Source: Octopus vulgaris
Lineage: Eukaryota
Reading direction: 5' to 3'
NCBI GenBank assembly: GCA_951406725.2
Contig: OX597818.1
Coordinates: forward strand, 124,496,001-124,560,000
Length of the DNA: 64,000 bases
Part shown: in pieces, positions 1-64,000 of the stretch
Numbering within the stretch: position 1 is the first letter of the stretch
How the letters are laid out: each line of letters starts with the position of its first letter
The notes under the pieces: model-generated
Seen by the model: the letters and a program-made list of their open reading frames with translations, nothing else
The model's database searches: none
Told to the model about the DNA's origin: nothing
Translations under genes and position numbers: made by a program

Positions 1-190
1 TGTTTATATTCCCCTCTGGACAGGACACCAGTCCATCACAGGTTTATTTATTTTTGCCAGCTGAGTGAACTGGAGCAATGTGAAACGAAATATTTTGTTC
101 AAAAACACTATGCATCACCCGGTCTGGGAACTGAACCCGCAATCTCACAATCATAAATGCAACACCCTAACCACTTAGCCACGTGCCTCC
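1..190 (-). mobile_element. tRNA-headed SINE (family D), degenerate, runs off window start
   Basis: Minus strand reads GGAGGCACGTGGCTAAGTGGTTAGGGTG (A-box-like) ... GGTTCAGTTCCCAGACCGGG (B-box-like). Body shared with the copy at 18170-18512 (CAGCTGAGTGAACTGGAGCAA). Confidence 0.7.
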
Positions 191-608
191 ACCTCTATGA
201 TATAAACAGCTGCCAAATCTCCCTCGTACCACATCCTGCTGTCTTGAAAAAGAAAAGGATACATTGGATAATGTGATCCTGCATATACTCTGTTTGACAA
301 ATGAAGACTAGAAAATTGACCTTTCACTGCCCAGAACCTTATCATCGTCATTATCATCATCATCATCATCATTTTCCACACTGCATGGGTTGGACAATTT
401 AACAGGAGCAGGCTAGCCAGAGACTGACATCAGGCTTTAATTTTCTGTTTTGGCCTTGTTTCTATGACTTGATGCCCTTCCTAATGCCAACCACTTTATA
501 AAGTGTACTGGGTGCTTTTTACATAACACCAACATAAGACAAACCATAGCTTAAAGCACATGGTGGCATAAATATAAGCCAACCACTTTTATACTTATTC
601 ATAGATGC

Positions 609-669
<61 letters not shown>

Positions 670-2512
670 TGTGTGTGTGTGTGGGTGTGTATGTGTACAT
701 ATAGTTTAGAAAATTAAAAGTTATGGCCAGTCTTAGCATGACCATTGGTTTGGCACCTATAAAGCGCTTAACAATAGAGGCAATTATACTGCTAAGCACT
801 TTGCAAGTGTGAAACCAATGGTAGCTCTATGACTATCCATAACTTTCAGCTTCCTAAAAAAATATATTTCTGCTCTAATGCTTTAGAGTATGCTTCTTTT
901 TCAGATATATGAACAATTGACGATATATATATATATATAGAGAGAGATATAGATATAGAATAATATATACATATATATATGTATGTTTATATATATATAT
1001 ATATATATTTATATGTATGTGTGTGTGTGTATATATATGCATATATGTGTGTGTGTGTATATATATATATATACGACGGGCTTCTTTCAGGTTCTGTCTA
1101 CCAATTCCACTCACAAGGCTTTGGTCGGCCCAAGGCTATAGTAGAAGACACTTGCCCAAGGTGCCACACAGTGGGACTGAACCCGGAACCATGTGGCTGG
1201 GAAGCAAGCTTATTACCACACAGCAACACATGCACATACACACACACATCCACCATAAATTAGTAACTGACCCATTATTTTTCAATCACACTTACCATAC
1301 TTCTGCTTCTGCCATCCCGCTTTTGTCCCAGTTACCTCCTGGCTCCAACTACCTGTGTTTACCACACTTATCAGACTCTACTACATCATTTCAAGACTTA
1401 CCCCAGCTCTACGCCAACAGCAGCACCATCTATTCTCATTTTACCAATTCTTACAAGGTGAAAGAAACCTCAAAGTCAAAGAGGAGAAGGTGGAGGCAGA
1501 AAAGAATGAAATTTTTTTTTTTTAAACTTTATGTAACATTATTAAAATACAGCAATTATAGAAGACCTGGTTTTATTAAGCAAACATGATTAGTGGTGAA
1601 GATGTAAGCAGATTAGTGGAGAGATCAATAAACAAGTATTATGGTAAATTATTTGATGTTAAATATTACTGAACTCATTATTATGTTCCAATCATTAAAA
1701 ACATTAATACTGTCTCTTTTTATTTATTTAATTTTGGTCTTTAGTAAAGTGGAGAGGCAGTACTCATGGCCATTTATAGAGCCTCAGAGACAGATAGGAT
1801 GGAGGGAGATTGTTATCATCAAATGGGAGATCTGGTTCAAAAGCTTGCAATAGAATGGACTTCACTGAAGAAATCCAAATTCTGCTAATCTAGGGACTAC
1901 GCCTATGAGTTTCATACTAGGAGTTGAGATAAATCTGACAATTGTCAGAAAAAGATAATGAGTAAATATGTGTGTGAGTGTGTGAAAATAGATATATACA
2001 TATTTATATATAGAATATGCAGGTGGCAGGAGCACTATTAAATTAGCAGTTTTGTCATTGACTTGTATGTAATTCTGATCTAAAACTAGTTTACATCTAA
2101 GAATTGCTAAATACCTCAGAATCTCTTGTCAGAGAGTTGTTAGCTATATGTAATTGTCACTAGACTGTCTGCCAGCAGCTTTAGCATTATTAAATTTAGT
2201 AAACTTATTAACAAGAGAATTTAGAATAGTTTGATAGTTACTAGCCTTTACAATTGTTGATTATCAGCTTTGACATTAGATTTCATAGACTATTTGTTTT
2301 AGAGATATTTATGAAGAAATCTATAGTAGAGGTTAAATTATGCCATTCCCTTTCAAGTAATTTTGGCCATGATTGTTTTGTAAGGGAACAAACTCCTGAC
2401 AAAAAAAAAAATTCATTTGCTAGCTCTGTTTTCAAAGAAAAAAGTGGAATGAAAGAGTCTACTGTAAAACATGTAGTGGGTAGTGATAGGAAGAGGATCC
2501 AGCTCTAAAACA

Positions 2513-2815
2513 ATCATCATCATCGTTTAACGTCCGTTTTCCGCGCTAGCACAGGTTGGATGGTTCGACCGGGGTCTGGGACGCCAAGGGATGCACCAGG
2601 CTCCAGTCTGATCTGGCAGTGTTTCTACAGCTGGACGCCCTTCCTAACGCCAACTACTCCGCGAGTGTAGTGGGTGCTTTTTACGTGCCACCGGCACAGG
2701 TGCCAGGGGAGTCTGGCATCGGCCACGATCGGTTGGTGCTTTTAACGTGCCACCGGCATGGAAGCCAGTCAAGGCAGCGCTGGCATCGGCCACGTTCGGA
2801 TGGTGCTTTTTATGT
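2513..2815 (-). mobile_element. 5'-truncated RTE LINE 3' UTR with internal tandem units and (GAT)n tail
   Basis: Matches the family motif GGCRTTAGGAAGGGCRTCCAGCTGTAGAAAC...CCAACCCRTGCTAGC...GGACGTTAAACGATGATG. Longer copies at 19745-20090 and 26851-27280 run into an RTE ORF end. Confidence 0.75.
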
Positions 2816-2887
2816 CTCAATATATATTCATCCGACCTACACTGAAATATAATAATGGATATAAATTAACAAATGGTGTTTGTGTAT

Positions 2888-2936
<49 letters not shown>

Positions 2937-3387
2937 ATGAGTGTTTTCATTTTATACGTACAATTATAATACATATTTATTTATTTTTCTCTTTCCACTC
3001 ACACACATACACACTCATGTCCACATTCACCCATAATAATACATTACCTTCGGTATAAGATATTTTGCGTTAGGGGTGGAATTTGTTTAGTGGTGGTGGT
3101 GGTGGTGGTGGTGGTGGCGGTGGCTGTGCTGCTGCTGCTGGTGTTGATGGTGGTGGTGTTGGTGATGATAAGGATGATGGTGATGCCAACAACAATGACA
3201 ACTATTCTTAGTCCATGATCCTTTTATTTCTTCTGAGCCTTCAAGACTAGTTGAATGAAGGAACAAAGTTATCCTAGGATAGTGTGGATAACTCTAACCT
3301 AAACCTTTGTTAAAAGACAGCTAAGGACCAGATGGTGATATTTAACTACATTATCCAACACACACAAATGTGTGTGTGTATATATAC

Positions 3388-3492
3388 GCCATGATAGATC
3401 GTTAGCCGCTACACATTTTTTTTCTCTCATTGTTTCTTTCTGTGTTCCTTTCTGTGGAAGAGCATAGACTCGAAACATTGAACTTTTTTCAA
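3388..3492 (+). mobile_element. Degenerate Penelope-like terminal-repeat fragment with decayed hammerhead-like motif
   Basis: Homologous to 45560-45680 (CCATG..GAT.CGTTAGC..CTAC...CTTTCTGT.GAAGAGC.TAG.CTCGAAAC). Starts right after a TG/TA microsatellite. Confidence 0.55.
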
Positions 3493-3676
3493 TTCATGTA
3501 GCCGAGATATGAGTAGTAAGTATTAAATTAAATTAAAATTCTTTTATATGGTGGGATGAAGGGAACTACTACCTAGATAAAAAAATATATATTTCCTCAT
3601 TGAGAATAATTTGAACCCCTGTGATTCTGGAATTTTTATTCCCTAAAAAATGAAATAAAATATATATATACTCTCT

Positions 3677-3884
3677 CTCTTTACTCTTTTACTTGTTTCA
3701 GTCAGTTGACTGCAGCCATGCTGGAGCACCGCCTTTAGTCGAGCAACTCGACCCCGGGACTTATTCTTTGTAAGCCCAGTACTTATTCTATCGGTCTCTT
3801 TTGCCGAACCGTTAAGTGACGGGGACATAAACACACCATCATCGGTTGTCAAGCAATGCTAGGGGGACAAACACAGACACACAA

Positions 3885-3916
<32 letters not shown>

Positions 3917-4087
3917 GTACATATATACGACGGGCTTCTTTCAGTTTCCGTCTACCAAATCCACTCACAAGGCTTTGGTCGGCCCGAGGCTATAGTAGAA
4001 GACACTTGCCCAAGGTGCCACGCAGTGGGACTGAACCCAGAACCATGTGGTTGGTAAGCAAGCTACTTACCACTCAGCCACTCCTGC

Positions 4088-4090
<3 letters not shown>
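3677..4090 (-). mobile_element. tRNA-derived CORE-type SINE (family A), full length
   Basis: Head with A box TGGCTGAGTGG and B box GGTTCAGTCCC, CORE-like GGCACCTTGGGCAAGTG, internal TA/CA microsatellite, and tail ...CAGTCAACTGACTGAAACAAGTAAAAGAG. About 20 full or partial copies in the window; probably one of the described octopus OR/OK SINEs. Confidence 0.85.
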
Positions 4091-4129
<39 letters not shown>

Positions 4130-4239
4130 GACTAACACTAAGAAGGGGAGATTATCTCAAGAATCAAGAATACTCTAATATTGACATGCCATTGAAGAAA
4201 AGACATTTTGATTTATCTCATTAGAGAACAGCAGCTTCA

Positions 4240-4790
4240 GGGGCTTAAACTGATGGACCAAGTTATGTAAGTAATAGACTTAACTATGGCAAAATTAGTT
4301 AGAGAGAAAATTAATTCAGATACGATGTAGTTTAAATTGGTGCCAAAACATGGTACTGCAGATGTTTTCTCCCTAGTGGGACAACTACAGGAGAAGTTCT
4401 TAGCAAAGACCCAGCCATTAGACCTAACATTTGTTGAGCTGGAGAAAGTCTTTAACAGGGAACCATATTCCATAGTCTGGTAGTCACTATGAAATGGTTT
4501 GAGAACCATGCAATCTATGTACAGAGATGTCAGTAGTTAGCAATGTGTTCAATGAAGAATTTAACAGAGGCAGATGTCCGTTAAATCTCTATTCTCAGGT
4601 CCATCCTGTTTATTACAGTTCTTCAGGCTATAGTAAATGGATACTAGCTCTCCGCTACAAATATGACTTAGTTCTCATGACTGCATCTGCTGCAGAATTA
4701 GAAGAGAAATTCCAAATATGAAAGCAAAATCTAGAATTGAGAAGAATAAAAGTTAACCAAGAAAAACAAATGGTTTGGTTAATAAGAAAG
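4240..4790 (+). mobile_element. Highly degenerate RTE-clade reverse transcriptase fragment
   Basis: Translatable patches such as GTADVFSLVGQLQEKFLAKTQPLDLTFVELEKVFNR resemble the RTE RT motif 'STxDxIFxxRQLQEK...FVDLEKAFDR'. Many stops and frameshifts. Confidence 0.55.
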
Positions 4791-4844
4791 ATATGACTCT
4801 ACAGCCATTTGAAAAGTAGCCAATATGCAGAAAATAAGTAGGAA

Positions 4845-6310
4845 TTCTAGTTTTGTACCTAATTCGTCTTTCATCTCTTTTATACTGCTCTTGCAAAATG
4901 GCCTGAAATTGTGCGACTCTAGGCTGGCTCTTGCTTCTTGCATCGCTCCGACTATATCTGCGTGCCTTAGTTTTCCAATCACTCTGTTTACTGCCTCTTC
5001 TGCCTTCCATTTCCTCCCTGTTCGTACCTTTGGGGGGTTTTCCCGGATGCTCTGATCTTTTGAATACCTTAGCATCATTACTGTCCTTGCCTTTCCTGCC
5101 TTATATTGTTCAGTGATTGATGTTATTGGTAGTTGCAGCACGGGTTTTCCATATAATGCAGTTGTAGTCAGTGGTTTCGGCAGACCAAGCCATTTTCTGA
5201 TAAACACACTGCATCTTTGTTCCATCATTTCTACTCTACTCAAAGCTATTTCGTACATTTGCAATGGCCACATTATCCTTGGGTACAGCCCAAATTGCAG
5301 TCTCCAACATTTGAATTTTCCCGGCAGCGTTGTTCCGTCAATTGCCTTTAATCCTTGTTCTACTAACTCGTGTGTTTCTTTCCCTTGTTTCTTATCATTT
5401 AATAAACCTCTATACCATCTGCCAAGACTCTTTACTAGTTGTTCTTTCACCGTTGGTATGTCTTCACCTCCTATCCTGAATTTCACTTCTTCTTGCACTC
5501 CTTTCATGAAAGCCATGCTTCGAGATTTTTTGGCTTTGAATTTCATCCTTGCCCATCCTATCAGTTCATCCAACCGCTCAAACATTTCCTCTGCTGCTTC
5601 TCTACTTTCTGATAATACAGTAACGTCATCCATAAAAGCCCTTAATGGTGTCTTTGTAACAGCTTTCTCACAGTTTGTAGATCTAAGTAACATTTCCATG
5701 ACTAGCACAAATAAGATTACTGATATCGTGCATCCGGCTGCAATACCTATTTCAAGCCATTGTCACTCCATTGTGAACTTACCTGCTGCAAATCTCATCC
5801 TCAGGTTGTCGTAGTAGAACATGAACATTCGTTGAACATCTTTTGGAATCCAAAAGAAGTCCATTGCTGTTTTTATTAGTGCGTGCAGAACAGATCCATA
5901 AGCATTGGCAAGATCTAACCAAACAATATACAGGTTTTTCTTCAGTTGTTTTGCACAGGTGATGGCTTCCCAAATGGCAAATGCATGTTCTATGCACCCA
6001 GGGATTCTGGGGATTCCTGCTTTTTGAATCGCTTCATTAACGTACCCGTTATGCTGTGCGAATCTTATGATTCGTCTAGCAATAATTCCAAACATGATTT
6101 TTCCATCAATATTTAATAATGAAATTGGTCTAAATTGTCCTAGTGTTTTTTATCTTTCTCTTTAGGTAGATAGATACCTTCAGTTATACACCATCGCTCC
6201 GCTACATCTTTCTTCTTCCACATTTCTCTTATCAGTGCAAACAGCTGCAAACGTAATTTCAGGCAATATTTAAACACCTTGTAGCTCACTCCATCGTTCC
6301 CTGGTGAATC
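4845..6310 (-). mobile_element. Hero-clade (R2 group) non-LTR retrotransposon, RT/thumb fragment, disrupted
   Basis: ORFs 5763-6095 and 4779-5708 give QKAGIPRIPGCIEH, WLDLANAYGSV, FMDD, WARMKFKAKKSRS, LPGKFKCW, RKWLGLP and VRTGRKWKAEEAV, motifs I recognise from Hero elements. An in-frame TGA at ~5763 separates the two ORFs; both ends are truncated. Confidence 0.8.
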
Positions 6311-6314
6311 AAAC

Positions 6315-6832
6315 CAGTACCTTTTTTTAAGCCTGGTACTTATTCTACTGATCTCTTTTGCTTAGCTGCTAAAGGGATGCAAACACACCAACATCAGTTG
6401 TCAAGCAGTGTTGGGGGACAAATACTTATTTCATTACTACCCACAAGGGGCTAAACACAGAGAGGACAAGCAAGGACAGGCAAACAGATTAAGTCGATTA
6501 TATCGACCCCAGTGCATATCTGGTACTTATTTAATCGACCCCGAAAGGATGAAAGGCAAAGTCGACCTCGGCGGAATTTGATCTCAGAACGTAGATGAAA
6601 TACCGCAAAGCATTTCGCCCGGCGTGCTAACGATTCTGCCAGCTCGCCGCCTGACACAAAGATACACATACAATGGGCTTCTTTCAGTTCCATCTACCAA
6701 ATCCACTCACAAGGCTTTGGTTAGCTCGAGGCTATAGTAGAAGACACTCGCTCAAGGTACCACACAGTGGGACCGAACCTGGAACCATGTGGTTGTTAAG
6801 CAAGCTACTTACCACACAGCCACTCCTGCACC
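6315..6832 (-). mobile_element. SINE family A interrupted by a full SINE family B copy (6425-6652)
   Basis: Family A 3' half (6315-6422) and 5' half (6653-6832) flank a family B copy (GGCGGCGAGCTGGCAGAATCG...GCCTTTCATCCTTTCGGGGTCG...GCCCCTTGTGGGTAGTAATGAAATA). Confidence 0.8.
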
Positions 6833-6866
6833 TATATATATATATATATATATATATATGCAGCTG

Positions 6867-6913
<47 letters not shown>

Positions 6914-7750
6914 AGCAAGCTTCTTACCACACAGCCATACCTAATTATAAAATCTTTTTTTACTACAGGCAAAAGGGCTGAAATTTTGGGGAAAGGGGCT
7001 AGTTGACTACACCAGCCCCAGTGTTTAACTGGTACTTATTTCATTGATCCCAAAAGGAGAAAATACACAGTTAACCTTGGTGGATTTTGAACTCTAATGC
7101 TGTTAAACACTGACTTTAAATAGATATCGATAGGTATACAAAGTGAGATGACAGAAGATGAGTATTTGAATGAAATCATCATCATCATCATCATCATCGT
7201 TTAACGTCCGTTTTCCATGCTAGCATGGGTTGGACGGTTCAACTGGGGTCTGGCAAGCCCGAAGGCTGCACCAAGCCAGTCAGATCTGGCAGTGTTTCTA
7301 CAGCTGGATGCCCTTCCTAACGCCAACCACTCCGAGAGTGTAGTGGGTGATTTTATGTGCCACCGACACAGGTGCCAGACAAGGCTGGCAATATATGAAC
7401 AAAATGTGATCAGCTATGGGAAAGACTGGAATAAGAACAGAATAAGCAAAAAAAAAAAAACTGAACAAATTCAATGAAATTTATGAAATCTATAGAAAAT
7501 GCTGAAGATAAAGATTTAGAAGCTCAATAAAAATGTATACATTGATTAATACTGAGAGAAGAAAGAAGAGATTAGAATAATTAATTATACTAGAAGAGTT
7601 GGATTAGATAAATAGTTAATTAGTCTGATATAAATGGGTGATTTAACTAGGGTAAAGGAATACACAGAACAACTGTGTGGTTTGAGTGAGATAGAAAATG
7701 CATTACTGGAAGAAAAGTAGTTTGAAAACTGTAATCATCTACATGCATAG

Positions 7751-8618
7751 ATCATCATCATCATCAACATCATCAACATTTAACATCTGTTTTCCATGCT
7801 GGCATGGGTTGGACGGTTTGACTGAGGTCTGGAGAGCCAACAGCTGCACCAGGCTCCAATCTTGATCTGGTAGAGTTTCTACAGCTGGATGCCCCTTCCT
7901 AATGCCAACCTGTCCAAGAGTGTAGTGGGCACTTTTTACGTCCCACCAGCACAAAAGCCAATTAGCGGGTTACTGGCATCAGCCATGATCGGTTGGTGCT
8001 CTTTACATTTCACCGGCACAGAAGCCTGTCAGGCAGACCTGGCATCGACCACATTTGGATGGTGTTTTCTATGTGCCCCTCACTGGCTCCGGCATGGGAG
8101 CCAGTGAAATTGTAGATGTGGCCATTGCTGATGTCATGTAAATGGCACCCATGCCAGCGGCACATAAAAAGCATCCATTACACTCTCAGAGTGGTTGGCA
8201 TTGGGAAGGGCATCCAGCCACAGAAACCATGCCAAATTAGACCGGTACCTGGTGCAGCCTTTCAGCATACCAGTCCAATCAAACTATCTAAATGATGGTG
8301 TGTACATACATCCATAATACATACATATATATATATATATATATATTGTGGCTTCCGTGCCGGTGGCACATTAAAAGCACCAACCGATAGTGGCCAATGC
8401 CAGACTCCCCTGGCACCTGTGCCGGTGGCACGTAAAAAGCACCCACTACATTCGCGGAGTGGTTGGCGTTAGGAAGGGCATCCAGCTGTAGAAACACTGC
8501 CAGATCAGACTAGAGCCTGGTGCAGCCCCTGGCTTCCCAGATCCCCGGTCGAACCATCCAACCCGTGCTAGCATGGAAAACGGACATTAAATGATGATGA
8601 TGATGATGGTGATGATGA
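7751..8618. mobile_element. Cluster of three RTE 3' UTR copies in opposite orientations (7751-8105 -, 8108-8290 +, 8350-8618 +)
   Basis: Same family motifs as 2513-2815. (CAT)n and (GAT)n tails sit at the outer ends. Confidence 0.75.
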
Positions 8619-8789
8619 TATATATACATATACATACATACATATATTATCGACCACACATACTCAATGTATGTGTTTTGCTTGTTTGCTTTAGGCCAAC
8701 CAAAACCTTGTGAGTGGATTTGGTAGATGAAAAGATGCCAGGTCAAAAGAAAGGACACCATACTTCTATGATGGATAAACTCTGGGAAA

Positions 8790-9550
8790 TGGTCCAGCTA
8801 CCAAACTTGTCATTTCAGTGCTTGACCTTGTCGACAGCGATTTGCATTGGACAAAACACATCGCTAAAATTGCCAAGAAGGCTGAGGGTGTCTTGGCATC
8901 ACTCACCAAGTCCTTTGTAAGCCGCTCTCCGGCTATCTATCTGCAGCTTTATATAGCTATGGTAGGACCTCACCTGGAATTTGCATCACCGGTCTGGAAC
9001 CCCTATCTTGCCCAGGATATTTATCATCTGGAAGCCGTTCAGCGACGTGCAACCCTCCATCAGGCATTTGCCATATTCTGAACGTCTTACTTCCCTGGGC
9101 ATGGACACATTGAAACTCCAACGTCTGGCAGCTGACTTGGCAGACACCCATAAAATTATTAACCATCTTACAAACAATAACTCTGAGCACCTTTTCAAAC
9201 TCCACCTGTCTAACACCTGTGGACATGTTTACAAAGTCAGAAAACAGCACAGCTCCCATGACTTTTGGAAACATTTTTTCACGCTAAGAGTTGCTGAAGC
9301 ATGGAATAAACTGCCAGCATCAGTTATTAGTTGTTGGAGCACTGCATCCTTCAAAACTTCCATGCTTCCTGAGATTCGCCAACACTACACCTGATTTTCT
9401 CCCCTCCATACACACGCAAGCATGTATCTGACTCATACACTGTTTGCTTTCCAGACATTTGTACATTATTGCATATGCTTTATATGTACTTTTGACAAGT
9501 TGTGGTGCACCTGAGCACTGTATACAATAATTTCATTATTATTATTATCA
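8790..9550 (+). mobile_element. CR1-clade LINE 3' end, 5'-truncated
   Basis: Frameshifted ORFs 8818-9081 and 8981-9394 give LYIAMVGPHLEFASPVWNPY...LEAVQRRAT, YSERL..L...L..QR...DL and FFTLRVAEAWNKLP, typical of the CR1 ORF2 C-terminus. Followed by a 3' UTR and (ATT)n tail. Confidence 0.85.
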
Positions 9551-10010
9551 TAAAACTGAAAGAAGCTTGTTGTATACACATATATACACACACGCACACA
9601 TATATACTCTTTTACTCTTTTACTTGTTTCAGTCATTTGACTGGCCATGCTGGAGCACCGCCTTTAGTTGAGCAAATCGACCCCAGGACTTATTCTCTGT
9701 AAGCCTAGTACTTATTCTATCGGTCTCTTTTGCCAAACTGCTAAGTTACGGGGATGTGTATGTATATATCTATGTGTACGTTTATATTTGTGTCTGTGTT
9801 TGTCCTTCACCATCACTTGACAACCATTGTTGGAGTGTTTACGCACCCCTAACTTAGCAGTTTGGTAATAAGAGACCAATAGAATAAGTACCTAGAATAA
9901 GCTTAAAATAAGATAATGATCGGGGATGAGGGTTGTTCAGCTAAAGTTCTTCGAGGTGGTTTCCCAATCTGGACATAATCTGATGGCTGAAACTAGTAAA
10001 AGATAAAAGA

Positions 10011-10055
10011 TATATATATGTGTGTGTATGTGTGTATGTATATATATATATATAT

Positions 10056-10144
<89 letters not shown>

Positions 10145-10169
10145 TTATATATATATAATGTATACTATA

Positions 10170-10232
<63 letters not shown>
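10011..10232. repeat. Long (TA)n/(GA)n microsatellite
   Basis: Direct inspection. Similar TA tracts at 12772-12843, 25481-25569, 45769-46052 and 49948-50049. Confidence 0.95.
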
Positions 10233-10235
<3 letters not shown>

Positions 10236-10892
10236 ATGTATACTACATATATAGGCGCAGGAGTAGCTGTGTGGTAAGTAGCTTGCTTACCCACCACATG
10301 GGTCCAGATATATATATATGCTTGGCTCATATTATAAAACATTTGCGTAAGGTGTGTTGCAGTAGGCCTAGAATTGAAACCATATTGTTGGAAAATGAAC
10401 ATCTTAATCACGCAGCTATACCTGTTGCCTGCAATATGTATAAAAGATATATGCATATATGCAAAAACATACACTTACACACACATGGAAAGAGAGAGAG
10501 AGAGAGAGACTGAAAGAGATTAGGCCCTATCAGATATTTAGGTAACAGATGAAGATGGTTGAATAAGTAAGGTTAGATTATTGGATTCAGTGGAAATGGA
10601 TTTATTTGAGATCTAAAAGCTGGAAAAAAGATGCCAAGTTCGGTAGGCAAAAGTGTTGGATTTGCTTCATCTTAGCATGCTCTCTATTGATCCTGTGTAT
10701 GCTTTGTTCAAAAAGAAAGATTAATTTTAGCTTAGACATCCAATAATCCAGGCTGCAGGATTAATGTTGAGAAGAAAGAAAAGTCCGTTAGCTGTATGTT
10801 GGACATAAGTTCTTCTAATCAATACTCATCATTAATATCATTACTATTATCATTACTCCCCCTCATCTTGTTGTTGTTGCTTATTATTATTA

Positions 10893-10956
<64 letters not shown>

Positions 10957-11389
10957 GGCAGTAAGCTAGCAGAATTGTTATAGCATTGGAGAAAATGCCT
11001 TGCAATAAATATTCTCAGACTTTACATTCTGGAATAAAATCTTTGAGTGTAGATAGGTACCAGACGAGCATAGGGCTTGATTTAATAAACTTTTCTGCTC
11101 CAAAATTGCTGGCACTGTACCTAATTCTGAAACAATTAAAGGTAGCAAGTTGGTGAAATTGTAAAGGCATCAGGGAAAAATTGCCTTGTAGTATTTGTTC
11201 TAGCATTTTATGCTCTGAATTCACAACTTACTGAGGTCGACTTTGCCTCTCGTTCTTGTGGGATCAATGAAATAATACTCAAGTATTGGGGTTGATTCAA
11301 GATAACTAACCTTCTCACTCCAGAATTTCTGCCCTTTTCTAAATCAAAGATCATTATCATTATTATTATTGCCATTTATTAATAATATT

Positions 11390-11886
11390 CTTTTTTCTGC
11401 TCTCAGCACAAGACCTGAAATTTTGGCGGAGAGGGCCAGTCGATTAGATCGGTTCCAGTACACAACTGGTACTTAATTTATCGACCCTGAAAGGATGAAA
11501 GGCAAAGTCACCTCAGCAGAATTTGAACTCAGAACGTAAAGACAGACAAAATACTGCTAAGCATTTTGCCCAGCATGCTAGTGCTTCTGCCAGCTCACTA
11601 CCTTAATTTATTAATAATATTGTGAGGCATAGGCATGGCTGTGTGGTAAGAAGGCAGCAAGCTGGCAGAGTTATTAGCACACCAGGCAAAATGCATAGTG
11701 ATATTTCATCTGCCATTACATTCTGAGTTCAAATTCTGCCAAGGTCGATTTTTGCCTTTCATCCTTTCAGGGTCGATAAATTAAGTGCCAGTTACACACT
11801 GGGGTTGATGTAATCAACTTAATCCCTTTGTCTGTCCTTGTTTGTCCCCTCTGTGTGTAGCCCCTTGTGGGCAGGAAAGAAATAAG
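11390..11886. mobile_element. Two SINE family B copies, head to head (11390-11603 -, 11652-11886 +)
   Basis: tRNA-like head AGCTGGCAGA...GAGTTCAAATTC and central GCCTTTCATCCTTTC(A/G)GGGTCGATAAA. Confidence 0.8.
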
Positions 11887-12103
11887 AAGGCTGCATACTA
11901 CAGAGCACCTTGGGCAAGTCTCTTCTACTACAGGCCAGAGCCTATGTGGTCTCGTGTTCAGCCTTACTGCATGGTACATGGAGCAAGTCTTTAACTGTCA
12001 CTCCAGGTTGGCCAAAAGCCCTGTGAATGGATTTGGTACATGGAAAGTGAAAGAAGAGCTCATTGTGTGTGTGTGTGTGTGTGCATGTTTTAGTAGTTAG
12101 GGG

Positions 12104-12303
12104 TGTGGTCTTCAACCAGGGTTCCGCCAGTACAGTCCAGGGGTTCCGCAAGAAGTTACAAAACTGCTAAAATCGGCAGTAATTTTTAATTCTCCTGTGC
12201 AGATATGTGTGCATAAAACTATTAAATTATTGCACAGGGGTTCCTCGAGCCAGTGGAATGTTTCCTTGGGGTTCAACTCCAGCAAAAAGTTTGAAAAGCA
12301 CTG
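12104..12303. mobile_element. hAT-type MITE, second copy of the 32261-32480 family in opposite orientation, left end damaged
   Basis: Reverse complement aligns with 32261-32480; right TIR TTGAAAAGCACTG. Confidence 0.75.
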
Positions 12304-12769
12304 GTATAGATGCTGGAATCAGTTTTGTACTGAGTGGTGCGTTGTGTTCTTGAGCAAAATACTTTATCTCATGTTGCCCTGTGATCACTTCGACACCTGA
12401 CATGTGGTACGCAGTGCACTTGTACAGACTATATTGATTTGATGGAGGGAGTGAGCTGTGTGGCACAAACATTTCATCACTGTAAACAAATCATTTCTGC
12501 AAGTCGTTTGACAAGCAAGCTGGCAGAATCGTTAGCGCGCCAGGTGAATTGCTTAGCAGTATTTCATCTGCCGTTACGTTCTGAGTTCAAATTCCGCCGA
12601 GGTCGACTTTGCCTTTCATCCTTTCGGGGTCAATAAATTTAGTACCAGTTCTATCTGTTAAATCCAAGGCTATAGCAGAAGACACTTGCCCAAGGTGCCA
12701 CACAGTGGGACTGAACCAAGAACCATGTGGTTGGGAAGCAAGCTTCTTACCACACAGCTACTCCTGCAC

Positions 12770-12856
<87 letters not shown>

Positions 12857-14119
12857 TAGAGAGAGAGATAAAAATATACACACACACACATGCACACATA
12901 TATAATGCATCATTTTTGTCTGTTTCTTTGTCACAATATTTTATTGATATTTTCTCATAAAGGACTTCTACAGCAGTGCCACATCTGAACTTGACCTTAG
13001 AAGTGGTGCCAAAAAAGAGAAAGTCTTTCAAGCAATTATTTTATGGAAGCAGGAACTTGAAATAATGGTTTCTTTTGACACCACACAAAGGCCGTGTATC
13101 ACATTATATAGATAGAAGGAAATTAGACCTGAGCAATCTAACAATGGTGATTCTGTGGAGTCACTCATCCATTTAGATAGCTATAGCAGCCAAATCTTTC
13201 TTTCATTATGGTCTGCTACCTTAAAAAATGAGGACAAATAGCATAACGTAGTTCTAGGGTATACTAAGCATGAGAAAATAAAAAGACAAGCTCAGCACAA
13301 CTTGAATACTTCTTTTTCCTTTCATCATAGATCTACTTAATTAGAGCTGATATAGGATGAAACAACAGATGGAAATTGTAAGAAATATCACACATCCTTC
13401 AGGAGGTCCATAGCTGAACAGTTAAGATGTAGGTACAACCACTTTGGGAAAGTTAAGGACTAGAATGTCAAGGGTTAGAGCCCAGCTACCGCCTTCAAGT
13501 AACACCAGCAAAAGAGAGCTTAGAAGTGTTAACCTGGATTATGACTTAGAAATTATTATATTAGCTTTCAGATGTCACCTTGGTCCTATCTGAATATCAG
13601 AAGGTTAAGGGCTCATGCACTTGATTGACAGTGGTGTTTTGTTCTACTCTCCACTTCTCTCTTTCTCAAGAGAGTTTCTTACCTTTCTTTTTGGGATATG
13701 AAATAAGCTAATTTACAGTAGTATTCATGCTTTTCTCAGTTATGCTCTTCTCAGAGCAGTTATAGGTAAACTGTGACCCACAGGACTTTCTGAATGGTAC
13801 ACCAATTTTTTTTTATAGTTCAATTCAATTCACCTGATGATGGGTCTGTCCCTTATGGCCTGTTGCTCAAGGAAGGTTGCCATACCTGCTCTTGAGCAAT
13901 TGCTTCAAAACAGAAGTGAAGTTACTTCATCAAGGAATCAGAACTTGTTTGTGATTTCATTTCACCAAACTGTAAGAGTTCTATGGCACCTAATTTGAAT
14001 AGTTGTTCTATGGCACCTGATTTGAATAGTTGAACAAATAAATACATGTTATTTTATTCGCTCTACTAACCAAAAATCTGGAATTTTCCCACATATAGAA
14101 TGAAAGTAAATGTACAGAT

Positions 14120-14278
14120 AGAACACCTATAAAAATCAGCATTGCATGGAACTACAAGAATTCTTTGTAGGATTCTTGAAGCATGACCAGTAAACAAGTG
14201 TCACCTTAGTCTGCTGGCTGTGGACAGCTGACACTTTCCATCACACCCAACAAAATAAGCAGAGAGTTTTCAACAAAT
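14120..14278 (+). mobile_element. R4/Dong-clade LINE extreme 3' end followed by (AAT)n
   Basis: Matches the reverse complement of 56833-56980 (GAAGCATGACCAGTAAACAAGTGTCA.CTTAGTCTGCTGGCTGTGGACAGCT). Confidence 0.7.
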
Positions 14279-14478
14279 AATAATAATAATAATAATGGCT
14301 TCACATTTTTGCACTAGGCCAGCAATTTTGGGGAGAGGGTAAATCAGTTACATTGATCCCAGTGTTCGACTGGTACTTATTTTATCAACTCTGAAAGGAT
14401 GAAAAGCAAAGTCGACCTCAGTGGAATTTGAACTCAGCTCCCTGCCTTAATAATAATAATAGCAATAATAATAATAAT

Positions 14479-14519
<41 letters not shown>

Positions 14520-14520
<1 letters not shown>

Positions 14521-14864
14521 AGAAGTAGTGGGGGAGCATCATAGCCACGTGTTGAGAGGGATTCTTTGGGGTTTGAATAATTCACCTCTGGAAACATGGG
14601 TGTTTCGTTCAACATCCTTAAACAACCCTTATCCAGGGACCTTTCGAGTGGGATGGGTTACTCGACCTGAAGAAAATTCTAACTGGGCCCCACCTGCAAG
14701 GTCATGTGCTGTTTATTTTGATATGAGATCACCATGTCGCGCACATATTGTTGTGATGCATGTGCCTAGTGTACCCTTATCAGACGGGTAGTCATGATGG
14801 GTATATTGGGCTTCGTATATTTTACCCCAGTGTCACTTTGATGGCATGCACTGCTCTCTCACTC
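14520..14864 (+). mobile_element. Non-coding interspersed element embedded in (AAT)n, 5'-truncated
   Basis: Aligns with the reverse complement of 56193-56540; ends GCACTGCTCTCTCACTC then (AAT)n. A further fragment lies at ~24500-24680. Confidence 0.75.
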
Positions 14865-15469
14865 AATAATAATAATAATGATAATAATAATGGTTTCAAA
14901 TTTTGGCACAAGGCCAGCAATTTTTGGGGAGAGGGTAAAAAATAATAACAGGATAGAAGAAATAAGCATAAAACCTAGTCTAATACAGCTCAAAAAACAG
15001 TGTCATTAGGGACAACTAGGATGATTAGGAGGGTTCTTCGCATCTAAAGTTACTTGTTATTGCCCTTTGTTAGGAATTTTTTCCAACAGTTTAATCTGTT
15101 GCACATCAATGAAATGATGATGGTGGTGGTGGTGGAGGCGGTTACGGTGGTGGTGGTGGTGGAAGCGGTTACGGTGGTGGTGGTGGTGATGATGATGATG
15201 ATGATGATAGGAATTCTTTCTAATTTTGGCACAGTTTTGAGGGAAAGGAGCAAGTGAATTGCATCAACCCCAGTAACTGACAGGTATTTTATTTTATTGA
15301 TTTTGGTGGGATTTAAACTCATAACATAAAAAGGCAGAAGGAAAACCACAAAGTATTTTCCCAGCACTAACAATTCTATTTGGCACAAGGCCACAAATTT
15401 TGTATGAAAGAAACTGTCAATAGTGGCAGGGTTTATATATACCCTACAGTATTTTGTCAGATGCTCTAA

Positions 15470-15708
15470 CATGGGTTCTCAATTGGGGTCCATATAAGAT
15501 TTTCTTGTCAAAATTTCTGTGCAATAAATTGCTTATACTCCCACAATACACAAAATATTAAAAATTTTTTTTATACAATTCCTCGTAATATTTACCTATA
15601 AGAAATACAGTAGAATTTTTTTTATACACATCAAATGGCTAAGGAAGTCCAGTAGAATAAAATGGGAATCAAAGGGGTGCATAAACTAAAAATGGTTGAG
15701 AGCCACTG
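15470..15708. mobile_element. hAT-type MITE, old
   Basis: Imperfect TIRs CATGGGTTCTCAA / TTGAGAGCCACTG around an AT-rich interior. No clean TSD. Confidence 0.55.
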
Positions 15709-17706
15709 TTCTATCAGTTCTGTACAAGTCCACCTGGTATGTCTGTTTAAACATTTGTTATTCATAGGTTTTACATTCACTGCAAAGGAGCATAGTGTTG
15801 TAGTTGTCAAAGTGGCAATTATTTCAACCAAGTTTTTTTTTTCCATTATAAACTAGTAATTATCTGTTTCATGATTATTTTTCTTACATTATATATTGTC
15901 TTTGTGTTTCAATTAATTGTTAAAATAATCAAAATTTTTTTTTCAAAGAGTTTAATAAAATTATGCCCTTCTCCATTATCAAGCAGGTGTTCACAATATA
16001 ACATAAAATTCTAACATTAAATTTTGATAGAAGGTAAACATAAGCACTTTAAAATGGACAGTTTTATAGCATAGAACCAGGGGTTGGTCTCTGGTGGCAG
16101 CTTTCAAAGGGTTAAATGCTAAAAATACAAAAACTTAAAACAAGAAAACCAACAATTGCATTTAATCTTTTCTTCATAACTTGGACATTTTCCAACAATG
16201 ATGGAAAGAAAGCTGAGATTAAAGAGTTTAAACTCTGTGCAAAATTGAAATCTTGTAACTATTAATACTAAGAAATATTGAAACAGTTATCAGTTTTGAC
16301 AGCACAGTAACATTAGTATATGATAATGCACCAGTAGCCAATTGATTTCTACCAGGTCTGCGACTGTTTTGATTCTGAAAGTGAAAATGGATGGTGCTAT
16401 CACACTACATCATCATATATGAATCTGACAGTGATGAATAGGTCTTTACCATGATGAATAGGTCATATACCAAATACTTATTTTAATAGTAAAAAGAAGT
16501 AAAAAATAAACAGTCAAATGTAGTGTTCACAGATGAGAGAGCAGAACATATCAAATTAAGCATATTGTTGCATATAGTTTAGTTATATCTTTTTCATTTT
16601 TAAATTCAAATTTCACTGTGGTGAACTTTTACTTTCCATACCATTATGGGAGCCTTGGGCAAGTATCTACTACAATGGCCTGGGGCTGACCAAAGCCTTG
16701 TGAGTGGATTTGGGAGACCAAAATTGAAAGAAATCCACCATGTGTGTGTCTGTACACTCTGTGTGTGTACATGTGTGTCTTTGTGCCTGTGTTTGTCTGC
16801 CACCACCACTGGTGTCGGTATGTTCACATCTCCATAACTTAGCAGTTCAGTAAAAGGGACTAACAGAATAAGTACCAGGTTTTAGAAATAAAAAAAGGTA
16901 CTGGTATTGATTCATTTGACTAAAAATTCTTCAAGGCAGTGCCCCAGCATGGTCGCAGTCTAATGACTGAAACAAGTAAAAGATAAAAAATAATATATAA
17001 AGTACCAGTGACATATTGATTTCAAGTTTTGGCACAAGGCCGGCAATTTCAGGGGAAGAGATATGTCACTTAGATTGACTTCAGTGTCTAACTGGTACTT
17101 ATTTTATCAATCCCGAAAGGATGAAAGGCAAATTTGACTTCGATTGAATTTGAACCCAGAATGTAAAGACAGACAAAATACCACTGAGCATTTCGTCCAG
17201 CATGCTAACAATTCCGCCAGCTCACCACTTTCGAGTACCAGTGATATATTGGTGCTGACTCAACCCTTTCATAACAACATTTCTATTGAAATACACTGCC
17301 TTTGTTTCACTTAGTTTTGAATTTCAAGAAGAATTTAGTAAAATGACCTTGTCGTTATTTAGCTGGTGTTTAGGGTATAAATTAGCATGAAATTTTGATG
17401 CAAGGCTTTTGTTTCAATTACTTGAAAGCCTGAAGTTTGTATCATTGAACCAGATGTGATCTTGGACAAGATTGCTATATCTCCTTACCTACAAAATATA
17501 GCTTCATCTTTTATCTTTTACTTGTTTCAATCACTAGACTGTGGCCATGCTGGGGCACTGCTTTGAAAAATTATTAGTCAGTATTTATGATTTTTTTTTT
17601 TTTAAACCAATATTCAGTTGGTCACTTTTGCCAAACCGCTAAGTTACAGGGACATTCACACCAACACCTGTTGTCAAATGATGGTGAGGGACAAACACAG
17701 ACAATG

Positions 17707-17797
<91 letters not shown>

Positions 17798-18169
17798 ATT
17801 ATAAATACAGAAACACTGCCAGATCAGACTGGAGCCTGGTGCAGCCTTCTGGCTTCCCAGGTCCCCGGTCGAACCATCCAACCCATGCTAGCATGGAGAA
17901 CAAACGTTAAACGATGATGATGATACAACAGGATTCTTTCAAATTTCCTGGTATTGAAGGTGCTCTGAGCTCAAAGATGTACCCCAATTTTGACTCGAAA
18001 CTTTTAAGAAAAAACAGAATCAGATAAACATGAAAACAAATTCTGAACATGTTTTCACATATTTTGCAAAGATATCTTGTTTGTGGCTAAACAACATATA
18101 GAACCTATTGGTGAAATTATAGTTTGTTTTTTTTTTTTTGTTTTTTTTTAATTCTTACTGTAAAGGGTA

Positions 18170-18512
18170 AAGGGGTAAAGACCCCCTTCGGTCATGAATG
18201 ACCATGGGATTGCACCTCGAAAGTTACCCTCCTAGACACAAGTCCGGGCAAGGTTGTTTATGGAAGACCAGCAGTCGCCCATGCATACCAGCCTCCTCTC
18301 TCCACGCCACCAGTGTTATCCAAGGGAAAGACAAAGGTCGATATAGCTTGGAACCAGTGACGTCGCAACTCATTTCTACAGCTGAGTGAACTGGAGCAAC
18401 GTGAAATAAAGTGCCTTGCTCAAGAACACAACATGCAGCCCGGTCCGGGATTCGAGCTCACAACCTCATGATCGTAAGCTCGACGCTCTAACCACTGAGC
18501 CATGCGCCTTCA
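18170..18512 (-). mobile_element. tRNA-headed SINE (family D), near full length
   Basis: Minus strand GAAGGCGCATGGCTCAGTGGTTAGAGCGTCG...GCTCGAATCCCGGACCGGG (A and B boxes); 3' end ...GGGGTCTTTACCCCTTTACCCTTTAC. Confidence 0.8.
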
Positions 18513-19744
18513 CTGTACAGAGATACATTAAGCATAGCATAGATATCCTTCTTCTGGAACTAAATTTGGTTTATGGAAACATGTAACTTATATCTTTTTA
18601 GAACACAAGATAAATTTTCAAAATTTATTTTAGGTAAAAAAACATGTATCTTCAATATTGGCATACATGATAATCTTTCAGTCCAGCTCTAATATGTCTT
18701 TTTTTTAATTTTTATGATTTGCTTAGAGTAATATATCATGTGCTCTGTACTATATAGAATGTTTGTCAAATTTATCATCATTATCACTATCACCATCATC
18801 ATCATCATCATCACCATCATCATCGCCATCACTATCATCGTTTTAATATCCACTTTCCCAAGCTTGCATGAGCCTGGCAATAACTTTGTTGAAACAGATG
18901 ATATTCTTACATTTACAGTAGGATGCTTTTACTGTGGCCAACCCTCACCTGTTTCCAAGGAAAAAATAATAAGTCCAGGCACACTTTCACAGAGAAATAC
19001 AAACAAGTTCCACATGTGTTAAGACAATGGCAATACATATCCAATCATGCATGCACACACACACACACATACACACACACACACACACACAAACATGCAC
19101 AACAGTCTTCATCCAGTTTCCATCTACCAAATTTCACTCAGAAGACATTGGTCAACTCACAGATGTAGATGAAAACAGCAGTCAACAGTTTCCTCTCAGT
19201 GTGAATGAACCCTCAACCATGTGGTCCTATTACAAACTTCTTAACCACATGGCCATGCCTTTGTTAAATTAATATCATTACTATTTTATTACTGTAAGGT
19301 GGTGAGCTGGCAGAATCATTAGCATGCCAGGCAAAATGCTTAGCGGCATTTCATCCATTCTGAGTTCAAATTTTGCTGAGATCAACTTTGCCTTTCATTG
19401 TTTCAGTGTCAATAAATTCAGTACCAGTTGAGTGCTGGGGTCAATACATTTGACTTCACCCATCCCCCTGAAATTGCTGGCCTTGTGCCAAAATTTGAAA
19501 CTAATATTTTATTACAGAATGGCAGTAAGCAGGTAGAATTGTTACTGTATCATGAAAAATGCTTAGCAACATTTCTTCCATCTTTACATTCTGAGTTCAA
19601 ATTCCATCAAGGTCAACTTCGCCTTTTGTCCTTTCAGAGTCAATAAAATAAGTACCAGTTAAACATTGGGGTTGATGTGATCAACTTCCCTCCTCCCCTG
19701 AAATTACTGGGTCTGTGCCAAGATTTAAAAGCTATTGGGCCTCA

Positions 19745-20090
19745 TGGAGGCAAAGTGGCTGAGCTCCTTATGAGTGTTGGGCCTCACAGAGGCAACGACC
19801 AAGACCTTTGGCATTATGTTGTGCATGAGAAGAAGACCCATCAAGCTGAGCAAAATCGCAGTCGTGGCAGATACTGGTGTCACACAAATGGTCCCCATGC
19901 CGGTGGCACGTAAAAGTGCCCATTACACTCTCGGAGTTGTTGGCGTTTGGAAGGGCATCCAGCCATAGAAAACCACATCAAATCAGACTGGAGCCTGGCA
20001 CAGCCTTCCAGCTTGCCAACTCCAGTCAAACCGTCCAACCCATGCCAGCATGAACAACAGACATTAAATGATAATGCTGCTGATGATGAT
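19745..20090 (+). mobile_element. RTE LINE ORF end plus 3' UTR
   Basis: Degenerate ORF end (LGLTEA.T / DLWHYVVHEKKTH) runs into the family 3' UTR and a (GAT)-type tail. Confidence 0.65.
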
Positions 20091-20647
20091 GATTTTATTA
20101 CTGTGGCCTGAGTTATGATTAACAATAACACATAAGGCCAGATGACGATGCATCATCTCAACTATCTTTAGTGGCCTTTTGTAAGATAACATCAATTTCT
20201 TAGGTGGACACAAGGCTTCAGATTTACAAAAGAGACAAGAAATGAGATTGCTTATAGCATTCATGCTTTTCTTTACAGTATCTGAGATGTAATTAAAGTC
20301 AAGTGAAATGGTTGCACCCAGAGGTCATCAATGAAGATAAACTACAAACATTTAAAGCTAGATTGATTGGGATTTAGAGAGTTAAGTATCTTGGTGGTTG
20401 TGAATACAGGGCAGAATTGTTGAACAGATATAAATTGTCAAATCTTTGACCAGGGTTCTGACACTTTGACAAGTTAACCAACTACGACCCTTTCTTTGTT
20501 ATCTCGTTGTTTGTCTATATGTTAGTTTCAAATCTTATATTGATTGATGTTCAAATATTTTGAAAGTGATGTTCCAAACAGAATGCTGGAATGTACATGT
20601 ATAGAAATCGAATATGTTTGCATACATATGTGGGTATTCTTTATGAT

Positions 20648-20706
<59 letters not shown>

Positions 20707-21179
20707 TTCTTGTTCCAATTTTAATTCTCTATTTGAAGACCACTTACATCTCTAATATTCTTAAGAAAGACTTGTGCATTACAGCTTCCAATATTACAGC
20801 AATAAATGTGATTTTCTAAGGTTGTATAGACTAAGTCAAATATTGTACAGTAAGTCAAGCATATCTTACTGTGTGCATAGTTAAATTGCTGCAAAGCTAC
20901 ATAAAGTTAAAGGGTACAATAACCATGGTTCTGCAGTTAAAAAGCTGGCTTTGAAATTACATGATTTCAGGTTTCAATCTTACTGAATACCTCTTTAGGT
21001 GAGTGTCAACTACCTGAGTCTCGAAGCTGATCAATGTTTTATGGTTGAAATTTACAAGTTAGAAACTGTGCAGAAGCCTTTTGTATGTGTATGTGTGAGT
21101 ATGAATGTGTGTGTGTGTGTGTGTCACTTGTTGTATTTCTTCTTCCCTAGTTATGCAGAGCATCCCTTGTTATTTTCAC

Positions 21180-21604
21180 AAGCATTTGTCTTATGAAGAA
21201 AGGCTGAAGACGCTCGACCTTTATTCTCTAGAAAAACGCCACCGCCGTGGTGATCTCATTCTTGCTCACAACATCATAAGCGGAAAGTGTAACCTCTCGA
21301 AAGAGCTGTTCTTCACTCCTGCTCCAGAGTGTCGGCTGTGGGGTCACTCTGAAAAGCTCTATCTGCGACGATTTCATCTCAATCGAAGGAGAGGGGCTTT
21401 CTCCATCCGGGTTGCAGATCCGTGGAATAAGCTGCCGGACGAGATAGTGAAGATGCCGACGACCGCTCGGTTCAAAGTCTCCCTTGACCACAAGTGGCCT
21501 GAACTCTTTACATGAACACCACCCTGTACATAACTCCATGTCCCCTTACATGGCCTTGCTTTTTGCTTTTTGAGCCAAAAAATTAACTAACTAACTAACT
21601 AACT
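21180..21604 (+). mobile_element. CR1-clade LINE 3' end with (TAAC)n tail
   Basis: HLSYEERLKTLDLYSLEKRHRRGDLI...GHSEKL...FSIRVADPWNKLP, stop at 21515, tail AACTAACTAACT. Same family on the minus strand at 58145-58520. Confidence 0.85.
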
Positions 21605-21918
21605 CACCACCATAATAGCAGCAAACCAATAACTGTCTCAATGGAAAGCAATAACAAATGGAACTGGTGATCACCAAATGCAACATAAATTAAGCAAAAA
21701 TATATAGATAGACACAGGTGTGGTTGTGTGGTAAGAAATGTGCTTCTCAATCACGTGGTTCCAGGTTCAATACAATTGCAACACCCCTTGGGGGAGTGTC
21801 TTCTACTATTGCTCTAGGCTGACCAAAGCCTTGTGAGTGGATTCAACAGAGGGAAATTGGAAGAAATCTATTGTGTGTGTGTGTGTGTGTTTGCGTATGT
21901 GTGAGTGTGTGTGTTTGT

Positions 21919-21954
<36 letters not shown>

Positions 21955-22254
21955 ACACGTATCTTTGAGTTTGTGTTTGTCTCCCACCACTGCTTGACAA
22001 TCATTGCTGGTTTGTTTGCAACCCCCATAACATAGTGTGTAAAGTACCAGGCTTTTAAAGAAAATTAAGTACTGAGGTAAATTTGCTCAAGTAAAACCTT
22101 CCAAAGTGGTGTCCAAGCATGGCCACTTCCAACAACAGAAAAATGTAAAAGATAATAAGGTAAAGATACAGATGTTCAATTATATTGAACAGGCTGGCAG
22201 CCAACAACTATTCACAGGCACGATCCTACTACTGCTCAACATGGGGTCTTTTGC

Positions 22255-22307
22255 CTGCTACATTTCCACCCTGTGCCAAATTGACCATTTTTAGACAACC
22301 TGGTCCT

Positions 22308-22367
<60 letters not shown>

Positions 22368-22587
22368 TAGATATATACACACGCCTACACACACACACAT
22401 GTGCAGACACAGAGACTAACACACAACTGCTACGTTTCCACCCTGTGCCAAATTGACCATTTTTAGACAACCTGGTCCTGATAGATAGATAGATAGATAG
22501 ATAGATAGACAGATAGATAGATATAGATATATACACACGCCTACACACACACACACATGTGAAGACACAGAGACAAACACACAACTG
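22255..22587. repeat. Tandem duplication of a ~165-bp unit containing (GATA)n and (CA)n
   Basis: CTGCTAC(A/G)TTTCCACCCTGTGCCAAATTGACCATTTTTAGACAACCTGGTCCTGATAG starts at 22255 and again at 22427. Confidence 0.9.
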
Positions 22588-23696
22588 TATGCATATATAT
22601 GTGTATGAACGTGTATGCGTGTGTGTGCACGTGCGTGTGCATGCATGTATGAGTGTGTGTGTGTTCTCTTTATGTTTATTAGTAAGAATGGATGAGCATG
22701 AACCATTCAAGGAATATGAACAGACAGTTTGCATGACGTGATGCGTAAACCTACGTGGTGACGTGAGTTCTAAAGCATTCTGTCTTGTTTTTCAATATTC
22801 TAGTGTGAAATGATCAGATTGAACTCATAAGGGAATTAACAAATGGCATAGGTAGAATTTGCAAAAACAGGGAAAAAAAATCTGTTACTGCTGACCTATA
22901 AAACCCAAACTTGTAAAGATGATAAAGAAGCACAAAAATAGCTGACAGTAACCTAGAGCAGATGACAATAATGCTGTTAATGATGATGATGATGATGTTG
23001 ATGATGATGAGAAGGAGGAGGAGGAGGAAGAGAGGGGATTTTTTTTTTTTTATAAGAATTGTGATATAATGGGAATAACAACATTAGATATATTCTAAAT
23101 ACTCTCAAGCTATTTTTTCCTTACAACCAGCTGTTGAAGTGTATGTTTGCTTTTCTCCTTTAGTAATTACATATCGTTGTTTCATATACACACATACACA
23201 TGTTCATATATGCACATGTGCACATACACACACACACAAACATGCACCTATTTCCAATTATTTGTGTGCGTGTGTGTGTGTGTGTGTTACATAAATACAT
23301 AGATTTGTTTTGGTATGTATATTTATATCCATTTTCGTTTGTGTAAGTGTATATACATATGTGAAGATATATACACATATATAAATAGATAGATATGTGA
23401 AGATATATTTATATATAGATATAAATATATGTGCATACATCCATGTGTGTGTGTGTATACAGATAATGTGTGTATGTATATGTGTGAGAGTACATTAATG
23501 CATATTCATTGTTGTATAAATACATGTCCATATATAGAAATGTATGTTTACAAATATACATATATATATTTGTAAACATATATATCTATATTTATACACA
23601 CACTCACACACACACACCTATCATATATATATATATATACACACATATATATTTGTAAACATATATATCGATATTTATACACGCACACACACATAT

Positions 23697-23734
<38 letters not shown>

Positions 23735-24909
23735 CATATATATATATATATTTATATATACATATGTATATATACACACACACACATCCATACACACACA
23801 CACATATATATGCACAAATACACAAGCACACACATATATGAATGTACATATACACAAACACTTATTCCACAGCTCATCACGTACAAACGTATACTTCATC
23901 TCTCCTTTATGATATTCTGAAAACAAATACTGCACAGGTGATGCTCTTAAAGCTCTTACACCTGTCTTCCTTTGAAATCATAGAGATTCATCTTGGGGAA
24001 ATTACCATGTTCCGACATATAATAATATTATGTACAGAAGTATCCTTTTAATTGTGTGTCTCTATTTCTTTTTCTAATTCTGATTCAATTGTCATCATGG
24101 AAAAAAATAAATGGTAAAGCACGTAGAAAATCCCACTTCGTGGACAATGCCTACGACAGTAATAGCATATAATAACTAATGAGAAAGCCTCTACATAGTC
24201 GTTTGACTTGCTAGAAATACCACCTAGATTTTTTTTCTCATACCCTACAGAATATTTTGAAAGGAAACATTGGGTAAGATAGTCTGAGATATGCTGTGTC
24301 TGAACAAGCAGCAGAATAGTCCAAACTGGCCGTAAATCTGCTTGAGGTTTAATCTGGTGATATACAACAAAAGCGTAATAACAAACATAATAATACTGTG
24401 TAACACAATTTTTGTCCTCGAGTAGCAGATGTTATTTCATATTTGCTATCCCTAGAAAGCATGTAAAATGGCTAAATATTTCCTTCAAACTTTACTTTAG
24501 TAGCAATTATTCAAACCCCAAAGAATCCCTCTCAGCACATGACTATAATGGTCTTCCACTTCTCCTGTTCATGATCAGAGATGCATATATTGTCAGCCGC
24601 TAAGGGACATGCTCAAGTGCTTAAGGTCGAGTAACTAACAAGCAAATCTGTAGTATTGAGCTGATTATTTGCTATAATAATATTTCTGCTTCGGCAACTC
24701 AGAACTGAATCTATTTGAAAATAGGTCAGTTTCAAAATATTGATGTCTAGAACACAAAAGCAAAGTCTGAAGAGAATAGTAGTCACTTCCTTTGATTTCT
24801 AGCTAGAAGCAAATAGGAAACAACACTTACTGACCAAAGACAAAACAATGAAAAATTTAAAAACTTAAAAATTTGTTACACAGTAGACTAGTGATAAAAT
24901 TCTTATTCT

Positions 24910-25123
24910 CTTTATTCTTTTACTCTTTTACTTGTTTCAGTCATTTGACTGCAGCCATGCTGGAGCACCACCTTTAGTCGAGCAAATCGACCCCGGGACT
25001 TATTCTTTGTAAGCCCAGTACTTATTCTATCGGTCTCTTTTGCCGAACCACTAAGTGACGGGGACGTAAACACACCAGCATCGGTTGTCAAGCAATTATA
25101 GGAGGACAAACACAGATACACAA

Positions 25124-25160
<37 letters not shown>

Positions 25161-25298
25161 CATATATACGGCGGGCTTCTTTCAGTTTCCGTCTACCAAA
25201 TCCACTCACAAGGCTTTGGTCGGCCCAAGGCTATTGTAGAAGACACTTGCCCATGATGCCACGCAGTGGGACTGAACCCGGAACCATATGGTTCCGGG
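24910..25298 (-). mobile_element. SINE family A, missing part of the head
   Basis: Same body and tail as 3677-4090. Confidence 0.85.
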
Positions 25299-25477
25299 TT
25301 ATATTGAAGTTTAGTTACAATATCTGTTGGAAACACACACATGCATACCTTACAATCATTTTTATTTTAGTTCTGATACTATTGTATATCTTTTATATCA
25401 ATTATTTACTTGCTTCAGTTGTTAGGCTGTGACCATCAGGGGGAGCATCACCTTGAGCTCTCTCTCTCTCTCTCTCT

Positions 25478-25569
<92 letters not shown>

Positions 25570-25572
<3 letters not shown>

Positions 25573-25854
25573 GCGCAATGGCCCAGTGGTTAGGGCAGTG
25601 AACTCGCAGTCGTAGGATCGCGGTTTTGATTCCCAGACCGGCCGTTTTGAGTGTTTATTGAGCGAAAACACCAAAAAAGCTCCACGAGGCTCCGGCAGGG
25701 GGTGGTGATCCCTACTGTACTCTTTCACCACTCTTTCTTCTGTTGGCCTGCTCGCTTAGACAGTGGGGTGGCGTCATTCGAAGGCTAAAACAATGCGAAC
25801 GCATTGTGACCAGTGATGTGTAACTACATCTGATGGACTGGTCAGCCACGTGAT

Positions 25855-25860
<6 letters not shown>
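25570..25860 (+). mobile_element. tRNA-headed SINE (family C, short-tail variant) in a TA microsatellite
   Basis: Head GAGGCGCAATGGCCCAGTGGTTAGGGCAG...GGTTTTGATTCCCAGACC shared with 25953-26325; different 3' half ending CACGTGATCACGTGA. Confidence 0.8.
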
Positions 25861-25898
<38 letters not shown>

Positions 25899-25952
25899 AT
25901 ATGTATATATACATCATCATCATCATTTAAACCCTAAGCAGTCTTGTTATGT

Positions 25953-26325
25953 AGAGGCGCAATGGCTAGGGCAGCGGTCTCGCGGTCGTAGGATCGCGGT
26001 TTCGATTCCCAGACCGGGCGTTGTGAGTGTTTATTGAGCGAAAACACCTAAAGCTCCACGAGGCTCCGGCAGGGATGGTGGAGATCCCTGCCCTACTCTT
26101 TCACCACAACTTTCTCTCACTCTTACTTCCTGTTTCTGTTGTACCTGTATTTCAAAGGGCCGGCCTTGTTACTCTCTGTGTCACGCTGAATATCCCTGAG
26201 AACTGCGTTAAGGGTACATGTGTCTGTGGAGTGCTCAGCCACTTACACGTTAATTTCACGAGCAGGCTGTTCCATTGATTCGGATCAACTGGAACCCTCG
26301 TCGTCGTAACCGACGGAGTGCCTCA
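25953..26325 (+). mobile_element. tRNA-headed SINE (family C)
   Basis: Closely matches the reverse complement of 63610-63995. Confidence 0.85.
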
Positions 26326-26850
26326 GGAGTCTTGTTATAAAGTCACTTACTCAGTAAGTACTATTCTCTGATTGGTTCTGGTAGGGGATCTCAATGGTTT
26401 TGAGTTTATAATGGGTTAGAGATCAAATAAAAAAGTGATCACATGATTTCAGGTTTAGTCCCACTGCATGGTATCTTGGGCAAGTGTCTGCTTCTTTAGC
26501 TCCAGGCTGACCCAAGCCTTATGAGTGGATTTGGTAGATGGTAACAGAAAGAAGCTCATTGTGTGTGTGTATGTCTTTGTGTCTGTCTCCCACCATCACA
26601 TGATAACCAGTTTGGCATAAGAGAACCACAAAATAAGTACCAGATCCTAAAAAATTAAGTCCTGGGGTTGATTTGTGCAACTAAACCTGCCAAGATGGTG
26701 CCCCAGCATAGCCACAGTCCAATGACTGAAACGAGTAAAAGATTAAAAAAATAACGATACTTCACTAGGAAAGACTTTAAAAAAACTGCTTTGAAAAGCA
26801 CAGTTAAAGTATTTCCTACTTTCTTTTATTAATCATACATGTGTCATCAT

Positions 26851-27280
26851 ATCATCATCATCATTTAACATCCATTTTCCATGCTGGCATGGGTAAGACA
26901 GTTTGGTAAGCCAAAGAGCTGCACCAGGCTCCAGTCTGTAATGGCTTGGTTTCTATGGTTGGATGACCTTCCTAATGCCAACCACTCTACAGAGTGTACT
27001 GGGTGTCTTATAGATGTCACCAGCATGGGTGTCTTTTACATGTCACTTGCATAGATGCCTTTTATATGTCACTGGTACAGTTGCCTTTTCTGTGTCACTG
27101 GCATTGGCCACACCCATGATTTCACTTAGTTTGATGAGTCATCTCCTGCACATCAAATTGCCAGAAGTCTCAGTCGTTTGTCATTGCTTCCATGAGACTC
27201 AACAACCAAAAATAATATTTCACCACCTTGTCCCACGCCTTCTTGGGTCTACCTCTTCCATCGGTTCCCTGCACATTTAA
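26851..27280 (-). mobile_element. RTE LINE ORF end plus 3' UTR
   Basis: Minus strand encodes LNVQGTDGRGRPKKAWDKVVK (RTE-type 'GRP..W' C-terminus), then the family 3' UTR and (GAT)n tail. Confidence 0.75.
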
Positions 27281-27340
27281 TGAAATTATGAATAATACTC
27301 AAGCATTAGCATGGATTTTCTTAAACTCTAAATTATAATT

Positions 27341-27753
27341 TAAAGTATAATAGCCATCTCAATATGGCTAACCACAAAGGGTGGATTTTTTATTGCTTGC
27401 AGACAGTTTTTCGAAATCAGTGACGGAAGTTACTAGAAAAACACTAAAGTATTTGCATACAAGGTCTTCCTTTTCATCGAAAACCGGTGATTACCGCCCG
27501 TTGACAAGAGGCAACTACCTCGAAACTGTGGTCCGTGCGTATCACTTAGGCTTACGAGAGAGGGATGACCTCCCTTTGCAAATACCATAAGGGCACAGAT
27601 AGTGTGCTTAAAGCCAGCTGGAGACGATGATCTCCTGGGGCTAAAAGCTACAGTAACACCCACCCTTAGTGGTTAGCCATATTGAGATGGCTAGTATACT
27701 TTACGTTGTCGAGCGGTTACTGTTTACATCTCGTTCAGAGATTTATTATTGCT
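27341..27753 (+). mobile_element. Short Penelope-like fold-back insertion with 12-bp TSD and hammerhead ribozyme motif
   Basis: TSD TAAATTATAATT at 27329-27340 and 27754-27765. Inverted arms 27341-27384 / 27660-27703 (42 of 44 matching), then a 50-nt unpaired tail. Hammerhead at 27487-27545. Confidence 0.75.
27487..27545 (+). ncRNA. Type I hammerhead ribozyme motif with U3-A8 core variant
   Basis: Stem I GTGAT..CGC.CG / CG.GCG.ATCAC; core TTGACAA (27501-27507); stem II GAGG-CAACTA-CCTC; GAAA; short stem III C-TGTG-G; GUC cleavage triplet ending 27533. Confidence 0.7.
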
Positions 27754-27784
27754 TAAATTATAATTGTTTTTTAAAACTCAACAG

Positions 27785-29706
27785 TGCATATAGATGCCCC
27801 TTGCAGTGCTCCAGTTGTGAATGAAAACAGGAAAGGCAGCTGGTCCAGCAGAAGTAAGTGTGGAAATGATAACTGCAAGTGGAGAGAGAGGGATTGTTGT
27901 GATGTTGGAGTTCTGCCAGGGTGTGCTGGATGGAAGAGGAATGCCAGACGATTGGGCACTAAGTGTGGTGGTACCGATCTTCAAGGGGAAGGGGGATGCG
28001 ATGAGTTGTGGGGTGTATAGGGGAGTGCAGTTATTTGAGCATACAATGAAGATAGTGGAAAGGGTATTGGAGAGGTGAATTCAGAAGAGGGTGGATGTGG
28101 ACGAGATGCAGTTTGGTTTTATGCCAGGAAGTGGAACAATAGATGAAGTGTTCATTGTAAAGAGATTGCAAGAGGAATCTGAAGTTGTGCATGTGCTTCA
28201 TTGATCTGTAGAAGGCATTTTATAGGGTCCCAAGGATGGTGATTGAAAGGGCATTGAAAAAGAGGGGTATACTGGAGGTAATAGTGAGGGCAGTGGTGAG
28301 TTTGTATGAGGGGGTAAAGACAAGAGTTAGAATTGGATCAGAGCTGTCAGAGGAGCTTGCCGTGAAAGTTGGTGTGCATCAGGGATCTGTGTTGTCACCA
28401 TTATTGTTTGCAATAGTGGTTGATGTGGTGATGGAGAGTGCAAGAGAGGAATTGATAATGGAGATATTGTATGCAGATGACCTTGTTCTGATGAGTAAGA
28501 CGATGGAGGGATTGAGGGAGAAGTTTTAGAAATGGAAGGAGGTGTTTGAAAGCAAAAGTTTGAAGGTAAATCTCAGGAAGACAAAGGTGATGGTGAGTGG
28601 AGTGGAAGGAGAAATGAGTAAAGGAAATCCATAGTATATGTGGAAGGATGGTAATGACAAATGCTGAAGGCAGCGAGCTGGCAGAAACGTTAGCACGCCG
28701 GGCAAAATGCTTAGTGGTATTTATTCTGCCGTTACGTTCTGAGTTCAAATTCTGCCGAGGTCGACTTTGCCTTTCATCCTTTCAGGGTTGATAAATTAAG
28801 TACCAGTTACGCACTGGGGTTGGTGTAATCGACTTAATCCATTTGTCATTCCTTGTTTGTCCCCTCTGTGTTTATCCCCTTGTGGGTAGTAAAGAAATAG
28901 GTAATGACAAATGCAGTGATGGGTACGAGATGTGAGAAATGGATTTGTGGTAGATGTATGAAAATGAAGAAGGTGACCCCAAGACTGGCGAGAGAGTTTG
29001 TTTGTGGAAGATGTGAGAAAGGAGCTGGAAGCCTGGCAGAACCAGTGGAAATGCTATGTGATGAGAGGGAAACGGTAAGAAGGTTTTGTTATTTGGGAGA
29101 TAAAGTGGATGTAAGTGGTGGATGTGAAGCAGTTGTGACAGCAAGAGCAAGACATGGCTGGATGAAGTTCAGGGGATGTGGAGTGTTGTTACATGGGAAA
29201 AGGTTCTCAATAAAGATGAAAGGAAGGGTCTATAGGAGTTGTATGAGAGCTGCAATACTGTATGGGAGTGAGACATGTTGTCTGAGGAAGAGAGAGATGG
29301 TAATTTTGAGAAGGACTGAGAGAGTGACGGTGAGAGGAATGTGTGGGGTGAAGCTGTTTGGTAAGAGGAGGACTGAGGAATTGATGGGAATGCTGGGGCT
29401 GGAGAAATCAGTGGAATGGTTGGCAAGGGTGAATGGAGTGAGGTGGTATGGGTATGTGTTGAGGAGGGATGAAGAGCATGGTCAGAGGATGGTGATTGCA
29501 TTTGAGGTAAATGGAGCACAAAAGGGAGGAAGACTGAGGAAAAGGAGGAGGAGACAAGTGGAGGAGGAGATTGGGAGGGTTGGTTTGAAAAGGGAGGACA
29601 CCCAGGCGAGATGGTGTGAGGGCAGTTGCTATGGCGTTGAGGTAGATCCAACCACCCCCATTAACAGGGACAAAATCCGGATTTAAAACACTGGATGATG
29701 ATGATG
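27785..29706 (+). mobile_element. RTE-clade LINE, 5'-truncated, RT domain to (GAT)n tail, multiply disrupted
   Basis: MKTGKAAGP..., VVPIFKGKGD, QFGFMPG, VGVHQGSVLSPLLF, ILYADDLVL, FCYLGD, AILYGSET and RWYG.VLRR in successive ORF pieces; ends GATGATGATGATGA. Confidence 0.9.
28665..28899 (+). mobile_element. SINE family B inserted into the RTE LINE with a 15-bp TSD
   Basis: GGTAATGACAAATGC at 28650-28664 and 28900-28914. Confidence 0.92.
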
Positions 29707-29926
29707 AGGTTTATGGATTTAATTCATGTAATATTCTTCAATATGTATCCTTTTGTCAAAATTTTCAAACTAAATCTACTTGATTTGGTGGTTAATAGTG
29801 ATTGACTTGATTTAACAATACAGGTTTATTTCCATTGTGGTGATCCTCCTAGATCAGAGGTACTTGCCATTGACATTAAATCAATGTTGTCATATTGCTT
29901 ATCTCTCCTCATCTTTGTTTTCCATG

Positions 29927-31165
29927 TCAAAGATAATCTAAACAATTCCAAGATTATGGTCAAAGATAATAAGTACAATTCAAGGATTATAGTCAAAGAT
30001 AATTGCTAGAATTCAAAGATTACAGTCAAAATCAATCACTAAAATTTAAAGATTACTTCAAAGATAATCGAATTAAAAAATTGTTGTCAAAGATAATCAC
30101 TAGAATTAAGAGTAAAGTCAAAAATAATCCCTAGAATTAAAAGATTATAGTCAAAATAATCACAAGAATTTAAAGATGATGATAAAAGATTATCACTAAT
30201 TTAAAGATATTGGTAAAAGATAATTATTAGAATTCCTTGATTATAGTCAAATACCATTACAAGAATTCAAAGATTATGTCATCGATAACCACTAGAATTA
30301 AAAGAATGTAGTCAATGACTATCACAAGAATTGAAAGATAATAGTAAAAGATAATTATTGGAATTTCTGGATTATAAGTCAAAGATTACTATTAGAACTC
30401 ATTGATTATGGTCACAGATAATCACTAGAATTTAAAAAATCCTAGATAAAGAAAATCATTAGAATTTTAAAATAATGGAAAAAGATAATTATTATAAATC
30501 CTAGATTATAGTCATAGATCATTATGAGAATTCAAAGATAATGGTCAAAAATAATTATTAGAATTCCTTGATTATAGTCAAATACCATTACAAGAATTCA
30601 AAGATTATGTCATCGATAATTACTAGAATTAAAAGAGTGTAGTCAATGACAATCACAAGAATTCAAAGATAATAGTAACAGATAATTATTGGAATTTCTG
30701 GATTATAAGTCAAAGATTACTATTAGAATTCGTTGATTATGGTCACAGATAATCACTAGAATTAAAAAATCCTAGTTAAAGAAAATCATTAGAATTTTAA
30801 AATAATGGAAAAAGATAATTATTATAGAGTGGTTGTATACTGTCAACTTAACGTGACAGTAAGGGAATTACAACACCGTTGTTTAGCCCTAGGAAGCATC
30901 GACGCTTCCTGTCGGCCTCACAGGAAATATGTCAAGGCCGACAGGAAGCGTCGATGCTTCCTAGGGCTAAACAACAGTGGTGTAATTCCCTTACTGTCAC
31001 GTTAAGTTGACAGTATACAACCACTCTATCGCCCCACCACCGTACATATCTCTATGAGATATTTAGAAATTTAATATTTCTGATAATTATTATAAATCCT
31101 AGATTATAGTCCTAGATCATTATGAGAATTCAAAGATAATGGTCAAAGATAATTATTAGAAATCA
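29927..31165. repeat. 33-bp minisatellite (consensus ~TCAAAGATAATCACTAGAATTCAAAGATTATAG) with ~331-bp higher-order repeat
   Basis: Units visible from 29927. Variant ATACCATTAC recurs at 30251 and 30582, and AGAATTTTAAAATAATGGAA at 30461 and 30791. Confidence 0.9.
30827..31081 (+). mobile_element. Short fold-back insertion (Penelope-like architecture) with 13-bp TSD inside the minisatellite
   Basis: TSD GATAATTATTATA at 30814-30826 and 31082-31094. Arms 30824-30918 / 30935-31029 (93 of 95 matching, 16-nt loop), then a 52-nt tail. The earlier higher-order unit (~30484-30510) shows the empty site. Confidence 0.85.
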
Positions 31166-31711
31166 TAAGTTACCTGGTTGCTCTACCGTTTGTGAATAAC
31201 TCACAAATATATGCATTTTTAGTTTGCCCCTACCACCACCATCAGATGCTCTATAAACAAAGTATGCTCTCTTATCTCCATGAAGAAATATTTCTTGGGT
31301 AGTTAGCTGAGTGAAAGCTAAGATAAGCCGCATAACATCATGTCTACATTACATCATAGTAATTCGCCATGACAGACAATATGCACAGGTTTGAAAGATC
31401 TTGCTTAAAGTGGCTCTTGAATCACCCCCTACCATCACCATCACGACCACATACCTTATGCTGCAACCCTAAATATTGGAGTAATTTGCAGCTTGTGAAT
31501 ACACACACACACACACACACACACAGAGTGTAAAGTGCTTGACATACTAAGTAAAAGTCCTAGCTGGCAACTGGAGGGGGAGGCTGTCCTTTCAACCAAT
31601 ATGCTACTGTGGACGCCACTGGATGACGGACTCTGGTGATGGATGATGTTATTCTACACTTCCCGATCCATGGTGCTGGCTTTAGCATGCTTCAGGTCTT
31701 CAATTTCTTTC

Positions 31712-32124
31712 TTATTTCTTTATTGTCCACAAGGGGCTAAACACAGAGGGGACAAACAAGGACAGACAAAGGGATTAAGTCGATTACATCGACCCCAGTG
31801 TGTAACTGGTACTTAATTTATCGACCCCGAAAAGATGAAAGGTAAAGTCGACCTCGGCGGAATTTGAACTCAGAACGTAACAGCAGACGAAATACCTATT
31901 TTTTTACTACCCACAAGGGGCTAAACATAGAGAGGACAAACAAGGACAGACAAACGGATTAAGTCGATTACATCGACCCCAGTGCGTAACTGGTACTTAA
32001 TTTATCGACCCCGAAAGGATGAAAGGCAAAGTCGACCTCGACAGAATTTGAACTCAGTACGTAACAGCAGATGAAATACCACTAAGTATTTCGTCCAGCA
32101 CGCTAACATTTCTGCCAGCTCGTC
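31712..32124 (-). mobile_element. Head-to-tail tandem of two SINE family B copies
   Basis: CCACAAGGGGCTAAACA...GAACTCAG repeats at ~31727 and ~31911; the first copy is 5'-truncated. Confidence 0.85.
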
Positions 32125-32260
32125 TTCAATTTCTTTCATCCATGTCTTCTTTGGTGCACTGTGGTGAACTTTCCAGTGCATGGGTTGTTGCCACCACAAA
32201 ACCACTGTAGCCTGTACTGGCATTGTTCTCGGATGTTGTTTAAGATTTGGTTGCGTAGAC

Positions 32261-32480
32261 CAGTGCCTTTCAAACTTTTTGCCCGGAGCGGAACCCCAAG
32301 GAAACATTCCACTGGCTCGAGGAACCCCTGTGCAAAAATTTTATAGTCTTATGCACACATATCTGCACAGGAGAATTGAAAATTACTGCCGATTTTAGCA
32401 GTTTTGTAACTTCTTGCGGAACCCCTGGACTGTATTGGCGGAACTTTAAGGTTCCGCGGAACACTGGTTGAAAACTACTG
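32261..32480. mobile_element. hAT-superfamily MITE with perfect 8-bp TSD
   Basis: TIRs CAGTGCCTTTCAA / TTGAAAACTACTG; TSD GCGTAGAC at 32253-32260 and 32481-32488. Confidence 0.9.
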
Positions 32481-33217
32481 GCGTAGACAAACACCAAGGA
32501 TCTGAAAAAGACACTGCATTTGGAACACCTCAAGCTTGTTCAGGTCCTGTTTGAGGAGGGTATCAAACTATGGAAACCATGTCAAAGCAGAAAGACATTG
32601 TAGCACAACATTGTCCTCCAAGTAGTTGAATTTTTCCAAACCATCCAACCCATGCCAACATGGAAAAAGTGGATGTTAAATGACGATGATATTATAACAA
32701 CGAGGATGATGATGTGGTGAAGGAGGAAGTGGTGAAGGAGGAGGAGGAAGAGAAGAATTGTGGTGGTGGTGGTGGTGGTGGCGGTGGTGGTGGTGGTGGT
32801 GGTGGTGGCGGCGGTGGTGAGGAAGTGGGGGAGGATAAATTACCTCGCAATAATTGAATAAATCAAACAGCAGTCACTAAAAGTATTATTTTATATAACT
32901 AAACTACAATAATTGATAAAATAATTTTGTTGGGACATCATTCTTTAATTTTGGTTTATATTTTCATTTTACTTTTTTATTAATGCATTTTTAAAAAAAA
33001 AATTTATAATGGTTTTTTGTTGCTGTTTTTCGCTTTTTTTTTTGTTTTGTTTTGTTTTCAACTTCAAAGTAAATGATATGAACAAAACCAATGAATAGTG
33101 TCCTGTTTACATTTAAATGCAGTAAATCGGTAAATATTTAATTTTCTATTGCTTCAGCAACACTAATACAGATCTATGTAAACAACTCTCCATTTCATAT
33201 CATTATTATTATTATTA

Positions 33218-33248
<31 letters not shown>

Positions 33249-33638
33249 CATTTTTATTATTATTATTATTATTCTATTATATTTATTTTTTGATTTTATT
33301 TCTAATAACATATATACACACACGCTCACACATACACACACACACACACATGCATGTATTTATGTATACACACACGCACACGATTGATGGCTGATTAAAA
33401 AATACAATTTGTCTGAAACAAATCAATTTAGTAGCGAAAACAAATGAAGCAAATGTTTTCCTCTCTGCCAATACTGAACTAAAGCAAAATTCCTTGCTCT
33501 ATAAATTAGATTAGCAAAAACAAAGTAGTGGGTGGGTGTCTACATTTAATAATTGATTACAAGCAGTATCCTATAACCTTTTGTGACTATGTGGCACCAC
33601 TGAAAATTTTTCGTCTTTGCATAGTGTGACACGACAGC

Positions 33639-33639
33639 A

Positions 33640-33688
<49 letters not shown>

Positions 33689-33764
33689 AAGTAGTAGTAG
33701 TAGTGGTGGTGGTGGTGGTGGTGGTGGTAGTAGTGGTGGTGGTGGTGGTGGTGGTGATGGTGGT

Positions 33765-33839
<75 letters not shown>

Positions 33840-33875
33840 GCAGCAGCAGCAGTGGTGGTGGTGGTGGTGGTAGTG

Positions 33876-33906
<31 letters not shown>

Positions 33907-33938
33907 CAGTAGTAGTGGTAGTGGTGGTGGTGGTGGTG

Positions 33939-33970
<32 letters not shown>

Positions 33971-34013
33971 GGTAGTGGTAGTAGCAGTAGTAGTAGTAGT
34001 GGTGGTGGTGGTG

Positions 34014-34044
<31 letters not shown>

Positions 34045-34079
34045 CAGCAGCAGTGGTGGTAGTAGTGGTAGTAGTAGTG

Positions 34080-34120
<41 letters not shown>

Positions 34121-34141
34121 GGTGGTGGTGGTGGTAGTAGC

Positions 34142-34184
<43 letters not shown>

Positions 34185-34215
34185 ACAGCAGCAGCTGTTG
34201 TTGCTGCTACTGCTA
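33639..34215. repeat. Compound (GTA)/(GTG)/(GCA) trinucleotide tract
   Basis: Direct inspection; explains the poly-Val ORF 33765-34241. Confidence 0.95.
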
Positions 34216-35390
34216 CTGATGATGTTTTTGTTGTTGTTTAGCTAGGTCCATGTCAACCCAGGTTAAAATTCAGGATTAAAAGCATTCAGGCTGGGACTGA
34301 TGAAGTTCTGTTGAACCAGGGTCAATAAAATAAGTACCAATTGAGTGCTGGGGGTCGATGTAATCAACTTATCTCCTACTCCGAAATTGGTGGCCTTGTA
34401 CCAAAATTTGAAATCATTATTAGGGCAGCAAGCTGATAGAATCATTAGAGTGTCAGAAAAAAGGCATTGCAGTATTCGGGTGCTTTACATTCTAAGTTCA
34501 AATCACACCAAGGTCAACTTTGCCTTTCATTCCTCTCAGGTTGATAAAATAAAGTGCCAGGGAAGAGCTGGATCAACAGAGTTGACAAACACCCTAAACC
34601 CACTCAAAATTGCTGGACCTGTGCCTAAATCATCATCATCATCATCATCATATGTTTGTATCTCTCTTTCTCTCTGTGTGTAAGAAATCGGTATAGTCAA
34701 TACCTAAAACAAGTCAATATGTCATGATAGTGCTTCTATGATTTCTTTAGAAGTTGAGGTACAAGACAAGATAAGCAAAGCAATACTTGTAACTTCAGAT
34801 AGGCAGTACTCCAGTGTTCTCTGGACTCATACTTCAAAGCAGTCAAGATAGACTGCATTCACTTTGCTGCTTTGTCTATAGAATATATTTGTAAATTCTG
34901 GTGGCAGATAGTAGACAGTACATACAGTTGAGTAGCCTGTTAACAATTCAACTCAGTAGTAAACCATTGTGAATGCAAGCCAACAAAGAGTCTCATATGT
35001 GATCATTAAACCAGCTAAATGTAGCAGCTAAGTCTCTCTTATAGTATACCATCTCTCATGAATAATGTGGTTCTAGATGCCTGATGTATGGGGAAAATAT
35101 TGGATGGGCATTGTTGGAATGCTTTTGATCATAGATATACTTAATCAGGTTTATCTGAGGCTAAACAACAACAGCAACGTTGTGATATTGAGTTTACCAT
35201 TTTGATATATTTTTCCTTGATGGATTCTTCGTCAAATAACTGCAACCTGCACATAGGTGTCCTCTCTTTGTTGACAGTATTCTGTGTATTCTTTGACTGT
35301 CTTCAATCCTCAAGAATGGTAATATACCCAGTTCACTGTAAGCAGGTTTTAATCAAAGAAAATATCACCTTTTAGTGTAAAACTTTACAT

Positions 35391-35789
35391 AGGCACAGGA
35401 GTGGCTGTATGGTAAGTAGCTTGCTAACCAACCACATGGTTCTGGGTACAGTCCCACTGCGTGGCATCTTGGGCAAGTGTCTTCTGCTATAGCCCCGGGC
35501 TGACCAATGCCTTGTGAGTGGATTTGGTAGATGGAAACTGAAAGAAGCCTGTCGTATATGTGTATATATATGTATATATATGTGTGTGTGTTTGTCCCTC
35601 TAACATTGCTTGACAACCGATGCTGGTGTGTTTACGTCCCCGTAACTTAGCAGTTCGGCAAAAAGAGACCGATAGAATAAGTACTGGGCTTACAAAAGAA
35701 TAAGTCCCGGGTCGATTTGCTCGACCAAAGGTGGTGCTCCAGCATGGCCGCAGTCAAATGACCGAAACAAGTAAAAGAGTAAAAGAGTA
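35391..35789 (+). mobile_element. SINE family A, full length
   Basis: Head AGGCACAGGAGTGGCTGTATGG through tail GAAACAAGTAAAAGAGTAAAAGAG. Confidence 0.88.
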
Positions 35790-37561
35790 CTTTATAGTGA
35801 CTGATACAAGTGCTCCATTGCTCAGCTGATCATAACATTACTCCAAGTTTACATCATACCACAGCATATTCAGCACTTGGTCTCTGGGATTTCAAATGCT
35901 TGATTTTTGAATTCCCTTGAGGCCTGACTCTGGCCAATAAACCTTGATTCATGTGAAAGCTTTTCTTAGTTTTTGTTGATGCTCTTAGGTCAAAAGCAGA
36001 AGATGTGGTGGAGTGAGGAATTTTCTGTCAGAATATGAAGAGATAGCAAAGGAGATGTGTTAATCATCTTAGCAAAACACCTCTCTAGGATTGATCAAAT
36101 AAATGTCAGTTTCATGATGGGATTGATTCAGTTGACTCATACCATCCAGCTCTAAAAATTGCCTTCATGTTTTAAGAAGTAATTACTGAAAAATGTGATA
36201 GGTTACTGTTTTTATCTCAATCACAAAGATAATTTTATCAGTTGAAAATAAATCACCAGTGTTATGGTTGTCCTGCAGAGATCTTTCATGACAATTTACT
36301 AGCAGTAAATGCAATGAAACTCAAGTCAGTGAGGGAACCCCTATACAATCAAACTTCATGCTAGAAATAGCAACTACATTTTCATAAGCCTTTATTTGTT
36401 GTCTTAAAAAGTAAAAGGACATATTTGATCTCTCGATATACTATACCTGAAAAAAAAAGACAAGACGATCATAACTGGAATTGTGTTACTCATATGTCTG
36501 CTTGATCAGACCTAACCTGTAGCTAAACAACAGCAACATACTTAATTTAAAGTCTTGCTTTGGAGGAGTATATAGGCTAAATGAGAAAGAATGCTTCAAG
36601 CAACAGGTGAATTTAGGTTTAAATCTTTCTATAGTTTTATATGGTCTGGCATGAAATATTCTAAAGTCATGGCCTCAAGATTCAATAATACAGAAAGCAT
36701 CACAGTTTCTGATTTATGTTTGTTGTATTCTGATGTTTGATTGATTGATTCTAGTTTCAGCTCACGAGCTGTGGCCATGCTGGGGCACCGCCATTCTTTT
36801 ACATTTGGTTACACAATTTTTTTTTTTTCCAGTTAGGGGTTAAAAGCCCAAACTGAAGAAATAAACATTCAAACCAACACCATTGTATTTGGACAAATTT
36901 CTCAAAGATTTCCATATAAAGACAGGCAAAACGCTTAGCGGCATTTTGTCCGTCTTTACATTCTGAGTTCAAATTCTACCAAAGTCGACTTTGCCTTTCA
37001 TCCTTTCAGGGTCGATGAAATAAGTACCAGTTGAGCACTGGGGTCGCGGTAATTGACCAGCCCCTCCCACAAAATTTTGGATCTCGTGCTTATGATAGAA
37101 GGGATTATTCTTATGGAACAAGGCAGTGAGCTGGTAGAATTGTTAACACACCAGACAAAATGTTTAGTGATATTTTGTCCATCTCAACATTCTGAGTTCA
37201 AATTCTGCTCAAGTCTTTTTTGCCTTTCCTCTTTTTGGGACCAATAAAATAAGTACCAGTTGGGTCCTGAAATAGATGTAACCCTTCCCTAAAAAGTTTC
37301 AAGCCTTGTGCCTAGGACAGAAAGGATTAACATGGAATAAGGCAGTGAGTTGGCAGTATCATTAGAGCATTAGACAAGAACACCATCAAGTACTTTTTCT
37401 AACTCTTAACATTATGAGTTCAAATCTCACCAGTGTCACCTTTGCCTTTTATCCTTCAAAAGTCCATTAATCGAAGTATTATTCAAGAGCTAGACACAAT
37501 TTTAGTTGACTGACCACTTCTCCTAAATTTCTGGCTCCTTGCTTAAGTTAGAAATTATTAT

Positions 37562-37842
37562 TTGCCGGTGGCACGTAAAAAGCACCATCTGATCATGGCC
37601 GTTGCCAGCCTTGCCTGGCCCCCATGCCAGTGGCACGTAAAAAGCACCATCCAACCGTGGCCGTTTGCCAGCCCCGTCTGGCACGTAAAAAGCACCCACT
37701 ACACTCATGGAGTGGTTGGCATTAGGAAGGGCATCCAGCTGTAGAAACATTGCCAGATCAGACTGGGTCTGGTGCATCCTTCTGGCTTCCAAGACCCCAG
37801 TTGAACCGTCCAACCCATGCTAGCATGGAAAGCAGACGCTAA

Positions 37843-37876
<34 letters not shown>

Positions 37877-37877
37877 G
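37562..37877 (+). mobile_element. RTE 3' UTR copy with three internal units
   Basis: Three GGCACGTAAAAAGCACC units, family tail and (GAT)n. Confidence 0.8.
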
Positions 37878-38240
37878 GATGTATTAAAGGGCAGCAATCA
37901 TTAGTATGCCAGATGAAATGCTTAACAGTATTTTTTGTCTGTCTTCACGTTCTGAGATCAAATTCTGCTGAGGTTGACTTTGCCTTTCATCCCTTCAGGG
38001 TCAATAAAATAAGTACCAGTTGAGTACTGGGGTTGATGTAATTGACAAGTCCACTCCTTTTTAGTTAAAGAAATCAACAACCCCAGGACCTAGTCTTTGT
38101 GAGTCTAGTGCTTATTCTATCAGCCTTCTTTTGCCAAACCACCTAGTCACAGGGACGCAAACACACCAACATCAGTTGTCAAACAATGGGGGTGGGTCAA
38201 ACAGAGACATAAAGACTCACACACATAAATATATACATAT

Positions 38241-38360
38241 ATTTACGGCCATATCACGCTGAAAGCACCGGTTCTCATCCGATCACCGAAGTTAAGCAAC
38301 ATTGAGACTAGTGAGTACTTAGATGGGTGACCGCTTGGGAAACTTAGGTGCTGTAAGCAT
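38241..38360 (+). pseudogene. 5S rRNA: Dispersed full-length 5S rRNA copy (pseudogene or SINE3 head)
   Basis: 120 nt: TTACGGCCATATCACGCTGAAAGCACCGGTTCTCATCCGATCACCGAAGTTAAGCAAC...AGTACTTAGATGGGTGACCGCTTGGGAA...GGTGCTGTAAGCAT. The two ends pair as helix I. A-box and C-box regions are present; a few CpG-decay-type changes relative to the metazoan consensus I recall. Confidence 0.93.
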
Positions 38361-38830
38361 CTGACACTTTCCGTCCAATCCATGCCACCATGGAAAACGG
38401 ACTTTAAATGATGATGATGATGATATATTATATACAATAGGCTTCTCTCAGTTTCCATCTACCAAATCTACTCACAAAGCTTTGGTTGGCCCAAGGCTAT
38501 AGTAGAAAACACTTGCCCAAGGTTCCACACTGTGGGACTGAACCCTGAAACCCAGAAACAAGCTTCTTACCACACAGCCACACCCATATATATATATGTA
38601 TATGTATATATGTATATGTATGTACGTATATGTATGTATATATAAATTCGTAGCTGTATTTCGTCTGCCCTTCCATTCTGAGTTCAAATTCCACCGAGGT
38701 CGACTTTGCCTTTCATCCTTTCGGGGTCGATGAATAAAGTACCAGTTACGCACTGGGGTCGATGTAATCGACTTAATCCCTTTGTCTGTCTTTGTTTGTC
38801 CTCTCTATGTTTAGCCCCTTGTGGGCAATA

Positions 38831-38905
<75 letters not shown>

Positions 38906-39529
38906 GACAGGCTTCTTTCAGTTTCCATCTACCAAAACAACTCACATGACTTTGATTAGCCTGAGGCTATAGTAGAAGGCACTTGCCTGAGGTGCTATGC
39001 TGTGGGACTGAACCTGGAATTATTATGTGGTTGAGAAGCAAGCTTCTTACCACACAGCCACTCATGTGACTATGTCTATATGCTCCAGCTGTCTTGCTTT
39101 GGAATAGGTTTTGTTTTGTTGTATCTGGGGTTACTTGAATGTTTCATTAGTATATTGTTGCAGAATATATGAGTTGTGTTATTTCATTGGGTGATAATTG
39201 TCTGGAGTATGTGTTTATGTGTTATGTTATGTATTTTAGTAGCAGGTGGTGGTTTTATAGAATATATGTTATAGAGGTTACATTGTATTATTGGGTGTTA
39301 ATTGTATAAAAAAACGTGCTGAGTAACTTTATTGGTGGGGTATAAGATGTGTTATATTATTGGGTGTTGATTACGTAAAATTCATATTGTGCATTGAGTT
39401 ACTTGTTGGGTAGCAATTGTGTTATTGTTTTTATCAAGAAAGAATTGTTATTGCTATTATTGTTGTTGTTGCTGCTGCTGTTATTATTATTATATCTGCA
39501 ATATAAAATGGCAAGATAAGATACCAAAT

Positions 39530-39880
39530 GCCAAATGTTTTTTTTTAATGTGATATCTCCAGTATTGAAAGCATGCTGTCGAAAATTCAGAGCAGATGGG
39601 CAAGACATGTTGTTTGAATGCAAAGAGATTGCATTCTGAAAATTGTTTTGTATTGCCAACGAGCAGAGGGATTCTTCATTAAAAGAGGACCCCTGCTAAG
39701 GTATAAAGATAAGTTGAAACAATCACTAACATCCCTACAGCTTCGTTTAATGTCTTGAGGAAAATTACTGTCTAGATTGGTCTGAATGGTGTAAAATATG
39801 TCATGATGCATCTAAATAATTTGAGTTGAAAAAAGAGAACAATAAAAGAATTATATCTTGTAATCAGCAGACACATTTGT
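39530..39880 (+). mobile_element. Degenerate RTE (BovB-like) ORF C-terminal fragment
   Basis: SIESMLSKIQSRWARHVV*MQRDCILKIVLY... matches the RTE 'RWxGHVxRM...PK' region. Confidence 0.6.
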
Positions 39881-39896
39881 CCAATCCCAGGCAATC

Positions 39897-40902
39897 CCTT
39901 CCTAACGCCAACCACTCCGTGAGTGTAGTGGGTGCTTTTTATGTGCCACCGACACAGGTGCCAGGCGAGGCTGGCGAACAGCCACGATCGGATGGTGCTT
40001 TTTACGTGCCACCGGCACGGAGGCCAGGCGAGGCTGGCACGGCCATGATCGGATGGTGCTTTTTACCTGCCACTGGCACGGAGGCCAGGCGAGGCTGGGA
40101 ACAGCCACGATCGGATGGTGTTTGTTACATGCCACCAGCACGGAGGCCAGTCGATGCGGTGCTGGCTACGGCCATGTTCAAACACTCATACATCGAAATC
40201 AACAGGAGTGGCCATCATTGTTGTTGTTGCTGTTGCTGCAGTACAATCATTAACCTATCAGACCAAATGCTTCACAACATTTCTTCTGAGTTCAAATTCT
40301 ACCAAGGCCGACTTGGCATTTCATTTTTTCTTCATGGTTGATAATATAACGTATCAGCTGAATACTGGCATCAATGTAATCAATTTGCTCTTCTTCTAAA
40401 ATTGCTGGCCTTGTGCTGAAATTTGAAACTGTTGTTGTTGTTAACATATCAGACAAAATTCTTCAAAACACCGACATCAAAATCAATGGAAACTGCAGTT
40501 CTGATCCCTGAGCTGGTGGCACGTAAACAGCGCCATCTGAAGGTGGCTGATGCCAGCGTCGCCTCGACTGGCTTCCGTGCCGGTGGCACGTAAAAAGCAC
40601 CATCCGAATCGTGGCTGATGCCAGTGCCGCCTCGACTGGCTTCCGTGCCGGTGGCATGTAAAATGCACCAATCCGATCGTGGCCGTCGCCAGCCTCGCCT
40701 GGCACCTGTGAAGGTGGCACGTAAAAAGCACCCACTACACTCACGGAGTGGTTGGCATTAGGAAGGGCATCCAGCTGTAGAAACACTACCAGATCAGACT
40801 GGAGCCTGGTGCAGCCTTCTGGCTTCCCAGATCCCCGGTCGAACCATCCAACCCATGCCAGCATGGAGAACAGACGTTAAACGATGATGATGATGATGAT
40901 GA
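39897..40902. mobile_element. Two RTE 3' UTR copies in inverted orientation (39897-40178 -, 40466-40902 +), each with four internal units
   Basis: Units GGTGCTTTTTACGTGCCACCGGCAC (left) and GTGCCGGTGGCACGTAAAAAGCACC (right). Confidence 0.8.
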
Positions 40903-41493
40903 TTTCTAATTCTTTGTGTTCTGAGTTCAAAATTCTGCTAAGGTCAACTTTGCCTTTCATCCTTTTGGAGGTTGATAAAGTAAATACCTGTTGAGTATTG
41001 GAGTCGATATAATCAACTTAACCCTTTCCCTTCAGTTGCTGGCCTTGTGTCAAAATTTGAAGCCATCGTCAGCATCATCATAATTATTGTTTCTATTATT
41101 GGCAGAACTATTAGCATGCTGCGCAAAATGCTTAGTGGTATTTCGTCTGCCACTATATTCTGAGTTCAAACTCCACCAAGGTCAGCTTTGTTTTTCATTT
41201 TTTCGGGGTTGATAAATTAGGCACCAGTTGAGCACTGGGGTTGGTATAATTGACTTACCCTCTCCTCTTGAATTTCAGGCCTTGTGCCTATAGTAGAAAG
41301 GATTATTATTATTGTTATTATTATTATGTTTTTTCCTTCTTTCTTCAAATTTTCTTCCGTTTCTCGCCGAGTGCTTTCCATATGCCTAGGGCAGAGAAGG
41401 GCATTGTATGCATTCCCAGATTACATGCGCAAATTCACAGATAAAATATGTATTTAAAAATTAATAAATAAATAATGAATTAATAAATTATTA

Positions 41494-41548
<55 letters not shown>

Positions 41549-42424
41549 CTAAGACAGCAGTCTGCCAGAATTGATAATATGTAGGAACAAAATGCTTAAC
41601 AGCAATTCTCTCAGTGCCTTATGTTCTGAGTTCAAATTCCACCAAGGTTGACTTTGCTTTTCATCCTTTCAGGGTTGATAAAATAAGTATCAGTTGAGCA
41701 CTGGGATTCATATGATCAATTAGCCCCTTCCCCAAAAAATTTCAGTCCTTATACCTATGGCAAGCTGACAGAAAAGGCAGCAAGTTGGCAGAATCATTAG
41801 CAAACCAAGTGAAATGCTTAGCAGTATTTCATCAGCTGCTATGTTCTGAGTTCAAATTCTGCTGAGGTCAACTTTGCCTTTCATCCTTTCGGGGGGTCAA
41901 TGAAATAAGTACCAGTTATGCGCTGGAGTCGATGTAATCACCTATTCCAAATCCCAAAATTTCAGGCTTTGTCTCTATAGTAGAAAAAATTATTATTTAT
42001 GTCCTTTTATAATCTAATTGACAACTTTCGCTTGCAATGTTTATATGTTCCTAAAGAGAAAAACTCTTATGTCTGTTTTTGTCTTTTTGTTTCGTTTTCC
42101 TTTTCTGCATGTGTACTCTACAAAGCTTAAAGTGCAGTTAAATGAGGACCCAAAAGACAATTAGCAAAGGTGATTACCTTAGATGTGGTACATGCAAATC
42201 TAAAAACCCAGTTTTCAGTGATGCAGCAATACTAATTAGAGACTATCAAATCTTTCTCTATTATGTTTATAATAGATTTAGCAGAAGAGGAAAACATTCC
42301 TCATTGTTACCTTGTTTATTATATTCATCAATAGACCTGTTGTTGTAAACAGCCAGGACTCTTTCTCTAGTCAGTAAATATAACTAACTGCTGATTTTCA
42401 ACAGTACGCTACTACACATGCACA

Positions 42425-42492
<68 letters not shown>

Positions 42493-42692
42493 ACACTTAC
42501 GCATGACCACACAAACATATAATAGATTTCACATACATACATACAATTCTCGAACACAACCTGGTGGTGTATATATAGTCATCAGACATCTGCACAAATA
42601 TATATGTACACATGCACACACGTACACTCATACACATAGGTACACAACTACCACTGACGTATATACATTGAGACAAACACTATGATGTGCAC

Positions 42693-42728
<36 letters not shown>

Positions 42729-42898
42729 AATACATGCACCCATGCATCTATCATAAGCACAACACACAGACACACACACTTATGTACACATACATTCATA
42801 CGTACGAACAGATAAGTGTATGTTCACGCTGAAATACAATCACACACCCACATACATACATACCCACACACATATCCATATATGTATACACATCATCA

Positions 42899-43315
42899 TG
42901 TGCAGGAGTGGCTGTGTGGTAAGTAGCTTGCTAACCAACCACATGGATCCGGGTTCAGTCCCACTGCGTGGCACCTTGGGCAAATGTCTTCTACTATAGC
43001 CTCGGGCCGACCAATGCCTTCTAAGTGGATTTGGTAGACGGAAACTGAAAGAAGCCTGTCGTATATATGTATGTATATCTATATGTATGTGTGTGTGTGT
43101 GTTTGTGTGTCTGTGTTTGTCCCCCTAGCATTGCTTGACAACCGATGCTGGTGTGTTTATGTCCCCCGTCACTTAGCGGTTCGGCAAAAAGGGACCGATA
43201 GAATAAGTACTGGGCTTACAAAGAATAAGTCCCGGGGTCGATTTGCTCGACTAAAGGCGGTGCTCCAGCATGGCTGCAGTCAAATGACTGAAACAAATAA
43301 AAGAAAAAGATAAAA
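42899..43315 (+). mobile_element. SINE family A, full length
   Basis: Head, CORE-like segment, microsatellite and tail as in other copies. Confidence 0.88.
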
Positions 43316-43612
43316 AATGTATATGCATAGGCATACAAAAAAAATATGCACATACAGACAGGTGTCTGCAATTCACATACATAAACTAAAACAAACATCC
43401 ACCAAACACAAATACACGCCAAGAGGCATCCACATGCAGACATTATGCATCCATATAATGCATACCTACCTGTACATCCTGTGCACTAGGACACACGCAT
43501 GGCTACACAAAGACAAGCATCTTACGCACATTTTTATGCCCACACAAAGGCAAAGCTCTACCATGAACACACACACAGTCATACACTCGCTTACACACAC
43601 AAATGTACTTAC

Positions 43613-44032
43613 CTCTCTTACTCTTTACTCTTTTACTAGTTTCAGTCATTTGACTGCGGCCATGCTGGAGCATCGCCTTTAATCGAGCAACTCGACCCCA
43701 GGACTTATTCTTTTTGTAAGCCCAGTACTTATTCTAGCGGTCTCTTTTGCCGAACCGTTATGTGACGGGGACATAAACACACCAGCATCGGTTCTCAAGC
43801 GATGTTGGATGGGACAAACACAGACACACAAACATACACGCACACATACATACATATATATACATATATATGATGGGCTTCTTTCAGTTTCCGTCTACGA
43901 AATCCACTCACAAGGCTTTGGTCGGCCCGAAGCTATAGTAGAAGACACTTGCCTAAGGTGCCACGCAGTGGGACTGAACCCGGAACCATGTGGTTGGTAA
44001 ACAAGCTACTTACCCCACAGCCACTCCTGCAC
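43613..44032 (-). mobile_element. SINE family A, full length
   Basis: Reverse complement of 42899-43315. Confidence 0.88.
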
Positions 44033-44325
44033 CTATTCATGTTCTTTTTTTTTTCTTGTGTGTATTTGCCTATAATAGTTTAAGTGGAACATTAATGGTA
44101 TTAAGGTTACCAGTCTCAGAGGGACCCTCTTCCTCCAGACTTGACATGTGAAAAAGCAAAAAAACTATCATGCATATGAGCTGGTACATGAGCTCACACA
44201 TATACACTGAGATAGACCTCCATCATTGATAACACACACACACACATCTAATATAAATGCTCATCATTATTATATGACATGCCTTGGGCATAAAAATCTA
44301 GTGAAGCCCCACCCCACTCTCTGGT

Positions 44326-44606
44326 TTAATCCTTTTGTTACTGTATTTATTTTAAGATGCTCTGTGTTTCTTTCAATTATTTTTACCCTTTCGTTACCAA
44401 CCCGACTGAAACCGGCTCTGGCTCTGAGTAACAATGTTTTGTTTTCAAAAGTCCTGAATTAAAATCTTCCACCAAACCTTAGTCACAATTTATGTTCCTA
44501 ACACTTGCTGAATGATAACTAAGTTATTTTACTAAATTCTTTGTCATATTTAAAATTAATTGAAAGAAACCCAGATCATCTCAAAATAAATACAGTAATG
44601 AAAGGG
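44326..44606. mobile_element. piggyBac-like MITE (composite)
   Basis: Ends TTAA-TCCTTTTGTTACTGTATTTATTTT / AAAATAAATACAGTAATGAAAGGG. Internal CCCTTTCGTTACCAACCC segment also at 48692-48820. Confidence 0.55.
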
Positions 44607-44899
44607 TGTCTGTTTGTCCCCCTAGCATTGCTTGACAACCGATGCTGGTGTGTTTATGTCCCCGTTACTTAGCGGTTCGGCAAAAGAGACCGATAGAATA
44701 AGTACTGGGCTTACAAAAAGAATAAGTCTCGGGGTCGAGTTGCTCGATTAAAGGCGGTGCTCCAGCATGGCCGCAGTCAAATGACTGAAACAAGTAAAAG
44801 AGTAAACAACACATTACATTTGTTCTTTAGCAGGCTTTCATTTATAACGTGTTTGTATCTGTGCTTAATGTGTCTGTGTGTGCGTGTGTGTGTGTTTGT

Positions 44900-44942
<43 letters not shown>

Positions 44943-45469
44943 AGTGTGTGTGCGTCTGATCTTTTTATTTACTAATCTATCTGTTTATTCATTTGTCAAA
45001 ATGCTTTGTGACAGCAGAACCATTGTTCTCAACACTCCAAAATAAAACAAAATCAAAACATGGGCCACACACTGCACATCACAAACACACGCACAAAGCA
45101 CTACACTCATGTACATATATATATACACAAAAGTATACTTGCTGAATGAAAGAGAAAGAACTTGATACTAAATGTTAGCATTGATTCAAAAGACAGCAAC
45201 ACTAGCTGCAGTCGTACTCTTTTGTGTTCCAGAAAGTTCTTTCTTCAATTAATTTTTGACTGAGAAATACCTTCATTATTATAGTGAGTTGAAGAGCAAA
45301 GATGTATTACACACATTCTATAGCCTTTGTTATTGTTGTTGTAAACATATATATATACATACATACATCTCATACACACACACACACACACACACACCCT
45401 TATACATACTAATACATACACCAACCCTATACATACACACATCCAGACCCCTCCCACGCACTTTTAGCT

Positions 45470-45765
45470 GGTCCCTCAACCCTTTTATCAACCCTATTAT
45501 CTCCCCTTATTTCGCTCTCGCGTCTCATGTTTGATCTTTGACCTCTGGCCGAAATCAGATCGCCATGTTGATTCGTTAGCTACTGCACGCATTTTTTTTC
45601 TCTCCTTCTTTCTGTGTTTTTCTCTCTCTGTGTATCTTTCTGTTGAAGAGCGTAGGCTCGAAACGTTAAAGACTTGTTTTATTTATATTTCCTGAGCGCC
45701 ATACTAATACAATTGTTCGTTTGTTTTCCACCTGCCTTCGTCTTTTGTTTATTTTCATAAAGCTT

Positions 45766-45768
<3 letters not shown>
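45470..45768 (+). mobile_element. Penelope-like terminal-repeat fragment with minimal hammerhead-like motif (45635-45672)
   Basis: TCTTT-CTGTTGAA-GAGC-GTAG-GCTC-GAAA-CGTT-AAAGA; ends at a TA microsatellite. Confidence 0.65.
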
Positions 45769-45828
<60 letters not shown>

Positions 45829-45850
45829 CATATATACATACATACATACA

Positions 45851-45909
<59 letters not shown>

Positions 45910-45955
45910 TGGATTCTCTCATCGAAGCCGATGAATGAGGATATATATATGTATG

Positions 45956-46027
<72 letters not shown>

Positions 46028-46199
46028 ATGTATGTATGTATATATATATATATTCATTGACTGGAAATAGAGTAAACTAATTTTGACAGACTGTTAAATA
46101 TCTAGATAAACATCTTTTTTTTCTTCTATGTAATTAAACACACATATGTACATTTACATTTGAGTATACAAATAAGAATACTCAATAGAAACAAGTAGA

Positions 46200-46236
<37 letters not shown>

Positions 46237-46420
46237 TACTATATATGCTGAGAATATTCTTCAATATAACTAAACTTGCTCGTTTCCAATCCTCAGACAA
46301 TGAACAAAAATATTCTCATTGTAAGAGTGTCAGCGACCAAGAAACTACTACTTGCACAATAAAGGAATATTCTAATATTCATAACTTATTATAATACATG
46401 CAGTATTCCCACACCATCTT

Positions 46421-46457
<37 letters not shown>

Positions 46458-46560
46458 ATCTCTCCCTCTCTCTCTCTCTCTCACTTTCTCTCTCTTGCTC
46501 TCTTTCTCTTTTCTCTCTCTATTTTCAACTAGGGAAGCCATGTGTTCCTTCCTTCAACAA

Positions 46561-46725
46561 GGCGCAGGAGTGGCTGTGTGGTAACTAGCTTGCTTACGAA
46601 CCACATGGTTCCGGGTTCAGTCCCACTGCGTGGCACCTTGGGCAAGTGTCTTCTGCTATAGCCTCGGGCCGACCAAAGCCTTGTGAGTGGATTTGGTAGA
46701 CGGAAACTGAAAGAAGCCCGTCGCA

Positions 46726-46787
<62 letters not shown>

Positions 46788-47008
46788 TGTGTATGTTTGT
46801 GTGTCTGTGTTTGTCCCCCTAGCATTGTTTGACAACCGATGCTGGTGTGTTTATGTCCCCGTCACTTAGCAGTTCGGCAAAAGAGACTGATAGAATAAGT
46901 ACTGGGCTTACAAAGTATAAGTCCCGGGGTCGAGTTGCTCGACTAAAGGCGGTGCTCCAGCATGGCCGCAGTCAACTGACTGAAGCAAGTAAAAGAGTAA
47001 AAGAGTAA
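46561..47008 (+). mobile_element. SINE family A, full length, little diverged
   Basis: GGCGCAGGAGTGGCTGTGTGG ... GTAAAAGAGTAAAAGAG, CpG-rich. Confidence 0.9.
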
Positions 47009-47544
47009 ACGCATCTGTTCCTGTCATCTATCATACTTTCATGTTTTTCTACATTATACCCCACTCAACGAAGGAAGAGTCTTGTTTTTTTGTGAGTTCT
47101 TGGTGACCTCTGGTGCCACAAAAGAAAGCACCCAGTACACTCTGTAAAGTGGTTGGCATCAGGAAAGGCATCCAGCTGTAGAAACCAAGCCAAAGCAGAC
47201 ATTGGAGCTTGGTGCAGCCCTCTGGCCTCATTGATTCCTGTTGAACCATCCAACCCATGCCAGCATCGGAAAAAGAACATTAAAAATGAGGTTGTGGTGG
47301 TGGTGGTGGTGGTGGTGTTAGAGGAGGGAGAGGAGGGAGAGGAGGAGGACTATAATAGTGTTTGAAAGCCACTAATTTCATTGACAGTAAGCATTTGGTA
47401 ATATTGTCTATGACTGCATTAAGTGGCTTCCACTGTACTCATTTATTTGTTTAACATCCATTTTTTCAACCAAGTATGGGTTTGATGGAGACTTGCTTTT
47501 CATTTCACAGTTAAGACTTATTAAAACCAAAATATTGCAAAAAA

Positions 47545-47858
47545 CTCTCCTCTCTCTCTTTCTTTCTCTCTCTCTTTCTTTCTCTCTCTCTCTCTTTCTC
47601 TTTCTCTTTCTCTCTCTCTTTCTCCCTCTCTCTCCCTCTCTCTTTCTCTCTTTCTCCCTCTCTCTCTCTTTCTCCCTCTCTCTCTCTCTCTTTCTCTCTT
47701 TCTCCCTCTCTCTTTCTCTCTTTCTCCTCTCTCCCTCTCTCTCTCTTTCTCCCTCTCTCTCTTTCTCCTTCTCTCTCCCTCCCTCTCTTTCTCCTCCTCT
47801 CTCCCTCTCTCTCTTTCTCTCTTTCTCCTCCTCTCTCCCTCTCTCTCTCTTTCTCCTC

Positions 47859-47898
<40 letters not shown>

Positions 47899-47915
47899 TA
47901 CACACACACACACAC
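47545..47915. repeat. Polypyrimidine (CT-rich) tract followed by (CA)n
   Basis: About 350 nt of only C/T on the plus strand; explains the ER/SL-rich ORFs. Confidence 0.95.
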
Positions 47916-48293
47916 ATGCACACATTTGCATGGCTGTGGCTTTTGCCATTATACTCAGTCTATATTTTCTGAAGACTTACAAACTATAAATTACATGAAA
48001 CAGTTTAACATTCACAGTTTTTGTGGTTTAAGAACTATTGACTCTAAATCAAACAAAAACACAAGTATTGCTGTATGATTTAGAAGTTCTGAGTTTAAAC
48101 CCACTGTGTGGCATCTCAAGCGAGTGACTTCTAATATTATAGCCTCAAATTGGCTAATATTTTGTAAGTTAAGCTTCATAAACAGAAACTGTGCAGGACC
48201 CTACCAAAGGATATTGACATTTAAGCGTCCAGTTATTCAATCTACTAAATGATCTATTCACTGAATTAGTATGTGAAATGGTTGACACATGGA

Positions 48294-48516
48294 CCTTTAG
48301 CATTTACATTATTCTGTCAAAAGAAATGCTTACTTATTCACATTGTTTTGAATTAATCATGCATTATTTTGTAGCTTTCAGATTCTGATGAAGTAACTCT
48401 CAATTTTTAGAATGATTTCGTAGGATTGATCTGAGAGGCTAGATCTGGCCAATTTGAACATAAAACATGTAAAACAATTTGACTGGATATGGCCAGTTTA
48501 AATGCTAAAGGGTTAA
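48294..48516. mobile_element. piggyBac-like MITE
   Basis: TIRs CCTTTAGCATTTA / TAAATGCTAAAGGG followed by TTAA; same family as 54209-54757. Confidence 0.7.
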
Positions 48517-48839
48517 CATAATTTTCAAGTAGATTCAATACGATACAGTGTGACAAGGCTGGATCCTTGGATTATACTGTGTAACATGATTTTTGTCCTT
48601 GGGTAGCAACTGTTATTTCCTATTTTCTTACCCCTGGAAAGTATGAAAAATGGCTAATATTTCCTTCAAACTTTGCTCTTGTTACATTTATTAACCCTTT
48701 CGTTACCAACCCAGCTGAAACCGGCTCTGGCTCTGAGTACAAATGTCTTGTTTTCATAAGTTTTGTATTAAAATCTTCCACCAAACCTTAGTCACAGTTT
48801 ATGCTCCTAACACTTTACTTTAGTAAATAATGAACAAAG

Positions 48840-49480
48840 AATTGATTTGGACCACCAATACCTGCAGATAAGATCTGCTCTTTGTGGATCTTAACATGTC
48901 TTTTGAGGCCTCCGTTGAATTTGCAAACCTTCTGGCATACACTGCGTTCAAAGAGTGCACAGACATATAGTCAGAATAGTTGGTGGAGGTTCGTTTTCCA
49001 TGCATTCGCAGATGAGATTTGAGTCCAGCCAAAGACAGCATGGTCTGTCACAGACTGTACACACGAAAAAGTTCATTGTCATTCACCTTCTCGATCGTAA
49101 CATTCTTCCTTAGATCTCTTTTGTCTCTTACTTGCGTTAACCTGGCCTCTTCAAATGCTTTTACTCCACTCCACACCTTTGTTCACCATCCAACTCTATC
49201 TGAAGCAAGGGTTTCTATATCTTCTAGAACCATTCCAAGTGACTTCATAGTAGTCCTTATGGTGTCCTTAAACCTATTTTTAGGTTTACATTGATAGCTT
49301 TTCCCCTCTGCAAGCTCACCATAAAACAGCTGTTTTGGCATGCATTTATCTGCCATTCAAACAATATGGCCACACCATCTTATTTAGTTCCTCAAAATCA
49401 TAGCTTTAATTGAAGTAATACCTGCAGAGGCAAGGACATCTGTATTTGGAGTAAAAGAACTCCATTTAATTTTTAAAGTA
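48840..49480 (-). mobile_element. RTE (BovB-like) ORF C-terminal fragment with C2H2 finger
   Basis: Minus strand WCGHIV*MADKCMPKQLFYGELAEG...RFKDT...LASDRVGW, then SLAGLKSHLRMH. Confidence 0.75.
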
Positions 49481-49802
49481 CCTGTGCAGATGAATAATTT
49501 TCAGTGGGTGTAGCTTGCACTGCACTACCCCCATCAATTGGCCCAAGAAGATTTTTGCTGGTGTGACATGAAAATTGACAAAACCAGAAACTTCCAGGCC
49601 TCAGGTTTTATTTCAGAGATTTCCTTCTCCTAGGTAGATTACCAACCAAGGTTAAATAGCTTCTACCTGCCCATGAGGTAAGTTATCCCAATGAACCTTT
49701 ATACAAATATACCTTTTCAAAGAGATATTATAAACCTATTATAATGGGAAATACTACGTGTACTTTTTATTTCGTGATGTAATCTTTGGACTAACAATGT
49801 TT

Positions 49803-49899
49803 GTGGCTGAAGAGAGCTTTAAACCATCTTTTATATCAATAATATACCTATGCTGATGTAATAACAGATTGTTTATAAAGCTTGAAACACGTGTACTGC
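49803..49899 (+). ncRNA. Type I hammerhead ribozyme motif (Penelope-type) with long stem II and palindromic stem III
   Basis: GTGG-CTGAAGA-GAGCTTTAAAC...GTTTATAAAGCTT-GAAA-C-ACGT-G-TA-CTGC. Canonical core at 49807-49813, GAAA at 49884-49887, GUA triplet ending 49895. Confidence 0.75.
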
Positions 49900-49944
49900 G
49901 ATATCCTTTGTCTTCTGTTTTTAATTTATGTTTGATATATGTAC

Positions 49945-50041
<97 letters not shown>

Positions 50042-50773
50042 ATATATATTACTTTCTCTCTCACACTTTGTTACATAGCTCTCTCTATCTTTCTGCCTAT
50101 CTACTTTATCTAACACTCGTCATCTCTTACCCTGTTCCTCTTTCACCCTCATGATCTTTCAATCTCAATGTCACTCAATTACTCTCTTTCTCATTCACTC
50201 ACATACTTCTTCTCCTTATTCTCTTATTCTTTTGCTTTTTGTCTTCTCCATCTCCCACCTCCCTATTTGACTTTTTCACTCCCATCTTCATTATTTCATA
50301 TTCTCTCTCTCTCTCTCTTTCTTTCTTTCTTGTAAAGTCTTATAAGTATTCATTTAGCTTCAGCTGGAGGAAATCTATTTTAATTCTGACATTTAAAAAA
50401 TGTTTAACTATGAACATGACAAACATGACAATATTAACTGCAAAAATGCCCAAAAATATTTGGTTAGTTGTGAAGCTAAAATAGTTATAACATAATTAGT
50501 GTTAATTTCCTTACAATAATTGAGCTTCACTAATTAAGTTATTACAATTTGTCTGAGATGTTTCTTTTAAGAAAATAATTATTACCTGTAGCTTTCGTCA
50601 ATAAATAGAATTTCCTAATTTAGTAAGCATATACATATACAAAATGTTTGCTTAAATATATATATATTCATGTGTGCATGTATGTATATATATATATATA
50701 TATATGTATACATATATATATATATATGTGTGTGTCTATATATATATGTGTGTGCATATATATATATATGTAT

Positions 50774-51113
50774 AGGTGCAGGAGTGGTTGTGTGGCAAGT
50801 AGCTTGCTTACCAACCACATGGTTCCAGGTTCAGTCCCACTGTGTAGCACCTTGAGCAAGTATCTTCTACTAGTCTCGGGCCAACCAAACCCTTGTGAGT
50901 GGATTTGGTAGACGGAAACTAAAAGAAGCCCATCATATATATATGTGTGTGTGTGTGTTTGCATCCCCATAACTTAGCAGTTCAGCAAAATAGGCCGATA
51001 GAATAAGTACTAAGCTAATAGACCGATAGAATAAATTCTGGGGTTCATTTGCTTGACTAAAGGCAGTGCTTCAGCATGGCCACAGTCAAATGACTGAAAC
51101 AAGTAAAGGAGTA
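50774..51113 (+). mobile_element. SINE family A, internally deleted
   Basis: Head and tail as in other copies. Confidence 0.8.
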
Positions 51114-51336
51114 ATATACACACACACACACTCACACATACATATATGTAACATATATGTATTCTTTGTTAATAGGATTGTACATGACAAGATCCTTCAG
51201 GTGAAACAGCTGTAATGTGATCACTAAGATATATATATGTGTGTGTGCGTGTATATATATATATTTATATATATGCAATCGCACAACAGCTGTTTCACCT
51301 GAAGAATCTCCATGTTTTCAACTTATATATATATAT

Positions 51337-51568
51337 ATTTCTTTACTGCCCACAAGGGGCTAAACATAGAGGGGACAAACAAGAACAGACAAAGGGATTA
51401 AGTCGATTACATCGATCCCCAGTGCGTAACTGGTACTTTATTTATCAACTCCGAAAGGATGAAAGGCAAAGTCGACCTCGGTGGAATTTGAACTCAGAAC
51501 GTAACGACAGACGAAATACCACTAAGCATTTCACCCAGTGCGCTAACGTTTCTGCCAACTCGCCGCCT
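51337..51568 (-). mobile_element. SINE family B, full length, in a TA run
   Basis: Matches 28665-28899. Confidence 0.88.
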
Positions 51569-54208
51569 TATATATATAAGAAACACCCATGGAGGTGAGT
51601 ATATGGCTATATGCTTAAGAAGTTTTCTTCCTGACCTCATAGTTTCAAGTGCAGTCCCACTGCATGGCACCTTGGTGCAAGTGTCTTCTATTTATAGCCC
51701 GAGGCCAACCAAAGCCTCGAATGTGGATTTGGTGGAATCCAATTAAATGTATACATATATACAATTGAGATTAAAAAATCCAAGTTGCCACATAAAAGGC
51801 ATTGTTGTGGGTATTGGTGCACCAGTTGGTGTCACATAAAAAGCACCCTGTAGACTCTGTAAAGTTATTGGCATTAGGAAAGGCATCCAGCCATAAGAGC
51901 CAAACCAAAACAGACTATTGAACCTGGTGAGACCTCCTGGCCTTGCCAGATGTTGTCAAGCCATCCAACCCATGCCAACATGGAAAATAGATGTTAAATG
52001 TTGATGATGATGATGATATATTTGTGTGTGTATGTGTACATGTGTTTGTTTGTATGTGTGAGTGTGTGTTTTATGCTTCCTTGATTATGACAAGGGTATC
52101 AGTCGATCCAATCAACAGAACAGCCTGCTTGTGAAATAAACATGCTAGGAGAGCAAAGTTTGAAAAGAAAAAAATAATAAAGTAGACTAGTACTAAATAT
52201 TTACCTTGTCTCAGGCACTGTCAACCTCCACTACACCACTAGCTATACTGAATCTAATTCCTCCTGCTAGGAAAGTGACTTATAATAGACATACCTCCTA
52301 CTTGGTGCATTATTTGACCCTCATCTACTTAACACTCTGAAATGGTGATGAGAATATTCTTGTGATTCAGGAAAGGTTTTGTTTTTGTTGTTTTTTTCTT
52401 TTTTTTGGTGTGTTGGGAGGGGGGGTTCCTTTAACTTTTTTTATGACAATATTTTTAATGTGATATTTCACTTGTTAATAATAAAAGTAATCAAAGGTGA
52501 CAAGCTGGCAGAATCACTACCATGCCAAGCAAAATGCTTAGCGGCATTTTGCTTGTCTTTATGTTCTGAGTTCAAATTCCAGTGAGGTCAACTTTGCCTT
52601 TCATCCTTTCGAGTCAATAAAATAAGTACTGGTTGAGCACTGGAGTTGATTTAATTGACTTAACCCACTCCTCCGAACATGCTGGCCTTGTGCCAAAATT
52701 TGAAACCAAAGCAATCAAGAAATTATTTTATTTTTAAGGATTTTTGTCTAGACAGTTGAGGTCAGCATTTGATGTTCCTGTTAAAAATCTACTAGTCAAT
52801 GACTGCAGTAATAACATTAAAGAAAAAAAACACTGAAATATAAGGCAGGAAGGTGAATCTTGAGGTACGCTGTAGTGTTAGTACTGGACCAATGTGGGAA
52901 GATAGAGTATAGCTGATGAGAGTTAAACAAATAAGTGTGTGCATGGAGATGTGTGGATATGTTGCTAGACCATGGAGCTCTGAAGAGGAGAGGCCAATGG
53001 TGTAACAGATGATAGAGTGTGTACAAAAGATTGAAATTTGTCTGTGAGCAACTCAGGTACAAATCAGAAGGATGATCTTTTCAAGATGCAGTTTAGGATA
53101 TCCTTGTGTGCATCAGCTGCACAATCCCAGATGTCTGAACGGTATTCCATTTGGAAGGACTTAGTAAACAAACTAATTTTATTCATTATTAAGCTGCTGT
53201 TTACAACATAATAAAAATTATGTTGGAAATTTTCAATTTAAATATGAACAGTTTAAAACAGACAATTTTTTAAATCAAAGAGCCAGAGGTAGTCTCAGGT
53301 GGATTGCTATCAAAAAGATTAAAGCATATAGTATTGAAAACATGACATTTAATTGTAATTTTAGCTGTTTTCCGTGGTGATTTTCTGACAGAACTGTTTT
53401 TATTTTTTCACTCATTCTTTGTAAATAATATCCAGTATTCTTTTATAATATAAAAGAAAAAAGTTCAAGTATTCTTCACTAAATTTCAGACTTTGCTATT
53501 CCAAGTCTTGCATGATGTTGTCTTCACCATTTCGAATTCTAATTTGTATTGGATTTTTTTTGGTTTGAATGTCAACAATAGACTATTGCTTGTACTTAGT
53601 ATTGTGTAATGTCCCAGTTCAGTTATTCAATAATGTGATAGGTCATGTGTAAGACTTGTTTCCATTGGTGTGTCTATTGAAAACTGGGTTAGTTTCTTTT
53701 TTTTTCCTTCTTTTTTTACAATGATATTTTTCTGTTATTTTCTTCAAGTTATCATTCCACTAAAACTGTTTTCCTTTTTTTTTGTGTATTGTCTATTTCA
53801 TTGTTGTATTTGGACACTACACTTAATTCTATACACTTCAATTCATGTGGCTGTTGGGAATAGACACTACATCATCTGGCAATGTTATTTGAGATAAACC
53901 AATACCAGTAACATATCAAGTTGCTCGGAGATAATTTATATCTCATCTTCCATTTTTTTATAATCCAAGCAAGTGATAGTGATAGATTAAGTCTACCATC
54001 CATGAAACCGCAGTTTGGCAGCAGCCCTTGAAGCCAGTAAAGTACAAATTTTTTAAATCTCCTTCCTCTGAGATTAGAAGCCATATACTGTAAAACTCCA
54101 AAACATAGCACTTCTCATTTCATTTACTAAAATCAAGATTAAAATTAAGGGTGCAGAAAATAATATAGTTTTTAAGCTGCTGAATTTTACCCTATCAACA
54201 TTTATTAA

Positions 54209-54757
54209 CCCTTTAGCACAGGGGTCAGGGAACCAGGGTAAATTACTCCAAGTGGGGTAAAAATGGAATTCTTGGGGGTAATGAGGATTCATTTGACATA
54301 AGTAAAATTATATACAAAACGTGTTCCTTGTTACAATAGAAATTTTTCTTCTGGCAACACTGCATCTGTCCAATGTAATGAATGTGTAAGTAAATGCATA
54401 TAAATAGATTCAATAAAATAGATTCATTAAACCTTTTCAATTCAAAGAATCTATGATTTTCTTCCTATCAAATCAAGAAGGTAACATCAACATAGATAAA
54501 TATATTTTTGGTAGTTGGTTAAAAAAGTTCCCCGACTCCTGCTTTAGCATTCAGATTTTATTGTCAAAGATAATGCTTATTTATTTAGTTTTGAATTAAT
54601 CACGTATTATAACTCATAGCTTTAAGATTTTGATGAGGTGGCTGTTTATTTTTAGAATGATATTGTAGTGTAGAGTGTGAGAGGCTAAATCTGGCCAATC
54701 TGAACATAAACCTGGTTGAAATTTTGGCCAAATATAGCTAGTTTAAATGCTAAAGGG
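54209..54757. mobile_element. piggyBac-like MITE carrying a nested hAT MITE
   Basis: TTAA-CCCTTTAGCA...AATGCTAAAGGG-TTGA; body aligns with 48294-48516 once 54219-54549 is removed. Confidence 0.75.
54219..54541. mobile_element. hAT-superfamily MITE with perfect 8-bp TSD
   Basis: TIRs CAGGGGTCAGGGAAC / GTTCCCCGACTCCTG; TSD CTTTAGCA at 54211-54218 and 54542-54549. Confidence 0.9.
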
Positions 54758-56110
54758 TTGAAGAAAAACACAATAATGTGATCAAAATGATTCCTTACTA
54801 TACTTTTAGTTTTATAAAAGACAGCAAGCTAACTGAACCATTAAAGTATTGGTAAAATAACTGCTTTTGATATTTGTTCTGGCTCTTTACATCTGAGTTT
54901 GAATTTTACTAAGGTCAACTTTGTCATTCAGCCTGTCAGGGTCAATAAAATAAAGTACCAATCAAGTACCGGAGTCAATAGTATCAACTAACATCTTCCC
55001 CTCAAAATTCTGGCCTTATGCCTAAATCAGAAATCAATATTTTTTTTTTATTATTTCTATTTGTTAATTTTTTGTTTATTTTATGCCCCACCCTTTTTGT
55101 GTGTCTGTGTGTGTGTGTGTGCTGGCATTAGTTATGTTGCAATATAAGTTTGTATAAAATGAAATATTGCTTTCACGTTTCGGCACAAGGCCAGCTATTT
55201 CAAGGGACGAACTAAGTTGATTACTTCGACCCCAGCGCTTAACAATTACTTATTTTATCAACACCGAAAGGATGAAAGGTAAAGTTGCTCTCAGTGGAAT
55301 TTGAACTCAAAATCAGATGAAATGCCACTAAGCATTTTGTCCAGTTTGCTACTGATTCTGCCAGCTCACTGTATATTTTAGTAGATTCCTCTTGTAGCAA
55401 TTGTGCCACATTACATTTTGAACAAAGTGCTGCAGGTTTTTAAGATAATTTAGGCCAAAATCGAGGTTTATCTTATCCATAGTTGCATATTATATACACA
55501 TGGGATTTTACAATATAACATTTTCATTCTTTGTTTTTCTCCAGTCCCACTGCTTGGCACCTTAGGCAAGTGTCTTCTACTATAGCCTCAAGGCAACCAA
55601 AGCCATTTGAGTGGATTTGGCAGATGAAAACTGAAAGAAGCCCATCGTGTGCGTGTCTGTGTTTTTCCCTACCTACCACCACCACCACCACTTGAGAACT
55701 GGTGTTGGCATGTTTACACCCCCATGACTTAGCAGTTTAGCCAAAGAGAGCAATAGAATAAGTACCAGGCTTAAAACAAATAAATGCTGGGGTCAACAGC
55801 ATTTTATTTTTGAAGGATTGCTTTGGTACTATGGTAGAGAACTTGTTATATCTTCAGGAAATGTGGGCTTGAATTCTGTGGGCAGCCTTCAAATTCTTAT
55901 AGGTGGTGAGCTGACAGAATTGTTGGCACACCAGGCAAAATGCTTAGTGGCATTTTGTTCATCTTTATGTTCTGAGTTCAAATTCTACTGAGGACAACAT
56001 TGCCTTTCATCATTTTGGGTCAATAAAATAAGTTCCATTCGAGTACTGGAGTAAATTTGATTGACTACCCCCTCCCCTAAATTTCAGGCATTGTGCCTAT
56101 AGTAAAAAGA

Positions 56111-56190
<80 letters not shown>

Positions 56191-56192
56191 CA

Positions 56193-56750
56193 TTGAGTTA
56201 GAGAGCAGTGCATGCCATCAAAGTGACACTGGGGTAAAATATACAAAGCCCAGTATACCCATCATGACTACCCGACTGATAAGGGTACATCAGGCACATG
56301 CATCACAACCATATGTGCACGACATGGTGATCCCATATCAAGATTAACAGCGCATAACCTTGCAGGTGGGGCCCAATTAGAATTTTCTTCTGGTCGAGTA
56401 GCTCATCCCACTCAAAAGGTCCCTGAATAAGGATTGTTTAAGGATGTTGAATGAACCACCCATATTTCCAAAAGTGAATCATCCAGACCTCTAAGAATTC
56501 CTTTCAACACACAGCTATGATGCTCCCCCACTACTTCTGCTCATGATCAGAGATGCACATATCAACAGCCACTAAGGGACATGGTCAACTGGTTAAGGTC
56601 AAACAACTGACAAGCAAATCTGTGGTATTGAGCAGAATATTTGCTGTAGCCCATCTTTTATACCAAGACAAAACAATGCACATGATAACACTTTCAATCA
56701 GTTAAGATCAGAAGCCATGAGAGCCACTGCCTGGTACTGCATCAGGGCAT
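56193..56750 (-). mobile_element. Non-coding ~560-bp element between (ATT)n and (GTT)n tracts
   Basis: Longest copy of the family at 14520-14864; no tRNA head recognised, no long ORF. Confidence 0.75.
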
Positions 56751-56832
56751 TTGTTGTTGTTGTTGTTATTGCTGCTGCTGCTTTTGTTGTTGTTGTTGTT
56801 GCTACTGCTGTTTTTGTTGTTGTTGTTGTTGT

Positions 56833-57495
56833 ATGAAAAATCACAGCTTATTTTGCTGGGTATGATGGAAAGTGTTAGCTGTCCACAGCCAGCAGACTAA
56901 GATGACACTTGTTTACTGGTCATGCTTCAAGAACCCTGCGAAGAATTCTTGCAGTTCCAAGCAATGCTTTTTCTAGGTGTTATACCTTCACACTTGTACC
57001 GATCTTATTCAGCCATGTTGGTAGTTGAGTGTTGATACTTCCAGGTGCACCAATTACTATTGGAATCACATCTACTCTCTTCATTGACCACAACCTTTGT
57101 ATTTCCTACTTTAAATCATGATTGTTGTTTTTTTTTTTTTGCCTTCTTCTTTCACATTCATCCTGCTGTCAGTGGGGCATGCTATGTCAATAATTATACA
57201 TGTTCTTTCTTTTTTAATCACCACAACAATGTCCGATTTCCTATGTCTGGTCAGGTGATCACGCTGGATCATTGAGTCCCACAGGATTTTGCATTTCTCA
57301 TTTTCAGTGACTCCTTCTGGGGGTTTGTTCATACCACGTCCTTGCTCTTTGTAGGCCATGATTTCCACAGAGCTCCCAATGGATCATTCTTGCCACATTG
57401 TCATGGCGTCATTTGTATTGATGTTGTGCCATACCATTTCACTCTTCACACATTCTGCATTTATCACTATTGGTAGTGTTGTCAATTCTACACTT
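56833..57495 (-). mobile_element. R4/Dong-clade LINE 3' end (zinc-knuckle region and restriction-like endonuclease)
   Basis: Minus strand RRHDNVARMIHWELCG and KILWDSMIQRDH...KSDIVVV.KKERTCIIIDIACP (PD..D-type RLE region); embedded in TAA/CAA microsatellites, as is typical of Dong/R4. Confidence 0.8.
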
Positions 57496-57496
57496 C

Positions 57497-57617
<121 letters not shown>

Positions 57618-57838
57618 GTCACTGTAGTAGATTGGCAGAATCATTAGGGTGTTAGGAAAAATGTTTTGTAACATTTGTTCCAAATTTTTACATTTTGAGT
57701 CCAAACTCTGCTGAGGTCATGTTTGCCTTTCATCCCTTTGGGAGGAATGGTATCAACTAACCCCATTCTCCTTAAAATTGCTGGCTTTGTGCCTAAATCT
57801 TAATAATTTTTTAATATTATTTCTCTTCTTTCTTGCAG

Positions 57839-57987
57839 ATGTACTCATATAACCGACATAGGAGTGGGTTACTTATCTACGATGACATCATTGATCAAAC
57901 TCTACCTAAGGTGGTGTACACAGGTGCGAGATTATGGTCTTCAACATTTGTATTCTATGAGAAATCTGCGGTTGTTATCTTTGGCAG
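57839..57987 (+). CDS. FBXL16: Internal coding exon of an F-box/LRR-repeat protein 16-like gene (C-terminal LRRs)
   Basis: Pyrimidine tract plus TTGCAG acceptor (57833-57838) and GTAAG donor (57988). The 149 nt are 1 nt + 49 codons + 1 nt: [49 protein letters not shown](G). This closely resembles the FBXL16 segment as I recall it (C..ITD.G..YLSTM.SL..LYLRWC.QV.D.GL.HL.....LRLLSLAG). Missing from the ORF track. Confidence 0.92.
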
Positions 57988-58144
57988 GTAAGCTCTCAAT
58001 GTTCCATCACTAAACATACAAGTCTTGTCATCTTAAACATCTTTTATTACAATATCATCCCTATTTTGGCATCATGTCATGAGGAAGGGGAAACACACTG
58101 GTTCATCATCATTTTCACATTCATTTTTCTTCACATTTGCATGG

Positions 58145-58520
58145 GTTAAGTTAAGTTAAGTTAATTTTTTGGCTCAAAAAGCAAAAAGCAAGGCCATGTA
58201 GGGGGACATGGAGTTATGTACAGGGAGGGTGTTTATGCAAAGAGTTCAGGCCATTTCTGGTCAAGGGAGACTTTGAACTGAGCGGTCGTCGGCATCTTCA
58301 CTATCTCGTCCAGCAGTTTATTCCACGGATTCAGAACCCGGACAGAGAAAGCCTCTCTCCTTTGATTGAGATGAAATCGTCGCAGATAGAGCTTTTCAGA
58401 GTGACCCCGCAGTCGACGCTCTGGAGCAGGAGTGAAGAACAGCTCTTTCAAGAGGTTACACTTTCCGCTTATGATGTTGTGAGCAAGAATGAGTTCACCA
58501 CGGCATCAGCGTTTTTTAGA
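58145..58520 (-). mobile_element. CR1-clade LINE 3' end with (TTAAC)n tail
   Basis: Same family as 21180-21604 (ELFFTPAPERRLRGHSEKLYLRRF...WNKL). Confidence 0.85.
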
Positions 58521-58677
58521 TGAGTCCTTTCCAACTCAACTTCCTAACACTTGTCACATACCTTTGTAATCTCCTTTATGAAGTTCAACATCCCAAGGTT
58601 AGTTTTCCCACTTCTGCTCATGACCTCCTCGGTCTTCCTCTTCTATGCTTTCCTTCCTCCTAAATCTCCTACCATAT

Positions 58678-59085
58678 ACTCTTTTACTCTTTTACTTGTT
58701 TCAGTCATCTGACTGCGGCCATGCTGGAGCACCGCCTTTACTCGAGCAAATCGACCCCGGGACTTATTCTTTGTAAGCCCAGTATTTATTCTATCGGTCT
58801 CTTTTGCCGAACCGCTAAGTGACGGGGAGGTAAACACACCAGCATCGGTTGTCAAGCAATGCTAGGGGGACAAACACAGACACACAAACATACACACACA
58901 CATATATATATATACATACATATATACGACAGGCTTCTTTCAGTTTCTGTCTATCAAACCCACTCACAAGGCATTGGTTGGCCCAGGGCTATAGCAGAAA
59001 ACACTTGCCCAAGATGCCATGCAGTGTGACTGAACTCGGAACTATGTGGTTGGTAAGCAAGCTACTTACCACACAGCCACTCCTA
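58678..59085 (-). mobile_element. SINE family A, full length
   Basis: As other copies. Confidence 0.87.
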
Positions 59086-60399
59086 TATTTTTATTCCTTG
59101 TCTATGTAATTTTTTTTAATGTATCCTATTCTCTACCTGCTGGTAGATTATGATACAAATTGTTGTTTGATATTGAATCTGTTGATAAACATGTGGTTTC
59201 CATTTTGAATGAATATTGCTTAGAGCCTACATATTCTACTAGAAATGGTTTTTGATGAAATAGTTTTATTCTTGTTGGTTGTCTGAATGAAAGTGCTGTA
59301 CCAATAGCCTGTGCAGGCCCTCCGAGACCAGTGAGACTGATGTTGTCAACAGATGTGAAAAGGGCAGTATAAAAACCAAAGTGTTACCAGCAATGTGTGA
59401 ACAAAAAGATTTAGACCACCCATTTGTCTTTTTAAAACAAATATCCAATGTAAATATTAACGCCATTGACAACAACATTGACAAATTATGGATACATGAT
59501 GGTAAAATAGTTGAACTTTTGCCTTGCCCCAATATGACAGGTCATGGAAACTTTAGTTTGACAAGGAACTTTGACTTACATAATGCTATGAATTAAATTT
59601 AATAACTTTATTTTGCTTTTGCTTTATTTTGGTGTTTAGTTAAATCAAATTGGTTGTGATTAACATTCTTTGTGATATTTTAATGTGAACTGGACAAGTT
59701 ACAGAATATTTTTGAGAGTATCAGTGCACCTTTCATGTTTTTTGTGCAATGTTGCATATGTACCGCCTGACTGGCCCTCATGCCGGTGGCACGTAAAAGC
59801 ACCCACTACACTCTCAGAGTAGTTGGCATTAGGAAGGGCATCCAACTGTAGAAACTCTGCTAGATCAGATTGGAGCCTGGTGCAGCCATCTGGTTCGCCA
59901 GACCTCAGTCAAATCGTCCAACCCATTCTAGCATGGAAAGCGGACATTAAACGATGATGATGATGATGACGACGACGATGACGACAACGACGACACTATG
60001 TCACAAAGGATTACGGTCATCAATATCAATTCAAATTTCAGTTTGACTGTTTACTTTCACAATTTCATTTTTACAAATGTAGCAATTGTTTTCAATTTAA
60101 ACCAGTGTCTGAGGAACAATACTTTCAGAGAACTTTGCTTTGAAACATGCTCGGTACAAAACAGCAGATTTTTGCATGTAACATCTGGAACACAATTTGT
60201 TTGTCAAAAAGATACACTTTAACTCCTGATCAATAAAATTTTGTTGTGAATTGTAACCCACCCTCTCTTCTATTCACACATACATTTTCAACATATCAGG
60301 TTTGTTCTTTATGGGGAAATTAAGTATTTTGTCCTCCACATGCTACATCCACATGGCCCATCATCACATTACAAATCCCTTAAATATGAGCAGCTTGCA

Positions 60400-60930
60400 G
60401 CTAAAGCCCTCAGATTTGTTCCAATTATTGGATCCTATTCTCACTAAGGATCTCCTCTGAATTCCATCTTAAAGATTGGTCCTTCTCTTCAGTCCCACCC
60501 AGAAAATATTACAGCCCATAATGCTTATTGATACTCTACAAAGCCTGGGTGAGGCCAAATATGGAATATTTGCCCCACATCTAGAATGGTACTGCTACAA
60601 TACACCTGAGTGACTGGCATAAAATCACACACAAAAGTACTCGTTTCAGGTTCACAGGCATTCTCTCTGTTCACTCTCTATCTTTTCTACCATTTCTGTA
60701 ATAACGTCTGGTTTTGAAGTTAATTGGTCTCATGCCACATCCTCTCAATCATTCCTGACTCCTTCATCTCTCTCTTCCTCTCATCACTTATGCTGAATCC
60801 AACCTCACCTCTGACTCAGCACTAACTGTTTATCCCTAGTCATTCCTTCACTATCTGTTAACTATCTGAGATACCCTCTCTGTTCATGCCTTCCCTACAA
60901 ATATTGAATCACATTTTAAACAGAACATAA
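60400..60930 (+). mobile_element. Ancient L2/CR1-group LINE fragment
   Basis: Patch ILYKAWVRPNMEYLPHI*NG resembles 'LYK..IRP.MEY..H.W.G'; otherwise heavily decayed. Confidence 0.5.
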
Positions 60931-62400
60931 GAATCTGGCATTAGAAAGGACATCCAGCCATAGAAACCATGCCACACCAGACAGTTGGATCCCGGACAGC
61001 TTTCTGCTAGCCAGATCCATGTCAAATTGTCCAACCCATGCCAGCATGGAGAGCAGATGTTAAACAATGATGATGATGATGATGATGATTAACAACATGA
61101 ATCTCACACGTTTCAGAGGGTCTGCATAGGCTATGGGTACTGCACTTTCATTCAGACGTAGTTACACAACCAAACCAAAATAATGCTATTTCATCCAAAA
61201 CCATATCTAGTAAAATATGTAGGTTCTAAGCAAGCTTTATTCTAGATGGAAACCATATATTCAACAACAGATTCAATGTCAAACAATTTCTATTGTAATC
61301 TACCACCAAGTAGAGCATACGATACATTAAGAAAAATTACACAGGCAAGAAAGAATAGTACCTGGACGACATTTGCATTGGCAAATAGGAGAAACAGATA
61401 TATACTGGAAAAAAGATCAATAAAATTTAAATGAAGGGAAAAATTTATGTTAATGTTTAACACTGGGGATTGAAGAAGGACAAATACAGGCGAAATATTC
61501 GCATATACATGGAACAATACAAATCAGTATTTGTTTGACAACATGAGCTTTTGCTGAGGAGACAATGTTTATGTAGATGACTTTTCAGCAACAAGAAAAG
61601 TATACATTCCAGTAGAAGTATCTTGTGTATACAGAAAACAATTTTTGGACACTGATTATGAAAGAGATCTTGGAAAATATAGCATCATCTACAAGCAGAA
61701 AATATAAATAAAAATTGTGCAAAACACAAATGCAGATTCAAACTTTGTAACTGTCAGATATATGTGTTAGATAGCTTGCAGGCTAATTTATATCATTACA
61801 ACGGAATATTTAAGCAAAGTAGAATTTGAATAAATTAGTAGGTCTGCCCGGACTGGTGAGACAGTTGCAGTTGATGTTCAGCTATACATTCAGACATGCA
61901 TGTGCACACATATACACACACACATACACACCCTCTTTTATCTTTTATTTGTTTCAGCCATTAGACTGTGGCCATGCTGGGGCACTGCCTTTAAGAATTT
62001 TTAATCGAATCAATCAATCCCTGTGTTTGTTTTCTTTTTTTTAAGCCTGATACTTATTTTATCAGTCTCTTTTGCCAAACCACAAAGTTATGGAGACATA
62101 AACACACCAACATTAGTTGTCAAGCAGGTGAGGGTGGGGGACAAACACATAGATATGTATGATGAGTTTCTTTCAGTTTCAGTCTACCAAATCCATTCAC
62201 AAGACTCTGGTCAGCTCAAGGCTATAGCAGAAGGCTCTTGCCCAAGGTGCCACACAGTGGGACTGCACCCAGGACCATGTGGTTGGGAAAGCAAACTTCT
62301 TACTACACAACCATGCCTGAGCCTATATATATATATTTTTTTTTTTTTTTATTTAGTTTCAGCTCACAAGCTGTGGCCATGCTGGGGCACCACCATTTGA

Positions 62401-62714
62401 TTCCAACATCACCATCAAAATACAGGACCAGATACTGCAACAGCTTGGGTTTCAGAGGACTACAGCTCTTCAACATCTTCCCTAAATGCCTGAGAGACTT
62501 GCATGGTGTGGATATGGGTTTCTTTAAAACTAAACTGGATCTCTTCTTGTCGGGGATCCCAGATGAACCTACCTCTTGGCAGGAGAAACAGATGCGGGCA
62601 GCGGCATCGAACTCCCTTGTTGACCAAGTGCCACGTATCAGAGGTGGTTTCACATACTAGTGTAGCTCATTCAATGGTGGTGCCCCAGCATGGCCGCAGC
62701 CTTCGGGCTGAAAC
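62401..62714 (+). mobile_element. CR1-group LINE 3' end
   Basis: NSLGFRGLQLFNIFPKCLRDL...FFKTKLDLFLSGIPDEP...SNSLVDQ, stop at 62660, tail GGTGCCCCAGCATGGCCGCAGCCTTCGGGCTGAAAC. Confidence 0.8.
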
Positions 62715-62874
62715 ATTTTTAAGGATTTATATATATATAAAGAGATACAGAGGGAAAGAGAATATATAGCTATTTATTATGAATGTATATACAATTAAGT
62801 GGGAAAAAGAATAGAGTAGGCTAGGGTAAAATTTATTCACAGTTAGCAAATAGAAACAAAGGGTATTGCAAAAG

Positions 62875-63049
62875 ACCTGGTTGGAGGCCCAACCTTCTGA
62901 GTTCTTTTACAAAGCTTAGAAAACCTGAAGGGCTACTGCAATAAGTATGTGAATCTGAGAGGGGAATATGTTGGATATAAATCATAATTAACTGATCCTC
63001 CTGTATTTTCTTTTACCTAAAACCAGGAACTTTTCAGCACCCCTTCATA
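62875..63049 (+). mobile_element. Mariner transposon 3' remnant
   Basis: LENLKGYCNKYVNLRGEYVG resembles the mariner transposase C-terminus (L..RW.KC....G.YVE). Followed by TIR-like GAACTTTTCAGCACCCCT. Confidence 0.6.
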
Positions 63050-63609
63050 CAATCCGTTTTTGTCATGGTTTCTATAACTGAATGCTGTTCTTAACACCAA
63101 ATGCTTTACAAAGTGTATTGGGTGCATTCTATCAGGGCTGTAGCTCTAGAGAGGCTCTCATGTCCTCAGTATGATTAAAGGGTCCTTTCAATTTATGTTG
63201 TCTCTTCATTCACCAATCACTTTATTGAGTGTACTGAGTGTATTTTTACCATAACACCAGCACATGACTTTGACAAGGCTGAAAAAGTTTCTCAATTTTC
63301 TCCATTGTCTTCATCCATTCACCAACCAATTTACAGAATATGCTGAGTATTTGTTATCATGACACCAGTATTAAAGAATTTTCTATTAAGCTAATCAAGA
63401 CTTAAGAGTCCTCACTGCACTGCACTGCATTGTCTCTGTTTGTTTAAAGCCAAGTGGATGAAGAAAAGACAGTGAAAACAGAGAGAAAATGAGTGAGAGA
63501 GAGAAAGAAGAGAGAGAGAGTAAGACAAGAAAAACAGTGCAATTGTAGTGAGAGGGTGGTGGGGGAGATTTATCTGTAACCCACATTGTATTGATAGTCT
63601 AGTGGATGG

Positions 63610-63995
63610 AAGCACTCCGTCGGTTACGACGATGAGGGTTCCGGTTGATCCGAATCAACGGAACAGCCTGCTCGTGAAATTAACGTGTAAGTGGCTGAGC
63701 ACTCCACAGACACGTGCACCCTTAACGTAGTTCTCAGGGATATTCAGCGTGACACAGAGAGTGACAAGGCCGGCCCCTTTGAAATACAGGTACAACAGAA
63801 ACAGAAAGAAAGAGTGAGAGAGAAAGTTGTGGTGAAAGAGTACAGCAGGGATCACCACCATCCCCTGCCGGAGCCTCGTGGAGCTTTTAGGTGTTTTCGC
63901 TCAATAAACACTCACAACGCCCGGTCTGGGAATCGAAACCGCGATCCTATGACCGCGAGTCCGCTGCCCTAACCACTGGGCCATTGCACCTCCAC
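63610..63995 (-). mobile_element. tRNA-headed SINE (family C), full length
   Basis: Minus strand GGAGGTGCAATGGCCCAGTGGTTAGGGCAGCGGACTCGCGGTC...GGTTTCGATTCCCAGACCGGG. Confidence 0.88.
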
Positions 63996-64000
63996 GTTTG

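What the first reader, a model, noticed from the sequence alone, without database searches (positions are those of the whole stretch)
27329..31094. Two fold-back mini-elements share architecture and three hairpins but little sequence: a candidate non-autonomous Penelope/retrozyme system
Seen: inserts 27341-27753 and 30827-31081 both have an AT-rich TSD of 12 or 13 bp containing AATTAT. In both, an inverted copy of the subterminal sequence sits at the left junction, and an unpaired tail of 50 or 52 nt follows the right arm. Their 3' regions keep the same order of structures with different bases. Hairpin A is GGAGA-CGATGA-TCTCC vs AGGAAGC-GTCGAT-GCTTCCT, each followed by GGGCTAAA...ACAGT. Hairpin B is TAGCCAT-6nt-ATGGCTA vs TACTGTCA-8nt-TGACAGTA, each running into GTATAC. 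Tail hairpin C is TAC-ATCTC-5nt-GAGAT-TTA vs TAC-ATATCTC-3nt-GAGATAT-TTA. Known: Penelope-like elements (PLEs) often insert with an inverted 5'-truncated terminal repeat plus a short unpaired tail, and carry hammerheads. Inference: these are two diverged families mobilised by related PLE RT/GIY-YIG machinery that recognises a conserved structured 3' RNA signal. I do not know this three-hairpin signal to have been described.
Basis: partly seen in the sequence, partly recalled or inferred. Interest (0 to 1): 0.8.

Follow-up and report, generated by a model that had tools for sequence, protein, structure and literature searches.

The report
Retrozyme inserts with Penelope-type signature
Two short, highly repeated non-coding inserts from diverged families show the insertion scars typical of Penelope-like jumping genes and share a predicted folded RNA tail, and one carries an intact-looking hammerhead ribozyme, so they are likely 'retrozyme' passengers copied by a Penelope-type reverse transcriptase that was not found here.

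Summary
Both inserts have exact AT-rich duplications (12 and 13 bp; for insert 2 an empty paralogous site lies 331 bp upstream), a 5' inverted arm (44 and 92-95 nt) and an unpaired 3' tail (50 and 52-55 nt). Their last 135 nt are homologous (0 of 2000 shuffles score as well). Insert 1 holds a type I hammerhead (27495-27539) with the U3-A8 core variant described from Penelope-like elements (PLEs). Its body is a 356-nt non-coding unit preceded by 14 nt of its own 3' end. The shared 3' module also has a fourth hairpin, a basal stem and a long-range helix: 29 of 31 matched pairs are kept, 6 by double changes. Public runs show both families are highly repeated, with coverage piling up at the 3' end. 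This fits published PLE insertion anatomy and non-LTR retrozymes, so the kind is known. No PLE protein partner was found and no outside relative was found, so cutting, circularisation and recognition of the module are inferred. I did not find the conserved 3' module in print; it is a testable candidate for the PLE recognition signal.

The parts
27329..27340 (.). Insert 1 left TSD (12 bp)
   Evidence: exact copy at 27754-27765
27341..27384 (-). Insert 1 inverted arm, copy of 27660-27703 (hairpin B region, lacks the 50-nt tail)
   Evidence: 42 of 44 identical
27384..27397 (+). Repeat of the element's own 3' end (partial second unit)
   Evidence: 27384-27398 matches 27740-27754 at 14 of 15; next best 9 of 15; 0 of 3001 shuffles
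27398..27753 (+). 356-nt non-coding unit (retrozyme-sized monomer), GC 0.44
   Evidence: folding z -5.05, 0 of 100 shuffles; GC; longest frame has no credible protein relative
27449..27590 (+). Long irregular rod extending hammerhead helix I
   Evidence: predicted in MFE and centroid
27495..27539 (+). Type I hammerhead: helix I 6 bp (one mismatch), core UUGACAA (U3-A8 variant), helix II 4 bp with 6-nt loop, helix III 2 bp with self-complementary loop; predicted cut after 27533
   Evidence: only hit of my descriptor in 64 kb on both strands, 0 of 3000 insert shuffles; parts; self-pairing; variant described in PMC4209133; not found by Rfam
27591..27609 (+). Hairpin 0 (insert 1)
   Evidence: fold; majority letter C at 27608 in four runs adds a G-C pair
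27612..27646 (+). Basal stem plus hairpin A plus conserved GGGCTAAA (insert 1)
27650..27723 (+). Long-range helix D (27650-57 with 27716-23) enclosing hairpin B (27674-93) and GTATAC (27694-99); inversion breakpoint 27703 lies inside
   Evidence: pair probabilities 0.83-0.99
27728..27753 (+). Hairpin C and T-rich 3' end (insert 1)
27754..27765 (.). Insert 1 right TSD
30484..30496 (.). Empty paralogous target site in the preceding 331-bp repeat unit
30814..30826 (.). Insert 2 left TSD (13 bp)
   Evidence: exact copy at 31082-31094
30827..30918 (-). Insert 2 inverted arm, copy of 30935-31026
   Evidence: 98% over 95 nt; two differences at 30873 and 30877
30919..31081 (+). Insert 2 body: 163-nt 5'-truncated 3' module (half of hairpin 0, basal stem, A 30943-62, D strand 30974-82, B 30992-31015, GTATAC 31013-18, A/C-rich linker, D partner 31035-43, C 31046-62); no hammerhead
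   Evidence: folding z -4.61, 0 of 200 shuffles
31082..31094 (.). Insert 2 right TSD

Best explanation
The two inserts are copies of two diverged, highly repeated non-coding families, likely pasted in by a Penelope-type reverse transcriptase/GIY-YIG endonuclease; insert 1 is a hammerhead-bearing 356-nt unit that is likely a non-LTR retrozyme, and insert 2 is a 5'-truncated end of a sister family. Inferred mechanism: the endonuclease makes staggered nicks 12-13 bp apart in AT-rich DNA. The protein binds the conserved 3' module (hairpin 0, basal stem/A, helix D with B, hairpin C) on the + strand RNA. It starts one cDNA at the fixed T-rich end just past hairpin C, 220 nt downstream of the hammerhead cut site, so inside the RNA rather than at a ribozyme-made end. 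It starts a second cDNA on the other target strand about 50 nt further in, 4-8 nt past GTATAC. The second copy becomes the inverted arm without the tail, and the two are joined head to head. In insert 1 the main cDNA ran through the uncut or religated hammerhead site and 14 nt into the next unit, which would need a multimeric or circular template or a jump back to the start. Shown: TSDs, arms, tails, hammerhead motif, 14-nt repeat, homology and pairing of the 3' modules, high abundance. Inferred: the enzyme, the two start sites, the role of the module, cutting and circularisation.
For: TSD lengths differ (12, 13) and are exact, with an empty site for insert 2. Both 3' ends fall at the same place in the module, and both arms begin 4 and 8 nt after GTATAC, while arm lengths differ, 44 vs 92-95. 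Same anatomy is published for PLEs: direct plus adjacent inverted pLTR, 31-bp tail, 8-10-bp TSD (PMC3846280 passages); inverted 5'-truncated copy and 30-40-bp tail (PMC8557442); two internal RT start sites that delimit the tail, cuts at ATT in AT-rich DNA (PMC11167929). Hammerhead: single descriptor hit in 64 kb, inside insert 1, same strand as the tail, 0 of 3000 shuffles; its UUGACAA core is the U3-A8 covariant reported in PLE hammerheads, and its helix sizes match the canonical metazoan type (PMC4209133). Unit 356 nt, GC 0.44, fits retrozyme monomers of 150-450 bp, under 50% GC, mussel 350-390 bp (PMC7229834). Summed contig depth in four runs is 1e4-1e6 over the inserts against 11-88 over a unique flank, and rises along insert 1 (X1: 6.6k at 27461, 41k at 27529, 918k at 27608, 1.9M at 27662; same trend in X3, X5, X6). 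29 of 31 position-matched pairs kept, 6 by double change; random placement of the 15 changes gives 6 or more in 36 of 200,000. Majority letters in the runs (27608, 30929) repair or add pairs in hairpin 0.
Against: No RT/GIY-YIG gene linked: no genome held; only 3 of 150 frames scanned hit Pfam, all RVT_1 fragments away from the inserts, none GIY-YIG (165 shorter frames not scanned). Rfam finds no ribozyme here even at E 10. Only one hammerhead at the locus, and insert 2 has none. Covariation comes from two sequences with pairs chosen by eye; retention alone is weak (8287 of 200,000 reach 29 pairs). Helix D has probability about 0 in insert 2, where an alternative helix (30976-81 with 31020-25) wins at up to 0.99, and D is broken once in each arm. 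For the insert 2 module the minus strand folds better (-54.7 vs -46.5). Tails of 50-55 nt are longer than the 30-40 nt in the papers read. The A/C-rich linker is seen in insert 2 (0.75) but not insert 1 (0.33). Summed depth is not copy number and the 5' fall could partly reflect divergence. The joint tables were swamped by a SINE (15 of 1979 joints shown), so fixed ends and variable breakpoints across copies were not seen.
Confidence: 0.72

Rival explanations
1. Both are plain 5'-truncated terminal-repeat stubs of two autonomous PLE families; the 14-nt repeat in insert 1 comes from the RT jumping back to its start site (partial tandem), and there is no separate 356-nt retrozyme unit or circle. 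Same enzyme and mechanism, no non-autonomous family.
For: Partial tandems and heavy 5' truncation are standard for PLEs. The U3-A8 core was described in autonomous PLE hammerheads. Depth upstream of the hammerhead is only about 0.1-1% of that at the 3' module. Earlier scan notes describe many such stubs (unchecked).
Against: The 97 nt upstream of the hammerhead fold into a hairpin and a long rod with the downstream side and the only long frame (63 codons) has no Pfam hit and one chance hit among 1.84 billion proteins, so no ORF end is visible. Helix sizes are of the canonical retrozyme type rather than the long-helix-II minimal PLE type.
Confidence: 0.18
2. Non-autonomous Helentron (HINE/DINE-1-like) DNA elements moved by a rolling-circle transposase recognising ssDNA hairpins.
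For: HINEs have a 5' subterminal repeat 2-4 nt from the end, its partner 38-60 bp from the 3' end, a palindrome 8-35 bp from the 3' end and T-rich targets (PMC4067079 passages), close to the layout here.
Against: HINEs show no target site modification and 12-15-bp subTIRs; here a 13-bp duplication is proven by an empty site, arms are 44 and 92-95 nt, and insert 1 has a hammerhead and a 3'-biased depth profile.
Confidence: 0.04
3. Mutator/foldback-type MITEs with asymmetric inverted repeats, or LINE-mobilised SINE-like elements with twin-priming inversions.
For: Long inverted arms and TSDs near 10 bp occur in Mutator/foldback elements, and LINE fragments are abundant in the window (recalled). 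A 12-nt piece of the module recurs at the end of an unrelated repeat at 35159.
Against: The inverted part duplicates sequence that is also present in direct orientation and stops 50 nt short of the end, which twin priming and terminal repeats do not give (established knowledge); no poly-A or microsatellite tail; hammerhead present; the 35159 match is chance-level (E 1.9).
Confidence: 0.06

Closest known systems
Non-LTR (metazoan) retrozymes (Cervera and de la Pena 2020, PMC7229834: passages, sections 14 and 17; supplement not readable. Li, Clavereau, Pollet 2026, bioRxiv 10.64898/2026.07.22.740005: parts 1-3 of 5, all main text; supplements closed)
   Same: Non-coding unit of 356 nt, GC under 50%, canonical-size type I hammerhead, TSD longer than 4 bp, solo monomers; proposed to derive from PLE terminal repeats and to use PLE machinery.
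   Different: Here a solo monomer with an inverted tail-less 5' arm and an exact 12-bp TSD; the parts I read describe neither that anatomy nor a 3' structure conserved between families (the preprint has 0 uses of 'tail' or 'secondary structure', and sampled no mollusc by word count). U3-A8 core. Tandem arrays, cutting and circles not shown.
Insertions of endonuclease-bearing Penelope-like elements (Arkhipova et al. 2013, PMC3846280, passages; Craig et al. 2021, PMC8557442, passages, results part 1, supplement searches)
   Same: 5'-truncated direct copy, adjacent inverted copy without the tail, AT-rich TSD, partial tandem.
   Different: No ORF in either copy; tail 50-55 nt rather than 30-40; TSD 12-13 rather than 8-10; clade of the partner unknown. 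Naiads are an unlikely partner (no canonical hammerhead; cephalopod Naiads long inactive).
Poseidon PAc internal initiation (Frangieh et al. 2024, PMC11167929, parts 1-2 of 4)
   Same: Insert end lies downstream of the hammerhead cut site; two boundaries delimit a tail; ATT-rich target.
   Different: PAc starts inside the first 120 nt of its ORF in an A/C-rich stem-loop; here the module is non-coding, and only family 2 has an A/C-rich linker.
PLE hammerheads with U3-A8 core (Cervera and de la Pena 2014, PMC4209133, parts 1-2 of 4)
   Same: U3-A8 in place of C3-G8; short self-complementary helix III implying a dimer.
   Different: Helix I 6 bp and helix II 4 bp with no extra base, i.e. canonical rather than minimal geometry.

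Membership tests
non-LTR retrozyme | Type I hammerhead in the unit | tested here: met
   insert 1, 27495-27539; U3-A8 variant; insert 2 is truncated before this position
non-LTR retrozyme | Unit of 150-450 bp, GC under 50% | tested here: met
   356 nt, GC 0.444; the unit length rests on one 14-of-15 repeat
non-LTR retrozyme | No protein coding | tested here: met
   stops in all three + frames; no Pfam hit; 63-codon frame has only a chance hit
non-LTR retrozyme | Tandem arrays with two or more hammerheads somewhere in the genome | tested here: inconclusive
   this locus is a monomer plus 14 nt; no genome held; joints not visible
non-LTR retrozyme | TSD longer than 4 bp, multi-copy | tested here: met
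   12 and 13 bp; high summed depth in 4 of 4 runs
non-LTR retrozyme | Self-cleavage and circular RNA | not testable with these tools
   needs in vitro cleavage and RNA data
autonomous EN+ Penelope-like element | ORF with telomerase-like RT and GIY-YIG endonuclease | tested here: not met
   absent from both copies; copies are therefore not filed as autonomous PLEs
PLE-type insertion product | Inverted 5' copy lacking a one-sided tail, 5' truncation, variable AT-rich TSD | tested here: met
   2 of 2 inserts
PLE-type insertion product | Shared terminal sequence with an autonomous PLE of the same genome | not testable with these tools
   no genome; no outside relative among 13 pattern hits
Helentron/HINE | No target site modification; 12-15-bp subTIRs | tested here: not met
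   13-bp TSD with empty site; arms 44 and 92-95 nt; features
MITE | Terminal inverted repeats at both ends and one fixed TSD length | tested here: not met
   right arm ends 50-55 nt inside; TSD 12 vs 13

The most novel reading that the evidence does not exclude
Insert 1 is the genomic print of a retrozyme circular RNA copied 1.04 times round by a Penelope-type RT, and the roughly 165-nt non-coding module shared by the two families (hairpin 0, basal stem/A, helix D switching with an alternative helix, B, C) is a conserved RT-binding and dual-start signal: the PLE counterpart of the LINE/SINE 3' stem-loop, enough to make any RNA a PLE passenger.
Probability: 0.3. Interest if true: 0.68.

Novelty: new member of a known kind. 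Interest (0 to 1): 0.42.

Why it matters
How animal retrozymes get back into the genome is open: the 2020 paper names PLEs as a 'strong candidate' and the 2026 preprint gives tree evidence but leaves the mechanism unresolved. A retrozyme-sized unit carrying the PLE-specific scars (inverted tail-less arm, 12-bp TSD, end far from the ribozyme cut) is direct footprint evidence, and a short non-coding module conserved between two families gives a concrete template for the existing in vitro PLE assay. Against this, fold-back PLE stubs with hammerheads are common debris, and no partner enzyme is in hand.

Tried and rejected
Whole genome: none held, so copy alignment and partner search were impossible. 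Other copies in the window: none by blastn, motif scan or the 25 longest of 681 inverted repeats. Rfam: only a 5S rRNA at gathering; at E 10 only generic miRNA hairpin hits on the insert 2 fold-back and two snoRNA chance hits. HDV, twister, twister-sister and pistol readings of the GGGCTAAA module were considered by eye from recalled consensus and dropped; Rfam gave no support. I first read the hammerhead core as decayed; one search showed it is a described covariant. Pattern scans: viral contigs 2 and 1 loci, metagenome strict 0, loose 10; all 13 score 32-70 against the inserts versus 100 between the inserts and lack the structure, so chance. Pfam on 150 of 315 frames: 3 RVT_1 fragments, no GIY-YIG. 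63-codon frame across the hammerhead: one hit, E 4.4e-5, to a repetitive bacterial-type surface protein, rejected as repeat-inflated. Craig et al. supplement: 8 occurrences of the 8-mer or its complement, 3 seen, all in unrelated context; Octopus Naiad 3' ends not read. O. vulgaris annotation supplement holds no sequences. Literature searches for a prior description of the module found none; subscription papers, Repbase/Dfam and the unread supplements of PMC7229834 and the preprint may hold it. Scan look-ups by sequence and place were empty.
Full report
Setting. The window is animal-type DNA, rich in microsatellites and LINE/SINE debris. By recall of its SINEs it is probably an octopus; no call tested this. 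No whole genome is held. If the guess is right, suitable machinery exists: a 2026 annotation of O. vulgaris lists Penelope-like elements at 6.83% of the genome, 190 families, 31 recently active (PMC13282606, passages and supplement).

Observation. Insert 1 (27341-27753, 413 bp) is flanked by an exact 12-bp duplication and insert 2 (30827-31081, 255 bp) by an exact 13-bp one. Insert 2 sits in the second unit of a 331-bp higher-order minisatellite; the first unit carries the 13-mer once, with 94 of 96 and 75 of 77 aligned bases identical on either side, so this TSD is real. Each insert begins with an inverted copy of a subterminal stretch (44 nt, 42 identical; 92-95 nt, 98%) that omits the last 50 and 52-55 nt. 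The arms start 4 and 8 nt after the shared GTATAC, and both elements end at the same T-rich position after hairpin C. The last 135 nt align far above chance (80 vs 31 +/- 8; 0 of 2000).

(1) A type I hammerhead at 27495-27539 on the + strand of insert 1, the only hit of my descriptor in 64 kb on both strands; 0 of 3000 insert shuffles, 1 hit in 5 window shuffles. Helix I has 6 bp with one mismatch, helix II 4 bp, helix III 2 bp with a loop that makes the 8-mer self-complementary counting G-U. The core reads UUGACAA, which is the U3-A8 covariant of C3-G8 reported in PLE hammerheads; the helix sizes are those the same paper calls canonical for metazoans and links to dimer activity. Rfam misses it. 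(2) The body of insert 1 opens with a copy of its own last 14 nt (14 of 15 with the next base; next best 9 of 15; 0 of 3001 shuffles), defining a 356-nt unit, GC 0.44, folding z -5.05, with a long rod extending helix I. It has no credible coding frame. (3) Further shared structure: hairpin 0, a basal stem under hairpin A, and helix D pairing the strand after GGGCTAAA with the tail.

Covariation. Over 31 position-matched pairs that I chose by eye, 22 are unchanged, 1 changes on one side, 6 on both sides (A 2, B 1, D 3) and 2 are broken in insert 2. One broken pair is repaired by the majority letter in four runs (30929), the other by the left-arm copy. Random placement of the 15 changes gives 6 or more double changes in 36 of 200,000 trials but 29 or more kept pairs in 8287, so retention alone is weak and the figure is optimistic. 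Each module folds better than shuffles (z -2.48, 4 of 200; z -4.61, 0 of 200). Against: helix D is predicted at 0.83-0.99 in insert 1 but near 0 in insert 2, where an alternative helix just 5' of the arm start wins; hairpin C does not covary; the minus strand of module 2 folds better.

Abundance. In 4 of 4 public runs laid, summed contig depth over the inserts is 1e4-1e6 against 11-88 over a unique flank, and along insert 1 it climbs towards the 3' end (X1 6.6k, 41k, 918k, 1.9M at 27461, 27529, 27608, 27662; X3 1.1k, 121k, 485k, 863k; X5 2.3k, 177k, 712k, 1.7M; X6 0.3k, 5.7k, 74k, 246k). The tool warns that this is no copy number, but the inserts are plainly not single-copy and the gradient fits 5' truncation. 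A SINE in the stretch crowded out the joint and loose-end tables, so ends and breakpoints across copies were not seen.

Mechanism. The anatomy matches PLE insertions: direct plus adjacent inverted repeat, one-sided tail, 8-10-bp TSD in Adineta; inverted 5'-truncated copy, partial tandems and 30-40-bp tail generally. In vitro, the anole Poseidon protein cuts both strands at ATT and starts cDNA at two internal sites that delimit the tail, and hammerhead cleavage is not needed. I infer the same here: the element end is 220 nt downstream of the predicted cut, the two boundaries are about 50 nt apart, and the conserved module spans them, so it is the likely binding and start signal. Insert 1 reads through the cut site and into a second unit, which needs an uncut multimer, a circle, or a jump back to the start. 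The enzyme was not found: no GIY-YIG among 150 of 315 frames scanned, and 13 pattern hits in viral and metagenome contigs are chance.

Comparison and novelty. Non-LTR retrozymes are 150-450-bp hammerhead repeats with larger TSDs, PLEs being the proposed mobiliser; a 2026 preprint derives them from PLE terminal repeats and leaves the mechanism open. The Helentron/HINE layout is similar but lacks TSDs and is rejected. What I did not find in print (supplements of the two retrozyme papers unseen; Repbase/Dfam not available) is a retrozyme-sized unit described with the inverted tail-less arm, or a 3' structure conserved between such families.

Verdict. Real; PLE-type insertion about 0.9 (retrozyme for insert 1 about 0.72, plain PLE stubs about 0.18); new member of a known kind; interest 0.42, rising to about 0.68 if the module proves to be the PLE recognition signal and the circle is shown.

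Noticed in passing
window 29919-31182: 33-bp AT-rich minisatellite with a 331-bp higher-order duplication hosting insert 2. Runs X3 and X5 have low depth over 30564-30724 (8 and 5 against 25-88 nearby), X5 has a contig 30220-30549, and X3, X5, X6 have a contig starting at 31118: a hint of an allele without the second unit and the insert.
   Followed up: partly
window 27384-27402 and 27694-27699, 31013-31018: Read through the tandem junction, the 3' end of insert 1 is followed by a T-rich tract ending in CAG 5 nt later, and both families keep GTATAC about 60 nt before the end: possibly a short intron spanning the RT start sites. Untested, low odds.
   Followed up: no
window 30976-30984 with 31016-31025: In insert 2 an alternative helix competes with helix D and tolerates the variants of both arms; it ends about where the inverted arm starts. 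Possible conformational switch.
   Followed up: partly
window 27800-29700: Decayed LINE (RVT_1 fragment 28212-28526; RTE-like by recall) interrupted at about 28660-28905 by a very high-copy SINE-like repeat; a second copy of that repeat lies at 31708-31896 inverted.
   Followed up: no
window 38241-38359: 5S rRNA-like sequence, 97 bits; gene, pseudogene or SINE head.
   Followed up: no
window 4782-6149 minus: Two adjacent reading frames with RVT_1 hits, a fairly intact non-LTR RT fragment.
   Followed up: no
window 35159-35170: An unrelated repeat ends in the same 12 nt as the GGCTAAA motif of insert 2 followed by a short (AAC)-like run; chance-level (E 1.9).
   Followed up: partly
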